DNA of 64,000 nucleotides from Longimicrobiales bacterium (GTDB taxonomy: Bacteria > Gemmatimonadota > Gemmatimonadetes > Longimicrobiales > Gaopeijiaceae): contig CAXXKM010000003.1 in the NCBI GenBank assembly GCA_963664435.2, positions 320,001 through 384,000 on the forward strand. The letters are read 5' to 3'. Below the pieces are notes generated by a model. The model saw only the letters and a list, made by a program, of their open reading frames with translations, did not search any database and was not told the origin of the DNA. Shown piece by piece: positions 1 to 64,000 of this stretch (within the stretch, counting starts at the first letter, position 1; the number at the start of each line of letters is the position of its first letter). A program made the position numbers and the translations under genes.

Positions 1-536
1 AGGTCGCTGCCCACCGGAACGCCCGTGGCGAGACGCGTCACTCTCAGGTCCATCGGCCTGAGCCGACGTTCGATATACACCGCCGTCGCCTCGCCTTCAA
101 CCCGCGGGTTGGTGGCGAGGATGATTTCACGCACCTCCCCTTCCGCCGAACGGATGCGCTCGAACAGCGCCCGCAGGTTCAACTCCTCGGGCCCGATCCC
201 GTCCAGCGGGGACAGGCGACCGCCCAGCACGTGGTACACCCCCCCGTACCTTCCGGTGCGCTCCACCGCCCCGACATCGAAGCTCCCCTCGACCACGCAG
301 ATGGTGGAGGCGTCGCGGCGCGGGTTGGAACATATCGCGCAGAGTTCCTCGTCGCCGAAGTTTCCGCACCTGGCACAGGGACGTACGCGCTCCGCCAGGA
401 TTTCGACGGCGGCGGCAAGTCTCCGGGATTCTTCCGGGCCCGTGCGCAGCAGGTGATGCACCAGGCGGAGCGCCGTCCTGGGACCGACCCCCGGGAGCCG
501 GGAGAATTCGCCGGTGACCCGGTCGATCACCGACAC
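1..536 (-). CDS. recR: Recombination protein RecR (3' end runs off window)
   Basis: Manual translation from GTG 536: FSRLPGVGPRTALRL (HhH), CARCGNF..LCAIC zinc finger, YHVLGGRLSPLDGIGP, IILATNPRVEGEATA TOPRIM; follows dnaX-ybaB. Confidence 0.95.
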   Translation of the reverse strand, partial: MSVIDRVTGEFSRLPGVGPRTALRLVHHLLRTGPEESRRLAAAVEILAERVRPCARCGNFGDEELCAICSNPRRDASTICVVEGSFDVGAVERTGRYGGVYHVLGGRLSPLDGIGPEELNLRALFERIRSAEGEVREIILATNPRVEGEATAVYIERRLRPMDLRVTRLATGVPVGSD

Positions 537-605
537 CGAGGCTTCCCGCGCAAGTCTGCCTGACGCCCGCCGCCCGCCCGGTCGTCCGCCAGCGGGGACA
601 GGGTA

Positions 606-929
606 CTAGAAGAGTTTGGGAAGCTGTCCCGGCATCGGAAACCCGCCGGTCATCTTCTTCATCTCGCCCTCGTAGTGCTGGCGCGCCTTGTTCTGCGCCT
701 CCGCCAGCGCGGCGAGAACCAGGTCCTCGAGCATCTCGACATCGCCGGGATCCACCGCCGAAGGCTCGATCGTGATGCTCCGCACGGTGCCCTTGCCGTC
801 CACTACCGCGGTAACCATGCCTCCGCCGGAGGACGCGCTCAGCTCGTGGCGGTCCAGGTTGTCCTGAAGCTCGGTAACCCGGCTCTGCATCTGCTGTCCC
901 AACTGGATGAGCCGCTGCAGATCTTTCAT
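606..929 (-). CDS. ybaB: YbaB/EbfC nucleoid-associated protein
   Basis: SSGGGMVTAVVDGKG..DVEMLEDLVLAA motif; between dnaX and recR. Confidence 0.95.
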   Translation of the reverse strand: MKDLQRLIQLGQQMQSRVTELQDNLDRHELSASSGGGMVTAVVDGKGTVRSITIEPSAVDPGDVEMLEDLVLAALAEAQNKARQHYEGEMKKMTGGFPMPGQLPKLF

Positions 930-963
930 CGAGTGATTCTCAAGGCGAAGGTGTGTAGGCGCG

Positions 964-2796
964 CTAATCCACCAATTCGAGGTCGAATGCTTCTACCGCC
1001 CGTGCCAGGAGTGGTTCCCGCTCCACCAGCTCCTCGAGACGCTCCTGCCGTACCTGTTGCGGAGACACCGTGCGGGGTCCGGAAGGGCGCTCGTTCCGGC
1101 CTTCGCCGAAGTCGATCTCCGGCGCGTAGCCGAGCTGATCGGCCAGCGCCTTCCTGAGGGAAGGGACGGAGTTGGGCGGAAGGTCTTCGCGCGTCATGCC
1201 GTGAGGAAGGGCTACACGGAGTCCGCGCTCTCCCGCGTTCTCTACATGGGCGCCCCGAAGGACGGTGGTCAGGCCCCCGCGCAGCTTGCCCCGGCCCCTG
1301 GAAAGCAAGCGCGCGAACGCCGCGGCAGGATCCCCGTCGGCGGTGACGGAAGGTGTGACCGGCTCCGGGGCCGGCGAGGCGGCGACGGACGAAGCGTGCC
1401 GGGGTTCGCCGGGCCGGGGCTCGGAGGCGGCGAGCTTTGGCCCGGTTCCGGCCGGCTGAGGCCCGGATCCGCCGGGTTGAGGCCCGGAGGCGCGCCGGGA
1501 TGAGCCGGAGGCTGGTGGAGCGCTGGAGCCACGGTGTGCGGAGGCTGTTGCGCGTGTCGCCGCTCGCGGCTTGCTTCCGGCCTTCGGGCGGAACCCGGAT
1601 GCGGGTCGGGCCGGGGCCGGCTCCGGATCCGCCGCCGGCCGTGCGGGCGCGCCCCCGAGCCCCTCGATCAGGTCCTCGATGCGGACGGTTCGATCCAGGT
1701 AGCTCAGGCGCAGCAGAAGGAGTTCGACCAGTACGCGCGGCTGGCTCACCCGCTTCAGGCTTCCCTGGGACTCGAGATCGGCCGCCATCGCCAGCATGCG
1801 CACCAGATCGGCGGCTTCGAAGTCGCGGGCGCGTGCCTCCAGGGCGGCGCGGTACTCGCTTCCCGCATCGACGGATCCCTCGCCGTCCAGGCGGACCCGC
1901 AGGAGCAGGCGCAGGCTCTCCACCAGGCCGTGATAGAATTCCACCAGGTCGTATCCCTCGTCCACTAAGGCTTCGACGAAGGCGAAGACATCCCGGTGGC
2001 GGTGCCCGATGATGATGTCGAAGAGTTCGAGGAAGCGTTCCTCCTCGACCAGACCGAGCACCTCCCGCACCGACCGGGCCGCGACCTCGCCCTCGGTGAG
2101 CGCCAAAACCTGGTCGAGGAGGGACAAGGCGTCGCGCATCCCGCCATCGGCCTTGCGCGCGATGATGCGCAACGCTTCCGCGGAGGCCCGGGCCTGCTCG
2201 CTCTTGATCACCTGGTCGAGCCTGGCGACGATGTCGGCCACCCCGACGCGCCGGAAGTCGAACCGCTGGCAGCGCGAAAGGATGGGCGATGCGGACTGCT
2301 GGATGCGCTGGGGCTCGGTGGTGGCGAAGATGAACATCACCCGCGGAGGCGGCTCCTCCAGGATCTTGAGCAGGGCGTTCCAGGCCTCGCGCGTGAGCAT
2401 GTGCGCCTCGTCGACGATATACACCTTGAAGCGATGCTCGTCGGAGGGCGCGTACATCGCCCGCTCGCGCAGGCTGCGGGCGTCGTCGACGCCCCGGTTG
2501 GAGGCCGCATCGATTTCGACGACATCCAGCGATGTGCGGCCACTCCAGATGAGCGAGCAGCTCTCGCACGTCCCGCAGGGTTCGCCCTCGCTGCCTCGCG
2601 CGGGGCAGTTGAGCGACATGGCCAGCACCCGCGCCAGTGTGGTCTTGCCGACGCCCCGTGGACCGCAGAAGAGATAGGCGTGGCCGGCGCGCCCCGAGCT
2701 TACCGCCCGCCGCAGCGTCTCGGAGACATGTTCCTGGGTCGCCACCTCGGCGAAGCGCCGGGGACGGTACTTGCGGGCTAGCGCGGTATGGGACAC
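964..2796 (-). CDS. dnaX: DNA polymerase III subunit gamma/tau
   Basis: LARKYRP, GPRGVGKTT, EIDAASNRG, DEAHML, SRCQRF; Pro/Ala-rich linker. Confidence 0.97.
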   Translation of the reverse strand: MSHTALARKYRPRRFAEVATQEHVSETLRRAVSSGRAGHAYLFCGPRGVGKTTLARVLAMSLNCPARGSEGEPCGTCESCSLIWSGRTSLDVVEIDAASNRGVDDARSLRERAMYAPSDEHRFKVYIVDEAHMLTREAWNALLKILEEPPPRVMFIFATTEPQRIQQSASPILSRCQRFDFRRVGVADIVARLDQVIKSEQARASAEALRIIARKADGGMRDALSLLDQVLALTEGEVAARSVREVLGLVEEERFLELFDIIIGHRHRDVFAFVEALVDEGYDLVEFYHGLVESLRLLLRVRLDGEGSVDAGSEYRAALEARARDFEAADLVRMLAMAADLESQGSLKRVSQPRVLVELLLLRLSYLDRTVRIEDLIEGLGGAPARPAADPEPAPARPASGFRPKAGSKPRAATRATASAHRGSSAPPASGSSRRASGPQPGGSGPQPAGTGPKLAASEPRPGEPRHASSVAASPAPEPVTPSVTADGDPAAAFARLLSRGRGKLRGGLTTVLRGAHVENAGERGLRVALPHGMTREDLPPNSVPSLRKALADQLGYAPEIDFGEGRNERPSGPRTVSPQQVRQERLEELVEREPLLARAVEAFDLELVD

Positions 2797-2824
2797 GCGG
2801 GTTCAGCGGCGGGAGAAATGAGAA

Positions 2825-2923
2825 TGCCCCAGGTGAGCCGCAGCCACGATCGCCGCACGTACCGCTGCTGCCTGCACGGCCCTGACGGGGTTCGGTGGGT
2901 CTTCGCTCTGCGGACCTGGGGCA
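2825..2923 (-). ncRNA. ffs: Signal recognition particle RNA (small bacterial 4.5S type)
   Basis: Terminal stem TGCCCCAGG/CCTGGGGCA; helix-8 motif GTCAGG-GCC-loop-GGC-AGCAGC; usual position upstream of dnaX. Confidence 0.9.
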
Positions 2924-3035
2924 CGCAGCAATCTGGATTCGGGGGTGCCGCGCGTCAAGCGGAAGCAGGGTCGCGCGCAGCCGTTGCCGAACGCTCTCCG
3001 GCACTCGGGCGGATGGATCGATCCGGGGCCGGCGG

Positions 3036-3413
3036 CTACAGGCGCCACGCATCGGGGACATGCTCGATGCGCGGTGCTTCCGGCGGATCGCGCGTGGCGC
3101 CGAACCGGACCGCCACCGCGTCGAAGCGCAGCGACAGTCCCCGCAACCCCCCGCGGGCCCGCAACCACGCGCGGGCGACCTTGGCGATCTCGCCCTTCTT
3201 GCGTGCCGTGATGGCCTCGAGCGGGTGGCCGAAGCCATCTCCCCGCCGCGCCTTGACCTCCACGAAGGCCACCGTGCGCCCGCGTCCCACGATCAGGTCC
3301 ACTTCGTTGCGGCTGGCGCGATAGTTGCGCTCGAGCACGGTCCAGCCCGCGTCCTCGAGATAGCGCGCCGCCATGGCTTCGCCCTCGCGCCCCACCTGTC
3401 CGCCCGTCGTCAT
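3036..3413 (-). CDS. yraN: YraN family (UPF0102) putative endonuclease
   Basis: GREGEAMAARYL, ERNYR..EVDLI, FVEVK, RFDAVAV. Confidence 0.93.
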   Translation of the reverse strand: MTTGGQVGREGEAMAARYLEDAGWTVLERNYRASRNEVDLIVGRGRTVAFVEVKARRGDGFGHPLEAITARKKGEIAKVARAWLRARGGLRGLSLRFDAVAVRFGATRDPPEAPRIEHVPDAWRL

Positions 3414-3466
3414 GAATCAATGTGCGGGCGCAGCACGGGCGATGGAATGGGCCTGTGGGACCGCGG

Positions 3467-5131
3467 CTATTCAAGCATCGGGAGGCGGATTCCCTCGTGC
3501 CGGGCGGTCCGGAGGGCCACGGGATAGCCGGCGTCGGCGTGGCGTGCGACCCCGATGCCCGGATCGTTGGTGAGCACCCGTTCGATTCGTGCGCGCATCC
3601 CGGGCGTGCCGTCGGCGACCACGACCTGGCCCGCGTGCAGCGAGTAGCCGATGCCGACCCCGCCGCCGTGGTGGAAGGACACCCAGCTCGCCCCCGACGC
3701 GGTGTTCAGCAGCGCGTTCAGGATCGGCCAGTCGGCGATGGCGTCGCTGCCGTCGCGCATGGCTTCGGTTTCGCGGTTGGGGGAGGCGACGCTCCCGGTG
3801 TCCAGGTGGTCGCGGCCGATGACCACCGGTGCGCTTACCTCCCCGCTGGCCACCAGGTCGTTGATGGCGCAACCGAAACGCGCCCGCTCCCCCTGCCCCA
3901 GCCAGCAGATGCGCGCCGGAAGGCCCTGAAACGCGACCTCCTCGCGGGCCAGCCGGATCCAGCGGCACAGATGCTCGTCGCCGGAGAACATCTCCAGCAC
4001 CAGATCGTCGATGCGGTGGATGTCGGCCGGGTCGCCCGAAAGCGCGGCCCAGCGGAAGGGGCCCTTGCCCTCGCAGAACAGGTCGCGGATATAGGCGGGC
4101 ACGAACCCGGGATAGGCGAAGGCGTTCTTCAGCCCGGCCACCCGGGCGAACCCGCGCAGGTTGTTGCCGTAGTCGAACGCCACCGCCCCGGCCTCCTGCA
4201 TCGCGACGATGGCCGCGCAGTGAGCGCGCATGGAGGAGAGCGAGCGCCGCTGGTATTCCTCCGGGTCGGCCTCGCGCAGGTGCGCGGCTTCCGCGAGGGA
4301 GAGGCCGGCCGGGACATATCCGCCCAGCGGGTCGTGCGCGGAAGTCTGGTCGGTGACCACATCCGGGGTGACCCCGCGCGCCACCAGTTCGGGAAGGACC
4401 TCGGCGCAGTTGCCGACCAGCCCGACCGAAACCGCCCTGCCCGACCGCGCCGCGCGGCGCACCCACTCCAGAGCTTCGTCCAGATCGTGGGTCATGCGGT
4501 CGCAGTAGCGGGTCGCGATACGCCTTTCGATGCGCTCGGCGTCGACCTCGACGCACAGGATGGCCCCCTCGTTCATGGTGGCGGCGAGCGGCTGTGCTCC
4601 GCCCATGCCTCCCATCCCCCCGGTCAGCACCCAGTTGCCGCGCAGAGACGCCCCGAAGTGCTTGCGGGCGAGCGCGCCGAAGGTCTCGTAGGTGCCCTGC
4701 AGGATGCCCTGGGTGCCGATGTAGATCCACGACCCCGCGGTCATCTGCCCGAACATGATGAGGCCGCGCCGCTCCAGTTCCCGGAAGTGCTCCCAGGTCG
4801 CCCAGTTGCCGACCAGGTTGGCGTTCGCGATGAGGACGCGTGGCGCCTCGGCGTGGGTGCGGAAGACCCCCACGGGCTTTCCGGACTGGACGAGCAGGGT
4901 TTCGTCGTCGGCAAGGTCGCGAAGGGTGCGCACGATGGCGTCGAAGGCGTCCCAGGAGCGCGCCGCCCTGCCCGTGCCGCCGTACACCACCAGGTCGTCG
5001 GGGGCTTCCGCGACCTCGGGATCGAGGTTGTTCATGAGCATGCGCAGAGCGGCCTCCTGGGTCCAGCCGCGGCACGAGATGCGCGCGCCCCTCGGGGCCC
5101 GCACGGTGCGGGTCTGCTGCGTACGGGTCAT
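3467..5131 (-). CDS. hutU: Urocanate hydratase
   Basis: [37 protein letters not shown]. Confidence 0.97.
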
Positions 5132-6699
5132 GAGCCTCCTCCTGCGCCTCGGGTGATGCCGGCGATGGCGCCCGAGGCCACCAGGTCGGCGAGGGCCTCC
5201 AGGTCCGCGGTCAGCGACCGGTCGCCCGCCAGCGTCGCAACCCGCGAGCGGACGAGTGCGTGAACCTCTTCGACCGCGTCACTCGAACGCAGCGGACGGC
5301 GGTAGTCGATGCCCTGCGCCGCGCACAGGAGTTCGGCGGCCAGGATGCGTTCCAGGCAGGACACCGCCCGCCGCGCCTTGCGCGCGGCCGCGAGCCCCAT
5401 GGCGACGTGGTCTTCCTGGCCGGCGCTGGTCGGCACCGAGTCGACGCTCGCCGGGTGGGCCAGGACGCGCATCTCCGAAAGCAGGTCGGCGACCACCACC
5501 TGCGCGACCATCAGGCCGCTCTCCAGCCCCGGGCGACGGGCAAGAAACGCGGGCAGCCCGAGCGACAGGTCGGGGTTGATGAGCCGCTCGACGCGGCGCT
5601 CGCACATGGACGCCACGTCCGCCACCGCGATCGCGAGCAGGTCGAGTGCCTGCGCCACGATCTGGGCATGGAAATTTCCTCCGGAGAGGACTTCGCGGGA
5701 TTCGCCGGAACGCCCTTCCGCCACCGGGAACACGAGGGGATTGTCGGTCGCGCTGTTCACCTCCACCTCGAGGATGCCGCGCGCATGGCCGAGTGCGGCG
5801 CGGGCCGCCCCGTGCACCTGCGGGATGCAGCGGAGCGAGTAGGCGTCCTGGACTCGCGGGTCTCCGACCCGGTGCGACTCCCGAATCTCGGATCCCGCAA
5901 TGAGCGCGTGCAGACGGGCGGCGGATACCGCCTGCCCGGCGTGGGGGCGCGCGGCCTGGATCTCCGGCCGGAACGCCTCGGGCGTCCCCAGGAGGGCTTC
6001 CACCGACATCGCGCCGCTCGCCTCGGCCGTGTCCAGCGCCCGCTCCGCGGCCAGGAGCGCCAGAACCCCCAGTGCGGTGGTCGCCTGGGTTCCGTTGATG
6101 AGCGCGAGGCCCTCCTTCGGTCCCAGTTCGATCGGCGCCAGGCCGACGTCGGCAAGGATTTCGTCCATGGCACGCTGCTCGCCGCCCATTTCGGCCTGCC
6201 CCGCACCCAGAAGGCTCAGGGCGACGTGCGCCAGGGGAGCCAGATCGCCGCTCGCACCGACCGACCCGAACTCCGGGATGACGGGGTGGATGCCGCGGTC
6301 GAGCATGTGCAGCAGGCGCTCTACGAGCCTGGTGCGGCACCCCGAATGTCCGCGGGCCAGAGCGTTGGCGCGCAACAGCATGATGGCGCGCACGCACTCG
6401 CGCGGGAGGGGCTCGCCGACGCCCGAGGCGTGGCTGCGAATGAGATTGTGCTGCAGGGCGCTCCGGTCCTCCGGGGCAATCACCACCTCGGCGAGACGCC
6501 CGAACCCGGTGGTCATGCCGTAGACCGGCTCCCCCGAGCCGATCAGCCGGTCGATCGTCGCCCGGGAGGCCCGCATGCGCCCGGCGGCGGCGGCGTCCAG
6601 AAAGAGGTGCGGCGTGCCGGGGGCCGCGCGCGCCACTTCCTCCACCGCCTCAAGCGTGAGCGAATGTCCGTCGATCGGGATCTCGGTCGGGGCGTCCAA
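5128..6699 (-). CDS. hutH: Histidine ammonia-lyase
   Basis: [15 protein letters not shown] motif, [22 protein letters not shown]. Confidence 0.96.
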
Positions 6700-6706
6700 T
6701 AATCGG

Positions 6707-8062
6707 CTACATCAGGAGGGCGGTGGCGAGGCCCAGCAGGAGCATGAAGCCCAGGAAGTCGGTCGTCGTATGCAGAAAGACCGAGGATGCGACCGCCGGA
6801 TCGAATCCCATGCGGTGAAGCAGCATCGGGATGAAGGCCCCGCCGAATCCCGCCATCAGCATCGTGCCCCACATGGAGACCAGCACGACCAGCCCGAGAC
6901 GCGGATCGCCTCCCGGCACCAGCAGGCTCGCGCCGGCCACGATGCCTCCGAGCACGGCCCCGTTAACGAGCCCCACCAGGACTTCCTTGCCCACCACCGC
7001 CCGGGGGTCGGCGCCCACATCGTCGCGCAACGCCAGCCGCCGGACCGTCACCGCCAGGGCCTGCGACCCCGCATTCCCGCCCATCCCCGCGATCACGGGC
7101 ATGACGACCGCGAGGATTACGGCGCTCTCCACCGTATCGGAGTAGAAATACACGACCAGAGCGGCCGCGGTCGCGGTCAGCAGGTTCAGCACCAGCCACG
7201 GAAGACGGGTCCGCACCGCCGCCACCCAGCTCGCCCCCAGCGACTCTTCGTCCGAGACCCCGCCGAAGCGCAGGATGTCTTCGGTCTGCTCGGCCTCCAT
7301 GACATCGAGCACGTCGTCGAAGGTGATGCGGCCGACGAGCCTTCCCCGAGGCCCCACGACCGGCAGGGTGGGCAGGTTGTAGCGAGCCATGAGGCGCCCC
7401 ACCTCCTCCTGGTCCTCGTCCGGGCGCACCGCCGCGACCACGGGCTCGACCAGCGACGATACCGGGTCGCCCGGTTCGGCCAGGATGAGATCGTCGAGGG
7501 GGACGGTTCCCATCAGCCGCTCGCCGCCGTCCACCACGTAGACGGTGTAGAAGTCCTCCACCTCCCTGCCCTGCCGGCGAACCTCCTCGATGGCCTGGCC
7601 GGCGGTGAGGGTCTCGCGCACCGAGACCAGCGCCGCGGTCATGATGCCGCCCGCGCTCTCCTCCGCGTAGGCGAGCAGTTCGCGGATCTCGCCGGCCTCT
7701 TCGACGGGCATCTCCGCCAGAATGCGGGCCCGCTCCTCGGGCTGCAGGTCGGCCACCAGGTCGGTGGCGTCGTCGTCGGCGAGCTCGCTCAGGAGCTTCG
7801 CGCCCCGGTGCGGGGTCATCGCCGCGAGCAGGTCCGCCGCGCGCTCGTCCTCCTCCATCTCGGCCAGGGTCTCGGAGGCCAGCTCGGCGGGGAGCGCGCG
7901 CAGGACCACCAGGCGGTCGGCGTCCGAGAGCGACTCCAGGACGTCGGCCACATCCGAGGGATGAAGCTTCGCCAGGGTATGGTTCGCCTTCGCGATCTTC
8001 CCTTCGGCGATCGCGGCCAGCAGAACCTCCTTGCGGAGTGCGAGCGACTCTTGCGACGACAC
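6707..8062 (-). CDS. mgtE: Magnesium transporter MgtE
   Basis: LHPSDVAD N-domain, SAGGIM CBS pair, RLPWL, GMGGNAGSQ, DPAVAS; start set at GTG 8062. Confidence 0.93.
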   Translation of the reverse strand: MSSQESLALRKEVLLAAIAEGKIAKANHTLAKLHPSDVADVLESLSDADRLVVLRALPAELASETLAEMEEDERAADLLAAMTPHRGAKLLSELADDDATDLVADLQPEERARILAEMPVEEAGEIRELLAYAEESAGGIMTAALVSVRETLTAGQAIEEVRRQGREVEDFYTVYVVDGGERLMGTVPLDDLILAEPGDPVSSLVEPVVAAVRPDEDQEEVGRLMARYNLPTLPVVGPRGRLVGRITFDDVLDVMEAEQTEDILRFGGVSDEESLGASWVAAVRTRLPWLVLNLLTATAAALVVYFYSDTVESAVILAVVMPVIAGMGGNAGSQALAVTVRRLALRDDVGADPRAVVGKEVLVGLVNGAVLGGIVAGASLLVPGGDPRLGLVVLVSMWGTMLMAGFGGAFIPMLLHRMGFDPAVASSVFLHTTTDFLGFMLLLGLATALLM

Positions 8063-8079
8063 GGTGTCCGGTCCGGAAA

Positions 8080-8577
8080 TCAGGGCGGGTTCGACGAGGC
8101 GCGAGAATTCTCGCGCGACCCGTCCCCGGCGGCAAGCACCCGCTCCACCAGCGCTTCCTGGCGGCGGAAGAAGTCGCTCGCGAAGCGATCCTCCTCGGGG
8201 TGGTCGTACCCCATTGCGTGAAGGGTCCCGTGGATCGCGAGCCGCACCAGCTCTTCGTGCGCGCACAGGCCGAGTTCGGCCGCCTGGCGCAGGGCCTGCG
8301 GGTATCCGATGTAGATGTCGGCCAGCAGGGGCTCGCCCGGACCGTGCAGGGCGAACGAGATCACGTCGGTGACGCGGTCGCGGTCGAGGTAGTCGCGGTT
8401 CAGGTCCCGGATGCGGTCGTCTCCGACGAGGGTGAGCGAGATCTCGCCGTGCTTCGTTCCCTCGTCCGCGAGCGTCGCGCGTACTGCCCGGGCAAGGTCC
8501 AGCCGGGTTTGCGCACATGCCCCCGCTTCGACGGCGGCCGCGAAGTCGACATCGACCAGCACCTCGGGCCCGGTCAC
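8080..8577 (-). CDS. ybeY: rRNA maturation endoribonuclease YbeY
   Basis: LNRDY..TDVISF, IHGTLHAMGYDH; start GTG 8577. Confidence 0.94.
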   Translation of the reverse strand: MTGPEVLVDVDFAAAVEAGACAQTRLDLARAVRATLADEGTKHGEISLTLVGDDRIRDLNRDYLDRDRVTDVISFALHGPGEPLLADIYIGYPQALRQAAELGLCAHEELVRLAIHGTLHAMGYDHPEEDRFASDFFRRQEALVERVLAAGDGSRENSRASSNPP

Positions 8578-8593
8578 GGTTCCCCGGGGGGAA

Positions 8594-11005
8594 TCAGGCG
8601 GTGGGGGAGGACGGGGCGGCCGGGTCCTCCGCGGCCGCGGCCGGATCGTCATCGTCGCCGGCCAGCGCGGCTCCGTCGTCATTGTCGGCCGAGATGGGTC
8701 CGTCCTCATTGTCGGCCGAGATGGCTCCGTCCTCATCGCCGGCCGAGACGGCTCGGTCCTCATCGTTGCCGGGCGTGGCGGAAGCGTCCACACCGCCGCG
8801 GGGCGGTGCGGCGTCAGCGGCGGGATTGCTGATGTGCTCGGTTTCCGGGTAGTCGACGCGGCGGTGATACATCGCCTCCAGCACCGTCGCAAACTGCTCC
8901 TTCACGAGCGAGATATGAGCGAAGGTGAGCGGCGCCTCGTCCAGCTGGCCCTCGGCCACGCGGCTGTCGACGATCGCGTCGATCATGGCCCGGATGCGCT
9001 CCGGGGTTGGATCGCGCAAGGTGCGCGACGCCGATTCCACGGGGTCCGCCAGGAGCAGCACCGCGGTCTCCCTGGACTGCGGCTTCGGCCCGGCGTAGTG
9101 GAACTCGGTTGCGTCGACGTCCTCTCCCCCGGCCTGCTCCAGCGCCTTGCCGTAGAAGTAGCCGATGCGCTGGGTGCCGTGGTGTTCCGCGATGAAGGCG
9201 GAGATGGCTGGCGGCAGCTTTTCCTGGCGGGCGAGCCGGAGTCCCTCGACCACGTGGCGACGCAGGATGGCCGCCGAGATGGACGGCTCCAGCCGGTCGT
9301 GCGGGTTGACGCCCCCGTGCTGATTCTCGATGAAATACTGCGGCTCGAGCACCTTGCCGACGTCGTGGTAGTACGTGCCCACCCGGCACAGAAGGCCGTT
9401 GGCGCCAATGGCGGTGCCCGCCGCCTCCGCCAGGTTGGCCACGTTGATGGTGTGGGCGTAGGTCCCGGGGGCCTCCATCGACAGGCGCTTGAGCAGCGTG
9501 CGGTTGGGATCCGCGAACTCGAGCAGGGTCTGATCGGTGGTGACGCCCGTGAACCATTCGAAGGCGGGCACGAAAAGGAGCGCCAGGCCCGCGCTCACGA
9601 TGGCGTTTCCGGTGGTCCAGCCGATGGAGGGGAGCACCCCCGCGGCGGGCTGCATCCGGCTGAGCCACAGAGAGAGCGTGACGCAGGCGTAGGATGCCGC
9701 GATGATCGCGATGAAGGTCCAGCTCTGCGAGCGCCGGCGCACCACGCCTACGCTGAGCGCCGCCGCCCCCCCGCCGACCATGGTGGTCAGCATCACGCCC
9801 ACGCCCTGGAACGGCGTCAGCGACGCGGTGACGGCCGCCAGCACCAGCGCAAGCATGAGCGCGAGGCGTCCGTCCCACACCACCGCCACCGAAAGCGTCA
9901 CGAAGGCTATGGGGAGCAGCTCGGGCGGGAAGATGGCGACCCGGGAAATGACGATTGCGGAAGCGAAGTAGGTGGCCAGCAACAGGGCCAGGAGCAGCAT
10001 CCAGCGGAAGTTGGTGTACACCTCGCCGCGATAGGCCCAAAGCACGATCCAGAGCATCCCGAGCAGCAGCACCTGAAGGAGGTATACCCCGAGGGACGGC
10101 AGGAACCCCGTGGCGCTGGCGCCGAGCAGCCCGAGGGTGCGCAGCTGTTGCTCGTAGGCGCGCAGGCGGACCAGGTCTTCCTCCGTGACCTGCTGGTTTG
10201 CGCGCAGGATGGCCTCGCCGGCAAGCACGTTGCCGCGCGTGGTGACGACGGACTGGCGGGCGGCCGTGCGTCCGGCCGCCGTGGCTTCCTGGTTGGGCAG
10301 GTAGCTGAACTCGCGGAAGCGGATGAGCAGCAGACGCAGGATTTCGGTCGCCTCCGGGGAAGCATCCGGGGGGAGCAGTTCCACGGAGCGGTTGTACAGG
10401 TCGGTGGCCGTAAGCAGCCCCGCGGCCGGGACGAACCGTTCGCCGCCCTCCTCGAGTACCGTGATGCGGTCACCCAGGTAGTCCCGCGTCGTCGCGTCGA
10501 CGACACCGCCGGGGATGAGCTCCCGCGCGGCGCGCAGCCCGGCCCAGTGAATGGCTTCGCGGACTGCCGGGTCGCGCAGCATCTCCACCAGCGCCGGCGT
10601 TGCGGCGATGTTCTCCGCCGCGAGTACCGAATCGAGCGCGGCCGGCTCCCGCCCCAGGATCTCCTCGACCGTGGCGAAGAAGCGGTTGAGGGCGTCGGCG
10701 GTGGAATCCCCCGCCTCCGGACGGTAGCGGTAGATCATCGGCACGGCGGCGACCGCGGCGGCCCGGTCGCGCTCCAGCTCGGTCGCGGACTTTGGAACCG
10801 CGAACTCGACCTCGGCGATCAGGTCGTCGGTCGCAACCACCCCGGCCTCGTAGCCGCTCACGTCGGCGACGCGAGGGTTGGGCGGGAACCCGACGGCCAC
10901 GATGAGAGCGAGTCCGAGGAGCATCGCGACGCGCACGCCGTGGTGCACGACCGCCTCCGGCCACAGGCGCTCGGGCGGGCTCGAAAGGACGCGCCAGAGC
11001 TTCAC
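8594..11005 (-). CDS. 7TM-HD (HDIG) phosphohydrolase, PgpH-like cyclic-di-AMP phosphodiesterase family
   Basis: Extracellular domain, several TM helices, APGTYAH, YYHDVGK, FIENQ, EHHGT, LLAD; phoH-HD-ybeY synteny. Confidence 0.88.
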   Translation of the reverse strand: MKLWRVLSSPPERLWPEAVVHHGVRVAMLLGLALIVAVGFPPNPRVADVSGYEAGVVATDDLIAEVEFAVPKSATELERDRAAAVAAVPMIYRYRPEAGDSTADALNRFFATVEEILGREPAALDSVLAAENIAATPALVEMLRDPAVREAIHWAGLRAARELIPGGVVDATTRDYLGDRITVLEEGGERFVPAAGLLTATDLYNRSVELLPPDASPEATEILRLLLIRFREFSYLPNQEATAAGRTAARQSVVTTRGNVLAGEAILRANQQVTEEDLVRLRAYEQQLRTLGLLGASATGFLPSLGVYLLQVLLLGMLWIVLWAYRGEVYTNFRWMLLLALLLATYFASAIVISRVAIFPPELLPIAFVTLSVAVVWDGRLALMLALVLAAVTASLTPFQGVGVMLTTMVGGGAAALSVGVVRRRSQSWTFIAIIAASYACVTLSLWLSRMQPAAGVLPSIGWTTGNAIVSAGLALLFVPAFEWFTGVTTDQTLLEFADPNRTLLKRLSMEAPGTYAHTINVANLAEAAGTAIGANGLLCRVGTYYHDVGKVLEPQYFIENQHGGVNPHDRLEPSISAAILRRHVVEGLRLARQEKLPPAISAFIAEHHGTQRIGYFYGKALEQAGGEDVDATEFHYAGPKPQSRETAVLLLADPVESASRTLRDPTPERIRAMIDAIVDSRVAEGQLDEAPLTFAHISLVKEQFATVLEAMYHRRVDYPETEHISNPAADAAPPRGGVDASATPGNDEDRAVSAGDEDGAISADNEDGPISADNDDGAALAGDDDDPAAAAEDPAAPSSPTA
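8648..8770. repeat. 27-bp imperfect tandem repeat (~4.5 copies) in the acidic tail of the HD protein
   Basis: Unit CGTCCTCATTGTCGGCCGAGATGGCTC; 9-aa repeat of the EDGAISADN type. Confidence 0.8.
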
Positions 11006-11979
11006 CCCGGCTCCCCTTCCGAGGGGTCACTCTCGTACGCGCGGATGATGTGCTTCACGAGGCGATGGCGGATGACGTCGACCGCGTCGAGATAGACGAG
11101 CGCGATACCCTTCACCTCGCGGAGGATGTCCTCCACCTGGAGCAGACCCGAATCGGCCCGGCTGGGGAGGTCGATCTGGGTCTTGTCGCCGGTGATCACC
11201 ACCCGCGAGTTCAGGCCCAGCCGGGTCAGGAACATCTTCATCTGGGCCCGGGTGGCGTTCTGGGCTTCATCCAGGATGACGAAGGCGTCCGAGAGGGTTC
11301 GGCCGCGCATGTAGGCGAGCGGGGCGATCTCGATGGTGCGATCGTCGAGGGCGCGGCGCACGCGCTCGGACGGCATCATGTCCTCCAGCGCGTCGTAGAG
11401 CGGCCGCAGGTAGGGGTCGACCTTCTCCTGCAGGTCGCCGGGGAGGAAGCCCAGGTTCTCTCCCGCCTCCACCGCCGGGCGGGCCAGCACGATGCGCCGC
11501 ACCCGCTTGCGGTAGAGGGCCTCGACCGCCTTGGCCACGGCCAGGTAGGTCTTGCCGGTTCCGGCCGGACCGATCGAAATGACGATTTCAAAGCGGTCGA
11601 TGGCCTCGACGTAGCGCCGCTGTCCCTCGGAGCGCGGGCTGATCACCCGGCGTGACCCGGGCAGCGCGATGCGGGACGGCTCCCCGGCGTCGGCGGCCGC
11701 GGACGGCTTGCCGGTCGCGCGCTCCTCGGCGAAACGGGCGATGTCGGAAGGGTCGAACGAGACTCTCATGCGCGCCAGCTCAATCATGTGGCGCACCACG
11801 GGTACGGCCCTCTCCACACCCTCGAGCGCGCCCGAGAGCAGCAGCCGGTCACCGCGCAGGATCACCCGGATGCCGAAGAGACGGGCCAGTCCCTGCATGT
11901 TGGCGTCGTTGACGCCGGCCAGCAGGAGCGGATCGGCTCCTTCCGTATCGAGGCGGTGCTCCACCATGGTCTGGGTCAT
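11002..11979 (-). CDS. phoH: PhoH family ATPase
   Basis: GPAGTGKTYLA, RPAVEAGENLGFLPG, LDEAQN, GDKTQIDL. Confidence 0.95.
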   Translation of the reverse strand: MTQTMVEHRLDTEGADPLLLAGVNDANMQGLARLFGIRVILRGDRLLLSGALEGVERAVPVVRHMIELARMRVSFDPSDIARFAEERATGKPSAAADAGEPSRIALPGSRRVISPRSEGQRRYVEAIDRFEIVISIGPAGTGKTYLAVAKAVEALYRKRVRRIVLARPAVEAGENLGFLPGDLQEKVDPYLRPLYDALEDMMPSERVRRALDDRTIEIAPLAYMRGRTLSDAFVILDEAQNATRAQMKMFLTRLGLNSRVVITGDKTQIDLPSRADSGLLQVEDILREVKGIALVYLDAVDVIRHRLVKHIIRAYESDPSEGEPG

Positions 11980-13748
11980 GCGAGCTTCAGCGCCTCCAGC
12001 TCCGCTCTTCCCGGACGTCCGGGCGCGGCCTCGAAGAGCGCCCGCGCCGCGGTCGTCTTCGGGAACGCGACCACGTCTCTCAGGCTTGCGGCTCCCACGA
12101 AATGCTGGACGATGCGGTCCATCCCCAGGGCGATGCCTCCGTGCGGCGGGGCGCCCGAGCGCAGCGCCTTGAGAAGGAAGCCGAAGCGCTCTGCGATCTG
12201 GCGGTCGCCCAGCCCAAGCACCCGAAGCACGCGCTCCTGCAATGCCGCGTCGTGGATGCGCAGGCTGCCGGACCCCAGCTCCGCACCGTTATACACCAGG
12301 TCGTAGGCGCGTGCCCCGCACGACAGCGGAGCCGACTCCAGGCGAGGCAGGTCGGCCTCCGCCGGCATCACGAAGGGATGGTGGTTGAAGGTGATCCCCG
12401 CTCCGCCGGGAAGCGGGTCGAACAGCGGGAAGTCGAGCACCCACGCCCACGCGTGTTCCCTGTCGTGGGGCATGGCGGCCACTTCCCTCGCCCGCAGCCG
12501 CGCCGCCGCGAGCGCCGGCGAGGTGACGGAGTCCGCACCGGCGGCGGCGAGCGCCAGGTCGCCGGGACGCATGCCCAGGGCGTCGTAGTGCCCCTCGGTA
12601 AGGAAGCGAGCCAGCGGGCCGGCGCCGCCGCCCTCCGTGCGCTTCACCCAGAGCAGTCCGGGCGCACCGGCCCTCCTCGCGGCGGACTCGATCTTCCCCA
12701 CCTGCTTGCGGGAGAGCGACCCGCCTCCCCGGACGCGCAGTCCGCGCACGCGCCCACCCCCGTCCAGCGCCGCGCGCGTGATGCGGAAGTCCACATCCGC
12801 GAAAGGCTCCGACCAGTCCTCGATCTCGAGCCCGAAGCGGAGGTCGGGACGGTCGCTTCCGTAGCACTCCAGGGCATCCCGGTACGGCAGGCGCCGGAAG
12901 GGCGCCGGGGTACCCAGCCCGGCCACCTCCGAAAGGCGGACCATGAGCCCTTCGATCCACGCCAGGAGATCCTCCGGCGCGATGAACGAGGCCTCTACGT
13001 CGATCTGGGTGAACTCGGGCTGCCGATCGGTGCGCTGGTCCTCGTCGCGGAAACAGCGCGCGATCTGGAAGTAGCGGTCGAACCCCGCCGTCATGAGGAT
13101 CTGCTTGTAGATCTGCGGGCTCTGCGGCAGGGCGTAGAACTCTCCCGGGTGCACCCGGCTGGGCACCAGGAAATCGCGCGCTCCCTCCGGCATCGGCTTC
13201 GTCAGGATCGGGGTCTCGATCTCGAGGAAGCCCAGCCGGTCGAGGTAGTTGCGGGTCTCGAGCACCAGCCGGTGACGCAGCTTCAGTGCGGCCTGCATGG
13301 GTGTGCGCCGCAGGTCAAGATGCCGGTGCAGAAGCCTCAGCTCCTCCGCCGGAGGCTCCTCCCCCGGGTTCTGGTGCACGGGGATGGCAGGCGTGTCGGC
13401 GTCTCCGAGCAGCTCGAAGCTCGTGGCCTGCAGCTCCACCGCGCCCGTCGCCATATCGGGATTGCGGGCTTCCGGGGGCCGCCGCACGACTTCGCCGCAC
13501 ACCGCGATCACGTCTTCGGCGCCCAGTTTCCCCGCGGCCGCAAACGACTCCGGCTCCGTCCAGTCGGGGCCGAAGGACACCTGCACGATCCCCGAGCGGT
13601 CGCGCAGGTCGATGAACACCATGCCTCCCAGGTCGCGGCGCCGATGCACCCAGCCGGCGAGGTGGTGCGTGCGGCCCGCGTCCTGCTCGCGGAGGCTTCC
13701 CGCCATGCGCGACCGCCAGGAAGTACGCTCCAGCTTCGGATCAGTCAT
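11976..13748 (-). CDS. aspS: Aspartate--tRNA ligase
   Basis: FIDLRD OB fold, YALPQSPQ, CFRDED, PPHGGIALG, VVAFPKT. Confidence 0.97.
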   Translation of the reverse strand: MTDPKLERTSWRSRMAGSLREQDAGRTHHLAGWVHRRRDLGGMVFIDLRDRSGIVQVSFGPDWTEPESFAAAGKLGAEDVIAVCGEVVRRPPEARNPDMATGAVELQATSFELLGDADTPAIPVHQNPGEEPPAEELRLLHRHLDLRRTPMQAALKLRHRLVLETRNYLDRLGFLEIETPILTKPMPEGARDFLVPSRVHPGEFYALPQSPQIYKQILMTAGFDRYFQIARCFRDEDQRTDRQPEFTQIDVEASFIAPEDLLAWIEGLMVRLSEVAGLGTPAPFRRLPYRDALECYGSDRPDLRFGLEIEDWSEPFADVDFRITRAALDGGGRVRGLRVRGGGSLSRKQVGKIESAARRAGAPGLLWVKRTEGGGAGPLARFLTEGHYDALGMRPGDLALAAAGADSVTSPALAAARLRAREVAAMPHDREHAWAWVLDFPLFDPLPGGAGITFNHHPFVMPAEADLPRLESAPLSCGARAYDLVYNGAELGSGSLRIHDAALQERVLRVLGLGDRQIAERFGFLLKALRSGAPPHGGIALGMDRIVQHFVGAASLRDVVAFPKTTAARALFEAAPGRPGRAELEALKLA

Positions 13749-13925
13749 GTAAGCCTGGGATGAGAGCGAGTAGAATCCGATGACTCGGACATGCGGGGAG
13801 TGCTCGTCGAGAATCTCGCGAGCGGGGACGGAGGGGAAACAGAACCCCTCTCCTGCGAAATCGCGCTAAGTTAGTCGGCGTGCGCCCCCGGCTCAAGCAA
13901 AGCGACTTCGCCTGTTTCCGGGACG

Positions 13926-15050
13926 GTGCCTGAGAACGAGCGTGCGGTGACTCCCCCCGGGACGGCCATGGTGCGAAAAGCGAACGGCGACGAGCGCCCC
14001 GACCTGCTTGGCCTGGTCCCGGCGGAATTGCGCGAAATCTTGCGTCGCCACTTCCGGGAACGCGGGCAACCGAAGTTCCGTACCGGCCAGGTCGAACGCT
14101 GGGTGTTCCGCAACGACGCGCGCGGCTTTGGCGAGATGAGCGACCTGCCCGCGCAGGAACGCGATGCCCTGGCCGCGGCCTTTCGTCTGCAGGAGCCCGC
14201 CACCGCCAGCGTGTCGGTTTCGCGCGACGGCACCGTGAAGCACCTGTGGCGGCTGTGGGACGGCGAGCTGGTGGAATCCGTGCTGATCCCCACCCGCTCC
14301 CGCCTCACCCTGTGCATCTCGTCGCAGGCGGGCTGCCCCCTGGGGTGCACCTTCTGCGCGACCGGCTGGTCGGGCTTCCGGCGCCAGCTGACCGCGGCCG
14401 AGATCGTGGCGCAGTACCGCGCCTCCCGGCGGTGGGCGCGCGCACGGGACATGGGCGAGATTTCCAACATCGTGTACATGGGGATGGGCGAACCGCTCGC
14501 CAACCCGCACGCTGTCCTGCCCTCGCTCACCATCCTGAACGGCGGCTACGAGGTCGGTGCGCGCCGGATCACGGTGTCGACCGTGGGCGTGGTGCCCGGC
14601 ATCCGCTCGCTGGCCGAGCGCCCGGAGCAGTTCGGGCTCGCTCTCTCGCTGCACGCCCCGGAGTCCGAATTGCGCCGCGAGCTGATCCCGCTGGAGAAGC
14701 GCTATCCGCTGCCCGAGGTAAAGGCCGCCCTGGAACGATTCCGGCGGGTGCGCGGCCGGCGCATCACGCTCGAATACACGATGATCCGGGGGGTGAACGA
14801 CGCCCTCGCGCTCATCCCTGCCCTGGCCGGCTTCGCCCGCGACATCCACGCCTTTGTGAACCTGATCCCGTTCAATCCGATTCCCTACCAGCCCGAGTGG
14901 CGTCCGAGCGTGCCCGCCAGGGTGCAGGCGTTCCGCAGGAAGCTGGAGGAGAGCGGAGTCGCGGCTATGGTGCGCGAGCCCCGCGGGCGCGACATCGACG
15001 CGGCGTGCGGGCAGTTGCGGGCAAGCCGGCTGGCGGTGCTCACCGGGTAG
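13926..15050 (+). CDS. rlmN: Dual-specificity RNA methyltransferase RlmN (start uncertain)
   Basis: CISSQAGCPLGCTFCATG, MGMGEP, DIDAACGQL. Confidence 0.96.
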   Translation: MPENERAVTPPGTAMVRKANGDERPDLLGLVPAELREILRRHFRERGQPKFRTGQVERWVFRNDARGFGEMSDLPAQERDALAAAFRLQEPATASVSVSRDGTVKHLWRLWDGELVESVLIPTRSRLTLCISSQAGCPLGCTFCATGWSGFRRQLTAAEIVAQYRASRRWARARDMGEISNIVYMGMGEPLANPHAVLPSLTILNGGYEVGARRITVSTVGVVPGIRSLAERPEQFGLALSLHAPESELRRELIPLEKRYPLPEVKAALERFRRVRGRRITLEYTMIRGVNDALALIPALAGFARDIHAFVNLIPFNPIPYQPEWRPSVPARVQAFRRKLEESGVAAMVREPRGRDIDAACGQLRASRLAVLTG

Positions 15051-15161
15051 GACGTCCGGGGTCCCGGAACGCGAGGCGAGGGCGCCGCCCGGTAACCCGA
15101 CGGCAGCTGGCGATCCAGGGACGGATGAGCCGCGCCGAACCCCCTCGCCCCTCTCTCCGCC

Positions 15162-15896
15162 TCAGCGGATGCGGTCCCCGATACGGTCCCAGCGAATGCG
15201 GCGGATCCATGGGAAGGGCGTCATGGCGCCGCGTTCGTACGAGTAGTAGATGAACATGGCCCGGCCCTCGAGCCGCCAGCCCTCCAGCAGCCCCCAGTAG
15301 CGCGAATCCTGGCTCTCGTCGCGGTTGTCGCCCAGCATGAAGTAGTTGTCGCCCGGGATGATGATGGGACCCCAGTTGTCGCGGCTGGGGCGATACGAGT
15401 CCGCATCCTCTCCGGGCACCAGGAACGGCGTCTGCCAGGTCATGCGGATGTCCGAGTGGTCCCCGCTCGCCGGGTTGTACTGCGCGTAGGGCTCATTCGC
15501 GACCGACCCGTTGATGTAGAGGGTCTTGTCGCGCATCTCCAGCGTGTCGCCGGGCAGGCCGATCAGGCGCTTCACCAGCATCATGTTCTCCTCGTGCGGT
15601 GGATCGAACACAAGGATGTCGAAGCGCTTCGGGCTCGAGTAGCCCGGGATGCGAAGCGAGGTGCCCGGGATGGGCGAGCCGATCGCGGCCCGGTTCACCA
15701 CCAGGAAGTCGCCCAGCAGGAGCGTGTCCATCATCGAACCGGAGATGATGACGAAGGTCTGCAGGACGAAGAAACGGATCAGGAAGAAGAGGCCACCCCA
15801 GATGAGGAGGATGCGCAGCCATTCGCCGAGCGTCCCTTCGGATTGGTTGGGCTTCGCCCGGGCTCGCCGGCTCGGCTTGCGCTTCTTTTTGCTCAT
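15162..15896 (-). CDS. lepB: Signal peptidase I
   Basis: SGSM catalytic Ser, VKRLIGLPGD, MLGDNRDESQDSRYWG. Confidence 0.95.
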   Translation of the reverse strand: MSKKKRKPSRRARAKPNQSEGTLGEWLRILLIWGGLFFLIRFFVLQTFVIISGSMMDTLLLGDFLVVNRAAIGSPIPGTSLRIPGYSSPKRFDILVFDPPHEENMMLVKRLIGLPGDTLEMRDKTLYINGSVANEPYAQYNPASGDHSDIRMTWQTPFLVPGEDADSYRPSRDNWGPIIIPGDNYFMLGDNRDESQDSRYWGLLEGWRLEGRAMFIYYSYERGAMTPFPWIRRIRWDRIGDRIR

Positions 15897-16441
15897 TGCT
15901 GGTTCCCCGCCTGGTTCAGACCTTCCGCCCACTCCCTGAGACGCGAGAGGACACCGCGCCAGCCCGGCTCGGGCGCGGGTATCGTAATCGTGTCCTGCGC
16001 GGGTTCAGCCGTGCGCGCCGCCACGACGGAGGGATCCCAGGTGCTCCCGAGCAGCACCGTGATGTCGACGTAGGCGGTCGAGTCGGGCTCGTCGTGGAAG
16101 GCGGGGATGGCCAGGGCACCCGCCACCATCGACGCGAGGTCGACGCGTCCCAGCCGGGCCAGCACGACGGAGCTGTCCCGGTCGAACGCATCGGCGTTGC
16201 CGAATTCGACCACGTCGAAGCCGGCATCTCGCAGAAGTTCGGTGGCCGTCCGCGCCATCCCCGCGACCCCACCCCCGTTGAGTACCTCGACGCGCACCCG
16301 CTCGCGCGGGTTTGCGATCACGTCGGCGGTCACGGGGGTCGTCTCGGGAGGCTCCCACCACTGAAGCGCGGCGGAGCCCGCCAGCACCGCCAGTCCGCCG
16401 AGCACGGCCACCAGCGCGAGCCCGCGGAGCAGCCTAGCCAT
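15893..16441 (-). CDS. LytR C-terminal domain protein
   Basis: N-terminal TM, VEVLNGGGVAGMA, GNAD, DITVLLG. Confidence 0.85.
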   Translation of the reverse strand: MARLLRGLALVAVLGGLAVLAGSAALQWWEPPETTPVTADVIANPRERVRVEVLNGGGVAGMARTATELLRDAGFDVVEFGNADAFDRDSSVVLARLGRVDLASMVAGALAIPAFHDEPDSTAYVDITVLLGSTWDPSVVAARTAEPAQDTITIPAPEPGWRGVLSRLREWAEGLNQAGNQQ

Positions 16442-17027
16442 GAGCCCGCACCCTCAGCAGCTCCAGGAAGGCGTCGGTTTCGGGCCGGACGGCACCGCCG
16501 AGCCCCCGCAGGTGCCTCGTGCGCGCGCCCGCCACCTCGAGGGCAACCTCGTCCAGTTCGGCGGGCATGCGTCGCCGGAGCGACCTCCGCCACTCCGCCC
16601 GGACCGCACGGCCGGGCTCGAGGAAGTCCGCCGTGTAGAGCGCCACGCCCGCGGTGTCCAGGGCGGGATGACCGAGGGTGTGGAAGGCCACCGCGCACAG
16701 CAGGCCATCGTCCCCGACGCCCTCGCGGGCGAGCCGGCCGGCGGCGGCGGGGCCGTGCAGCAGCTTCCCCGGGAGGTCGGCGAACTCATCGTCCACCATC
16801 GCCTGCAGCTCGGCGGGATCGCCGTCTCTCAGGACATCGTGGAGATGCCCCAGCGCCGCCCATCGCACGATTTCGTCTTCGCATTCTGCGCGTTCTATTG
16901 CCCATTCGCGCATAAGGTTCGAAACCCGGGTCATGTGCCGGCGCCGGGAGTCGCCCGCCCGCGCCCAGGAGGGGAGAAGCCCGTCGGCGGCGCGAACGAC
17001 GAGAGGATGGTTCCGGGGAGCAGCCAT
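16434..17027 (-). CDS. yqeK: HD-domain hydrolase, YqeK-like (Ap4A hydrolase family)
   Basis: RRRH, LHD, LLHGPAAA, FHTLG, ADFLEPGR. Confidence 0.8.
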   Translation of the reverse strand: MAAPRNHPLVVRAADGLLPSWARAGDSRRRHMTRVSNLMREWAIERAECEDEIVRWAALGHLHDVLRDGDPAELQAMVDDEFADLPGKLLHGPAAAGRLAREGVGDDGLLCAVAFHTLGHPALDTAGVALYTADFLEPGRAVRAEWRRSLRRRMPAELDEVALEVAGARTRHLRGLGGAVRPETDAFLELLRVRAHG

Positions 17028-17145
17028 ACAGGCCAGTAGATTGCGCATGGGGCCGGGAGGAATCAACCCCGGCGAGCGCCTTCCGGACCCCGACCCTTCT
17101 CCGCCGAGGGCGCGTTCACTCCCGGTTGCCGATAGCTTTGCGGTC

Positions 17146-18810
17146 ATGCAATGGGACAGTCTGCTGGTGGCGGCCACCGCCCGTGCGCTCCGGCGGGAGT
17201 TGCGCGCAGGACGGACGCGCGCCGTCCATCTGGATCGCGGCGCGGGCCGGGTGGCGCTCTTTCTGCGGGGAAGGACGGTCGTGTTCGCTCTGCACCCGGC
17301 CTCCACGGGGCTCGCCGTCATGGACGAGGCGACGCCCCCGGCGGGCGCCGTTCCACTGCCGGGAATCGTGCGCGACGTCTCCGCACCCGCGGACGAGCGC
17401 GCCATCCTGCTCGAAGTCACGCGTCTGCGGGGCCGGACGCGCCGCACACGGCTGGTGCTGGAGCTCTCGCCGGGCCGCTGGAACGCGATCCTCACCGAGG
17501 GCCCCGACGACCGCATCCGGAGCGTGCTCAGACGACGCCGCTCCGGCGCGCGCGAGCTGCTGCCGGGCGCCGTATACGAGCTGCCGCGCCCGTCGAAGCG
17601 CCGCGGGGCCAGCCGTCCGATGTCGCTCTCTTCATGGCTCGAACTGTTCGAGGAAGTGGAGCCCCCCCAACGGATGGCCACCCTGGTCCGCAACGTCGCC
17701 TACACTTCGCGCATGAACGCGCGCGTGTTTCTGGATGACGGAGACGAGGACGGCTGGAAGCGCTGGCGCGAATGGCGCGATCTCAAGGATCCGGACCCCC
17801 GGCTGCTGTCCTCGGACCAGGGGCTCCAGCCCTATCCCTATCCCCTTCCGGGGATGGAGGGCAGCGCGAGGGAGACACTCCTCGCCGCGCTGACGGACGG
17901 GTCGGAGGCGCTTGCCCACGCGAGCCTGGTGCCGTCCGAGGTGATGTCGGCGCTGGAGAAGCGCATCGGCTCCACCGAGGGCCGGATCGTGCGCCTGCAG
18001 GAACAACTCGCCCGGCTCGAGGACCCGGTCCGGATGCGGGGGATCGGAGACCTGCTCCTCGCGAGGATGAAGCTGATCCCGCGCGGGGCGGCCCGGGTGT
18101 CGCTCGAGCAATTCGAGGGCGGCACCATCCGCATCTCGCTCGACCCCACGCTGGCGCCGCATGAAAACGCGGCGCGCTACTACGCCCGCGCCGCGCGCGT
18201 AGAGCGGGCCGCCGCCACGCTCCCGGCCGAGATCGAGGAAGCAGGCACGCGGCTGGCCGCCTGGTACGCGCTTTCCGAGGAAGTGGCGGCCGGGTCGGTG
18301 GATGCCGGGGAACTGGAGCGGCGGCTGGGGCTGCCCGCTCCGGGGTCGAGATCGCGGCAGGCTCCCCCCCGCCTTCCCTACCACCGCTTTCGCAGTTCGG
18401 CGGGAACCGAGATCCGCGTGGGCCGCGGGGCGGCGAGCAACCACGAACTGACGTTCCACCACTCGGACCCGGACGATGTCTGGCTGCATGCCCGCCACGC
18501 CTCCGGCGCGCACGTGATCCTGCGCTGGCGCGGCGAGGGCAGCCCCGCGCCCCGCGACCTGGAGGAAGCCGCCGTCCTGGCCGCGGTCAACTCGAAGGCC
18601 CGCACCTCCGCCACCGTCCCGGTCGACTGGACCCGGCGCAAGTACGTGCGCAAGCCGAGGGGCGCGCGGCCCGGCACCGTCACCCTGGAGCGCGAGAAGA
18701 CGGTGTTCGTGAGCCCGGATGCGGAGGTGGCGGAGCGGTTGAGGCTGGATCCGGACGGGGATGCGCTCGAGAAAACGCGGTCACGAGGCCGGAAATCACG
18801 GAGAAAGTAA
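17146..18810 (+). CDS. rqcH: NFACT/RqcH ribosome quality-control protein (FbpA family)
   Basis: NAILT, ISLDP..ENAARYY, VGRGAASN..WLHARHASGAHVIL, VDWTRRKYVRKPRG. Confidence 0.9.
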   Translation: MQWDSLLVAATARALRRELRAGRTRAVHLDRGAGRVALFLRGRTVVFALHPASTGLAVMDEATPPAGAVPLPGIVRDVSAPADERAILLEVTRLRGRTRRTRLVLELSPGRWNAILTEGPDDRIRSVLRRRRSGARELLPGAVYELPRPSKRRGASRPMSLSSWLELFEEVEPPQRMATLVRNVAYTSRMNARVFLDDGDEDGWKRWREWRDLKDPDPRLLSSDQGLQPYPYPLPGMEGSARETLLAALTDGSEALAHASLVPSEVMSALEKRIGSTEGRIVRLQEQLARLEDPVRMRGIGDLLLARMKLIPRGAARVSLEQFEGGTIRISLDPTLAPHENAARYYARAARVERAAATLPAEIEEAGTRLAAWYALSEEVAAGSVDAGELERRLGLPAPGSRSRQAPPRLPYHRFRSSAGTEIRVGRGAASNHELTFHHSDPDDVWLHARHASGAHVILRWRGEGSPAPRDLEEAAVLAAVNSKARTSATVPVDWTRRKYVRKPRGARPGTVTLEREKTVFVSPDAEVAERLRLDPDGDALEKTRSRGRKSRRK

Positions 18811-18904
18811 TGTTACCGTTACATATTGTAGTGTTTGCATTACACCTGTGCGGCCAAGTGCCGGGCCTCGCAGTCCATGGATGAGGTCCTCCGGCCGCGC
18901 GACA

Positions 18905-20263
18905 CTAGCCCGGCGAGGGCCACTCGACCTCAAACCTTGCTATGTAGCGGACGTCAAGCTCGTCCTTGAGCACAGCCCAGATCGTGTCGCCCTTGAAGTA
19001 CGGATCCATCGTCCCCGGGTAGGGGCGTGCGGCCCAGCTCTCGGGTGTATCGACGTGACCGATCCATCGACCGTCCGCGTCGAAGACATCGAAACCGTCC
19101 GTCGGATTCCAGTACGACCAGAGCCGTGGTCCCAGGCCGGGTGACTGGCGCCGTTCCTCTTCGGTCGTAGGGCGGCTGATACCCGGAGCTCCTGGCCAGA
19201 TCCAGATTCGGCCGTCGTCCGTATGCCAGAATCGAAGAAACGCGGGACGCTCCTGCGGAAGGATCGGAATTGGAGGAAGCGACCTGAACTCGGCCCCGCG
19301 TCCCAGCCTCGCCAGAGTCTGATTGTCACTGCGCCGACGCATGTTCTGAACGCGGAACCCGTCGTACCAGTACTCATGCTCCTCGTCCGTCCTCACCGGT
19401 GGATCCCATGCCCTCGAGATCCGAGTCACTCCCCCGTCAGACCGGACGAGGTCTATCGCGTACCTGGCCGAGCAGCCGAAAGCCAATACACCCGTTCGGC
19501 CCCGCGTCCATTGCGCGAAGGGCATGTGGCGGAGGCGATTGTCCTCCATGTTCCCTCCGGAGTGTGCCGGGAGTCGCCGCTCACAGCCCTCCCAGGCTCG
19601 AGTGGGCAGGAACACGGTGTCCGTCACTTCCTCGTGGCCGATCAGGCGGCCGAACAACGGTCTCTGCTGCCCGGCGCGGAGCGTGTCCAGACCACTCCGG
19701 GGCGGGTTGAGCGAGATCCAGAGCTGACCCCGTTCGTCCCATCGGAGGGCATCCCGTCCGTATCCCGGTCTTCCCGCCGACGGACGTAGTCTGATCTCTC
19801 GGACCAGGTTGCCGTCGGGCGAGAAGACATTGACCCGTCGATTGCCAAAATCCAGCGCGGCCAACTCCCCGTCGGCGGATACGTCCATGCTGACCACGTA
19901 CCTTACCTCGCCGGGTCCTTGGCCTTGCCGGGCAATCGTCCTCAGGTATGTCCCCTCCGCATCGTATTGGCGCAGGTCGCTACGGAGATTGAAGACAAAG
20001 AGACTTCCGTCCGGGCCGACCGTGAGCACCGGCAACCTGCTCAGCAGGTACTCCGGTGGACCTTCGATCATGCCAATTCGTGATACCTCGCGAAGGGAAG
20101 CTGTGCCTCGCAGGGGTGAGGAGGAGAACACGAACGTCGTGTCACCCACTTGCCGTGACGAGTATTGCCGTGACGAGTCGGGGGTTCCTTCGCCGCATCC
20201 GCCTATCGAAAGCGTCATCAGAATCGCTACCAGCGCACGGCCCACGGTCCTACCTCCCTTCAC
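18905..20263 (-). CDS. 6-bladed beta-propeller lipoprotein
   Basis: Lipobox-like IGGC, RQGQGPGEVR propeller motif, FDVFDADGRWIG. Confidence 0.8.
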   Translation of the reverse strand: MKGGRTVGRALVAILMTLSIGGCGEGTPDSSRQYSSRQVGDTTFVFSSSPLRGTASLREVSRIGMIEGPPEYLLSRLPVLTVGPDGSLFVFNLRSDLRQYDAEGTYLRTIARQGQGPGEVRYVVSMDVSADGELAALDFGNRRVNVFSPDGNLVREIRLRPSAGRPGYGRDALRWDERGQLWISLNPPRSGLDTLRAGQQRPLFGRLIGHEEVTDTVFLPTRAWEGCERRLPAHSGGNMEDNRLRHMPFAQWTRGRTGVLAFGCSARYAIDLVRSDGGVTRISRAWDPPVRTDEEHEYWYDGFRVQNMRRRSDNQTLARLGRGAEFRSLPPIPILPQERPAFLRFWHTDDGRIWIWPGAPGISRPTTEEERRQSPGLGPRLWSYWNPTDGFDVFDADGRWIGHVDTPESWAARPYPGTMDPYFKGDTIWAVLKDELDVRYIARFEVEWPSPG

Positions 20264-20348
20264 AGAAGAGGGCTCTCAGCACGATGTGGAGGGGAAGACT
20301 GGCCTGTCAACTAAACATCTAGTAGAAGATACGATCCCTCGGGCGCTG

Positions 20349-21191
20349 CTAGAGTGACCGATCCGGACCGTCCCGCTCCATCGCCTCCCTGAGGGCGGCG
20401 ACGAAGTCGCGCACCCCTTCCGCGCCCTCCCGCTCGCAGTGGTCGATGAGCGCGCTGCCCACCACCACTCCCTCCGCCGCGGCAGCCACGTCGGCCGCCT
20501 GTTCGGGGGTGGAGATTCCGAATCCCACCGCGACCGGGATGCCTCCGACCCGCCCCTGCACCGCCCGGACCTCCCGCCCCAGCGCGCGGCGCAGCCGAGT
20601 GCGCGCGCCCGTGACCCCGGTGCGCGAGATGTAGTACAGGAACCCGGCGCCCGCCCGGGCGATGGCGGCGACCCTCTCGGGGGAAGTGGTCGGGGCGATC
20701 AGGCGGATCAGGTCGAGCCCGTGCGCCGAAAGCCGGCTCTCCAGCGCGGGATCCGCGCCCGCCGGGACGTCGGTCAGGAGCAGGCCCTGGGCGCCGGCCT
20801 CCACTGCCGCGCGGGCGAACTCCTCCACGCCGTAGCGCAGGATGGGGTTGAGGTAGCTGAAGAGGACGACAGGCGTATCGTGCCCGGCGCGGAAGGCGCG
20901 CAGCACGTCCAGCGTGCCCTCGGTGGTCATCCCTCGCTCGAGGGCCTGGAACGACGAGCGCTGGATGGTGGGCCCGTCCGCCAGGGGGTCGCTGAACGGG
21001 ATCCCCAGCTCGATGATGTCCGCACCTGCGCCCGCCATCCCCTGCAGCAGCTCCAGGGATTGCGGCGCATCCGGATAACCGCAGGTCAGGAACGGGATGA
21101 GCGCTGCCCGGTTGTCGGCCCGGCAACGTGCGAAGCACTGCGCGAAGGACATGCCGCTCATCGGTTCCCCGGCGATGAAGCCTTCGGGCAC
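20349..21191 (-). CDS. trpA: Tryptophan synthase alpha (start uncertain)
   Basis: IELGIPFSDPLADGPTIQ, SRTGVTG, VGFGIS, VVGSA. Confidence 0.97.
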   Translation of the reverse strand: MPEGFIAGEPMSGMSFAQCFARCRADNRAALIPFLTCGYPDAPQSLELLQGMAGAGADIIELGIPFSDPLADGPTIQRSSFQALERGMTTEGTLDVLRAFRAGHDTPVVLFSYLNPILRYGVEEFARAAVEAGAQGLLLTDVPAGADPALESRLSAHGLDLIRLIAPTTSPERVAAIARAGAGFLYYISRTGVTGARTRLRRALGREVRAVQGRVGGIPVAVGFGISTPEQAADVAAAAEGVVVGSALIDHCEREGAEGVRDFVAALREAMERDGPDRSL

Positions 21192-21257
21192 GACGCCCCC
21201 GGGCGATGGCCCGCTTCCCGGCCTGGCAGCTGCTCGACGCCCTCCGGCATTGGCCTG

Positions 21258-22460
21258 CTACTCATCGGCCTCGGCCCCCGACAGCCGCGCCACGTGCGCG
21301 ACATCCTTGTCCCCGCGGCCGCTCAGACACACCACGACCGGCCCGTGGCGGGCCAGCTCCGCCCCCGCTTCGAAGACGTGCGCCAGCGCGTGCGCGCTCT
21401 CGAGCGCCGGGATGAGGCCCTCCAGCCGGGAGAGCCGGTGGAAGGCGGCCAGCGCCTGATCATCCGTGACCGTCACGTATTCCGCACGGCCTTCGTCGAG
21501 GAGCCATGAGTGCTCCGGTCCCACGCCCGGGTAGTCGAGGCCGGCGGAAATGGAGTGAGCCGGGGCCACCTGCCCGTCCGCGTCCTGGAGCAGGTAGCTC
21601 AGCGACCCGTGCAGCACGCCCGGCCTGCCCGCGGCCAGGGGCGCCGAGTGCCGGCCGCTGTCCAGCCCCTCGCCCGCCGCCTCGACCCCGACCAGCCGCA
21701 CATCCCCGAAGGGAACGAAGGCGTGGAAGATGCCCATGGCGTTGGACCCGCCGCCGACGCACGCCACCACCGAACCGGGGAGCCTGCCCTCGGCGGCCTC
21801 CAGTTGCGCCCGCGTCTCCTCCCCGATGACGGCCTGGAAATCGCGCACCATGCGCGGGAAGGGATCGGGCCCCACCACGGAACCGATGATGTAGTGGGTG
21901 TCGCGCACGTTGGTCACCCAGTCGCGGATCGCCTCGTTGGTGGCGTCCTTGAGCGTGCACGAACCCGAATCCACCGGACGCACCTCGGCCCCCAGCAGCT
22001 CCATGCGATAGACGTTCAGCGCCTGGCGCTCGACATCCTCGGTCCCCATGTAGACCACGCACTCGAGGTCGAAGAGCGCGCACACGGTCGCGGTGGCCAC
22101 CCCGTGCTGCCCGGCGCCGGTCTCGGCGATGATGCGGCGTTTGCCCATCCAGCGCGCCAGCAGCGCCTGCCCGAGGGTGTTGTTGATCTTGTGGGCGCCC
22201 GTGTGGTTGAGGTCCTCGCGCTTGAGGTAGACGGGTCCGGCGCCGATGGCCTCCTCGACGCGGGGCGCGCGGTAGAGGGGGGAGGGCCGGCCGGCGTAGT
22301 CCTCGAGCAGGGCGCGCAGATCCGCGGCGAAGCCATGGTCGGCCGAGGCATCCCGATAGGCCGCGGTGAGCTCGTCCAGCGCGGTGATGAGGGTCTCGGG
22401 GACGTAGCGGCCTCCGTACGGGCCGAAGCGGTCCCCGGCCGTGCGTGCACCCGGGGTCAC
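21258..22460 (-). CDS. trpB: Tryptophan synthase beta
   Basis: [36 protein letters not shown]. Confidence 0.97.
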
Positions 22461-24142
22461 GAGCCACCTCCGTTGCCGCGCGCGGCGCGCACGAAGCCGT
22501 GCACCTTCGCGGGATCCTTCACGCCCACCCGCCGCTCCACTCCGGAGCTGGCGTCGACGACGTGCGGACGCAGGAGCGACACGGCCTCCGCCACGTTGCC
22601 GGCGTTGAGGCCCCCCGCGGCCACGAAGCGCTGCTCCGGGGCGAAGCGGTCGCGGATTCCAGCGAGGCTGCGCCATGGGAAGCGGGTACCCGTGCCGCCC
22701 GGCAGCTTCTCGTGCCAGCCATCGAAGAGGAGCCCGTCGGCGGCGTCTCCGTACCGGTCGAGCGCGCTCAGGGCGTCCGCCTCGTCGCGCACGGGCGCGG
22801 CTTTCCACACCGTCCAGGGGCCGCTCGCGCGCAGGCGGGAGACGGTGTCGGGATTCTCGCGGCCGTGCAGTTGCACCACGGAGGCCCCGGTCTCGCGCGC
22901 CGCCGCCACCGCTTCGTCGAGGGTCGGGTCCACCAGGAGGATCACCAGTGGCAGGTCGGCGGCTTCGGCCACCGCCTGAGCTGTCGGGATGTCAACGCTG
23001 CGCGAGAAGCCGGGGGTGAGCACGGTGCCCACGTAGGTCGCGCCCGCCTGGGCGGCGATGCGGCCGTCCGCCGGGCGGGTGATCCCGCAGATCTTCACCT
23101 CGGGCACCTGGGTGGGTCCGGTGGCGGGAGGTGGCGGTTCGGGGACGCCGGCGGTCGCGGGCGGTTCGGATTGGGCGGAGGGAGGCGTGGCCGGGCGGCC
23201 GACGGGGGGTGCGGGCCCGGCGGCGGTCGCGGGCGGGCGGGCGGCGGGGGACGGGACGGGACGGGCAGCGGCCGCGGGCGGGCGGGCGGCGGGGGACGGG
23301 CCGGGCCGGGCGGCGGTCTCGGGCGGCGCGTCCCGCCCGGTGGCGGCGGCGGCGCGCGGTCCGCCCCGGACGCCGGTCAGGGCTGCCACGGCGTCGCCGG
23401 GGCGCGGACTGCGCAGGAGCGCCTCACCCATCAGGACGGCGTCCGCGCCCGCGGCACCCACGGTGGCCAGGTCCTCCCGGGTCGCCAGGCCGCTCTCCGA
23501 AACCACCACGACGTCCGGCGGAATGCGGCGAACCAGCTCCAGCGTGACGGCCACGCTCGAGCGGAAGGTGCTCAGATCGCGGTTGTTGATCCCCACCACG
23601 TCGGCGCCGGCCGCGAGCACCCGCTCCAGCTCCGCGGCGTCGTGGACCTCCACCAGCGCGGCCATCCCGAGCTCGCGCGCCCCGCTCAGCAGCTCCCCGA
23701 GAAGCGGATCCTCGAGGATGCGCACGATGAGCAGGACCGCGTCCGCTCCCGCCGCGCGCGACTCGTCGAGCTGAACCGGGTCGACCAGGAAATCCTTGCG
23801 CAGAGCGGGCCGCCGCACCCTCGCGCGCACCCGCCTCAGATCGTCCAGGCCGCCTCCGAAGTACGTGCGATCCGTCAGCACGCTGATGGCCGATGCGCCC
23901 GAGCGCGCGTATTCCGCGGCCAGATCGGAGGGATCCAGATCCTCGCGAATGGATCCGGCCCCGGGGGACCGCCGCTTGACCTCCGCGATGACCGCCACTT
24001 CCCTCGACGGTTTTCTCAGGGCGGAGCGCAAGTCGCGGGGTGGAGGCGCCGAACGGGCGGCCCGTGCCAACTCCGCCCGCGCGGATCTCAGAACCCGGAC
24101 TTCGCTGCGCTTGGTGCGGACGATGCGGTCGAGAATGTTCAT
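22457..24142 (-). CDS. trpCF: Fused indole-3-glycerol-phosphate synthase / PRA isomerase with long Pro-Ala linker
   Basis: [24 protein letters not shown]; then VKICGIT, VQLHG, GGTG, AGGL, DASSGVE. Confidence 0.93.
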
Positions 24143-24205
24143 GCGCGCGGGAAGGGACGTCGGCCGCCGGGGAGGGATGCGATTCCGGTTCTTTCGGGGT
24201 GCATC

Positions 24206-24251
24206 TTGCGCTTCGGGATACCTTCGGGTAGGTTATTCGGGTCCTGTTCGG
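24206..24251 (+). promoter_or_regulatory. lexA sigma70-type promoter overlapped by TTCGG direct repeats (candidate SOS boxes)
   Basis: TTGCGC(24206)-N17-TAGGTT(24229); TTCGG at 24212/24223 and 24236/24247. Confidence 0.65.
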
Positions 24252-24278
24252 TCATCACTTTCGCGGAGCGTGCATTCG

Positions 24279-24887
24279 ATGCCCCTGACCAAGCGACAGA
24301 AACAGATCCTGGACTTCATCGAAGGCTACCTGGACGAGTGGGGATACGCGCCCAACTTCGAGGAAATCGCGCATGCCTTCGGATACGCTTCCCTGGCCAC
24401 GGTCCACGAACACCTGAGCAATCTGGAGCGCAAGGGTTACATCCGGAAGGCCTACAACCAAAGTCGCTCCATCGAGATGGTGCACCGGGAGACGGGTGCC
24501 GGCGTCTTCGCACTGCCGCTGCTCGGAGCCGTTGCCGCGGGGATGCCCATCGAGGCCGTTCAGGACAACGAAACCCTGTCTGTTCCCCAGGACATGGTTC
24601 CGAGCGGCGCCGAGAGCTACGTCCTGCGGGTCGAGGGCGACTCCATGATCGACGAACAGATTCGCGACGGCGACTACATCGTGGTCAGCGCGCGACCGGT
24701 GGCCCATGAAGGGGAAACGGTGGTCGCCCTGGTCGGGGGCGATTCGGCCACCGTCAAGAAGTTCTATCGCGAGCGGGGCTCCCGGATCCGGCTGCAGCCG
24801 GCCAACGAAGCAATGGAGCCGATCATCGTCGACGCGGCCGATGTCCAGATCCAGGGGGTCGTGGTCGGCGTGATTCGGAAGTATTGA
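24279..24887 (+). CDS. lexA: SOS repressor LexA
   Basis: LTKRQ..wHTH, VAAG cleavage site, GDSM, TVKK. Confidence 0.97.
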   Translation: MPLTKRQKQILDFIEGYLDEWGYAPNFEEIAHAFGYASLATVHEHLSNLERKGYIRKAYNQSRSIEMVHRETGAGVFALPLLGAVAAGMPIEAVQDNETLSVPQDMVPSGAESYVLRVEGDSMIDEQIRDGDYIVVSARPVAHEGETVVALVGGDSATVKKFYRERGSRIRLQPANEAMEPIIVDAADVQIQGVVVGVIRKY

Positions 24888-24984
24888 GGCTTGATCCACG
24901 GATAACCGACCGAGACGGGCCGGCTCCTGGGGAGTCGGGCCGAAGTTCGGTCACCTGACCGGCCGCGGCCGGAGGGAGGCGAGA

Positions 24985-25179
24985 ATGAGGATTCCGTTTG
25001 CGGTAGGCAGACTGAAGGGCGACTTCACGGAAGTAGTGCTGGTGGGCGAGAACTGCGGGCCGGACGGCGTACCATTCCTTCGCGGGGCACGGATGACGCG
25101 CACGCCCGCTCGATTCCGGCCCGGTCCCGCCGGAGCGCGAATCGCCCGGCTTGAGGATCGCGATGCCCGTCGTCGCTGA
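24985..25179 (+). CDS. Small hypothetical protein downstream of lexA
   Basis: GGAGGGAGG RBS just upstream of ATG; fills the lexA-trpD gap. Confidence 0.4.
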   Translation: MRIPFAVGRLKGDFTEVVLVGENCGPDGVPFLRGARMTRTPARFRPGPAGARIARLEDRDARRR

Positions 25180-25233
25180 CCGGGACGGACGACGTGGGCA
25201 GATCGGCGGGCGGGGTACTGAGGCGCGCGCGCC

Positions 25234-26280
25234 TCAGGTGCCGCGGGCGCGCGTGGCTTCGCGGAGTTCCGCAAGCTTGCTGGTCGCGAGCCCGCGGTCG
25301 ATCGCTTCGGCCGCCATGGCAACCCCCTCCGAAAGGGAGTCCGCCAGACCCGCGACGTAGATGGTGGCGCCCGCGTTGACGAGGACGAACGAACGCGCCG
25401 AGTCCCGGCGGCGGCCTTCCAGCACATCCACGATCACGACCGCGTTTTCGCCGGGAGTTCCGCCGGCGAGACCCTCCAGGCTCTCCGGCTCCAGACCCAG
25501 GTCGGCCGGGGTTACGGGGTAGGTGGTTATCTCGCCGTCGCGAAGATCGGACACGGTGGTGGTCCCCACCGGGCTCAGTTCGTCCATTCCCGGCTCGCCG
25601 TGGACCACCAGGGCGCGGCGGTGGCCGAGTTCACGCAGCGCGGGCGCGATCAACTCCAGCCAGGAAGGGTCGGAAACGCCGACCAGCTGGCGGGTTACCC
25701 CGGCCGGGTTGGTCAGCGGCCCGAGCAGGTTCATGATGGTCGGGACAGCCAGTTCCGCGCGCACCGGACCAACGTGGCGCATGGCGGGATGCAGAAGCGG
25801 CGCGAACATGAAGACGATTCCGGTTTCCGCCAGCACCCGGCTCATGTCGTCCGGTGTCAGCTCGATGCGGACCCCGAGCGCTTCCAGGACGTCGGCGCTC
25901 CCGCTCTGCGACGTGAAGGAGCGGTTGCCGTGCTTTGCGACCCGCACTCCGGCCGCCGCCGCGGTCAGAGCGGCCGCGGTGGACACGTTGAAGGTGCGTA
26001 CGCTGCCGCCCCCGGTGCCGCAGGTGTCGACCAGCTCGTGCGTCCGTTCCGACTTCACCGGACGCATTGCTCCGCGAAGCGCGCGCACGCCGCCGGCGAT
26101 TTCGGACGGAACCAGCCCCTTGGTGCGGAGCGCGATCAGGAAGGCGGCCATCGCCACGGGGGTCGCTGCTCCGGACATGATGGTCGCGAACGCGCCTTCG
26201 GCCTCCGCCGCGGTCAGGCTCGCGCCTTCGGACACCCGGCCAATGAGGGGGGTGAGGTCCAGCTTCGTTTCGGAGGTCAT
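25234..26280 (-). CDS. trpD: Anthranilate phosphoribosyltransferase
   Basis: DTCGTGG, FNVST, KHGNRS, GSADVLEALG, GMDE. Confidence 0.97.
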   Translation of the reverse strand: MTSETKLDLTPLIGRVSEGASLTAAEAEGAFATIMSGAATPVAMAAFLIALRTKGLVPSEIAGGVRALRGAMRPVKSERTHELVDTCGTGGGSVRTFNVSTAAALTAAAAGVRVAKHGNRSFTSQSGSADVLEALGVRIELTPDDMSRVLAETGIVFMFAPLLHPAMRHVGPVRAELAVPTIMNLLGPLTNPAGVTRQLVGVSDPSWLELIAPALRELGHRRALVVHGEPGMDELSPVGTTTVSDLRDGEITTYPVTPADLGLEPESLEGLAGGTPGENAVVIVDVLEGRRRDSARSFVLVNAGATIYVAGLADSLSEGVAMAAEAIDRGLATSKLAELREATRARGT

Positions 26281-26317
26281 GGTCGTGTCCGGGTCGGCGG
26301 CGGCGCGGGAGAGGGCT

Positions 26318-26391
26318 CGGGCGATGGTACCAAGCGGGCCGTACCCGGTCAACGCGGGCGATGGTACCAAGCGGGCCGTACGCGGTCGACG
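26318..26391. repeat. 37-bp tandem duplication in the trpD/truA divergent intergenic region
   Basis: CGGGCGATGGTACCAAGCGGGCCGTAC(C/G)CGGTC(A/G)ACG x2. Confidence 0.9.
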
Positions 26392-26531
26392 CGGCGAAGG
26401 AATTTGCGCCGCCCCTCCCCTCGTACGGGACGGGCGAGGCCGGGCGGGGAATCCCCGGGATGGCACCGGAGCCTGCAAGATGGAGCCCGGATGTTGAGTT
26501 GCGCCTCCGGAAATCCTAGTTTCCCGGCGTC

Positions 26532-27491
26532 ATGGTCCGGGGACAACGCCGCTTCCGACTCACGCTGCACTACGACGGGACCCGTTTCTTCGGCTGGCAG
26601 AAGCAGCCGGAAGTGCGCACGGTGCAGGGTGAGCTGCAGACCACCCTCGAGCGGCTTACCGGCGAGCACCGCGCGGTGACGGCGGCGGGCAGAACCGACC
26701 GGGGGGTGCACGCCACCGGCCAGGTGGTCGCCCTCGTCCTGCCGCGGCGCTGGTCCGCCGCCACCCTTCGGCGGGCGCTCAACGCCAGGCTGCCCGGGGA
26801 CATCTGGGTGGCGGACGCCCGGCCCGCTCCGCCCGCCTTCCACCCGCGCTACGACGCCACGGCGCGCGAGTACGGATACCGGCTGGGGTTCACCGCGGCG
26901 GCCCGCTCGCCCTTTCACCGGGCGTGGTGCTGGCCTCTCGCGCGCCTCGCCGGTGACACCGCCTCGACCACGGCGGACCTGGATGTCGAGGCCCTGCACG
27001 CGGCGGCCGCGCTCCTGCCGGGCGAGAAGTCCTTCGCCGCCTTCGCCCGCGCCGGCCAGGAACACCGGGGAGACCGCTGTACCGTCACGGAGGCGCGCTG
27101 GGCCGCCTGGGAGCTCGGCATGGAGTTCACCATCGTCGCCGACCGGTTCTTGCACCACATGGTCCGCTACCTGGTGGGCACCATGGTCGACATCGCCCGC
27201 GGCCGCCGGCCGCTCGACGACATGCGCGCGATGCTCGAGGGCAACCGGGGCGGCCTGGTCACGTCGCCGCCCGCTCCCGCTACGGGCCTCTTCCTGCGTC
27301 GAGTGAGCTATCCGGCGCAGGCGGTCGCGCACACTTCGGCGGTCTCCGACGCCGCCGCGACCGAAACAGACGACACCGCGACGCCGGCCGACGCCCCTCC
27401 GCGATCCCCGCGAAGCGTCCCGTTCGCCGACCTCGCCCTGTTAGATTCCGACACCGACCGCCCACCCGCAGGGAGCGCCAACCACCCATGA
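26532..27491 (+). CDS. truA: tRNA pseudouridine(38-40) synthase
   Basis: YDGTRFFGWQ, AGRTDRGVHA, FLHHMVR, APATGLFL. Confidence 0.96.
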   Translation: MVRGQRRFRLTLHYDGTRFFGWQKQPEVRTVQGELQTTLERLTGEHRAVTAAGRTDRGVHATGQVVALVLPRRWSAATLRRALNARLPGDIWVADARPAPPAFHPRYDATAREYGYRLGFTAAARSPFHRAWCWPLARLAGDTASTTADLDVEALHAAAALLPGEKSFAAFARAGQEHRGDRCTVTEARWAAWELGMEFTIVADRFLHHMVRYLVGTMVDIARGRRPLDDMRAMLEGNRGGLVTSPPAPATGLFLRRVSYPAQAVAHTSAVSDAAATETDDTATPADAPPRSPRSVPFADLALLDSDTDRPPAGSANHP

Positions 27492-28144
27492 AGATCTTCC
27501 TCGACACCGCCGACCTGGGTGAGATCCGCCGCGCCGCCGCCGCCGGCCTCATCGATGGCGTAACCACCAACCCCTCCCTGCTGGCCAAGGTGGCCGGCGA
27601 CCGCGACCCGATGGAGATCTTCCTCGAGATCTGCGAAGCCATCGACGGCCCGGTTAGCGCCGAGGTCGTCGGAGTGGACAAGGCGATCATGATCGACGAG
27701 GGCACCCGGCTGGCCGCCATCCACCCCAACATCGCGGTCAAGGTGCCCCTCACCGAGGACGGCCTGGTGGCGTGCCGCGAGCTCAGCTCGCGCGATATCC
27801 CGGTCAACGTCACCCTGTGTTTTTCGGCTCCGCAGGCGCTGCTCGCCGCCAAGGCGGGGGCCGCGTACATCTCGCCCTTCATCGGACGGCTGGACGACAT
27901 CTCCCACGACGGCATGGAGCTGATCCGCCAGATCCGCGTCATCTACGACAACTACGGCATGCAGACGGAGATCCTGGCGGCCTCCCTCAGGCATCCGCGC
28001 CACGTCGTGGAGTCGCTGGAGATGGGCGCGGACGTGGCCACCCTGCCGCCGGGCGTGCTGTACAAGCTGATCCGCCACCCGCTGACCGACCTCGGGCTGG
28101 CCGCTTTTCTGGCCGACTGGGAGAAACTGGGACGTGACCTCTAG
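27488..28144 (+). CDS. tal: Transaldolase / fructose-6-phosphate aldolase (TalC type)
   Basis: FLDTA, GVTTNPSL, VKVP, NVTLCF, SPFIGRLDD. Confidence 0.93.
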   Translation: MKIFLDTADLGEIRRAAAAGLIDGVTTNPSLLAKVAGDRDPMEIFLEICEAIDGPVSAEVVGVDKAIMIDEGTRLAAIHPNIAVKVPLTEDGLVACRELSSRDIPVNVTLCFSAPQALLAAKAGAAYISPFIGRLDDISHDGMELIRQIRVIYDNYGMQTEILAASLRHPRHVVESLEMGADVATLPPGVLYKLIRHPLTDLGLAAFLADWEKLGRDL

Positions 28145-29633
28145 CAGTCCGGGCCGCGCGGCCGCGGCCGGGGCATCCAGCACGGGGAAGTCCGCCTCCG
28201 GCGGCTACGTGCATCCCCTTTCCGGACGCTACGCCTCGCGCGAGATGCAGCGCATCTTCTCGCAGGCGCGCAAGTTCACCACCTGGCGGCGGCTCTGGAT
28301 CGCGCTCGCCGAATCACAGCGCGAGCTGGGGCTGGACATCCCCGGGGAAGCGCTGCGCCAGATGCGGGCCGGGGCCGACGACCTGGACCTGGACCGGGCC
28401 GACGAGCTGGAGCGCCGGTTCCGCCACGACGTGATGGCGCACGTCCACCTCTTCGGGGAGGTGGCGCCCGCCGCGCGGGGCATCATCCACCTGGGCGCCA
28501 CCAGCGCCTTTGTGGGCGACAACGCCGACCTGATCCTGCACCGCGAAGCCCTCACCCTGATCCGCGACCGGCTGGTGCGCTGCGTCGAGGCGCTGGCGGG
28601 CTTCGCGCGCCGCTACCGGTCGCTCCCGACGCTGGCCTACACCCACTTCCAGCCCGCCCAGCCCACCACGGTGGGCAAGCGGGCGACGCTCTGGATCCAG
28701 GACCTCCTCCTCGACATCGAGGAGATCGAGTTTCGCCTCGGCTCGCTCCGGTTCAGGGGCGTGCGCGGCACGACCGGCAGCCAGGCGTCCTTCCTCGACC
28801 TCTTCGACGGCGACTCCGCCAGGGTGGACGCCCTCGACGACGCCGTGGCCCGGCGCATGCACTTCGAGCAGCGCTACCCGGTGAGCGGTCAGACCTACCC
28901 GCGCAAGGTGGACGCCGCGCTCCTGGCGACGCTCGCGGGCACCGCCGCGTCCACGTCCAAGATGGGCCACGATCTGCGCCTGCTGTCGCACCTGGGAGAG
29001 GTCGAGGAGCCTTTCGAGGACACCCAGATCGGCTCTTCGGCCATGCCCTACAAGCGCAACCCGATGCGCGCGGAGCGGGTTTGCGCCCTTTCCCGCCACG
29101 TCATCACCTTGTATCAGGATGGCGCGTTCACGGCCGCCACCCAGTGGCTGGAACGGAGCCTCGACGACTCCGCAAACCGGCGCGTCAGCATTCCGGACTC
29201 CTTCCTGACCCTCGACGGCATCCTGGTTCTGGTCGAAAACGTCTCATCCGGGCTGGTGGTCAACGAAGCGGTGATCCGCCGCGCGCTCGACGAGCAGCTC
29301 CCCTTCATGGCCACCGAGACCATCCTCATGCGCGCGACCCGGGACGGCGGCGACCGCCAGGCGCTCCACGAGCGCATCCGCCGTCACGCCCACGCGGCCA
29401 CCCGGAAGGCTCGCGAGGAAGGCGGGGACCCCGACCTGATTGCCCGCATCGCCGGCGACGACGCGTTCGGCCTGGGTGCGTCCGAGCTGGCCGACCTTCT
29501 CCGGGGCGAGCGCTTCATCGGACGCGCCCCCGAGCAGGTGGAGCGCTTTCTGGACGATTTCGCGCAGCCGGTCATCGACCGTCTCGGCTCCGATGCCCGC
29601 GCCCGTCTGGACGCCCCCGATATTCGTGTCTGA
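28134..29633 (+). CDS. purB: Adenylosuccinate lyase
   Basis: RHDVMAH, HLGATS, THFQPAQ, GSSAMPYKRNP. Confidence 0.96.
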   Translation: MTSSSPGRAAAAGASSTGKSASGGYVHPLSGRYASREMQRIFSQARKFTTWRRLWIALAESQRELGLDIPGEALRQMRAGADDLDLDRADELERRFRHDVMAHVHLFGEVAPAARGIIHLGATSAFVGDNADLILHREALTLIRDRLVRCVEALAGFARRYRSLPTLAYTHFQPAQPTTVGKRATLWIQDLLLDIEEIEFRLGSLRFRGVRGTTGSQASFLDLFDGDSARVDALDDAVARRMHFEQRYPVSGQTYPRKVDAALLATLAGTAASTSKMGHDLRLLSHLGEVEEPFEDTQIGSSAMPYKRNPMRAERVCALSRHVITLYQDGAFTAATQWLERSLDDSANRRVSIPDSFLTLDGILVLVENVSSGLVVNEAVIRRALDEQLPFMATETILMRATRDGGDRQALHERIRRHAHAATRKAREEGGDPDLIARIAGDDAFGLGASELADLLRGERFIGRAPEQVERFLDDFAQPVIDRLGSDARARLDAPDIRV

Positions 29634-29646
29634 CCCCACCTCAGCC

Positions 29647-30618
29647 ATGGAGCTCGACGACAACGTGACGACCATCGTGGATTCCACCCTCCCCCTCCCC
29701 CTCCTCCACCGCGGCAAGGTGCGGGACGTCTACGAGGCGGGGCCCGACACCCTGTTCATGGTGGCGAGCGACCGCGTGAGCGCCTTCGACGTGGTCCTGC
29801 CCCAGCCCGTGCCCCGCAAGGGCGAAGTGCTCACCCAGCTGACCGCGTGGTGGCTGGCGCGCTTCTCCGCCCGCTCGCCGGTGCCGGGCGCCGAGGGAGG
29901 CATCGACCACCACCTGCTCGCCGTGCGGCGGGAAGAGATCATCGACCGAGTCCCCGAGCTGGCCGACAGCGTCGACGACTGGGCGCGCCGGGCGATGCTG
30001 GTGCGCCGCACCCGGCCGATCCTGGTCGAGTGCATCGTGCGCGGCTACATCACCGGTTCGGCGTGGCGGGAGTACCGCCGGAGCGGCACCCTCGCCGGCG
30101 AGCCCCTCGCCCCCGGCATGATCGAGAGCGACCGCATGGACCCGCCCATCTTCTCTCCCTCGACCAAGGCGCACGAGGGCCATGACGAGAACATCACCTA
30201 CGACCAGGTGGTGGAGCTGCTGGGTGCGCCCATGGCGGAGACCCTGCGCGACCTCTCGCTCGGCATCTACAGCGCCGGATCGGAGACCGCGCGCCAGCGG
30301 GGCATCATCCTCGCGGACACCAAGTTCGAGTTCGGGATGGACGGCGATGGCCGGCTCCTGCTCATCGACGAGGTGCTGACCCCCGACTCCTCGCGCTTCT
30401 GGCCGGCCGAACACTACGCGACCGGCAGGGGCCAGCCCTCGCTGGACAAGCAGCCCGTGCGCGACTACCTGGCTCACGAAACGACCTGGGACAAGATGCC
30501 GCCCCCACCCGACCTTCCCGACCGCATCGTGGAGGAGTCGACCGCCCGCTACCTGGACATCTTCCAGCGGCTGGTGGGCGTGCCGCTGGCCGAGTACAGG
30601 GGCCCCGGCTTCGCATGA
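29647..30618 (+). CDS. purC: SAICAR synthetase
   Basis: GKVRDVY, SDRVSAFD, ADTKFEFG, DEVLTPDSSRFW. Confidence 0.96.
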   Translation: MELDDNVTTIVDSTLPLPLLHRGKVRDVYEAGPDTLFMVASDRVSAFDVVLPQPVPRKGEVLTQLTAWWLARFSARSPVPGAEGGIDHHLLAVRREEIIDRVPELADSVDDWARRAMLVRRTRPILVECIVRGYITGSAWREYRRSGTLAGEPLAPGMIESDRMDPPIFSPSTKAHEGHDENITYDQVVELLGAPMAETLRDLSLGIYSAGSETARQRGIILADTKFEFGMDGDGRLLLIDEVLTPDSSRFWPAEHYATGRGQPSLDKQPVRDYLAHETTWDKMPPPPDLPDRIVEESTARYLDIFQRLVGVPLAEYRGPGFA

Positions 30619-30628
30619 AGCAGATCTC

Positions 30629-31543
30629 ATGATCCGCAGGCGCTTCCAAAGGGGCATCATCATCATCCCCTCCGCGTTTACCCTGGGCAACGTCTTCTTC
30701 GGCGTGTTCGCCATGGTGATGGCGTCCCGCGGCGCGTACGAGTGGGCCGCCTGGTTCATCGTGTTCGCGGGCATCCTCGACACCTTCGACGGCGGCATGG
30801 CGCGCTTTACGCGCACGGGCTCGCGCTTCGGCGCCGAGCTCGACTCGCTGGCCGACGCGGTCAGCTTCGGCGTGGCCCCGGCGATGGTCATGTACCAGCT
30901 TTACTGGGCCGACGGCTCCTGGAGCTGGCTGCTCTCCTACCTTTTCGTGACCGCGGTGGTGGTCCGCCTGGCACGCTTCAACGTGGAACAGGGCGGAGAG
31001 GCGAAACGCTCGTTCCACGGGCTGCCGTCGCCGGCCGCGGGGATGATGCTGGCGACTTCCTACCCCTTCACCCAGACCGCTTTCTTCGAGGCGTATCTGA
31101 GCACCCTTCCGTGGGCCCAGATCATGGGCATCCTGATGGTGCTGCTCTCCGCGCTGATGCTGAGCCACGTCCCCTACGCGCGCATGCCCCGCGTGGGGCT
31201 GCGCACGCCCAGAACCCGCATCAACAGCGCCATCGCCGTGGCCGCCATCGTCGCCGCGATCGCCGCCCCCCGCTACTACTTCTTTCCGGTCCTGTTCGGG
31301 TACGCCGTCTGGGGTCTTCTGAAGTCAGTGGCGATCGGCTTCCTGGACCGGCTTCCCGAGCGCGACCCTCTCCTCGAAGTGGACGAGGACGAGGATGAGG
31401 ATGAGCCCGAAGACGAGGAAGATGTCCGGCCGCTCGACTACGGCGGCCTCGGACCCCGCTACCGCGCCCGCAGGCGCAATCGGCTCGTCCGACGCCGGCG
31501 GACCGACCCCCAGGACGACAACGGCACGGAGGACACAACTTGA
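30629..31543 (+). CDS. pssA: CDP-diacylglycerol--serine O-phosphatidyltransferase
   Basis: DTFDGGMAR..G.ELDSLADAVSFGVAP, RLARFN, FHGLPSP. Confidence 0.88.
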   Translation: MIRRRFQRGIIIIPSAFTLGNVFFGVFAMVMASRGAYEWAAWFIVFAGILDTFDGGMARFTRTGSRFGAELDSLADAVSFGVAPAMVMYQLYWADGSWSWLLSYLFVTAVVVRLARFNVEQGGEAKRSFHGLPSPAAGMMLATSYPFTQTAFFEAYLSTLPWAQIMGILMVLLSALMLSHVPYARMPRVGLRTPRTRINSAIAVAAIVAAIAAPRYYFFPVLFGYAVWGLLKSVAIGFLDRLPERDPLLEVDEDEDEDEPEDEEDVRPLDYGGLGPRYRARRRNRLVRRRRTDPQDDNGTEDTT

Positions 31544-31818
31544 GCCTGTACGCCATCGAGATCCGCGTGACCCCCCGCCGCGGGCTGCTGGACCCGCAGG
31601 GGAAGGCCATTCAGCACGCCCTGGACTCCCTGGGCTTCGCCGGCGTCGCGGAGGTCCGCGCCGGCAAGCTGCTCGTGATCGAGCTTGAAGCGGACTCGCC
31701 GGACGAGGCCGCCGCCCGGGCCACCCGCATGTGCGAGAAGCTGCTCGCGAACCCCGTGACCGAGGACTTCGCCATCGAAGTCGCGCGCGATGCGGCGCAG
31801 CCGGAGGCGGCGACGTGA
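31540..31818 (+). CDS. purS: FGAM synthase subunit PurS
   Basis: [22 protein letters not shown]. Confidence 0.95.
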
Positions 31819-32519
31819 GAGCGGTGGTGGTGACCTTCCCCGGGTCCAACTGCGACTACGACTGCCTGCAGGTGCTGCGCAAGGTCATGGGGGTCGACAC
31901 GCGCTTCATCTGGCACCGCGAGCGCGACCTGGGCGACCCCGACCTGGTGGTGCTTCCGGGCGGCTTCTCCTACGGCGACTACCTGCGCGCCGGCGCCATC
32001 GCGCGCTTCAGCCCCATCGTGGAGGCGGTGAAGCGCTACGCCGGGGGCGGCGGCATCGTGCTCGGCATCTGCAACGGCTTCCAGATCCTGTGCGAAGCCG
32101 GGCTGCTTCCGGGCGCGCTCCGGCGCAACGACTCGCTCAAGTTCCGAAGCCACGACGTGCACGTGCGCGTCGAGACCACCGACACCGCGTTCACCCGCTC
32201 GTACCGGCCCGGCCAGGTCCTGCGCATTCCGATCGCGCACGCCGAAGGCAACTACATCGCCGACCCGGCCACCCTCGAACGCCTCGAAGCCGACCGGCGC
32301 GTGGTCTTCCGCTACACCACGCGCGAGGGAGCGCGCGGGGAGGGCGGCAACCCCAACGGCTCCGCCAACGACATCGCCGGGATCATGAACGCCGCCGGCA
32401 ACGTGCTCGGGCTCATGCCCCACCCGGAGCGGGCCGCGGAGGGCGTCCTGGGCTCCACCGACGGGCTCGGCGTCTTCGAATCCCTGGTCGCGCACTGCGC
32501 GCGGGAGAGGGTGGCATGA
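31815..32519 (+). CDS. purQ: FGAM synthase glutaminase subunit PurQ
   Basis: [31 protein letters not shown]. Confidence 0.97.
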
Positions 32520-34807
32520 TCGCGCCCGCGGCCGGAGGCAACGGCAGCGCGCCCGCAGCGCCCGAGCCACGTCCCGGAGACCCGGAAGTCACGCCGGAGC
32601 TCGTCGCCGACCACGGTCTTTCGCCGGAGGAGCACGACAGGATCGTCGGCCACCTCGGGCGCACCCCGACCTTCACCGAACTCGGCGTCTTCTCGGCGAT
32701 GTGGTCGGAGCACTGCGGGTACAAGAACTCCAAGCGCCTGCTCCGGCTCCTGCCCACCCAGGCGCCCTGGGTCATCCAGGGACCGGGGGAGAACGCGGGG
32801 GTGATCGACATCGGCGGCGGATACGCGCTCGCCTTCAAGATCGAGTCGCACAACCACCCCTCCGCGGTCGAGCCCTACCAGGGCGCGGCCACCGGAATCG
32901 GCGGCATCCTGCGCGACGTCTTCACCATGGGGGCCCGCCCGGTCGCGGTCCTCGACTCGCTCCACTTCGGGGACCTGGACTCGAGCCGCGTGCGCTACCT
33001 CTTCGACGGCGTCGTGCGCGGGGCCGGCGACTACGGCAACTGCGTAGGCATCCCCAACCTCGGCGGCGAGGCCTACTTCGACCGCGGCTACGAGGGCAAT
33101 CCCATCATCAACGTTATGTGCCTCGGCATCATGAAGCGCGAACAGCTGATCCGGGGCGAGGCCCACGGGGAGGGCAACACGCTGATGGCGGTGGGCGCGC
33201 GCACCGGGCGCGACGGCATCCACGGGGCGACCTTCGCCAGCGAGGAGCTGGGCGAGGACTCCGACGCCAGCCGGCCCCAGGTGCAGGTGGGCGATCCCTT
33301 CACCGAGAAGCTGCTGCTCGAGGCAAGCCTGGAGCTGATCCGCAGCGGTCACATCGTGGGCATCCAGGACATGGGCGCCGCGGGCATCACCTCCAGCGCC
33401 GCGGAGATGGCGGGGCGTTCGGGGAGCGGGGTCGTGATCGACACCGCACTGGTGCCGGTGCGCGAGCCGGGGATGACGCCGTACGAGATCCTGCTCTCCG
33501 AGAGCCAGGAGCGCATGATGGTGGTCGTGCACAAGGGCCGGGAGGACGAGGTCCGGAAGATCCTGAACAAGTGGGAGCTGGAGGCGGCGGAGGTGGGCCA
33601 CGTCACCTCCGATGGACGCTTCCGCATCCTAGAGGACGGGCGCCCGGTCGCCGACATCCCCGCCCTGCCGCTGACCGACGGGTGCCCGACCTACGAGCGC
33701 GCGGGCATCGAGGGCGAGGAGGTGCGCGCGCTCAGGGAGATGGACCTGGCGCCCTACGCGGGCGGCGAGGGCGACCGCACCGCCGACTTCCTCCGCCTGC
33801 TCGCCTCCCCCAACCTCGCGTCGCGCCGCTGGATCCACGACCAGTACGACACCACCGTGCGCACCGCGAGCGTGGTCCAGCCCGGAGGGGACGCGGGCGT
33901 CCTGCGGGTGCGCGGCACGCCGCGCGGCATCGCCGTGACCACCGACTGCAGCGGCCGCTACACCTACCTGGAGCCCGGCACCGGCGCCCGCATCGCCGTC
34001 GCGGAGGCCGCGCGCAACCTGGCGTGCGCGGGGGCGCTGCCCATGGCGGTGACCAACAACCTCAACTTCGGCAACCCGCTCAAGCCGCACATCTACTACC
34101 AGCTGCGGGAAGCCGTGCTGGGAATGGCCGAAGCCTGCGCCCTCTTCGAGACCCCGGTGACCGGCGGCAACGTCTCGCTCTACAACGAGACCAGCGGGAC
34201 GCCCATCTACCCCACGCCCGTCATCGGCATGGTCGGCATCATCGACGACCTCGAGCGCGTCACCCGGCACGCGTTCCGGGACGAAGGCGACGTCATCGTG
34301 CTGCTGGGCCGCAACACCGACGAGCTGGGCGCCTCCGAATACCTGTACGCGATGCACGGCATTGTGGGCGGAAAGCCCCCGCGGGTGGACCTGCTCGCGG
34401 AACGCGTGCTCCAGCAGGCGCTGCTGGCCATGATCGGCGAGGGGCTGCTCCGTTCGGCGCACGATTGTTCGGAGGGCGGCCTGGCGTGCGCGCTGGCGGA
34501 GAGCGCGCTGCATGACGGCGAGAACCCGGTCGGCATCCACGTGCGACTGGCGGACCCGCTGCCCTCTACCGCACTATTCTTTGGAGAGGCCCAGGGGCGC
34601 GTGGTGGTTTCGTGCGACCCCGCGAGCCTCGACCGGGTGCGCCGGCTGGCCGATCGGTACGGCGTGCCCTGCACGGAGATCGGCACGGTCGGAGCAATCG
34701 GCGGCAGTTTCGTCGTGGAGAGCGCGGACGCTCGCATCGAGGCGGAAATCGGGGAGGTGGGTGCGGTGTATTTCGGGGCTCTGCCCGAGCGCATGGACGC
34801 ACAGTAG
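32516..34807 (+). CDS. purL: FGAM synthase subunit PurL
   Basis: [37 protein letters not shown]. Confidence 0.97.
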
Positions 34808-34891
34808 AAGGAGATGGCAGCCCGTGGACGAAACACGCCCGGCATGGGAGCGGCGATGGATCCACGAACTGCCGGCGCCCGGAGGCGGCAC

Positions 34892-36391
<1,500 letters not shown>

Positions 36392-36403
36392 CGAAGCGCC
36401 TTG

Positions 36404-37105
36404 TCAGCCGCCCGGCGGCACCACCGCTTCCGCCGTGTAGATGAAGTCGCCGAGCGGCGAGTTGTCGCCATTGGCGGAGTTGCCGGTCACGTGGAACACG
36501 ACCGGCGACGGTTCCTCTGGCGCCACCCACTCGAAGCTCCAGCTGGCCACATCGCCTGGACCGAGCTGGCTGCCCTCGACCGTGTGGTTGATGTAGTCGA
36601 CGCCGCCCTCGCTTCGCACGACGGTGCGGCCGTCCAGCGACGCCAGGCGCCCGGCCGGCGCGCCCGGCCGCTCGCCCTCCTGGAAGCGCGCTGCGGCCTG
36701 GAAGCCGGCGCTCCCCATCCCCTCCCCTTCCACGATCACCGTGACCACATAGACCGCGCCCGGTGTGAACGAAGCGGGCACGCCGTCGAGCAGGAGCGCG
36801 CCGCCCAGTGCGTTGAGCTCAAGGTCGAGGTGGCACTCGATGCAGGTGAGTTCGCCGAAGCCGCCGGTGCGCGCGAGGGGCGGGCCGTCGGCGTGGGGGA
36901 TGGGGGCGCGGAGCGTGGGGGTGCTGGGACCGGCGGCGGCGAAGGCCGGAGCCGCCGCAAGGGCAGAGCTCGCAGAGAGGGCGTAGCTCGCGACTCCAGC
37001 GCCGGCGCTGGAGTCGCCCGCGGAGGATGCTCCCGCACCGGAAACGGCTACCCCGGCAAGCGCGCCGGCGAGAAGCCACCGGTTCGCTATACGCAAATTA
37101 CGCAT
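36404..37105 (-). CDS. Secreted Reeler-like / choice-of-anchor V domain protein
   Basis: Signal peptide, GPP..RTGGFGELTCIECH, WSFEWVAP, ANGDNSPLGDFIY. Confidence 0.7.
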   Translation of the reverse strand: MRNLRIANRWLLAGALAGVAVSGAGASSAGDSSAGAGVASYALSASSALAAAPAFAAAGPSTPTLRAPIPHADGPPLARTGGFGELTCIECHLDLELNALGGALLLDGVPASFTPGAVYVVTVIVEGEGMGSAGFQAAARFQEGERPGAPAGRLASLDGRTVVRSEGGVDYINHTVEGSQLGPGDVASWSFEWVAPEEPSPVVFHVTGNSANGDNSPLGDFIYTAEAVVPPGG

Positions 37106-37187
37106 TTTACGCAAAATACGTAAAACGCGACCGGCCGGGCCGGCCTCCCCGCCGGCCCGGCCGATCCGTTCCGCAGCCTGCGGGCGC

Positions 37188-38222
37188 CTAGAAGCTGACT
37201 GGCCGCGAAGGCGGCAGCACCGCCCGGCCGATGGTGTTGGTGTCGGCGCCGAACCAGACCACGTTGGTGTTCGGGTCGTAGTACATGTGGCGGATGGTCC
37301 CGCCCCCGCTCTCGACCGCCACCGAGCTGATGTACTCCTCGGTGCGCGTGTCGAAGCCCACGAACATGTTGGGCTGCACCCCCGTCTCGACGAACCAGAC
37401 GCGGTCGTCGTTGTCGATGGCGACGCCGTAGGGGCGCGCATCGCCGCCGCTCGGGTTGGCCCACTCGGTGACCTCGCCGGTGTCCGGGTCGACGCGGCCC
37501 AGGAAGCCGCGCGCGTAGTCCACGTACCAGACGATGTCGTCGGAGTCGATGACCAGCCGCCGGGGGCGCGAACCCTCGGGAAGCTCGAAGTAGGTGGGCT
37601 CGAAGCTCTCGGGGTCGACCATGACCAGCAGGTTGGTGCCGAAGAGCGACGCCCAGGGCCGGTCCTGCGAGTCCATCTTCAGGCCGTAGGGGCGGGTCGA
37701 CCCTCCGCGCGCGCCGGGGTTGGCCGGCATCTCGACCAGCCGCACCTCTCCGCTCTCCTTCCAGAACTTGCCCACGAAGTTGCCGCCCTGGACGGTGAAC
37801 CAGAGGTCGCCGGCGGCATCGAAGGCGAAGGTGTGCGGGTCGCGGGCGCGCTCGTCGGGCATGGGGAAGATCTCGATGTCGCCCGTCCCGGGATCGAGCC
37901 GGCCGAGGTTGCCGACCAGGTTGCCGGTGTACCAGACCATGCCGTCGTCGGCCACGACCACGGTGTGCGGGCCGGCGCCGTCCGGCAGGTCGAACTTCTC
38001 CATCTCGCCGGTCTCGGGGTCGAGGACCGCGGCGTAGTGCGAGCGCTGGCCGGCGAACCAGACGCGGCCGTCGGGGGCCACGTACGGGTCACGGGGCCGG
38101 CTCTGCTCCCACGGCACCTGCCACTCCTCCAGGGTCGGGTCGTTCTCTTGCGCGAAGCCGCTGACGGGGACCGCCAGCAGCATCAGGGACACCGCTACCA
38201 TCGCACTGCACAGGAATTTCAT
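37188..38222 (-). CDS. Secreted Vgb (virginiamycin B lyase)-like beta-propeller
   Basis: Signal peptide, repeats of PH/PYG..DG.VWFT..LGRLDP.TG. Confidence 0.85.
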   Translation of the reverse strand: MKFLCSAMVAVSLMLLAVPVSGFAQENDPTLEEWQVPWEQSRPRDPYVAPDGRVWFAGQRSHYAAVLDPETGEMEKFDLPDGAGPHTVVVADDGMVWYTGNLVGNLGRLDPGTGDIEIFPMPDERARDPHTFAFDAAGDLWFTVQGGNFVGKFWKESGEVRLVEMPANPGARGGSTRPYGLKMDSQDRPWASLFGTNLLVMVDPESFEPTYFELPEGSRPRRLVIDSDDIVWYVDYARGFLGRVDPDTGEVTEWANPSGGDARPYGVAIDNDDRVWFVETGVQPNMFVGFDTRTEEYISSVAVESGGGTIRHMYYDPNTNVVWFGADTNTIGRAVLPPSRPVSF

Positions 38223-38455
38223 GATTCGGCCCTCCCGCCGGATTCCGGAGACGTTCTGCGCACGTTGGGACACTCGGACAACACTGTGAATCGAAGGTTC
38301 GGGCCGCGGCGCGGCAAGGAAGCGAGGCGCCTGCGTTTTCCCACTCCCTCGGCACTCTTCCCCCACCCGTGCCCACACGCTTGCTTCGCCCACGCAGACG
38401 CCCCGCCTCGCGCACCGCCTTACGCTTTGCAAGGACACATGGGCTTCGTCCGGCG

Positions 38456-38484
38456 TTGAAGCGGGTGGCCCGGGTTTCTATCTT
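38456..38484 (+). promoter_or_regulatory. sigma70-type promoter of tRNA-Ser
   Basis: TTGAAG-N17-TATCTT, ending 8 nt before the tRNA. Confidence 0.7.
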
Positions 38485-38492
38485 GCGGAGAT

Positions 38493-38576
38493 GGAGGGGT
38501 GGCAGAGCGGCTAATTGCACCGGTCTTGAAAACCGGCGGGTCTTGACCCACGTGGGTTCGAATCCCACCCCCTCCG
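38493..38576 (+). tRNA. tRNA-Ser(TGA), CCA not encoded
   Basis: Acceptor GGAGGGG/CCCCTCC, anticodon arm CCGGT-CTTGAAA-ACCGG, long variable arm, GGTTCGAATCC. Confidence 0.97.
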
Positions 38577-38605
38577 TTGCCGGGCAAGGCCCGGCCCCTG
38601 AAGGG

Positions 38606-38825
38606 CTGTGATTCGAACCCAGGGTTGAGCCTCCGGTGCTTCGCATCCTCGGCTCACCTTCGGCGCCGCTGCGCGGCCCCTCGGTTGCGAATCCCACCCC
38701 GGTCGTCTTTCGGACCGGCGGCAGGGCAACCTGTGATGCGAACCCAGGGTTGGGCCTCCAGGTGCTTCGCGTCGTCGGCTCACCTTCGGCGCCGCTGCGT
38801 GGCTCCTCGGTTGCGAATCCCACCC
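38606..38825. repeat. Two ~95-bp structured direct repeats downstream of tRNA-Ser
   Basis: Copies 38606-38699 and 38731-38825, near-identical, each ending GGTTGCGAATCCCACCC. Confidence 0.85.
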
Positions 38826-38868
38826 GCTTCGCTTGTGATGACGACATGAATGCCTGAGGAGGGCGCTC

Positions 38869-39942
38869 TTGGAATACCGCTCTTCGGTGCCCTTGTTCGT
38901 GATGGTCGCCGGTCTCCTTGCCATTGCATCCTGCACCTCCGAGAAGGGTTGGGTTGAGGCGCAAGCGGCTTTGACGTGGGATGACGTCGGAGTGATTTCG
39001 ACGTTCGGGGAAGTGGAGCAAGCCGGTTGGCTGTCGCTTCTGCGAAGGCCCCGCGACGCGGTCATTCATGGAGAGGATGTCCTTATCCTCGATGCTTCGC
39101 CTCCATGGATTCGCGTGTTCAAGCGCGATGGCGAGTTCCTGGAGGCGCTGGTCTCGGTCGGCGAAGGACCTGGCGAAGCCGTTCGTCCGTCTTCGCTGGC
39201 GACGGCCGGTGGTGACGGCTTCGTCCTCACCGATCGACTCGGAGTCTCTCGCTTCAACCGAGAGGGCCGGTTGCTTGCATTCTCCCGGCGTACCGCATAC
39301 GTAGCGATGGGAGCCGTGGAGGCCTGTGCAAGCCGACTGTTCGTTGTGACGCGGGCCACCTTGCCGGAAGCTGCTGCGGTCCTGGGGGAGATCATGCCGG
39401 GAGGATCGCTTGACACTCTCCTCGTCTTCGCCCCGTCACGTTTGAACAGCAGGACACATCACACATGGTTCAGCCACGGAGACGCGTCCGGGCTGTTGGT
39501 GTACACCGAAGAGGCTGGGCGTCCTCGTCTTCTTCGTATCGATTGTGATGGCGAAGTACTCCAAGAGGTCACCCTGGATCCTCTTGGCAACGGGCAGAGG
39601 GCGGAGATGCTGCAGTCGGGGACGATCGAAGTCACCGCAGCGGAACCTCCGTTCCCAGCAGGACTCGCACTGGTTGACGGCTTCATGCTGTGGGCTGTGC
39701 AGGAGGATGATTCGACGACTTCGATCACGGCATACGGATCGGACGGCGCCCGTCGTCGGGTAACCATCGAAGGATGGTACCAACTCCTGGACCATGGGCC
39801 CCAGGGAGACTTGCTGTTTGGCAATTCCTTCTCGACAAGGGGGACGTGGGGTTTCATTCCGTCCGTAGTACTTGTTGATGGCCGACAGCTGTTGGGACAC
39901 ATGAGGGACATCGACCAGGAGTCGACGCGGGAAGACTTGTGA
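38869..39942 (+). CDS. 6-bladed beta-propeller lipoprotein
   Basis: Lipobox IASC, GEGPGEA motif. Confidence 0.75.
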   Translation: MEYRSSVPLFVMVAGLLAIASCTSEKGWVEAQAALTWDDVGVISTFGEVEQAGWLSLLRRPRDAVIHGEDVLILDASPPWIRVFKRDGEFLEALVSVGEGPGEAVRPSSLATAGGDGFVLTDRLGVSRFNREGRLLAFSRRTAYVAMGAVEACASRLFVVTRATLPEAAAVLGEIMPGGSLDTLLVFAPSRLNSRTHHTWFSHGDASGLLVYTEEAGRPRLLRIDCDGEVLQEVTLDPLGNGQRAEMLQSGTIEVTAAEPPFPAGLALVDGFMLWAVQEDDSTTSITAYGSDGARRRVTIEGWYQLLDHGPQGDLLFGNSFSTRGTWGFIPSVVLVDGRQLLGHMRDIDQESTREDL

Positions 39943-40216
39943 CTCCGCGATGGCGGGTCACATGGAGCCGTTTCACTGACGATGTCGTCCGGAGCTGCCG
40001 TCCTGAGCCGCATGACCACCGGAATGGCGTGTGACGGAGCGCCGCCGCCGAAGTAGCCGATAACGGCTGAGGAACCCCACATACCGGGTGGATGGTATGC
40101 CCACGGAAGCGGTACAGTGCGCCTCGCCGGGCGAGTTGGTAAACGGGCGGATGGCGACGGCATGGGGAGGCGGCGGTTCGGGTGGCTGTTCATCGGCACT
40201 TCAAGGGGGTGCAACC

Positions 40217-41296
40217 GTGGCGTTCCCACGATCCATTTCTCGTGTGGTGATTCTTCTTGCCGTGACGGCGTCACCTGGCGTTGGTCAGGTCGTCGAGGGG
40301 CCGGAGGGACCCGTCGAGTTCATTGGGCTCGAGCGCTGGAAAGCGTCGGCGTTGCTGGAGGCGATTCAGGAGACCGCGCCCGGCCAGCTCCTCGGCGCCT
40401 GCGCGGGCACGATGAAGAGAGAACTGGGCTTCGCCGACGCCGGCGTCTTCGGCTATCTCGAGTCGACTACATCCAGGTCCGAACGATACACGGTCATCAT
40501 CGGCATCGAAGACCGGGCTCGAGTCCGGTACCGCACCGTCGGAAGCGAGACCATCGAGCTGCCGGCATCCTGGCAGGCCCTGAAGTCCTTAGTCAACGAG
40601 GACTTTCGGTCTCTGGACCTGGCGAGGGAATTGTTCGATCTCAGACATGATCGCGAGACCGCGCGGAAGTTTGCGGACCTCTTCGACTCCAACCTGGCCG
40701 CCATCGAGCCCGTCTGGGAACTGATCGCGGCCCTGGATGGCGAGCGGGATCGGCGCCTGGCCGGGGAGATACTCGCCAACGACGCGTCCTGGAGGTCGCG
40801 CGCGATCGCGGCGACGGTCCTCCTGAACTTCGGCGAGGACGATACCGCCTGGCACGACCTGGTTTCTGCGGCGATCGATCCTCACGCGTGGGTCACCAAC
40901 GCCGCAATATCGGTTCTCCGGAGCTGGGGCCGGATGGAGAACGTCCGCCCTGTCCGTTGGGAGGGAGCGCGGGAGCCGCTCCTGGCGGTGCTCGATGGCA
41001 CCAACCCGTTCGCGTTCGGCGCGGTTGTGAGTGCCCTGACCGCCACCGGGATCGAACCCGCGTTGGGAAGGCAGCTGATCCGGGAAGCGCCGGACCTCCT
41101 CTTGGCGCACGTCGACGCCGAGCATGAGAGCACACGGGAATCCGCGCTGGGCCTCCTGACGGCCGTCAGCGGCGAGGACTTCGGAGCCGATTCCGAAGCC
41201 TGGGCGGAATGGCTCGACGATTCGCCTCGAGGCGCTCACCGCTCCACGCTCATCCCCACGATCAGGCGCTCCTTCCTGAACAGATCGATGCCCTGA
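40217..41296 (+). CDS. Secreted hypothetical protein with helical (HEAT-like) C-terminal region
   Basis: Signal-like N-terminus after GTG; C-terminal GEDFGADSEAWAEW typical of HEAT-repeat ends. Confidence 0.65.
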   Translation: MAFPRSISRVVILLAVTASPGVGQVVEGPEGPVEFIGLERWKASALLEAIQETAPGQLLGACAGTMKRELGFADAGVFGYLESTTSRSERYTVIIGIEDRARVRYRTVGSETIELPASWQALKSLVNEDFRSLDLARELFDLRHDRETARKFADLFDSNLAAIEPVWELIAALDGERDRRLAGEILANDASWRSRAIAATVLLNFGEDDTAWHDLVSAAIDPHAWVTNAAISVLRSWGRMENVRPVRWEGAREPLLAVLDGTNPFAFGAVVSALTATGIEPALGRQLIREAPDLLLAHVDAEHESTRESALGLLTAVSGEDFGADSEAWAEWLDDSPRGAHRSTLIPTIRRSFLNRSMP

Positions 41297-43308
41297 TGGG
41301 CGATGTAGAGATTCAGGGGCTCGCCCCAGGCGGCGCGCACGCGTGAGAGCTGGAGGTTTACGCCCCAGGAGGCGTTCACCACGAGCTCGGAGCCGTCCTG
41401 GTTCAGCACCCCGAGGCCGAATGAGGTGACCGGGCTGATCCACCAGGTGTCGCGCTGGTAGAGCCACGGCGGCCGGTACTGCAGGTTGGCGGCCACCATC
41501 CAGCTGGGTTTCCCCTGCCCCAGGGAGAGGGACGCTTCCGGGACGACGTTGAACGCCCCGAGGTGATCGCTCGGGCCCCAGTCCGCGGCAACTCCGAAGA
41601 TCCACTGGGTATGGGGTCCTCCCAGGACGCCCGTGTAGGGGCGCAGTTCGCGGGCCGGGAAGCCGAGGGAGGGATCGAGGCGGCTGTCGCCGTAGACCTG
41701 TGCAGGATGATCGAGGTCGGGTTCCATGGGGGCGAGTTCGGATTCAGTCAGCACGGGCACGCGCTCGGCTTCGGTCGGCACGGGCTCGGGCGGGGCTTCG
41801 ATTGGCGCGGGCGCCGGTTCCGTTTCGGTCGGCGCGGGCGCGAACCCGGGCTCAACCGTCATCGCCGGCACATCCTCGGGTCGGGCCTCGACCGCGGGGG
41901 CAGCATCGGCGCGAGCCGTCTCCTCCAGCGTCCTCTCCATCTCGTCCAGGCGCGCGTCCACTCGCTCCGCCAGGCGGTCTTCCATCTCCGCGAGGTCGCC
42001 CCGGCTGAGGTCCGGACGGCGGCGGCCGCGGTTACCCCCCACGAGGATCTTCAGGCCGGCGGACAGCTGCCAGTTGTGGACGAGGTCGCCGGGATCCCTG
42101 ACGTCTTCGAAGTCCACGGCGGCGGCATCGAGGTCCGGGCGCGACATGATGTAGTCGCGCGCGGCCGCCGTCAGCCGCAGATGCCGGCCCAGTCCGAGAT
42201 CGACGCCCCCTCCAACGATCAGCGCCGTGCGATCGGAGGGGACGCTCGCCGCATCCGGAGCCAGGTCCGGGCCGAACTCCATCCTGCCGGCGCCGGCCAG
42301 CAGATGGGGCGAGAACAGCGACGGCCCTCCCAGGTTGAACTGCGCTTCCCCGCCGTACCCCTTGATCCCCTCCTCCCAGGCGTGTCGGTCGTCGACGCCC
42401 CGCCAGTAGAAGCCGCGCAGCCCGACGAGGGGACCGACCTCGAGGCCCGCGCGGAAGCCGGCGATGGGCTGATCGTCGATGCCGAAACCGGGATCGAATG
42501 CCTGTGCGCCGCCGAAGGGTTCGAACAACACGGCGCCGCCGGACGACATGGGCCGGTAGTCGCGGTCGCCGGCCCGATACCGGTTCGACCACGAAGTGTA
42601 GTCCGGCCCGCCGAGTTGCAGCATCAGCCCGACGCGGATGGCCAGGTTCCGGCGCAGGGCGCCCGCATCCGGATCCTCGGGAAGCGCGGGATCTCCCACG
42701 GACACGGGGACGGCCAGCTCCAGTGGATCGAGATAGTACCGGCTGCGCGCCACCATCACCTCGCCGTCGAACAAACCCAGCACCCGGGTTCGAAGTCCCA
42801 ACCCGTACCTGAGCTGGACGCGCCGGAGGTCGCTGCCAGCCTCCGGCCGGAACCGCAGGATGCCCGCTCCGCCCATGAGCACGGGCACCAGGGAGCCCCC
42901 GGCAAGTCCGACGGATACTTCGGCTCCGTAGGAAGCGATATCCAGCAACTGGTCGGGCGGCGGCGTCCGCATGCCGGCCGCGAACGGAAGGCGGGACAGG
43001 TGGGTCGGGCGGGAGTCGCTCTTCCGGTAGAAGGCCGTCAGGTCCACGTACTCTCCGAACCCGAGTCCCGCGGAACCGCCCAGGGAGCGCGCCTTGCCGA
43101 GACCGAGAGACTCGTCCCACTCGGTCCAGGCGACGGAGGGACGGAGGTGGTAGCGCAGTTGCTGGGCAGCGAGAGGCGCGGAAGTGGATGCGAGGGCGCC
43201 CGCGAGTAATCCGGCCAGCAGCAGGCTGCGGGATGCGGGATGTCCCGCAGGCAGTTGAATTGATTTTCTGACTGTAACCGGTATAGTCACCACAACTATC
43301 CTCCTCAT
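41236..43308 (-). CDS. Multi-domain outer-membrane beta-barrel protein
   Basis: Signal peptide, several alternating beta-strand blocks, coiled-coil and Pro/Glu linker. Confidence 0.7.
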   Translation of the reverse strand: MRRIVVVTIPVTVRKSIQLPAGHPASRSLLLAGLLAGALASTSAPLAAQQLRYHLRPSVAWTEWDESLGLGKARSLGGSAGLGFGEYVDLTAFYRKSDSRPTHLSRLPFAAGMRTPPPDQLLDIASYGAEVSVGLAGGSLVPVLMGGAGILRFRPEAGSDLRRVQLRYGLGLRTRVLGLFDGEVMVARSRYYLDPLELAVPVSVGDPALPEDPDAGALRRNLAIRVGLMLQLGGPDYTSWSNRYRAGDRDYRPMSSGGAVLFEPFGGAQAFDPGFGIDDQPIAGFRAGLEVGPLVGLRGFYWRGVDDRHAWEEGIKGYGGEAQFNLGGPSLFSPHLLAGAGRMEFGPDLAPDAASVPSDRTALIVGGGVDLGLGRHLRLTAAARDYIMSRPDLDAAAVDFEDVRDPGDLVHNWQLSAGLKILVGGNRGRRRPDLSRGDLAEMEDRLAERVDARLDEMERTLEETARADAAPAVEARPEDVPAMTVEPGFAPAPTETEPAPAPIEAPPEPVPTEAERVPVLTESELAPMEPDLDHPAQVYGDSRLDPSLGFPARELRPYTGVLGGPHTQWIFGVAADWGPSDHLGAFNVVPEASLSLGQGKPSWMVAANLQYRPPWLYQRDTWWISPVTSFGLGVLNQDGSELVVNASWGVNLQLSRVRAAWGEPLNLYIAHQGIDLFRKERLIVGMSVER

Positions 43309-43560
43309 ATTGGTTGCCACGCGCTCGCGCCCGGGCTCGCTTACGTTGCGCCGGCCCGAAGGTTTCGGGTTCCCGAAGGCTTGATTCGAGGCTCCGAAGA
43401 CCCGATTCGTGACTTGCGGTCCCGGCGCCAGGTCGTGGCCGTTGCCTGCCCATGGGTTAAGCGTCCGAGAACGGGCGAAATACCATGGCCCGCGAGCTGT
43501 GCGTCTCGTGGTGCGCGCCCTTCTTCGTCCGCACCGAGCACGCTCCCGGGGACGAAGTCG

Positions 43561-43628
43561 GCAACCATCTCGCGCTCCAGGGGCAACCATCTCGCGTCCC
43601 GGGCAACCGACCCGGAAGGGAAAGCGTC
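43561..43628 (+). promoter_or_regulatory. Candidate ECF sigma promoter with triplicated GCAACC element
   Basis: GCAACC at 43561, 43583, 43603; last copy followed by N16-CGTC. Confidence 0.4.
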
Positions 43629-43729
43629 AGAGCTACCGATGAGGGCCGAAGGGGCTCCGGCGGGTTGACCGAGAGACCACGGCGGAAGATTTCGGGACGG
43701 CATCGCCAGCTCTGGCCAGGAGGACACCG

Positions 43730-44521
43730 TTGGTACACAACGATCACGGCGGGTTGCACGAGGACCTGAAGCTGACGGGAGCCCGGATCGGGCGTCGCGA
43801 AATGCTCCGGCTCGCCGCCGGAGGAATGAGCGCGCTATACCTGTTGGGATGCTCTGACGGCGTGCTCGGGGTCGGCGAGGGCGATGGCGACGGCGCGTGC
43901 GACGCGATCCCCGAGGAGACCGCGGGCCCCTTTCCCGCCGATGGCTCGAACGGGCCCGACGTCCTGAGCCAGGCCGGGGTGGTCCGTTCGGACATCCGGT
44001 CGAGCTTCGCGGGTCTTGCCGGGGTGGCCGACGGCGTGCCGCTCACCGTGACTCTGCAGCTCGTCGATGGGCGGAACGGGTGCGGGCCGGCGGTGGGTCT
44101 GGCGGTGTACTTGTGGCAATGCGACCGGGAAGGCCGTTATTCGCTCTACTCGAGCGGCGCCACTCAGCAGAACTATCTGCGCGGCGTCCAGGAGAGCGAC
44201 TCGAGCGGGAGCCTGTCGTTTACGACCGTCTTCCCGGGCTGCTACCCGGGCCGCTGGCCCCACATCCACTTCGAGGTCTACCCGAGTCTCGCCGCCGCGT
44301 CTGACGCGCGCAACAAGATCGCGACCTCGCAACTGGCATTCCCGGAAGATGCCTGCAACGCGGCGTACGCGACGCAGGGATACGAGGGCAGCGTCGACAC
44401 CCTCGAGCGCGTTTCGCTCGCGAGCGATGGCGTGTTCAGGGATGGTGTGGACCAGCAGCTCGCCACCATGACCGGGAACCCGTCATCGGGGTTCACCGCG
44501 CAGTTGACGGTCGGGGTGTAG
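43730..44521 (+). CDS. Intradiol ring-cleavage dioxygenase-like secreted protein
   Basis: RREML Tat-like signal, ETAGPFP, RSDI, YSLYS, LRGVQ, PGCYPGRWPHIH. Confidence 0.88.
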   Translation: MVHNDHGGLHEDLKLTGARIGRREMLRLAAGGMSALYLLGCSDGVLGVGEGDGDGACDAIPEETAGPFPADGSNGPDVLSQAGVVRSDIRSSFAGLAGVADGVPLTVTLQLVDGRNGCGPAVGLAVYLWQCDREGRYSLYSSGATQQNYLRGVQESDSSGSLSFTTVFPGCYPGRWPHIHFEVYPSLAAASDARNKIATSQLAFPEDACNAAYATQGYEGSVDTLERVSLASDGVFRDGVDQQLATMTGNPSSGFTAQLTVGV

Positions 44522-44528
44522 CCGGACG

Positions 44529-44700
44529 CGTGGAAGCCACCGTCAGTACTGGCACCCGGTCAAGCCCGGAACCGTCACCATTGCTGGCAGAAGGAGCAAA
44601 GACCTGGCCCCCGGAACCTGAAGAGTATTCTCAGGCAGGCCGGACTCGATAATGAGAAGCACCGTGACCTACGCCATCGTCATTGAGCGAACCGACGTCG
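44529..44700 (+). pseudogene. hicA: Degenerate hicA-hicB toxin-antitoxin pair
   Basis: RGSHRQYWHPVKPGTVTIAG..DLAPGT, frameshift at ~44618 to LKSILRQAGL, then HicB-like start TYAIVIER. Confidence 0.8.
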
Positions 44701-44802
44701 GTCAGGTTGGTGGAGGTCCCTGCCGCGTCATAGGACGGATCCACATCGCGGCAAGTTGGGTCGCGCCGTGATGTTCCTGTCGAGCTGCCCGCCGTGCAGG
44801 GG

Positions 44803-45852
44803 CTACCGTGGCCGCGCCAGCGGTCTTCCATCCAGCTCCCATCCCGGGTCGATTCCGATTCCGAGGTGATCCAGTGCCGTCGCGGCCACGTCCACGATGA
44901 ATGCGGGTCCGGGGGGCGGCCAGTTCGCGGTGTCGGAGCCGCTCGCAAGGATGAAGATGGTCATCTCCTCGGGTGAGTCGCCGCCGTGGCCGCCGTCCGC
45001 GCGCCTGCCGTGGTCGGTGCTGATGAGCACGAGCCAGTCCTCGTTCATGTAGCCGGGCCGCGCCCTGACCGCCTCGACCAGCATGCCCACATGCCGGTCC
45101 GCGAGCGCGATCGCGTCCCGGTACTCCGCGCCGATGGAGCCGTGCTGGTGGCTGGTCTCGTCGGGGTTGCCGAGGTAGACGAACATGGCGTCGGGGTCGG
45201 CGATGGCGAGATGGCGCACGGCCTGCGCGGTGAGTTCGGCATCGGCTTCGGCCCAGCCCAGGTCGTAGCCGTCCAGCACGACCCGGGTATCGACCGAAGG
45301 CGGGAGCACAGGATCGCCGCCTTCGAGTTCCGCGAGGGGCAGCCAGTCCAGGGCGGCGAAGGTGGCCAGAGCGGGGCGCTCCTGCTCCACGCGCGTCAGG
45401 AAGCTCGGCCAGGCGTCGTAGTCGCGGCCGGTGAAGTTGTTGTCGGTGACCCCGTGCTTTTCGGGCCAGACGCCGGTGAGCATCGAAGACCACGACGGGC
45501 CGCTCACCGACGGAGTGGTCGTGCGCGCTTCCGCCGTGTACCACCCGCTCGCCGCCAGCGCGTCCATGTTGGGCGTCGGGACCTCGGCGAGCACGTCCGG
45601 CCGCACGCCGTCAATGCCGATGAGGAGGACCTTGGGGGTGGCCTGGGTCGCGGCGGGCGTGGGTGAGGCGCAGAGGAGTGCGGCCATGGCAGCAGCACCA
45701 CAGAGTAGTGCGGCCCTGCTCCACGCCCGGGCGAGCACCGCAACCGTCCCCGACGCCCGGATGAGCGCCACGAATCCCGGTCCGATCGTCCGCGGGCATG
45801 GGCATGTGGCCCTCCCGCTGTGGCCGGCAGGCCGGCGAATCACTGTGGTCAT
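44803..45852 (-). CDS. Alkaline phosphatase superfamily (nucleotide pyrophosphatase/phosphodiesterase-like) protein
   Basis: LLIGIDGVRPD, SVSGPSWSSMLTG, DETSH, STDHG..HGG. Confidence 0.88.
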   Translation of the reverse strand: MTTVIRRPAGHSGRATCPCPRTIGPGFVALIRASGTVAVLARAWSRAALLCGAAAMAALLCASPTPAATQATPKVLLIGIDGVRPDVLAEVPTPNMDALAASGWYTAEARTTTPSVSGPSWSSMLTGVWPEKHGVTDNNFTGRDYDAWPSFLTRVEQERPALATFAALDWLPLAELEGGDPVLPPSVDTRVVLDGYDLGWAEADAELTAQAVRHLAIADPDAMFVYLGNPDETSHQHGSIGAEYRDAIALADRHVGMLVEAVRARPGYMNEDWLVLISTDHGRRADGGHGGDSPEEMTIFILASGSDTANWPPPGPAFIVDVAATALDHLGIGIDPGWELDGRPLARPR

Positions 45853-46057
45853 CGCTCGCTCATCAGCTCCACAAGCCGCTCCACGCAGATGTTCCATCCC
45901 ACTTCGTGCCCTTCCCTGTCCTCCGGAGTGGGAAAGCCCTCGTGGGAAAGCCGGACTTCGGTGCCGTCCTCGGCCCGCGCGAACTCTACCGTCACCAGGG
46001 TCTCCGCCCTCATCGGGTGCGGCTCCTTCCAGCTCCAAGTGTAAGCCAGCCGACGCG
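45849..46057 (-). pseudogene. 3' half of interrupted SRPBCC/AHA1-family gene
   Basis: RRLAYTWSW..ETLVTVEF..GTEVRLSHEGF..HEVGW..L. Confidence 0.88.
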
Positions 46058-46151
46058 ACATGATTAGTCGATTTTGCAACTCGTTGTAATCAGTGAACTT
46101 GCGAGTTTCGTGGGCCGGATTCCCGCCGAATGATTCCCGCTGACCGGGATT

Positions 46152-47315
46152 TCAGCCGCGAACGTTTCTGCGGCCTTCCAGTGCCGTCCTGAGTTGTCCG
46201 GCGTCCGGCCTCTGGTAACACCTGAGCACCGTCTGTGCATCCTTCCACCCGCCAAGCTCACATAGCACCTTGAGCGGAAGGTCCATCAGGTCGCTGGCGA
46301 ACTTGCGCCTCAGCGAGTGCCAGCCCCGCCGCGGCTTCGGCTCCAGTCCCGCGAGCGTCTGGGCCTTCCTCCACCACTGAAAGGCGGTAACGCGGTGCAT
46401 GCACCGCGTGGCATCCTTCGACGAAGGCAGTACCGGCGTGTTGCCTTTCCCGGTGCCCATCCCGCGCGCTTCCTCCAAGGCGGCGAGGGCCTCGTCGGTC
46501 AGCGGCGTGACGTGCTCGTAGCCCGTCTTCTCGTGTTCCGCCCGCCAGCGTACTTCACGGCCCTCGAAGTCGATGTCCTCCCACCTGAGGTTGCGGATGG
46601 CTCCGATTCGGTGCCCGGTTTCGTGCGCGAGCACGAGGGCGACGTGGAACCGCCAACCGACCTGCCGCGAAACCCCGAGCATTGCCCGGTACTCGTCCTC
46701 GGTGAGGACGACCCGGGCGGGGTTCTTCTCCCTGGGCTTCCTGAGGCCCTTCAGCGGGTTCCTGTCGAGCAACAGGCGGCCCCGCTCGTCCTTCGACCTC
46801 TCGGCCCAGTTGAAGACCGCCATGAGGAACGTCAGGTCCCACTCGATCGTCCGGTTGCCCACGGGCCTGCCCGAACGGCCGGCCCTTCCGGCCCGGCGCG
46901 CTTGGATGAACCGATCCCAATCGCGCTGTGAGAAGGTGGCGGGGTCGCGGTCCCGTCCGAAGAAGTCGAGGAACATCGCGGTCGCGACCCTGTCGCGCTC
47001 GCGCGTCCGCTTCCCCTTGGTCGGGGTGACCTCCTCTCCGTAAATGTCAAAGAGCGTGCCCAGAGTGAGCGGCTCGGGCTCGGCCTCGGCCTTGCCGTTG
47101 GGCTCGTGGACCGCGAAGCCCGCGGCGGCCTCGTCGGCCTGCCGCTTCGCGCGAGCCCAATCGCGGTGCCCCAGCGACCGGCTCCGCCTGCGCCCGTTCT
47201 CCCTCCACTCGATCTGGAGCAGGCCGGTTTTCGGATCCGGAAACACCCGGACCCGGTTCCGGCCCCATTCTCCGGCGCTGTAGCTGCGCCGGCTTCGTTT
47301 CGTGCGTGCCATCAT
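46152..47315 (-). CDS. Tyrosine recombinase/integrase
   Basis: Catalytic R (TGHRIG), K (EKTG), HSLR, GGW, Y (RCYQ); GGAGGA RBS; N-terminal arm-binding-like region. Confidence 0.95.
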   Translation of the reverse strand: MMARTKRSRRSYSAGEWGRNRVRVFPDPKTGLLQIEWRENGRRRSRSLGHRDWARAKRQADEAAAGFAVHEPNGKAEAEPEPLTLGTLFDIYGEEVTPTKGKRTRERDRVATAMFLDFFGRDRDPATFSQRDWDRFIQARRAGRAGRSGRPVGNRTIEWDLTFLMAVFNWAERSKDERGRLLLDRNPLKGLRKPREKNPARVVLTEDEYRAMLGVSRQVGWRFHVALVLAHETGHRIGAIRNLRWEDIDFEGREVRWRAEHEKTGYEHVTPLTDEALAALEEARGMGTGKGNTPVLPSSKDATRCMHRVTAFQWWRKAQTLAGLEPKPRRGWHSLRRKFASDLMDLPLKVLCELGGWKDAQTVLRCYQRPDAGQLRTALEGRRNVRG

Positions 47316-48529
47316 TCGATTCCTCCGAGTGATGGACTGCACGATCCGCCTGCCCGAAAGCTCGCGGGGAAGCGGCTTGTCCGCCAGTCGCGTGCGGAAG
47401 GCGGTTTCCGGCCCCGAAACCGCCACCGGGGCCGTAGCGGGAGTGTCCGTCCGACATCGGAGGCGGGCGGACACGAAAACGTCCTCTCAGCGGACACGCC
47501 CGCGATTCCCAATGTCGCTGCCCAACTTTCGGTTGCGAGATGGCCACGGGAGCGGCCGTGGCGCGCGGGAGCCTGCGGGAGTGACCGGAGCAACCCCCCT
47601 CTTTCGATGCCTGGCGTGCCATCGGGGAGGATCGACATGGACAGGCCCATGCCGTCCTCCGAGGGAGGGTTGCTCCGGTCCAGCGATCCTTGGCAGGAAG
47701 GCTTTCAAGACAGAATGGGCGAGCGCGTGCGGAGCACTCCGTCCGCGACCGTGGCCTGCCTCTCCCTTGCGGTGAGGGGCGGCCGGCTCGGACCCTCGTT
47801 CGGGCGGCGGGTCTCCCGGCGTCCGAACGAGGGTGGGCAAGCGAAGCGCGGCAGCCCGGTCCGGGGCCGGGAGGTTCTGGTCGAGGGCCGGAGCGAGGAT
47901 CTCGACCGATACCAGAAGGGCGAGCGGGCCGTGCGCCGACAGCGCCCGGTAAATCGAGCGTGCGGCACGCGACCGGTGGCGAACCCGGTTCCCGTCAAGC
48001 GAACGGCAACCATGGTCGTGCGGGCGGCCACCCGATCGGGATGGGCCGCCACGGGGGGACGGGGGGCGACGCCCCCGCCCGCGCAATCCACCGGAGCGCG
48101 GGTCTGTTGGGGATCGAAGGGGCAACGTCCCTCGCCAGCCCGAATGTATTACTTCGGGTAGGCTGGCTTGTGCGCCTAACGGTGCTCCAAGCCAGCCCTG
48201 CGGCCGCCCCGCAAGAGACGCTCCCGCGAGCCGCCCGAGAAGGCGGTGGCCGGGCTGTCGCGGGCAAGCTCCTCAGGCCTCTCGGTTGTCGACCGCACGG
48301 ACGGCGGGAGGCAACGGGCAACCCGTCACTTCTTTGCGACGGCGGCGCTCCGAGCCGCGCACCGATTTCACCCTACTCCCTCCTCGGAGACCCGGGGGCT
48401 CGTCGGTCCTGGGCGATCCTACGGCCGTAGGTTTTTCGAAGACCAGTCCGGCGCGCCGCCTCTGGAGGGTCACCGGGAAGGTGACGGGCTTCCGCTATCC
48501 GACAGCGGTGCGCCGGACTGAGTGAAGGC

Positions 48530-49084
48530 CTACGTGGTCACTCGGCCCTGGAAGTAGCAGAACCCGCCGGCGTTGGTCCAGAACGTGATGTCCGTCAGCC
48601 GATTGGAATTCCACTTGACGTACCGCACTGCCAAGCTGCTCGTGTTGGTGTCCGGGTCGTAGGTCCAAGGGGAACCGGAATGGTCACCGTACCTGCTCCA
48701 CCGCGTTCCCGCGATGTAGTAGCAGGCGTTCGTGTTGGTCCCAGTTCTGCCGTCAATGCGTTTGCAGTCGCCCCCGGACGCGACGCCGACGCCATTGTTG
48801 CCGGGGGGACTCGCGTTCGTGAAGTAGACGCGGAAGTGATGGCCGTGGCTGGCGGTCCGCCCCGGCACCGTCACGTTCAGATCACCGAGGAGAGTGTTGG
48901 TCAGGTCGCGGTCCAGCGACACTTCGCAGCTCCCAGCCTTGGCGTCGGCGGCGGTCTGCGTCGCGGCGAGCCTCTCGCCCTCGACGGGCGTGGCGTTCTG
49001 GTCGGCGGGGATCGCCTCGGTCGGCATGTCGGCGCACGAGGACAGCGCCACGGCGGACAGGGCACAGAGGATGGTCTTCTTCAT
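48530..49084 (-). CDS. Hypothetical lipoprotein (element cargo)
   Basis: MKKTILCALSAVALSSC lipobox, AAGGAGAG RBS, four further Cys. Confidence 0.75.
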   Translation of the reverse strand: MKKTILCALSAVALSSCADMPTEAIPADQNATPVEGERLAATQTAADAKAGSCEVSLDRDLTNTLLGDLNVTVPGRTASHGHHFRVYFTNASPPGNNGVGVASGGDCKRIDGRTGTNTNACYYIAGTRWSRYGDHSGSPWTYDPDTNTSSLAVRYVKWNSNRLTDITFWTNAGGFCYFQGRVTT

Positions 49085-49685
49085 CGCTTCTCTCCTTGGG
49101 TCGGGGGGTGTTTGAAGTGGTTGATGTCGGATAGGTGAGCCCATCGGGCATCCCTTGACACGAAAATCAGGCGGAACGTGTCGCCGGGACCCAATCCGCT
49201 GGGGATCAGCGCCCAGTCGTCGGGCACCACGGTGGCGTTCTGCTGCCGGGCCTGCATGGCCATGGCGTTGGCTGCGACGGGGAGCGGCACGTCGGCCAAG
49301 GACAGCTCGGCTTCGTCGGCGAACGGCGCGGCGGTCGGGATCTCGCCGCACGAGACGCCTGCAAGGCCAGCCAAGAGGAACGGGAACGCCCGAAGCGGGC
49401 GGCGCTCCGCTAGCGGCGGAGCCGGTTCCGTGGTTGGAAGGGTGCCGCAGGCGTCGCCGCGGCGGAAGGAATCAGGCGGAGCGGCTAGAAGCCGAAGGCG
49501 CTTCCATCGAGACGTACGACAGGCTCGGCTCGGCTCGGCTCGGCTCGGCTCGGCTCGGCTCGGCTCGGCTCGGCTCGGCTCGGCTCGGCTCGGCTCGGCT
49601 CGGCTCGGCTCGGCTCGGCTCGGCTCGGCTCGGCTCGGCTCGGCTCGGCTCTTAACGGTGCTGCGTAATCGATACCCATGGCCAT
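49081..49685 (-). pseudogene. Putative phase-variable secreted-protein gene, out of frame across an SSR and apparently 3'-truncated
   Basis: RBS GGAGGGAG and ATG 49685; SSR; downstream frame gives FPFLLAGLAGVSC and VPDDWALIPSGLGPGDTFRLIFVS. Confidence 0.65.
49522..49651. repeat. Perfect pentanucleotide SSR (GGCTC)26
   Basis: 130 bp uninterrupted. Confidence 0.98.
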
Positions 49686-49725
49686 GTCAACTCCCTCCGC
49701 TACCATCGGCTCCTCAGGACCATGA

Positions 49726-49755
49726 AAGATAACCGACCGTTCCCGCCGGGAGCAA
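49726..49755 (-). promoter_or_regulatory. sigma70-type promoter upstream of the SSR-containing gene
   Basis: TTGCTC-N18-TATCTT on minus strand, ~40 nt before ATG 49685. Confidence 0.5.
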
Positions 49756-50166
49756 ACTACTCCCCCGGGTGACCGGCGGAGTTCCGGAGAAAGCGGCCGC
49801 TCCCGAATCGGGCGGCGCGTTTGGGTTGGGCTAGTGGCCAGCGCCGCCTCGGCGACCTCCGTCCATCGACACGCGGAGCATGTCCCGGTTATCGGCGGTG
49901 CAAGTGTCCCGGAACGGCGAGTCCCGCGCAGTATGGGCGGTGCCGTTCGCCTCGGGAGCGACGAGGGAGTCGTCCGCGTCGCCAACGCCCCGAATCCCCT
50001 CGGATCCGTGTCGGGCGGCTCCCTCGATTTCCCGTCAAACGATTCCGGCTTTCCGGTCATTCCGGCACGATCCAGCAAGATCCAGCACAACGGCAGAAAG
50101 GGCGGATCATGCAGTCCTGTATGACTTTAGATGATTCCCTGCCGTGATTCTGGCCTCTGGCGTTCC

Positions 50167-50407
50167 GCCGACGCGGCGGATCGACCTCGCGGTAGGTGCC
50201 GTGGGCGGTCACGTGACCGTCCTCGACCTCCAGGCAAATCGAGTAGCGCCCGCCTACGCGCAGATCGACATCCACCTCCACACCCGCGCTCGGATCGGGA
50301 TGCGTCCAGCGTTCCACTTTCTCTCTGCCGGTCCAGGCCGCGAAGACCTGCTCGGGCGTTGCCGGGATGGTGCTGAGAAGGTGCAGGGATGTCGAGTTGC
50401 GACTCAT
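50167..50407 (-). pseudogene. 5' half of interrupted SRPBCC/AHA1-family gene
   Basis: PATPEQVFAAWT..RW..DLRVGGRY..GTYREVDPPRR. Confidence 0.88.
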
Positions 50408-50451
50408 GGAACTCGCTCTGTGGTGTTGCATAGGATTCCGGGGCTCAGTTC

Positions 50452-50640
50452 GTGAGGCGGGCCAGACGATACGCCAGACGAGCCGACCTGGAGGTACGCT
50501 TCGACCCCAGCCGCGGCAAGGGAAGCCATGGGTTGCTCTACCTCGGAGAGCATCGCACGGTCGTAAAGCGCGGCGAACTGCGCCGGGGCACGTTTCGAGC
50601 AATGCTGAAGCAGCTGGATGTCCGGGAGGAGGACTTGTGA
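50452..50640 (+). CDS. hicA: HicA-family toxin (original start possibly lost)
   Basis: RGKGSH motif, GTFRAMLKQL. Confidence 0.8.
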   Translation: MRRARRYARRADLEVRFDPSRGKGSHGLLYLGEHRTVVKRGELRRGTFRAMLKQLDVREEDL

Positions 50641-50894
50641 TGCGGTACGCCTATCCATGTGAGATGACCCCTGAGGCGGACGGCGGGTACTCTGTCTCGT
50701 TTCCGGACGTGCCGGAAGCCTTGACCTGCGGCGACGATCAGGTCGAAGCACTGGCTATGGCGGAAGACGCGCTGGCGGTTGCGCTTGGGGCCTACGTTCG
50801 TGCCCGGGAGGACATCCCGACGCCGGGACCTCTGCTGCCTGGGCAGGTCATGGTTGCGGTACCGTCGGCGGTGGCGGCCAAGCTCGCGACGTAG
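50640..50894 (+). CDS. hicB: HicB-family antitoxin, ends before the C-terminal HTH
   Basis: GGYSVSFPDVPEALTCGD..EALAMAEDAL..IPTP, ends at AAKLAT. Confidence 0.85.
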   Translation: MRYAYPCEMTPEADGGYSVSFPDVPEALTCGDDQVEALAMAEDALAVALGAYVRAREDIPTPGPLLPGQVMVAVPSAVAAKLAT

Positions 50895-50898
50895 CCGC

Positions 50899-52182
50899 CT
50901 ACCGCAGAAAAACGCTCTTGGGGATGAACCCCGAGACGACCTGGGTGATGTCCACCACCTCGTTGATGCGGAAGTCCACCGCTATGCTCGCCAGCGAGAG
51001 CGCCTTCGCCGGCGTGAGCCCCTTTTCCTCGACCAGGAAGTCGACGACGGCCCGGGTGGCGTGGCGCGTGGCCCGGTCCAGGTCGACATCGATGCCCATC
51101 AGGATGTAGTGCTCGTCGTTCTCGGCCATCGGCGCCTCGATGGACCGGTCCTTGTGCACGGCGAGGCGGAAGGTGCCGGTGAGCGATTGCTCGATGGCCG
51201 TCCCGCTCACCTCTCCGTCCCCCTGAGCTCCGTGCGGATCGCCCACGTAAAAGAGGCCCCCGGGGTGGAACACGGGCAGGTAGACGGTCGTGCCGGCCTT
51301 GAGGTGCTTCACGTCGAGGTTGCCCCCGAAGGCTCCGGGCGGGGTCGATCCCTGCACGCCGGGCGCGGTCACGCCGGGCTGGCCCATCACGGGATCCGGC
51401 GCCACGGCCAGGATGCCCATGAACGGCTCGAGCGGCACGTGGATGTCGTCGGCGAGGAACGCGACCTCCACGCCGTCCACCTCACCCGTGTGAATCACGT
51501 GGCGGCCGCTCTCCGGCGGGATGTCTAGCGCCGGGTCGCCCTCCCGAAAGCCGGGATACGAGGTCGAGAACACGCCGCTGCGCGCGCCCGTGCTGTTGAT
51601 GCCCCAGTTCGCCCGCGTTTCGACGGAGAGAATCTCGATCTCCAGCACATCCCCGGGCTCCGCGCCCTCGACATGGATGGGGCCGGTGATGATGTGGCTC
51701 CCCTGCCGGTCACGAAGCCGTCCGTCGCGCGAGGCCCAGAAGTCCAGCACGTCCTGGTGGATCTCTTCCCGCGCGATGCCCAGGCCGGTGAGGAAGGCAA
51801 CCGGCTCTTCGTCCTGGCCCGCCCCCGCCGAGGTCAGCGTGTTGACGCGAACGGTCTCCCCGGACTGCATCCGCAGCACCGGCTCCTTGTCGATGGGGAA
51901 CCAGCCCCAGGCCACGTTCTCGGGGGTCGAGGGGACGAAGTGGTCGGCCTCGATGGGCTGGGTGGCGGCGCCGGGCCGGGTGGCGGAAGCGGGCTGGCCG
52001 CCGGCCTCGTCGGCGCTCGCGGCGTCGTCCGCCGGCCCGGCGCAGGCGGCCGTGACGGCGAGAGTCAGAGACGCGAAGAGGCCAGCGCGGGAGGCGAGCC
52101 GAGCGAGCCATGCGCGCGATTCGCCGTTCGAACGGGTCGGTGTCCGGTGGCTGTTCCCGGGATCATTGTTCGACATACTCAT
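50899..52182 (-). CDS. Acetamidase/formamidase family protein (lipoprotein-like signal)
   Basis: HIITGPIHVEGAEPGD, FGGNLD, GDPHGAQGDGEVSGTAIE. Confidence 0.92.
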   Translation of the reverse strand: MSMSNNDPGNSHRTPTRSNGESRAWLARLASRAGLFASLTLAVTAACAGPADDAASADEAGGQPASATRPGAATQPIEADHFVPSTPENVAWGWFPIDKEPVLRMQSGETVRVNTLTSAGAGQDEEPVAFLTGLGIAREEIHQDVLDFWASRDGRLRDRQGSHIITGPIHVEGAEPGDVLEIEILSVETRANWGINSTGARSGVFSTSYPGFREGDPALDIPPESGRHVIHTGEVDGVEVAFLADDIHVPLEPFMGILAVAPDPVMGQPGVTAPGVQGSTPPGAFGGNLDVKHLKAGTTVYLPVFHPGGLFYVGDPHGAQGDGEVSGTAIEQSLTGTFRLAVHKDRSIEAPMAENDEHYILMGIDVDLDRATRHATRAVVDFLVEEKGLTPAKALSLASIAVDFRINEVVDITQVVSGFIPKSVFLR

Positions 52183-52213
52183 TCCTTGTTCGGCTGTTGC
52201 GGAGCACTGGGTG

Positions 52214-52837
52214 TCATGTGGAGCGTCGACCGGCTCGCATCCCGTCCAGGAGTGTCGAGGTGGTCTGCCGGATCAGCTCATCGGCATCCACGGCAGTGAG
52301 GATCTGTCCCTCGATCAGCAGCGACGCCAGACCGTGCACGGCACCCCATGCCACGTAGGCCTGCAGGTGGGGATCCCGTCGCTCGATCGTTCCGCTCCGC
52401 TGGTGGGTCTGGACGATGCGCACGAGTTCGTCGAACAATGCGTTCGCGGCCTCGCGGAGATCGGGTCGGTCCTCGCGGGTAACCGCTTCCTTGCCGTACA
52501 TCAGGCGATAGTGCCCCGGGTTCTCGAGCGCGAACCGCACATATTCCTCACCGACCTGCCGGAGCCGCTCGATCCCTGCTCCGGGGGCTCCCGCGCCCAC
52601 TGCCTCCAAGCGGTCTCGAAGGCGGTCGAAACCGGCAGCGGCGACCGCGACCAGGAGCGCGGACTTGTCTGCGAAGTGGCGATAGGCGGCGGACCGCGAC
52701 ACGCCCAGGCGTCGCCCGATCGCGCGCATCGTCACGCTCGAAGTCCCTGCCTCGTCGATCATCGCAGCGGCTTCCGCAAGCAGTGCCGCCCGCAGGTCTC
52801 CGTGGTGATACGCGCTGCCGTCGAGGGTCATGCCCAA
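52214..52837 (-). CDS. TetR/AcrR regulator (WHG-type C-domain)
   Basis: YHHGDLRAALL, GVSRSAAYRHF, WGAVHGLA. Confidence 0.93.
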   Translation of the reverse strand: MGMTLDGSAYHHGDLRAALLAEAAAMIDEAGTSSVTMRAIGRRLGVSRSAAYRHFADKSALLVAVAAAGFDRLRDRLEAVGAGAPGAGIERLRQVGEEYVRFALENPGHYRLMYGKEAVTREDRPDLREAANALFDELVRIVQTHQRSGTIERRDPHLQAYVAWGAVHGLASLLIEGQILTAVDADELIRQTTSTLLDGMRAGRRST

Positions 52838-52866
52838 AGGTGATCGTATCAGACGTGATCAGCAAT

Positions 52867-52908
52867 GTTGACCGCGTCAACGTCACCGGTTATGTTGACA
52901 TCGTCAAC
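52867..52908. promoter_or_regulatory. Two GTTGAC-N3-GTCAAC palindromes, candidate TetR operators
   Basis: 52867-52881 and 52894-52908, between divergent tetR and the operon. Confidence 0.75.
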
Positions 52909-52945
52909 AGACTCGCATCGATCCACCCGGGGGAGGAACAGCCAG

Positions 52946-53941
52946 ATGTCCGCCAACGAGCAGATTGCCGGGTTCCTGGAGGCAGGTCCCACCTGCGCTC
53001 GCCTCGCGGCGGCGGTTGTCCTGGTCGCCGCAGGTTGGTTCGCCGTCCCCGTGGCGGCGAGCGCTCAGGGGCGAGACGGCTTCTATTTGCGGGGCGATTT
53101 CGGGGACTCGGATGCGTTGACCATGCGGGCCCGAATGGAGGGCATCGATGAGCCGACGCGTTGTGACCGGCTGTTGTATCCCGATCCGGCCACTGTCCCG
53201 CGCGACCCTGCATGCTCCGGATATGCACCCGGCGTGTTCGCGACGATGGAGTTCGATCGGGGAGCGGAGACCATGACCAGCGCAACCGCTCTCGCCCTGG
53301 GGTACTCCCGCGGCAGGCTCCGCGTGGAAGCGGAGCTGAGCAACACAGTGCTGGGCGCAACCTCGGCGCCGATGTCGGACGCCGGGCAGCTGGCGGAGGA
53401 GAGGGGGCAGGAGTGGAGCGCGGTCGAACAGCCTCAAGCCCGGATATCGGGGTTCAGCGTCAGCGACCTGTTCGTGAACGTGCTCCTCGACTTCAGCAAT
53501 TCGTCGCGCTTCACGCCGTTCCTGGGCGCCGGAGGCGGCATCTCCACCGTCATTCTCGCCTTCGAGGGTTTGCGGGTCCGGCGCACGCTCGCCGACGGGT
53601 TCGCTCCCACTGGGGGCGTCGCCCCCGCCATGGACACGGTTGTTCCTGCATGGCAGACGCGAGCGGCAGGCACGGCCGACCGCATGTCGCTCCCTATGGC
53701 TGAATCGACACTCGGAACCAACCTGATCGGCGGGCTGGCGTTCGAAGCGAACGACCGATTCAACATCGTGCTTCGGTGGCGTTATGCGCGTTACCGCGAT
53801 GTCCGCAAATCGGGAAAATGGGACCTGGTGCGAAGCCACGGGCCGGTGCTCGCAGATGGCAGGACCCCCGCGATCTTCGGTCTGGTGCTCAGCGACATCG
53901 CGTCCTACTCGGGCGCCATCTCGTTCGTGTACGGGCTCTGA
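52946..53941 (+). CDS. Outer-membrane beta-barrel (opacity/Msp4-like) protein
   Basis: Signal peptide, GFYLRG, LRVEAELS, FVNVLLDF..FTPFLGAGGG, aromatic near C-terminus. Confidence 0.75.
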   Translation: MSANEQIAGFLEAGPTCARLAAAVVLVAAGWFAVPVAASAQGRDGFYLRGDFGDSDALTMRARMEGIDEPTRCDRLLYPDPATVPRDPACSGYAPGVFATMEFDRGAETMTSATALALGYSRGRLRVEAELSNTVLGATSAPMSDAGQLAEERGQEWSAVEQPQARISGFSVSDLFVNVLLDFSNSSRFTPFLGAGGGISTVILAFEGLRVRRTLADGFAPTGGVAPAMDTVVPAWQTRAAGTADRMSLPMAESTLGTNLIGGLAFEANDRFNIVLRWRYARYRDVRKSGKWDLVRSHGPVLADGRTPAIFGLVLSDIASYSGAISFVYGL

Positions 53942-53991
53942 CCGGCTGCGTCGACAGACTCGGACCGACCACTCAAAGGAGGAAGTGCCAG

Positions 53992-54636
53992 ATGTCCGTC
54001 AACGAACAGATTTCCGGATTCCTGAAGGCAGGCCTGGAACGGGGCCTACCTCGAGGGCAACTCAAGGAGGTGCTTCTCGAGGCCGGTTGGCCTCAAGATC
54101 AGGTTCGACGCGCCCTGGGCGGTTTCGCCGACATCGCGTTTCCGATCCCCGTCCCCCGCCCCGCACCATACCTCTCCGCTCGTGAAGCCTTCGTCTACCT
54201 CGTTCTCTTCGGCACGCTGTACAGCAGCGCGGTCAGCCTGGGGAGCCTCATCTTCGCGTTCATCCATCAGGCGTTTCCCGATCCTTCCCTGGATCCGGCA
54301 GCCGCCCTGGCGTCGACGCGAGAGGAGATACGGTGGTCGATCTCCTTCCTCGTGGCGACCTTCCCCGTCTTCGCCTTCGTCTTCTGGACGAACGATCGAG
54401 CTGTCCGGAAAGACCCGGGTCGGCGGCTCTCACGGGTTCGGCAATCGCTGACGTACCTGTCGCTCTTCCTGGGTGCGGCCACCCTCATCGGCGTGGTCAC
54501 GAGCATCGTCTACAACCTCCTCGGCGGCGAATTGACGGTCCGGTTCGCCCTGAAGGTCGTCACTGTCGGAACGATCACCGGCTTGTTGTTCGGATACTTC
54601 CTCCGCGACGTGCGCAAGGAGCAGGTGGCAGAATGA
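53992..54636 (+). CDS. Membrane protein, DUF5671-like
   Basis: AGW..V.RAL..PVPRP.PYLSAREAF.YL, four TM helices, GELTVRF.LKV. Confidence 0.75.
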   Translation: MSVNEQISGFLKAGLERGLPRGQLKEVLLEAGWPQDQVRRALGGFADIAFPIPVPRPAPYLSAREAFVYLVLFGTLYSSAVSLGSLIFAFIHQAFPDPSLDPAAALASTREEIRWSISFLVATFPVFAFVFWTNDRAVRKDPGRRLSRVRQSLTYLSLFLGAATLIGVVTSIVYNLLGGELTVRFALKVVTVGTITGLLFGYFLRDVRKEQVAE

Positions 54637-55136
54637 AACTCTCGCCGCAACACATCGCGTTGGCAGCCTCGGGAGCGGCCGTTGTCGCGGCGGTGGCGTT
54701 CGGGCTCGTACTCCTGGGACCTCCCGCGCAGGAGCGCGAGCGCCGCATCGACGACCGGCGCGTGGCGGACCTGCACGGAATCGCGGCAGCCACGAATCTC
54801 TACTGGTCTCGACATTCGCGGCTGCCGGCGTCCCTGGACGATCTGACGGCCGCACCCGGCTTGAGGATCAACACCCGCGATCCCGCAAGCTCGGAGACCT
54901 ACGAGTACCAGGCGCTCGACAGCTTGCGCTACGAGGTGTGCGCAACCTTCGATGGGGAGTCCCTTTCGGTGCCCGGAGAGGCGACCACAATCCCTCCCGC
55001 CGTTCAGATGAGCTGCCAGGGGTGCCATGCAGCAGCCAGGATCCGGGTCGACGATCCAGTCACTCGGCAGTTCAAGCCTCGGGACCTGTGGACACACGGT
55101 ACCGGACGGCAGTGCTTCCAGCTGCAGGCGCGGTGA
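54633..55136 (+). CDS. Pilin-like membrane-anchored hypothetical protein with CxxCH
   Basis: TM, P..R..R.D.RR..DL, LPASL, DP....YEY..YEVCATF, H..G.QCF; CQGCH. Confidence 0.7.
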   Translation: MKLSPQHIALAASGAAVVAAVAFGLVLLGPPAQERERRIDDRRVADLHGIAAATNLYWSRHSRLPASLDDLTAAPGLRINTRDPASSETYEYQALDSLRYEVCATFDGESLSVPGEATTIPPAVQMSCQGCHAAARIRVDDPVTRQFKPRDLWTHGTGRQCFQLQAR

Positions 55137-55229
55137 AGGCCCAGCTGGCCGGCATGGCCTGGTTCACTGAACTCGGAACCCTTCGCGGCGGGCCGGTGGC
55201 AGGCATCCGGGGCCGCCCCTGCCCGCCGC

Positions 55230-55913
55230 CTACGCCGCCTGCTCGTCGGCGCTGGCCTCCCGCAGCGCATCCGCCATGATCCCGCACGCCGACCCGATCA
55301 CCCCGATCCCGGCGAACATCGCCACGGTCGCCAGCATTCTACCGCCGGCCGTCACGGGCTGGATGTCGCCGTACCCCACCGTCGTCAGCGTGACCACCGC
55401 CCACCACAGGCCGTCGTACACCGATCCGAAGACCTCCGGCTGCACCTCGCGCTCGAGGTGGTACATGCCGAACCCGGCCGTGAACACCACGATGCTCGTG
55501 CCCGCAAACAGCGCACCGGCCTCATCCATGGCGTGCCGGAACGCCCTCGCGAGCTTGACCACGGCGTTGGTATGGGTGGCCAGCTTCGCCGTCGAGACGA
55601 AGATGCGAAACAGGCGAAAGGCACGAAGCGCCTTCAGATCGAATCCCGTGAACGCCCAGAGCGGCAGGATCGCGAGGAAATCCACGACCCCCATGAAGCT
55701 GAACGCGTACTTCTTCCAGTCCTCCGCGCGCCGGATGCGAACGCACCACTCGACCGTGTAGAGCGACCAGACGCCCACACCGGCCCAGAAGAAAAACGTC
55801 TCCGCACCGGCCATGGCGTCCGCCGTCTCCGCGGTCTGGAGCACCAGATCCACGAAAATGACGACGATCACCGCAAGTTCGATTCGTTCCGGGAGTGGAG
55901 AGGGTTGTCGCAT
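55230..55913 (-). CDS. Voltage-gated potassium channel (ion transporter)
   Basis: TTVGYGD filter, LRAFRLFR S4 helix. Confidence 0.92.
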   Translation of the reverse strand: MRQPSPLPERIELAVIVVIFVDLVLQTAETADAMAGAETFFFWAGVGVWSLYTVEWCVRIRRAEDWKKYAFSFMGVVDFLAILPLWAFTGFDLKALRAFRLFRIFVSTAKLATHTNAVVKLARAFRHAMDEAGALFAGTSIVVFTAGFGMYHLEREVQPEVFGSVYDGLWWAVVTLTTVGYGDIQPVTAGGRMLATVAMFAGIGVIGSACGIMADALREASADEQAA

Positions 55914-56083
55914 TGGGGGTCTCCTGCGGGGTGGGTGGGGGTCGGGGGGTCGGGTGGAGGTTGCTGGTGGGGTGGTGGCGGGGACAAGGGAGGGAGTGGT
56001 GCACGCGAACAGCGCTCGGACCCGCTGATGGTCTGCTGAGCCCGAGGTATTAGCTTCCGGCGACTTGTGTTCGCCGATGAGTG

Positions 56084-56266
56084 AGCCAACACCTTTAGGC
56101 GAATGGCTACGCCAAGGTGTACCAACGACACCGGAAGAACCAGAAGACCAGAGCCGCCGCGGATATCGCCTTCGAGATGGAGGCCCTTGGCGAGGCTGGA
56201 GTCACCGCGGAGATCCGCGCCGTGCTGCAAGAGGTCGTTTGCCTCGCGAGAGCTGGCTCGCAATGA
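56084..56266 (+). pseudogene. C-terminal remnant of OLD/YbjD-family nuclease
   Basis: QHL*ANGY..KTRAAADIAFEMEALGEAGVTAEIRAVLQEVVCLARAG; stop overlaps helicase ATG (ATGA). Confidence 0.55.
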
Positions 56267-58131
56267 TCACCTTCGAGAATCTCAACGAGAATCAGCGCCG
56301 CGCCGTGGAGTGGAACGACGGACCGCTTCTCGTGCTCGCCGGACCGGGTTCGGGCAAGACTGGGGTCCTGACCCTACGGGTGGCTCGGCTGCTCGAAGAG
56401 GATGAGGATGCGGCGGCCTTGGCCCTTACCTTCACCACCAAGGCCGCCGCGGAAATGCGTGAGCGGGTGGACCAGCTCCTGGGCGAGCGCAGCGACCGAG
56501 CCCAGCTGTGCACCTTCCACTCCTTTGCGGCCGATGTTCTCGGACAGCACGGAAGCCATTTGGGAATCCGGCCCAACTTTCATCCGCTGACTCGGGACGA
56601 AGATCGGATTGCCATCCTCGAAGAGGTCATCAAAGACCTGCCGGGTGGTGGGTGGGAACTGCCACCGGATCGGAACAACGTCCTCAAACTCATTGATCGG
56701 CTATTCTCGGAATCGTACCCGGGCACAGGCGAGTCCGTCTCGCTGACCAACACTCCCGCATGGCTCCCACGACTCTTTCGACGCTACTGCGGCGCTCTGG
56801 TTCAGGCCAACCGGCTCGACTTCGGGAGCCTGCTCTACTTCGCAACCCGGCTCCTCAGAGCAAAGCCGGCCGTGGCGCGCGTGGTTCGCCTGGGTTGGAC
56901 GCACATCTGTGTCGACGAATTCCAAGACACCAACATGGCACAGTACGATCTTCTGCGACTCGTCGCGCCCGCCAGCGACCACAATCTGTTCGTCGTCGCG
57001 GATGACGACCAGATCATCTACCAATGGAACGGTGCTAGTCCAAAGCGCTTTCGAGACCTTCGCCGGGACTACGATCTGAAGGGCATTCAGCTACCGGAGA
57101 GCTACCGCTGCCCGGCTGCGATTATCGCACTCGCGAACCGCCTGATTTCACACAACAAACAGCGATTCAGCGCCAAGAAGGCCCTTTCAGTACATGATCC
57201 GGGAAGTCCTTACGGTGGAGCCGTGCGATTTGCCGATTTCCCGTCACCCGGGAGGGAGGCGGCGTTCGTGGCAAAGGACATTAGGGAACGCGGACTTCGG
57301 CCCTCTGAATGTGTTGTCCTCGGCCGAACCAACCAGCTGATACGAGGTGCCGCGGACACCCTCGAGAGAGCAGGGCTCGAAGCGTATTTGCCTCGCAAGA
57401 AGAGCGAGTTCGATTCGCCCGTCCTGGCAGTTCTCGTGGAGGCACTACGGTTGGCCAATTCCCGGCATGACCGGGTCATCCTCCGCAGGATTTGCCTGGC
57501 ATGGGAAGGGCTGACTGGCGTGGCCATCGACCCGAGTGGCGTCCGGGCCGCGGCGGCACTCGTGGGAGGTGACTTCCTGCGGGCCTGGGTTGACGTAGCG
57601 GCTGCCGCCAGCGGTACCAAAGGAGCGCTCAAGCAAATCCGGACCGATCTCGTGGATCGGCTGATGTTCCCGGAGATTGTCGATACCTTCCTCGACCAGG
57701 GATGGCGATCATGGAACGGGGCCGACCGCGCCGAATTGACCGACGAGGAAGTCACAACCTGGAAGGCCCTGCACCACGACATCATCACCGAGTACGGGGC
57801 GCGTGTGCCTTTGAATACCTACCTGCAGCAATTGGATCTGTCGTCAAAGACTCCGGCACCTGGACCGAACGCACTTCGGTGCATGACGGTACACGCCGCC
57901 AAGGGCCTCGAATTCAAGCATGTCTACCTGATCGGCATGGCCCAGGAGGTGTTTCCGTTCTATCGGGCCCTGAAGAAGGGAGCGACCAGCCAGGAAGTGG
58001 AGGAGGAACGAAGAAGTTGCTTCGTGGCAATCACGCGCGCGCGCAAGACGTTAACCATGACGAGATCAAGGACGTACTACGGCTACATGAAGGAGGCGTC
58101 TCAGTTCTTGCGGGAGATGGGCGGCGGGTAG
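56263..58131 (+). CDS. UvrD/REP-family SF1 helicase
   Basis: AGPGSGKT, TFHS, VDEFQD, DDDQIIY, YRC, TVHAAKGLEF, FVAITRAR. Confidence 0.95.
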   Translation: MITFENLNENQRRAVEWNDGPLLVLAGPGSGKTGVLTLRVARLLEEDEDAAALALTFTTKAAAEMRERVDQLLGERSDRAQLCTFHSFAADVLGQHGSHLGIRPNFHPLTRDEDRIAILEEVIKDLPGGGWELPPDRNNVLKLIDRLFSESYPGTGESVSLTNTPAWLPRLFRRYCGALVQANRLDFGSLLYFATRLLRAKPAVARVVRLGWTHICVDEFQDTNMAQYDLLRLVAPASDHNLFVVADDDQIIYQWNGASPKRFRDLRRDYDLKGIQLPESYRCPAAIIALANRLISHNKQRFSAKKALSVHDPGSPYGGAVRFADFPSPGREAAFVAKDIRERGLRPSECVVLGRTNQLIRGAADTLERAGLEAYLPRKKSEFDSPVLAVLVEALRLANSRHDRVILRRICLAWEGLTGVAIDPSGVRAAAALVGGDFLRAWVDVAAAASGTKGALKQIRTDLVDRLMFPEIVDTFLDQGWRSWNGADRAELTDEEVTTWKALHHDIITEYGARVPLNTYLQQLDLSSKTPAPGPNALRCMTVHAAKGLEFKHVYLIGMAQEVFPFYRALKKGATSQEVEEERRSCFVAITRARKTLTMTRSRTYYGYMKEASQFLREMGGG

Positions 58132-58208
58132 AGAAACCGGCGTTGCGGTTCTTGTCGGAGACGGTACCCGAGCGATAGCGTTCCTCTCCCCCGAACAGGA
58201 ACCAGCCC

Positions 58209-58805
58209 ATGCCGCCGCGATACTCGAAACCTCCCGGCACCACCTACCAACTCCGAGTCGCTCTCAAGGGGACCCGGCCCCCGATCTGGCGCCGCTTCCT
58301 CGTCTCGCCATCGATGAAGCTCTCCCGGCTGCACGATGTCCTTCAGGCCGTCATGGGCTGGTACGACAGTCACCTCCACATGTTCATCAAGGGCCGGCGG
58401 CGGTTCATGCTTCCCAACCCATGGATGGATGACATGAGCCGGTCCAGCGAGCCCCGGTTCCTCGACGAGCGCAAGTACCGGGTCGATCAGCTCCTGAAGC
58501 GGGAGAAGGACTGGATCGAGTATCAATACGACTTCGGCGACAGCTGGTACCACCGGATCACGCTGCAGAAGATCCTGCTTCGCGATCCCGCGGTACGGTT
58601 GCCGGTATGCGTCTCCGGGAAGCGCTCCTGTCCACCCGAGGACTGCGGTGGAGTCTGGCGCTTCTACGAGATGCTGGCCATTCTCGCGGACCCGGACCAC
58701 GAGGAATACGAGGAGATGGCGGAGTGGCTGGACCCGGACTTCGACCCGGAGGCGTTCAGCGTCAAAGACGTCAACGAGACGCTCCGGGCGGTGTTCGGCC
58801 GATGA
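58209..58805 (+). CDS. Plasmid pRiA4b ORF-3 family protein
   Basis: PPIWRR, LH..Q..MGW.D.HLH.F, YDFGDSW.H, PPEDCGG. Confidence 0.92.
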   Translation: MPPRYSKPPGTTYQLRVALKGTRPPIWRRFLVSPSMKLSRLHDVLQAVMGWYDSHLHMFIKGRRRFMLPNPWMDDMSRSSEPRFLDERKYRVDQLLKREKDWIEYQYDFGDSWYHRITLQKILLRDPAVRLPVCVSGKRSCPPEDCGGVWRFYEMLAILADPDHEEYEEMAEWLDPDFDPEAFSVKDVNETLRAVFGR

Positions 58806-58857
58806 CCGGATCCGCCTCCTGGTGCTGCCAGCCAACCCGCGCGACGGTGCCTGGTAC

Positions 58858-59931
58858 CTAGCGCGTCGTTCCCTCGCGGTAGGCATCGGTCAGGGCAGCG
58901 AGCAGCTCATCGGTGATGGCCGTGGCGGAACTCCCCTTCCCGATCTTGTCTCCGTTGATCTTTTCGACCTTGGCGATCGAGTGCGGCGCCCGCCTCTCGA
59001 ATACGGAACGCCAGAGCGACACGTACGGCTTGCCGTTGTCATTCCAGATCGTCACGAGGCCGGCCTTCTCCGTGGTGAACCTGGGGAGAAGCGTGAACCT
59101 GTTGCCCTTGACGCCCCGGTAGGTATACAGACGTACGCCCGGCAGGTCTGCCAAGCCGTCCGCCCACTGCAGGAGGAGGCGGAACACCTTCCGGTCCTCG
59201 TCTTCCACATTGGCCAAAGAAGCCCTGAAGGCGTCGGTGCCATCCGAGAGGACACCCTGTGCAGTTCCGCGCGGCTTCATCGGCGAGTCGGCGGCGCTCG
59301 CATCCAAGCCGAGCGAAACCCTCTGGGGCAGCGCGATTTCAGCACCACCCATCGCAAACCGCGAAACAGTGATCAGGTCAATCGTGATGGCTCGTCTCGT
59401 CACTGCATCCAGGTAGGCGACAATGCGCTCGAGTTCAACCGAGGTGTCGTCCAGCAGGAGCACGAGTCGAAATGCCCCGTTGGACAGGTAGTCCTGCATG
59501 GTCTCGACAAACGCATCCGCGTCTACTTCGCTCTGCTGATCCTGGGCCTGAACGGCTTCCAGAATCGACCCGTGACCCTGCTTCTGGAGGAATCCGCGCA
59601 ACGGCCCCCGCTCCAGTTCCTCCACCCTCGATCCCCGGAGCCATGCCGCGTAGGAGAGCGCCTGAGCCACGATCGCTCGCTTGGCTTCAGCGTTCCTGGC
59701 GAGCTTGACTTCGATGATGACGGGCCGTCCCGTCGTCTCCACGGCCAGCAGGTCTGCCCACCCGGAACCCAGAGAAACCTCGCTCCCGATGACGACAAGG
59801 TTCGGAGAACCCGCCAGCGGAAGCATGTGGATGTTCTCCTCAGCGAGTTCGTGCAGGTCCTTCTCCAACCCGAACTTCTGTGACGCAGCCGTCTTCCAGC
59901 CGTCCTTGCTCTTGACCCAGATTCCGCTCAT
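58858..59931 (-). CDS. PD-(D/E)XK nuclease, NucS/EndoMS-like N-terminal domain
   Basis: LEKDLH, EV...G.ADLLAV..GRPVIIEVKL, QALSYA. Confidence 0.8.
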   Translation of the reverse strand: MSGIWVKSKDGWKTAASQKFGLEKDLHELAEENIHMLPLAGSPNLVVIGSEVSLGSGWADLLAVETTGRPVIIEVKLARNAEAKRAIVAQALSYAAWLRGSRVEELERGPLRGFLQKQGHGSILEAVQAQDQQSEVDADAFVETMQDYLSNGAFRLVLLLDDTSVELERIVAYLDAVTRRAITIDLITVSRFAMGGAEIALPQRVSLGLDASAADSPMKPRGTAQGVLSDGTDAFRASLANVEDEDRKVFRLLLQWADGLADLPGVRLYTYRGVKGNRFTLLPRFTTEKAGLVTIWNDNGKPYVSLWRSVFERRAPHSIAKVEKINGDKIGKGSSATAITDELLAALTDAYREGTTR

Positions 59932-60134
59932 GTGGTGGTTTCCCCTACCTCGATCTCGCGGATTGCCATGCCAGCGGCATTCTCGACTGCCACTTCCATG
60001 TACTCGCGGACCGCATCCGCGATGGTCGCCAGAGCTTCCTCTTCCGTCGTCGCCTGGGAGGCACAACCCGGAAGGCCTGGAACCCAGACGGAGAATCCCT
60101 CTTCAGATTCTTCAAGCGCTACCCGGTATTTCAT
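59928..60134 (-). CDS. hicB: Short HicB-family antitoxin
   Basis: MKYRVALEESEEGFSVWVPGLPGCASQ..EEAL..I.DA. Confidence 0.9.
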   Translation of the reverse strand: MKYRVALEESEEGFSVWVPGLPGCASQATTEEEALATIADAVREYMEVAVENAAGMAIREIEVGETTT

Positions 60135-60234
60135 CGTCCACATCCAGGGTCATCCAGATCCAAAGCCGTCAAAGTACCGTTCAATTTAGCGTTTCGGGCG
60201 ACGAGGAGATCGAGACGTAGCTGCTGCCAGTGGG

Positions 60235-60936
60235 TCACACCAGCTCTCCCCGGTCGCCCCACCGTTTCTCGAACTCACGAAGTCGTCGCCGGGTTTCTGC
60301 GTCCGGGTTGATGATGAAGAACGTCCGGTTGCTCACTCGACGCCAGTAGTAGGCCAGTGTGTCGCCCGGGAGCTGGTCCTTCCACCAAAGGATTTCGTTG
60401 CGATGGCCACCCGGGCGTCTGGTGTTGTGGTGGTAGACCACGGCGGTTCGTCCCTCCGCGAGTGCCATCGCCTCCGCGAGTGGAATTCGCTTCGCATTCT
60501 CCTTTCTCGTGGGCCTGAAACGGTCGTCGGACACGAGGCCGTTATCGGGGTCGGCGAAGACGAGATCGCAGCCGGCAAGCTGCCGCTTGACCCGGCTGAA
60601 CCACCGGTTCCGCCAGTGCTCGCGATCCTGGACCTTGATCTCGGCCACCAGAAGGCGGTCGGCGGCAAAGACCGCATCGCCAAGAACGCCGGACTCCTGG
60701 ATGTCCGCGACTGACCGCCGGTCGCCGATCAGCTTCATCAGGGTGTCGAACAACTCTGCGTCAAGGTGCCGCCACTCGTCCGGATCCTGGAGGTACGCGA
60801 TGTGCTTGCCATCCCCCGCGGGTCCAACGTTGGGGTGCAGGTACCAAGCGACACCGAGACGCCTGGTCCCGCGGATCGCCCGCAGAAGTCCGTACTTGAC
60901 AAAGTCTCCGATATCTCCGGCGTACCGATCCTGCAT
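60235..60936 (-). CDS. Conserved hypothetical protein
   Basis: MQDRYAGDIGDFVKYGLLR, GDGKH, LVFADPDNGL; AGGAGAG RBS. Confidence 0.75.
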   Translation of the reverse strand: MQDRYAGDIGDFVKYGLLRAIRGTRRLGVAWYLHPNVGPAGDGKHIAYLQDPDEWRHLDAELFDTLMKLIGDRRSVADIQESGVLGDAVFAADRLLVAEIKVQDREHWRNRWFSRVKRQLAGCDLVFADPDNGLVSDDRFRPTRKENAKRIPLAEAMALAEGRTAVVYHHNTRRPGGHRNEILWWKDQLPGDTLAYYWRRVSNRTFFIINPDAETRRRLREFEKRWGDRGELV

Positions 60937-60974
60937 GTGGTCGCTCTCCTGTCCGGGGGCGAGAGTGCTGCACT

Positions 60975-61290
60975 CGGCTTGCCGCCGGTCGTGTGCTGCC
61001 GTGGCACGAGGCCGAGCCAGGCCGAGAAGTCGCGCCCGCGCCAAAAGCTCTCCATCGGCGGTGCCAAGGCCTGCAGCGTCATCGCCGTAATCGGCCCGAT
61101 TCCCGGAATCGTCATCAGGCGCGCCGTCTCTTCGCACTCCCGCGCGCTCGCCTGGAGCTTCCGGTCGACTCCAGCGATCTTCTCATCGAGTTCATCGACT
61201 CGCGCGAGCAGCAGCCAGCCCAGCTCGACGACCGTCTCCGGCAAGCCCGAGTCCCCGTACTCCAGTACCATCTTGGCACATTGCGATGCC
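60975..61290 (-). pseudogene. IS110-family transposase internal fragment
   Basis: LMTIPGIGPITA..F..GRDFSAWLGLVPRQHTTGGK; no DEDD N-terminal domain. Confidence 0.88.
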
Positions 61291-61413
61291 GTCGGGAGGG
61301 GCGTCCACTCCATCGATAGAAGACTGGGAAGGCGTCACGGTTGATGCGACCGGCCGGGTGCGGTCGCCTAATTCCCGCAAGTGGACTGCTAGCCGGACGC
61401 GATCCGCCCGGCC

Positions 61414-62931
61414 TCATCGCGATCCCCGCCCTGCGCCGACGCTAATCCCCCGGCTAATAAGCACGTCGCCGCTGTTGAAATCCGCCTTCCCGGCGACAGC
61501 TTCCGCATCCATGTATTGTACCCGTATATTGTCGGCCAGTTCGGCTTCAAGGATCTCCAGGAACATGTCTACGTAGTTGGGACCTGAGGATGGTCGGAGC
61601 CGGCGATTGAAGAGAACGACGTAGTTGATCCCGTTTCCGCGTTGCAATGCCAGCGTGTTCGTGCCGTCGAGGCTTCCCGTATGGTACCACCACCACCCCG
61701 GTCCTTCTCGCCCTGCGCGGCGGCGACCAATGTCGTCGCCAAAGACGACGAAGGCATCAAGAAACGCCAATATCGCGCGCGTGGACGCCACCAGACCGCC
61801 ATGGGCGATCTTGGCCTCGTGGTCCCACCCTCCTTCCGGGCACCAAACATCAGGCCCCGACGGGTCGAAAACGTTCCGGCATCTGAACACCCCGTCGTAC
61901 CAAGGCTCCCGGAGGCTTCGGTGCTTCGGGAAAGTCCGCCCTTGAATGAGGTCGCCTCGAGGAACGCCGAGCGGATCGAAGATGTTCTCAAGCACATAGG
62001 TCATGTAGTCCTTGCCTGACACGTCTTCGATAATGAGGCTTAGTACAAGGTATCCGATATTCGAGTAGGCGCGCCTGGAACCCGGACTGAACTGGAGGGG
62101 CTGACCCAAGACAAAGCGCACAGTGTTCGCGCGTCCCGGCGGACTCACGACCGATAGTGCTGCCGCGATTTCGATCTCCCGAAACGCGAAGTCCGGAGCG
62201 ATGTCCCGGTCCCAACCACCCCGGTGCTGAAGCAGGTGCAAGACGGTAATTTCGGCCAGCCGCCCATCGCCCAGTTGAGGGAATGGATCGAGTTTCAGCA
62301 ACCCGCCTCCGGTTTGCCCCAGATCGAAGACGCGGTCGTTCAGCGCCAGCATCCCATCGCTCACAAGCTTATGGATCGCGGCAGCCGTAATGGGCTTCGT
62401 AACACTCGCGAGCCTCATCATCATGTCCTGCCGTACGGGCACCCGGCGCTGAGCGTCCATGTAGCCGACGGCTCCATCATATATGATCTCGCCTTGCTCC
62501 ATGACACCCAACACCGCGGCTCCGATGCCGTGCAGCTCGATGAACCGTTGTAGCAGCCCCGTGAAGTCGAGGACTCTGACCACCGCAGATCCTGACGTAG
62601 ACCCGGCGCTGGCCGTGATCGTCGTCGTTCCGTTGCCCGCCGCCGTCACCAGCCCCGACCCGTCCACCGTCGCCACCGAGGCGTTGCTGCTTGACCACGA
62701 CACCGTCGCCCCAGACATCGCGTTGCCGCTCTGGTCGCGCACCTCCGCCGTCAGTTGAACGGATGCGCCGAGCGCGGAGAACTCCGCCCTGGTCGGGCTT
62801 ACCACCACCGTTGTGGGACGAGGCGTATCCGCCGGCGGCGCAATGGGGCTGTCACCGTCCCCGCATCCCTTGGTCAGGGCCACGACCGCTAACAGGGCGC
62901 ACAGCCGGATCAGCGGTCGGTAACGACTCAT
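61414..62931 (-). CDS. Lipoprotein with Ig-like (BIG2) domain and serine hydrolase (beta-lactamase family) domain
   Basis: Lipobox-like TKGC, WSSSNASVATVD.SGLVTA, ASVTK, LLQH, YSN, HTGS. Confidence 0.88.
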   Translation of the reverse strand: MSRYRPLIRLCALLAVVALTKGCGDGDSPIAPPADTPRPTTVVVSPTRAEFSALGASVQLTAEVRDQSGNAMSGATVSWSSSNASVATVDGSGLVTAAGNGTTTITASAGSTSGSAVVRVLDFTGLLQRFIELHGIGAAVLGVMEQGEIIYDGAVGYMDAQRRVPVRQDMMMRLASVTKPITAAAIHKLVSDGMLALNDRVFDLGQTGGGLLKLDPFPQLGDGRLAEITVLHLLQHRGGWDRDIAPDFAFREIEIAAALSVVSPPGRANTVRFVLGQPLQFSPGSRRAYSNIGYLVLSLIIEDVSGKDYMTYVLENIFDPLGVPRGDLIQGRTFPKHRSLREPWYDGVFRCRNVFDPSGPDVWCPEGGWDHEAKIAHGGLVASTRAILAFLDAFVVFGDDIGRRRAGREGPGWWWYHTGSLDGTNTLALQRGNGINYVVLFNRRLRPSSGPNYVDMFLEILEAELADNIRVQYMDAEAVAGKADFNSGDVLISRGISVGAGRGSR

Positions 62932-63371
62932 GGATTGGTCGTTGCGGACGAGTATTCGGCGTATGGTTTGCGCGAGCAGTGAAGAGGGCGTCACGAAGAG
63001 CGTCATCGCCAGCAAGAATCCCCTGGTTGCGGCGCGCATTGTCGATCCCCTCACGGGTGGTGGGTTCCCCGGCGCCTCGCCGCTGCTGCGGGTCGCCGTG
63101 TAGCTCGGCATGTCCTCCCGCGCCGATCCATCGGTGGCGCGCGTACACCCTGTCGTGGCCATCATATCGCGCGGTCCGTTGACGTGCGATCGGAGCGACA
63201 CGCAGCAGGTCAGCCGTATGATAGTAACACGATGATGCCAGGCTCAGGCGCAAGATCGCCCGTTGTCCACATGGCCCGACCCCCGATACATTCGACCGCC
63301 TCACACACCAGGTACTGCTGATTCGACCGGAGGGCCGCCGAATGATATAGGGGCCAGCACCCGCACGGCCC

Positions 63372-64000
63372 CTACTGCGGCCGGAGGACTTCCCGAAACA
63401 CCCGAAGGAAGTTGCCGCCGAGCAACTTGGCCAGGTCTTCCTCGCTCCAGCCTCGGGCCCGTAGCCGGGCCGTGAGCCGCACCCAGCGATCGAGAGCGGC
63501 GAGATCAGCGCTTGCGTAGTGGTGCGAACTCGGTTCCCAACCGTCCACGTATGTGTCCGTCGCGATTCCGACGTGGTCGATTCCGACCAGCGACACGATG
63601 TACTCGATGTGGGCGATCATGTCGTCCATGCCGGTGACGCCGTCGCCGTCGGTGTCGAGAAAGAGCCTGATAGGTGTCACCCCGATCACGCCGCCAGTGG
63701 CAGCGATGGCCATCAACTCCTCGTCGGTCTTGTTGCGCTCGTAGGGGTCGTCGGTCAGAGCCTTGGCGTTCGCGTGGTTGGCGAGGATCGGCTTTGTTGA
63801 CGTGGATGCCGCGTCGAGCGTCGTCTGCCGGTTGCAGTGCGAACAGTCCACGACCATCCCCAGTTGGTTCATTTCGGAAATAGCCAGGCGGCCGAGATCC
63901 GTGACGCCGTTCTCGTCTCCCTCCCCCGCGCCGTATCCGAGCCGCTCATCCGGCCCTCTCGCATCCTCTCGGTGACTGCCGTAGGCGATCTGCAAGACCC
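63372..64000 (-). CDS. Membrane dipeptidase (peptidase M19), 5' end outside window
   Basis: EMNQLGMVVDCSH, RNKTDE, DHVGIATD, KLLGGNFLRV. Confidence 0.92.
   Translation of the reverse strand, partial: VLQIAYGSHREDARGPDERLGYGAGEGDENGVTDLGRLAISEMNQLGMVVDCSHCNRQTTLDAASTSTKPILANHANAKALTDDPYERNKTDEELMAIAATGGVIGVTPIRLFLDTDGDGVTGMDDMIAHIEYIVSLVGIDHVGIATDTYVDGWEPSSHHYASADLAALDRWVRLTARLRARGWSEEDLAKLLGGNFLRVFREVLRPQ

Follow-up and report, generated by a model that had tools for sequence, protein, structure and literature searches.

A 4.1-kb integrative element within an SRPBCC gene of a Longimicrobiales-type genome, probably inserted at a secondary site by an oriT-targeting integrase lineage

The window analysed here, a 64,000-nucleotide stretch of a Longimicrobiales-type genome (G000), contains an SRPBCC/AHSA1 gene split by an integrase-bearing element, and raises the question of whether the split is a gene switch or an accident of insertion. 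We found it most likely that the split is a mistake, made through an oriT look-alike in the SRPBCC gene. Judged from sequence comparison, the element is probably (rough probability 0.8) a relaxase-less representative of a large group of integrative mobilizable elements, of an oriT-targeting lineage, that went into a secondary site, and the SRPBCC gene would have been inactivated as a by-product. This reading builds on direct observation of the element's anatomy, its paralogs, their target classes, the likeness of the sites and the empty orthologs.

The interrupted gene and the anatomy of the element

The features of the locus are as follows.

44803..45852, minus strand: phosphodiesterase/alkaline-phosphatase-family gene (PF01663), its start overlapping the SRPBCC stop
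45849..46057, minus strand: SRPBCC/AHSA1 3' half (PF08327 positions 60-124, E 2e-12)
46049..46057: right junction 9-bp repeat; a nick-site look-alike follows in the host gene
46059..46061, minus strand: ATG in the right end of the element, in frame with the SRPBCC 3' half (70-aa restart possible)
46118..46140, minus strand: pair of 9-bp direct repeats within the right end, conserved downstream of paralogs
46152..47315, minus strand: tyrosine integrase, 387 aa (PF00589)
47316..48052: stretch that holds mobC-mobA/B/D in siblings; no mob genes found here
48053..48213, plus strand: unoccupied ColE1/MOBP-type oriT-like site, a hairpin and then a nick-like motif near 48163-48170
48530..49084, minus strand: cargo gene, putative 184-aa lipoprotein (weak LPAM_1 match, E 0.06, below cut-off)
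49081..49374, minus strand: short lipoprotein-like fragment (lipobox judged by eye)
49522..49651: pentamer array, 26 units
50038..50166, minus strand: left end, conserved across the element family (HMM match, E 2.5e-30)
50167..50175: left junction 9-bp repeat; inferred 7-bp crossover overlap at 50169-50175, its register taken from the pairing of family ends
50167..50407, minus strand: SRPBCC/AHSA1 5' half, codons 1-80 (PF08327 positions 2-61, E 4e-12)

The first-pass annotation had described an SRPBCC gene split by a minimal integrase element. The split is real: the 9-bp repeat stands at both ends, and joining the halves through one copy gives a stop-free frame of 441 nt (146 codons), so that the excised piece would be 4,118 bp. 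The 9-mer by itself is not rare (386 copies in the genome). However, the split goes beyond chance, because the Pfam domain continues from one half to the other, the locus is exactly syntenic with the unbroken gene of the relative G005 (86% identity across the 5' half), and family-type ends lie at both junctions. The overlap between the SRPBCC stop and the downstream ATG was also confirmed, and is present at all five relatives' loci checked, in one of them with the stop shifted by one codon. The in-frame ATG at the right end is probably there by chance, since it is also found in the ends of unrelated paralogs. The first-pass annotation had read the stop/ATG overlap as a sign that the insertion may be polar on the downstream gene; a sigma-70 scan revealed no promoter-like site.

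The element is more than an integrase, as it also carries the oriT-like site, the putative lipoprotein gene, the lipoprotein fragment and the pentamer array. The 184-aa cargo gene is common to an element of G005, referred to below as the twin, and to another element of G000, while the fragment had no match in a Pfam scan. Ten other pentamer arrays were found, with 17-43 units each; the array dominated the output of a generic repeat finder. The left end is one of 44 of its family in G000 (HMM, E<1e-15). The direct repeats in the right end are probably arm-type integrase sites. An Rfam search of 45800-50500 gave no match at E<=1, and all seven matches to the excisionase family HTH_17 (PF12728) lie outside the element.

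Complete members of the family have the order left end, cargo, oriT, mobC-mobA/B/D, integrase and right end. Their genes match NikA/MobC, the relaxase family PF03432 and, weakly, MbeD. A tblastn search of the element with four sibling mob proteins gave no match at E<=1, and relaxase loci were found at ten places elsewhere in G000. No match to the VirB4 or VirD4 families (PF03135, PF02534) was found in G000, which is 96% complete. The oriT-like site is one of 33 oriT-HMM matches in G000 and was identified by its position and sequence likeness; the HMM was iterated on a set including some occupied junctions, so those matches are not independent. In a complete sibling, the site lies 131 bp ahead of mobC on the opposite strand, a layout shared by three of the four plasmids checked that have the motif. 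Two other identities of the hairpin were considered. A link to MOBF/TrwC was rejected, as no such relaxase was found in G000. A rolling-circle replication origin was also rejected: the ORFs around the hairpins cluster as relaxase and integrase, with no Rep among the 14 largest ORF clusters listed.

Targets of the integrase lineage

The integrase was said to have all catalytic residues, and an alignment with XerA (4A8E) places R236, K263, H333, R336, W357 and Y367 at the catalytic positions, with a Trp (W357) replacing the second His of the catalytic set. G000 encodes 31 relatives of this integrase, and the relatives found are mostly from Gemmatimonadota. Following the check proposed in the first-pass annotation, we sought other copies of the integrase and the ends in the genome and its relatives and compared their targets. 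Many copies were found, and those in the nearest clades are mostly at oriT by motif.

The element's integrase falls in a 12-row subclade (SH-aLRT 95) of a quick tree built from 70 integrases. Of the 11 other members, eight carry the oriT motif at their right junction; five of these also have an oriT-HMM match at a junction (L016, L018, L132, L134, L149) and three the motif only; the remaining three (L017, L163, L167) are in other, unrelated sites. In L132, mobC and mobA adjoin the interrupted oriT. The neighbouring 21-row clade (SH-aLRT 91) has 19 members at oriT by motif (14 HMM-backed) and two elsewhere. Of the 32 further members in the two clades taken together, 27 are assigned to oriT by motif, eight of the 27 by motif only. 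Quick methods were used for all trees. In one tree the two oriT clades meet only at an open node, and in another they form a single clade (SH-aLRT 88). Other integrase clades each have their own conserved target.

We also compared the ends of the elements. A left-end partner with an identical 7-bp overlap exists for 18 of 28 right ends, against a mean of 2.2 and a maximum of 7 in the shuffled control; clean removal would therefore be a trait of the family. Rebuilt in silico, the removal of eight other family elements likewise restored an open frame.

The SRPBCC site as an oriT look-alike, and alternative explanations

The twin is near-identical to the element, which it matches at 92% over 2,445 nt and 95% over 1,323 nt, with 97% identity between the integrases. 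It lies inside an oriT hairpin, and the SRPBCC gene of G005 is whole. A weight matrix trained on 24 unoccupied oriT sites of G000, and built after the SRPBCC site had been seen, ranked the empty SRPBCC site 18th of 9,014,446 positions. All 17 positions above it are oriT training sites, so that no other position outside oriT scores higher. By eye, the site has 13 consecutive bases in common with the region before mobC of the Aeromonas plasmid pAhD4-2.

These observations suggest the following mechanism. Normally, the integrase lineage would recombine next to the predicted nick site of a sibling's oriT, a site that we place at the ColE1 nick position within the motif. The junction codons of the SRPBCC gene are similar to this target, also in the 7-bp overlap, and would have served as a secondary site, giving the SRPBCC insertion an off-target history. 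The element would excise as a circle and may be transferred with the help of its siblings' relaxases and of conjugation machinery from outside. An element inserting in an oriT would be expected to disable it for the host element.

The first-pass annotation had also suggested a low-specificity tyrosine-recombinase transposon. In the form considered here, a match in the 7-bp overlap and a partial core site would suffice, and oriT would be just a frequent target. The family does use several targets: four of the 12 subclade members, including this element, lie outside oriT; two integrases of G000, between which the tree shows no change, have a pair of unrelated genes as targets and an identical overlap; and the two overlaps of L017 differ by one base. 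However, the targets are picked for their resemblance to a defined site, their 7-bp overlaps match, oriT by motif holds most other members of the two clades, the SRPBCC site outranks all other non-oriT positions, and other clades keep to targets of their own. Low-specificity transposons of the Tn5520/Tn6218 type have AT-rich, unconserved targets, as outlined in PMC5704250, whereas the targets here are GC-rich and conserved per clade. The suggestion is only partly correct, and we consider this explanation improbable.

A regulated switch similar to skin or nifD would keep the element in the SRPBCC gene and turn the operon on by signal-driven excision. The stop-free gene halves, the intact integrase and the conserved stop/start overlap of the operon are compatible with it, and contigs from two studies, X1 and X5 (one possibly the source sample), bear the occupied right junction without differences. 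Nevertheless, the SRPBCC orthologs are uninterrupted in G003, G005, G007, G009 and L206, and that of G001 is frameshifted but unsplit. Fourteen same-genus genomes match the locus query, with the whole 3' half covered in only five. In the taxonomic family, 29 of 120 genomes have an SRPBCC match, 28 of them spanning most of the protein and one (G075) half-length. No relative examined has the gene split, and in many it is missing or broken. None of the conclusions depends on the unpublished genome G025. A metagenome scan with the SRPBCC 5' half found 17 loci, of which one was close (L206, intact) and none had this integrase. Nor is the recombinase dedicated to the site: the 97%-identical integrase sits in oriT, the preferred target of its clade. 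Any conservative site-specific recombination restores the frame, and the eight other elements do so too. The element is probably not a gene on/off switch, and signal-driven control of the operon appears very unlikely. Precise frame restoration is no evidence of regulation when the relatives of an integrase use other sites, and a false gene-switch candidate is removed. The accompanying proposal that the insertion is recent and probably still excisable fits the intact integrase and ends, the stop-free halves and the empty relatives.

An assembly artefact fusing the element into the gene is hardly credible, despite the high repetitiveness of the family and a summed contig depth at the integrase far above the flanks, given family-type ends with matching overlaps at both junctions and the independent X1 and X5 contigs that cross the right one. 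The contig comparison covered 45000-49500, with the right junction only, in four of 22 listed runs; therefore, a joint skipping the element could not appear. The X6 contig ends at 46046. The 6,042-bp X8 contig (55 differences in 893) departs at 46049 and leaves the cargo nearly uncovered, which fits a related strain whose site is empty but is no proof of one.

Comparison with known systems and wider meaning

Secondary-site insertion by an oriT-targeting lineage has a parallel in IME_oriT of streptococci and Staphylococcus aureus, whose integration site is the oriT (conserved nic site) of a second mobile element; as summarised in PMC7563843 and PMC5704250, 53 of 64 are at oriT and the others in unrelated IME or chromosomal sites, the secondary site being termed oriT*. 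Here, eight of the 11 nearest relatives lie in a putative oriT by motif, at a predicted nick position; the SRPBCC copy itself lies outside oriT. In these accounts, IME_oriT have a Rep_trans relaxase (PF02486), target the MobT-type oriT of ICEs and belong to Firmicutes, whereas the target here is the ColE1/MOBP-type oriT of siblings, located ahead of mobC and the gene for a PF03432 relaxase. The siblings carry that relaxase; the SRPBCC copy lacks one, with no Pfam relaxase among its scanned ORFs. The mode of action would be like that of streptococcal IME_oriT, but the element is not a member.

Under the broad definition of an IME outlined in PMC5704250, the element has its own integrase and defined ends, an oriT of its own by likeness and position, and no mating-pore genes in the ORF list and Pfam scans. 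A canonical IME also has its own relaxase, and the element gave no mob match. The Vibrio MGIs that SXT mobilizes similarly combine a tyrosine integrase and oriT without a relaxase and use that of the ICE, but are described there as 18-33 kb and encoding an excisionase (PMC5704250); this element is 4.1 kb, with no excisionase found in it and no VirB4/VirD4 match in G000. The complete siblings share gene layout and Pfam families with the ColE1-type MOBP5 mobilization region, as outlined in PMC9282650 and PMC5935869, including the motif, which precedes mobC and lies on the other strand. Unlike that plasmid region, the module lies beside an integrase in chromosomally integrated elements.

A literature search, with most subscription journals outside its scope, found no paper matching all sought features, which is weak evidence of absence. 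In skin and nifD elements, a gene is disrupted without replacement sequence and excision restores it. The SRPBCC insertion resembles these and the HE-PICIs in this respect; HE-PICIs, as outlined in PMC10111431, have other mobile elements among their targets too, and off-target events occur. Unlike all three, the SRPBCC insertion has neither a conserved target gene nor a dedicated integrase.

We see an even chance of a wider Gemmatimonadota radiation, in which each genome would hold dozens of paralogous integrases, every one of them adapted to another conserved part of the family to which it belongs. The elements would parasitise one another, disabling their hosts and travelling with them, and host genes would be struck where their codons mimic the sites. 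The targets in that reading are the oriT nick region, mobC, mbeD, various points within the integrase gene and the left end. If true, the family would be a natural series on how a tyrosine recombinase changes its target. The present case extends oriT-targeting integration from Firmicutes and MobT to the ColE1-type oriT in Gemmatimonadota, and the many close integrases with known, differing targets are useful for specificity studies or new integration tools.

The split SRPBCC gene and the element within it

We found that an SRPBCC gene is split by an integrase element, as the first-pass annotation had claimed, and that its excision would, on sequence, restore the frame. A 9-bp repeat lies at both junctions, and removal of the 4,118 bp between the repeats gives a frame of 146 codons. 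One gene half covers Pfam AHSA1 positions 2-61 and the other 60-124. The related genome G005 is colinear with the window locus on both sides and carries the gene whole (protein 87% identical). Contigs of two sequencing runs from two studies (X1 and X5), one possibly the source, bridged the right junction with zero differences. The proposed overlap of the SRPBCC stop with the downstream gene start is real: that gene is PF01663, and the overlap recurs in the five relatives' loci examined.

46049-46057: 9-bp repeat at one element junction
50167-50175: 9-bp repeat at the other element junction
48053-48213: putative transfer origin (oriT) kept by the element

The integrase (387 aa) matches PF00589, and its alignment with XerA 4A8E bears out the claim that all catalytic residues are present. 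Neither mob genes nor an excisionase were found in the element. The non-coding DNA at about 47430-47700, ahead of the integrase, recurs in other elements, often inverted. The element also holds a pentamer array (49522-49651), whose unit number puts the upstream start out of frame. Such arrays (17-43 units) precede differing surface or lipoprotein cargo genes in the source genome G000 (C1:1470225, C2:1089305, C3:15385) and at loci L016, L019, L020, L132 and L154. L019 and L020 share the same cargo, and their 43 versus 32 units give upstream frames of 83 versus 340 aa. Phase variation is possible.

At window 50438, which lies 31 bp ahead of the SRPBCC start, G005 has about 208 extra bases, which precede a divergent hicA-hicB pair (50452-50894). 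Promoter DNA may have been lost here from G000.

The element family and its mobilization module

The first-pass annotation had proposed a search for further integrase and end copies; we found many in G000 and its relatives, with targets differing by clade. A tblastn search of G000 with the integrase gave 32 matches, including itself, and full-length paralogs are about 67-80% identical. Matches, which are not copy numbers, occur in 17 of 18 same-genus genomes (4 to at least 47 each). Most of the named relatives belong to Longimicrobiales or to the rest of Gemmatimonadota (Ca. Palauibacter among them), and a few are bins of Acidobacteriota and Gammaproteobacteria. In G000, end models located 44 left ends and 28 right ends; an identical 7-bp overlap joins 18 of the 28 to a left end (shuffled mean 2.2, maximum 7 in 1000), and the window element is the shortest so paired. 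Empty sites rebuilt for eight other elements gave an open frame in every case, which comes easily in 68% GC DNA. One target is an MmeI-type methylase (PF20473); others are presumably a permease, a peptidase and a transposase. Conservative recombination always restores its target.

At G000 C3:811-816, close to the contig start, the spacer is shortened and a right end passes straight into a left end; this could be a tandem, the junction of a circle or a join made in assembly. Two unrelated G000 genes (C3:59478-72489, C2:111569-141259) are occupied by integrases that the tree separates by no change, and both insertions have an identical 7-bp overlap, a sign of recent movement.

A complete sibling encodes NikA/MobC, a PF03432 relaxase, an overlapping MbeB-like frame, a weak MbeD match and then the integrase, which is the mob gene layout of ColE1 (PMC9282650, PMC5935869). 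The relaxase matches 3,409 plasmid records, 3,253 of them typed mobilizable, and G000 has 10 relaxase loci elsewhere. Upstream of the sibling mob module sits a hairpin family (33 matches in G000), whose stem arms co-vary as judged by eye. ColE1 and two more plasmids have its end motif ahead of mobC on the opposite strand; a fourth plasmid has a variant. We read the hairpin as oriT, and we assume the nick position within the motif.

Insertion targets and the SRPBCC site

The SRPBCC split is probably a secondary-site insertion (probability about 0.8). A quick tree built from 70 integrases (first set at least 76.5% identical, new ones at least 79.5% with a right end; duplicates dropped) places the window integrase in a 12-row subclade (SH-aLRT 95). 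For eight of its 11 other members the right junction carries the oriT motif (five also match the oriT model at a junction), and the motif likewise marks 19 of 21 in the neighbouring clade (14 model-backed, 2 elsewhere); the model was trained partly on these same loci, and 8 calls in the two clades are by motif only. The three subclade exceptions are L017, L163 and L167. The L167 target is DUF5128; the gene interrupted in L163 (3483-4040) has no Pfam match, and by motif we take it to resemble a CRISPR Cas3-type helicase. A near-identical twin in G005 (DNA 92-95%, integrase 97% identical) is inserted in an oriT-like hairpin. The overlap lies within the hairpin 3' arm; an inserted element would therefore be expected to separate the nick region from its inverted repeat and so inactivate the oriT that receives it.

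To score the SRPBCC site, we made a weight matrix using 24 oriT sites that hold no element. The empty site ranked 18th of 9,014,446 positions, below 17 training sites only; every other position scored lower. The Arg-Arg-Leu-Ala-Tyr codons chance to spell the integrase target. Since 2 of the 24 oriT sites share the element's 7-bp overlap, this overlap may derive from an oriT of that kind.

From the observed parts, paralogs, target classes, site likeness and empty relatives, we propose that the integrase would excise a 4.1-kb circle and that a sibling relaxase could act on its oriT. Transfer would require a mating system from outside G000 (96% complete), in which none was found. Reinsertion would prefer sibling oriTs and at times strike mimics such as the SRPBCC gene.

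The closest known kind is IME_oriT, which integrates at a conserved nic site (PMC5704250), with 53 of 64 at oriT and the remainder in another IME or chromosomal sites (PMC7563843). By these accounts the window element works alike, but it lies outside IME_oriT, differing in relaxase type and target type. Similar off-target events are described for HE-PICIs (PMC10111431). No paper on this element family was found in a literature search without most subscription journals. The significance lies nearly all in the family, not in the SRPBCC gene.

Other clades target integrase genes, mbeD, mobC, element left ends, tRNA genes and a palindrome. These assignments were made by pattern and by visual inspection, and the script classed 53 of the 105 rows as 'other'. 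Sibling integrase genes are targeted by clades at three different positions, some in reversed orientation (G000 C2:112663, C1:1571099; L030, L110, L086, L164-L170). Seventeen of the 105 integrases surveyed insert at the palindromic site (e.g. G000 C1:1349195, C1:1452214, C2:830852, C3:18940). One tRNA gene, at G000 C3:1151046-1153557, lies between two family integrases that point towards each other, and each seems to use the gene from its own flank.

The switch reading

The first-pass annotation also suggested that excision might serve as a regulated on/off switch for the SRPBCC gene, like the skin or nifD elements. Neither gene half shows decay and the occupied junction is present in two studies, which speaks for a switch, but a recent insertion accounts for both. 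The switch is not supported: orthologs are uninterrupted in G003, G005, G007, G009 and L206, that of G001 is frameshifted, and the G005 twin sits in an oriT. Among 14 same-genus genomes with a match to the locus, only 5 have the 3' half in full (a DNA query against partly incomplete genomes), so the gene looks dispensable. A homolog occurs in 29 of 120 family genomes, 28 spanning most of the protein (the remaining match, in G075, is half-length).

Two other host-gene sites are each occupied in two or three genomes by a single integrase clade, one in a permease-like gene (G000 C2:111569-141259 and G005 L118) and one at G000 C3:1250531-1264388, L105 and L116. For conserved interruption of a gene, both make stronger candidates than the SRPBCC site.

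Follow-up and report, generated by a model that had tools for sequence, protein, structure and literature searches.

Does a pure tract of 26 GGCTC units carried by a small integrative element act as a phase switch and, if so, which gene would it switch? Repeat-driven phase variation is familiar mainly from mucosal pathogens. The locus considered here lies in the window, that is, the whole 64-kb stretch of Longimicrobiales DNA that was analysed, and a first-pass annotation had described it as a slipped-strand frameshift switch in the cargo gene of the element, currently OFF.

The tract and its reading frames

The tract occupies positions 49522..49651 and consists of exactly 26.0 GGCTC units with 100% matches. 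On the coding (minus) strand it reads (GAGCC)26, and translation agrees with the earlier statement that the repeat is free of stops and encodes AEPSR in every frame. The ribosome-binding site and ATG 49685 that were said to lead into the tract are present on the minus strand. The ribosome-binding site was placed at 49691..49698 by alignment of related leaders, and the short translated leader, starting from ATG 49685 or 49679, at 49652..49685 by translation and leader alignment; a further in-frame ATG is found at 49706. With 26 units we obtained a peptide of 66 aa that ends at the expected stop codon (49487-49485), and with 27 units the frame closes after 72 aa at 49474-49472, within a CCTGA motif shared with other tracts (minus strand, 49472..49487 for the two early stops). 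With 25 units, in contrast, the leader is fused to a stop-free frame of 199 aa that runs to 49081, where its stop overlaps the ATG of the lipoprotein gene, again as first reported. The frame is accordingly open at 3k+1 units, and it follows by arithmetic that 22 or 28 units would open it as well. As to the tract being currently OFF, the frame is indeed closed at 26 units, but the state is that of one assembly consensus only. The locus thus holds a pure non-triplet repeat in the 5′ coding region behind a ribosome-binding site and start codon, as expected of phase variation by frameshifting simple sequence repeats.

As had been proposed, the genome that holds the window (G000; 4.5 Mb, 3 contigs, 68% G+C) was searched for further tracts of the same unit. 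It contains four pentamer arrays of more than four units, all of them GGCTC/GAGCC and 18-26 units long (about 23, 18, 22 and 26), and no other. Four long arrays of one unit only in a whole genome argue that the tract is more than a product of chance. Each of the four lies behind a related leader and ahead of a different gene. In the family of the window organism, at least six units of the repeat are present in 9 of 251 genomes. The short-read assemblies L004 and L006 end at the tract. Both flanks of the tract and the junctions into it were recovered in independent public contigs from five runs; these contigs break at the tract and hence carry no tract length. Contigs of a run labelled as a sponge metagenome match the window stretch. 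A 10-base gap in one X1 contig was considered as evidence on the tract and discarded as irrelevant, since it lies at the edge of the stretch.

The carrier element

The tract is carried by an element of 4.1 kb (46049-50175) that splits an AHSA1/SRPBCC gene. The element is bounded by a 9-bp direct repeat, with the left copy at 46049..46057, where the host gene resumes, and the right copy at 50167..50175, beyond which the 5′ half of the host gene is found and where contig ends fall at 50168-50177. It encodes a tyrosine recombinase on the minus strand (46152..47474; PF00589, E 1.3e-21). The host gene is whole in G003, G005 and G007, and three relatives of the element in G005 occupy other sites with 9-bp duplications of their own. 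In addition, public contigs join the same element end to other flanks. The integrase, the 9-bp end duplication and the unoccupied site of three relatives support the description of the locus as a mobile cassette.

At window positions 48134-48170 lies an empty copy of a hairpin repeat whose inverted arms enclose about 20 nt, and 11 of 12 pattern matches in G000 are copies alike. Two of the G005 elements, L022 and L023, are inserted into this hairpin, which hence looks like the preferred target of the integrase family; the element in the window thus carries a copy of the hairpin target inside itself. Just upstream of L022 and L023 a second integrase gene is found in opposite orientation, and related elements stack side by side. 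At 50452-50891 of the window, adjoining the split AHSA1 gene and divergent from it, we identified a toxin-antitoxin pair consisting of a HicA-like protein (62 aa) and a short HicB-like protein (84 aa), the latter apparently without its C-terminal part.

Length change and exchange at the tract

Two pairs of sister copies differ in tract length. L022 and L023 carry 32 and 43 units and show 0 differences in 520 nt upstream and 4500 nt downstream, while the tract at G000 C3:15385 and its counterpart in G011 carry 22 and 41 units, and 7200 nt of their flanks contain 3 differences (99.9% identity). The pairs differ by 11 and 19 units, respectively, and each consists of one ON and one OFF copy, so that a difference in repeat number between near-identical copies separates the two states, as observed for sister copies only. 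The G000 paralog of the window locus and its G005 relative both carry 18 units (flank identity 90-92%). All eight tracts of G000 and G005 are pure and long (18-43 units), and L024 alone has a single interruption. From the differing lengths between near-identical flanks, the tract is likely hypermutable, and the sequence comparisons make it probable that it constitutes a hypermutable frameshift tract that is translated. Both strands of the tract are predicted to fold as bulged G-C hairpins, with -26 kcal/mol calculated for 26 units of DNA, unlike the unit of the Neisseria opa genes, for which no fold is predicted. Special hairpin strength was considered as the reason for the use of this unit and rejected, as GAGCC ranks only 42 of 204 pentamer classes.

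The 520 nt upstream of the tract in the window are 90% identical to those of L022/L023. The DNA directly after the tract in L022/L023 is 98% identical to that after the tract at G000 C3:15385, whose leader differs, and L255 and L266 are identical over 1300 nt behind the tract and have upstream DNA that is not alignable. Because the shared DNA lies on one side only, with its edge exactly at the tract, the crossover maps to the tract, and we infer that recombination occurs inside it. Long identical tracts are thus likely to serve as crossover joints for the exchange of leaders and genes. Leaders compared across phyla showed only matches of 11-30 nt, too short to establish common descent.

The ON-phase frame

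In the ON phase, the frame after the tract (49081..49521, minus strand) encodes an R/P/A-rich linker, a hydrophobic stretch with a Cys (about 49385-49348) and, from about 49227, a truncated surface-protein domain. The C-terminal 60 residues align with the beginning of a domain that occurs in large FN3/Calx-beta/cadherin proteins (8 matches, 25-42% of the query, best E 7e-15). In L037, this domain immediately follows the signal peptide encoded by a tract-led gene (E 2e-10), while the frame in the window holds its first ~45 residues and then breaks off. Compared with the G000 paralog, the ON frame shows 10 synonymous and 16 non-synonymous codon differences, and against the lipobox consensus its lipobox is imperfect, with Gly at -3. 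In the G005 sister copy, a +1 frameshift lies directly behind the Cys, and the frame continues into the lipoprotein instead. Several copies of the Gemmatimonadota type are truncated behind the signal peptide, and an intact form of the relic was not found in the genus, where it occurs in 2 of 19 genomes and every copy is truncated. Truncation, drift, the imperfect lipobox and the G005 frameshift together indicate that the ON frame is a relic. The view that the tract heads an intact cargo gene of the element must therefore be abandoned, and an intact exported surface protein, as expected downstream of a frameshift phase switch, is absent from the ON frame of the window. In L037, the tract ahead of the secreted FN3/cadherin gene with the domain of the relic is composite, CCGAA units passing straight into CCGAG units.

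The lipoprotein and its possible control

The likely output of the switch is an orphan lipoprotein of 184 aa with a canonical lipobox, encoded by an open reading frame at 48530..49084 on the minus strand (LPAM_1 match weak, E 0.06). We identified five homologs besides the protein itself. Searches gave no confident Pfam match and no Atlas match, and the AlphaFold model (pLDDT 47) consists mostly of strands. The last 45 codons also occur as stray fragments at G000 C2:139733-139867 and C3:60870-61004 and at G005 C1:4784110-4784244, and the one fragment inspected for its surroundings adjoins a short-chain-dehydrogenase-like ORF.

As the ON frame is a relic, any effect of the tract is likely to fall on the lipoprotein. 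No intrinsic terminator-like site was found on the minus strand from 49521 to 49085, so either translational coupling or Rho polarity would have to act. The lipoprotein ATG is predicted to be paired (unpaired probability 0.01-0.06), and Rho is encoded in G000. The 120 nt after the tract are C-rich, within the top 5% of the genome, and C-richness was also observed after 32 of 34 tracts elsewhere, though this could simply reflect Pro/Arg/Ala/Leu codons. A second rho-like match, below the family cut-off, is located at G000 C3:794239-795342. A frame that reaches the next start is kept in three of four Gemmatimonadota-type cassettes (none in L087); shuffled sequences yielded such a frame in 17% of cases for the window and in 21% and 58% for the other two cassette types. 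In the sister cassette type, three indels of 2, 3 and 4 nt sum to 9 nt and leave the read-through frame intact, which by our estimate would occur by chance about 1 time in 6. On these grounds of sequence, we consider the odds roughly even that the switch controls the lipoprotein in the window copy by translational coupling or Rho polarity.

The evidence for a relic also feeds an alternative in which the locus as a whole is decaying, such that the tract slips but the lipoprotein is made from its own ribosome-binding site whatever the phase, and nothing useful is switched. The truncated and drifting ON frame, the frameshift behind the Cys in G005 and the Gemmatimonadota-type copies truncated behind the signal peptide all fit such decay, and the lipoprotein does have a strong ribosome-binding site of its own (49092..49097, minus strand, read from the sequence, with the start codon predicted to be paired). 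Decay of this kind is opposed by tracts that have stayed pure and long at eight G000/G005 loci, by a frame to the next start in three of four cassette types and by the retained promoter, ribosome-binding site and start codon, and we regard it as unlikely.

Tracts in other genomes

A scan of GTDB for eight units returned at least 115 stretches, 80 of which were analysed. Among the loci listed, 22 of 72 showed, past the tract on the GAGCC strand, an open frame with a hydrophobic stretch resembling an export signal; for the other side the count was 2 of 73. The hydrophobicity test behind these counts gives false positives (L088 is an MFS transporter). A ribosome-binding site and ATG open into the tract were identified at 16 of the 20 listed export-signal loci for which sufficient upstream sequence was available, from 11 genomes, compared with 4/50 control promoters of G000, 4/45 other tracts and a shuffle mean of 3.7. 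By their titles, these 11 genomes belong to Gamma- and Alphaproteobacteria, Acidobacteriota, Nitrospirales, Entotheonella and Longimicrobiales. Entotheonella, Multivorans and similar taxa are presumably sponge symbionts.

Five of these 11 genomes, picked because they already showed the layout and searched for three of the five possible tract-start patterns, contained 34 tracts (14, 10, 5, 4 and 1). An export signal followed 32 of these tracts (1 on the other side), and a leader with ribosome-binding site and ATG preceded 32 of 34. Between the tract and the hydrophobic core, 13 of 32 genes in these chosen genomes lack any ATG, GTG or TTG. The number of tracts in frame, and hence ON, was 8/30, not different from one third. 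Pfam matches were obtained for 16 of 18 downstream frames, mostly to FN3, cadherin, Ig, PKD, Calx-beta, LRR and CARDB domains. Since the loci are paralogs and kin, these cross-genome counts overstate independence and are descriptive. L076 and L082 carry cassettes homologous to that of the window. The layout as counted here nevertheless lends support to the slipped-strand frameshift switch, read from the upstream ATG, that was put forward in the first-pass annotation.

Clusters of tract-led surface genes were observed at G280 C1:710862-719069 and 2111406-2123497, with three and four genes within 8-12 kb; beyond the tract some of them hardly differ in sequence, and the clusters resemble tandem arrays of switchable paralogs. 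The tract at G000 C1:1470116 leads toward a repeat-rich Ig-like lipoprotein and an ORF of 1415 aa; across this locus, L024 and L076 the lipoprotein starts with GTG, TTG or ATG and varies in its number of internal repeats. The repeat is present in 20 viral stretches, and the full layout was not found among them (0/20 with an export-signal frame). In Saccharibacillus, gut Firmicutes and two viral contigs (L033, L043, L050, L053, L055, L056, L061, L221 and L224), the repeat lies a few nucleotides past a canonical sigma-70 promoter (2-5 nt in Saccharibacillus and some gut Firmicutes), mostly without a leader of ribosome-binding site and ATG and without an export-signal frame, and may possibly represent a separate, untranslated use of the same unit.

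Translation of the leader and promoter-like sites

Two promoter-like sites were identified in the window, one on either side of the leader ATG and both on the minus strand. The upstream sigma-70-like candidate (49726..49755) consists of a -35-like box at 49755-49750 and a -10-like box at 49731-49726 with an 18-nt spacer. By eye, 11 of 11 aligned family leaders keep it with spacers of 17-18 nt and both key -10 bases, in line with the promoter-like box that had been noticed upstream of the ATG; a consensus promoter scan of this region listed 0 promoters, this box included. The second pair (49655..49690) combines TTGACA at 49690-49685 with a -10-like hexamer at 49667-49662 (17 nt) or at 49660-49655 (24 nt), and would place the RNA start at the tract, downstream of the ATG. 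Such TTGACA/-10-like pairs, 16-25 nt apart and just before the tract, occur in the window and in 22 other leaders across phyla, often with the ribosome-binding site directly 5′ of TTGAC and the ATG directly 3′. A degenerate leader pattern gave 0 matches in a metagenome contig collection.

The conserved second pair keeps alive an alternative in which TTGACA and its -10 box form a real promoter, the length of the tract in the 5′ untranslated region tunes the level or stability of the mRNA, and the ATG is incidental. TTGAC within 45 nt upstream of the tract was found at 11 of 20 export-signal loci compared with 2/72 on the other side; for a -10-like box no more than 10 nt from the tract, the counts were 11 of 20 and 6/72 (among the GTDB loci listed). 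The mostly leaderless tracts of Saccharibacillus and some gut Firmicutes described above agree with such a use. The spacing, however, is 17-18 nt in gut Firmicutes, whose tracts begin at the likely start of transcription, but often 20-24 nt, and in most cases 20-25 nt, in symbiont-type leaders, which is too long for sigma-70. The 17-nt option in the window (49667-49662) is missing its final T, a base retained at 20 of 40 TTGAC-17-TA sites in G000. Promoters of the CarD type, which do without this T, were considered and rejected, as no stand-alone CarD was found in G000 and the one match lies within a frame of 1208 aa. The predicted fold of the leader RNA is no better than that of shuffled sequences (z 0.51); the minimum free energy structure pairs the repeats mainly with themselves, and the centroid leaves them unpaired.

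Several observations point to translation through the tract. The start codon of the leader is kept (one ATG has changed to GTG) and stops are absent from the leaders. The pooled leaders show 25 synonymous and 41 non-synonymous changes, a ratio of about 0.52 (p is about 0.009 when transitions are not corrected for). Of 68 OFF frames, 53 reach a stop within 25 codons, compared with 1244/3108 in a control set of long G000 ORFs that includes spurious ones. A CCTGA-type motif, whose stop always lies in the same off frame, was found in 13 of 22 representative linkers against 3.1 expected, and the stop reached at 27 units in the window is one of these. Leader conservation, the closure of OFF frames and the genes with no start codon behind the tract jointly favour frameshift switching over a repeat that is purely untranslated, and a tract that only tunes the mRNA is in our view improbable, somewhat more so than decay of the locus. 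A tract that is a neutral microsatellite or an artefact of the assembly and regulates nothing, for which one might cite the 50 of 72 listed GTDB tracts of this unit without an export-signal frame and a tract length known from assembly alone, is very improbable, given the independent contigs with both flanks and the tract junctions, and is largely refuted by layout statistics in which strand, leader and signal-peptide bias are far above controls.

Proposed mechanism and significance

The explanation that best accounts for the locus, to which we assign a probability of roughly 0.6, is a slipped-strand frameshift switch whose own target has become a relic in the window, so that the switch would now act on the lipoprotein. 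Transcription would start from the upstream promoter (49755-49726) and translation from ATG 49685 or 49679 would proceed through the tract, where slippage during replication would add or remove repeat units. At 3k+1 units, ribosomes would continue for 146 codons beyond the tract and terminate at the start of the lipoprotein; they would thereby open its start codon, which is predicted to be paired, and protect the C-rich leader from Rho. At other unit counts, termination would come 11-15 codons beyond the tract, and less lipoprotein would be made. In relatives with an intact gene, this switch would join the leader to a signal peptide that belongs to a giant FN3/cadherin/Ig/LRR surface protein.

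A broader hypothesis, which we offer tentatively and consider doubtful in its full extent, is that sponge symbionts of at least five phyla share a portable module in which the pentamer tract is both a frameshift switch and a universal recombination joint. Promoter-leaders and surface genes would be shuffled at this joint and spread on small integrative elements, and after decay of the gene a phase-variable leader ORF would, by coupling and Rho polarity, gate the gene that follows. A second promoter at the edge of the tract would drive or tune its instability.

In uncultured and probably sponge-dwelling symbionts of several phyla, as many as 14 surface-protein genes in a genome, encoding FN3, cadherin, Ig, PKD, Calx-beta and LRR proteins, appear to be gated by one repeat unit. 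Some eukaryotic-like proteins are reported to let bacteria survive phagocytosis by sponges, although the one cadherin protein tested there had no effect (PMC13747020). If the frameshift switch is true, the ON/OFF state of the surface repertoire of a symbiont would be readable from long reads, and selection by host or phage could be tested in field samples. We also predict that annotation pipelines miss or mis-start most tract-led genes, because about three quarters of these are out of frame and 13/32 have no start after the tract.

Comparison with known systems

In Neisseria opa genes, the CTCTT unit itself encodes the hydrophobic core of the signal peptide (PMC13183285), and in autA and autB, two genes of the human-associated genera Neisseria and Haemophilus, AAGC tetranucleotide repeats are found (PMC5118866). 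The cassette resembles opa and autB in that the reading frame of a surface protein depends on a repeat located behind the start codon (PMC13183285, PMC5118866). It differs from opa by its GAGCC unit, by a polar AEPSR spacer ahead of the signal peptide, by unrelated protein families and by its occurrence in five phyla; Pfam searches gave no Opa family match among the downstream proteins. From autA/autB it differs by leader swapping and a mobile cassette, neither of which appears in the portion of the autA/autB account consulted (PMC5118866).

The closest model for the window copy is the leader of the Streptococcus gallolyticus pil1 locus. In pil1/pil3, 22 GCAGA repeats lie in a short leader ORF; the length of this ORF varies with the frame and controls a surface gene that lies separately downstream (PMC3894217). 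Both systems combine a pentamer repeat, a short leader ORF and a separately started surface gene. The pil1 leader uses an intrinsic terminator (PMC3894217), whereas none was found here between the tract and the lipoprotein, and the leader in the window is the relic of a surface-protein gene. For a repeat in the 5′ untranslated region, and for the Firmicutes-type tracts, the model is instead Haemophilus influenzae hmw1A, where a heptamer repeat lies in the 5′ UTR near the transcription start of the adhesin gene and acts as a non-coding rheostat that requires a hairpin between the repeat and a G-rich sequence as well as RNase III (PMC12721329). In the tracts described here, by contrast, a conserved leader with ribosome-binding site and ATG crosses the repeat, and no such hairpin stands out. 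A single pentamer unit common to unrelated genes across the bacterial domain, environmental organisms included, has been described for the GCACA-repeat type III mod genes (PMC5909438); these have a different unit and encode methyltransferases, and GAGCC is absent from the main text of that paper.

Searches of the openly accessible literature gave no published description of a GAGCC-tract cassette. What is added here is a controlled test of the leader, ON/OFF pairs with identical flanks, the swapping of sequences at the tract, the element that carries the cassette and the recognition of the ON frame as a relic. With its other unit, polar spacer, lack of a terminator and unrelated targets, the cassette is a member of neither group, yet it works like opa/autB and, in the window copy, like pil1.
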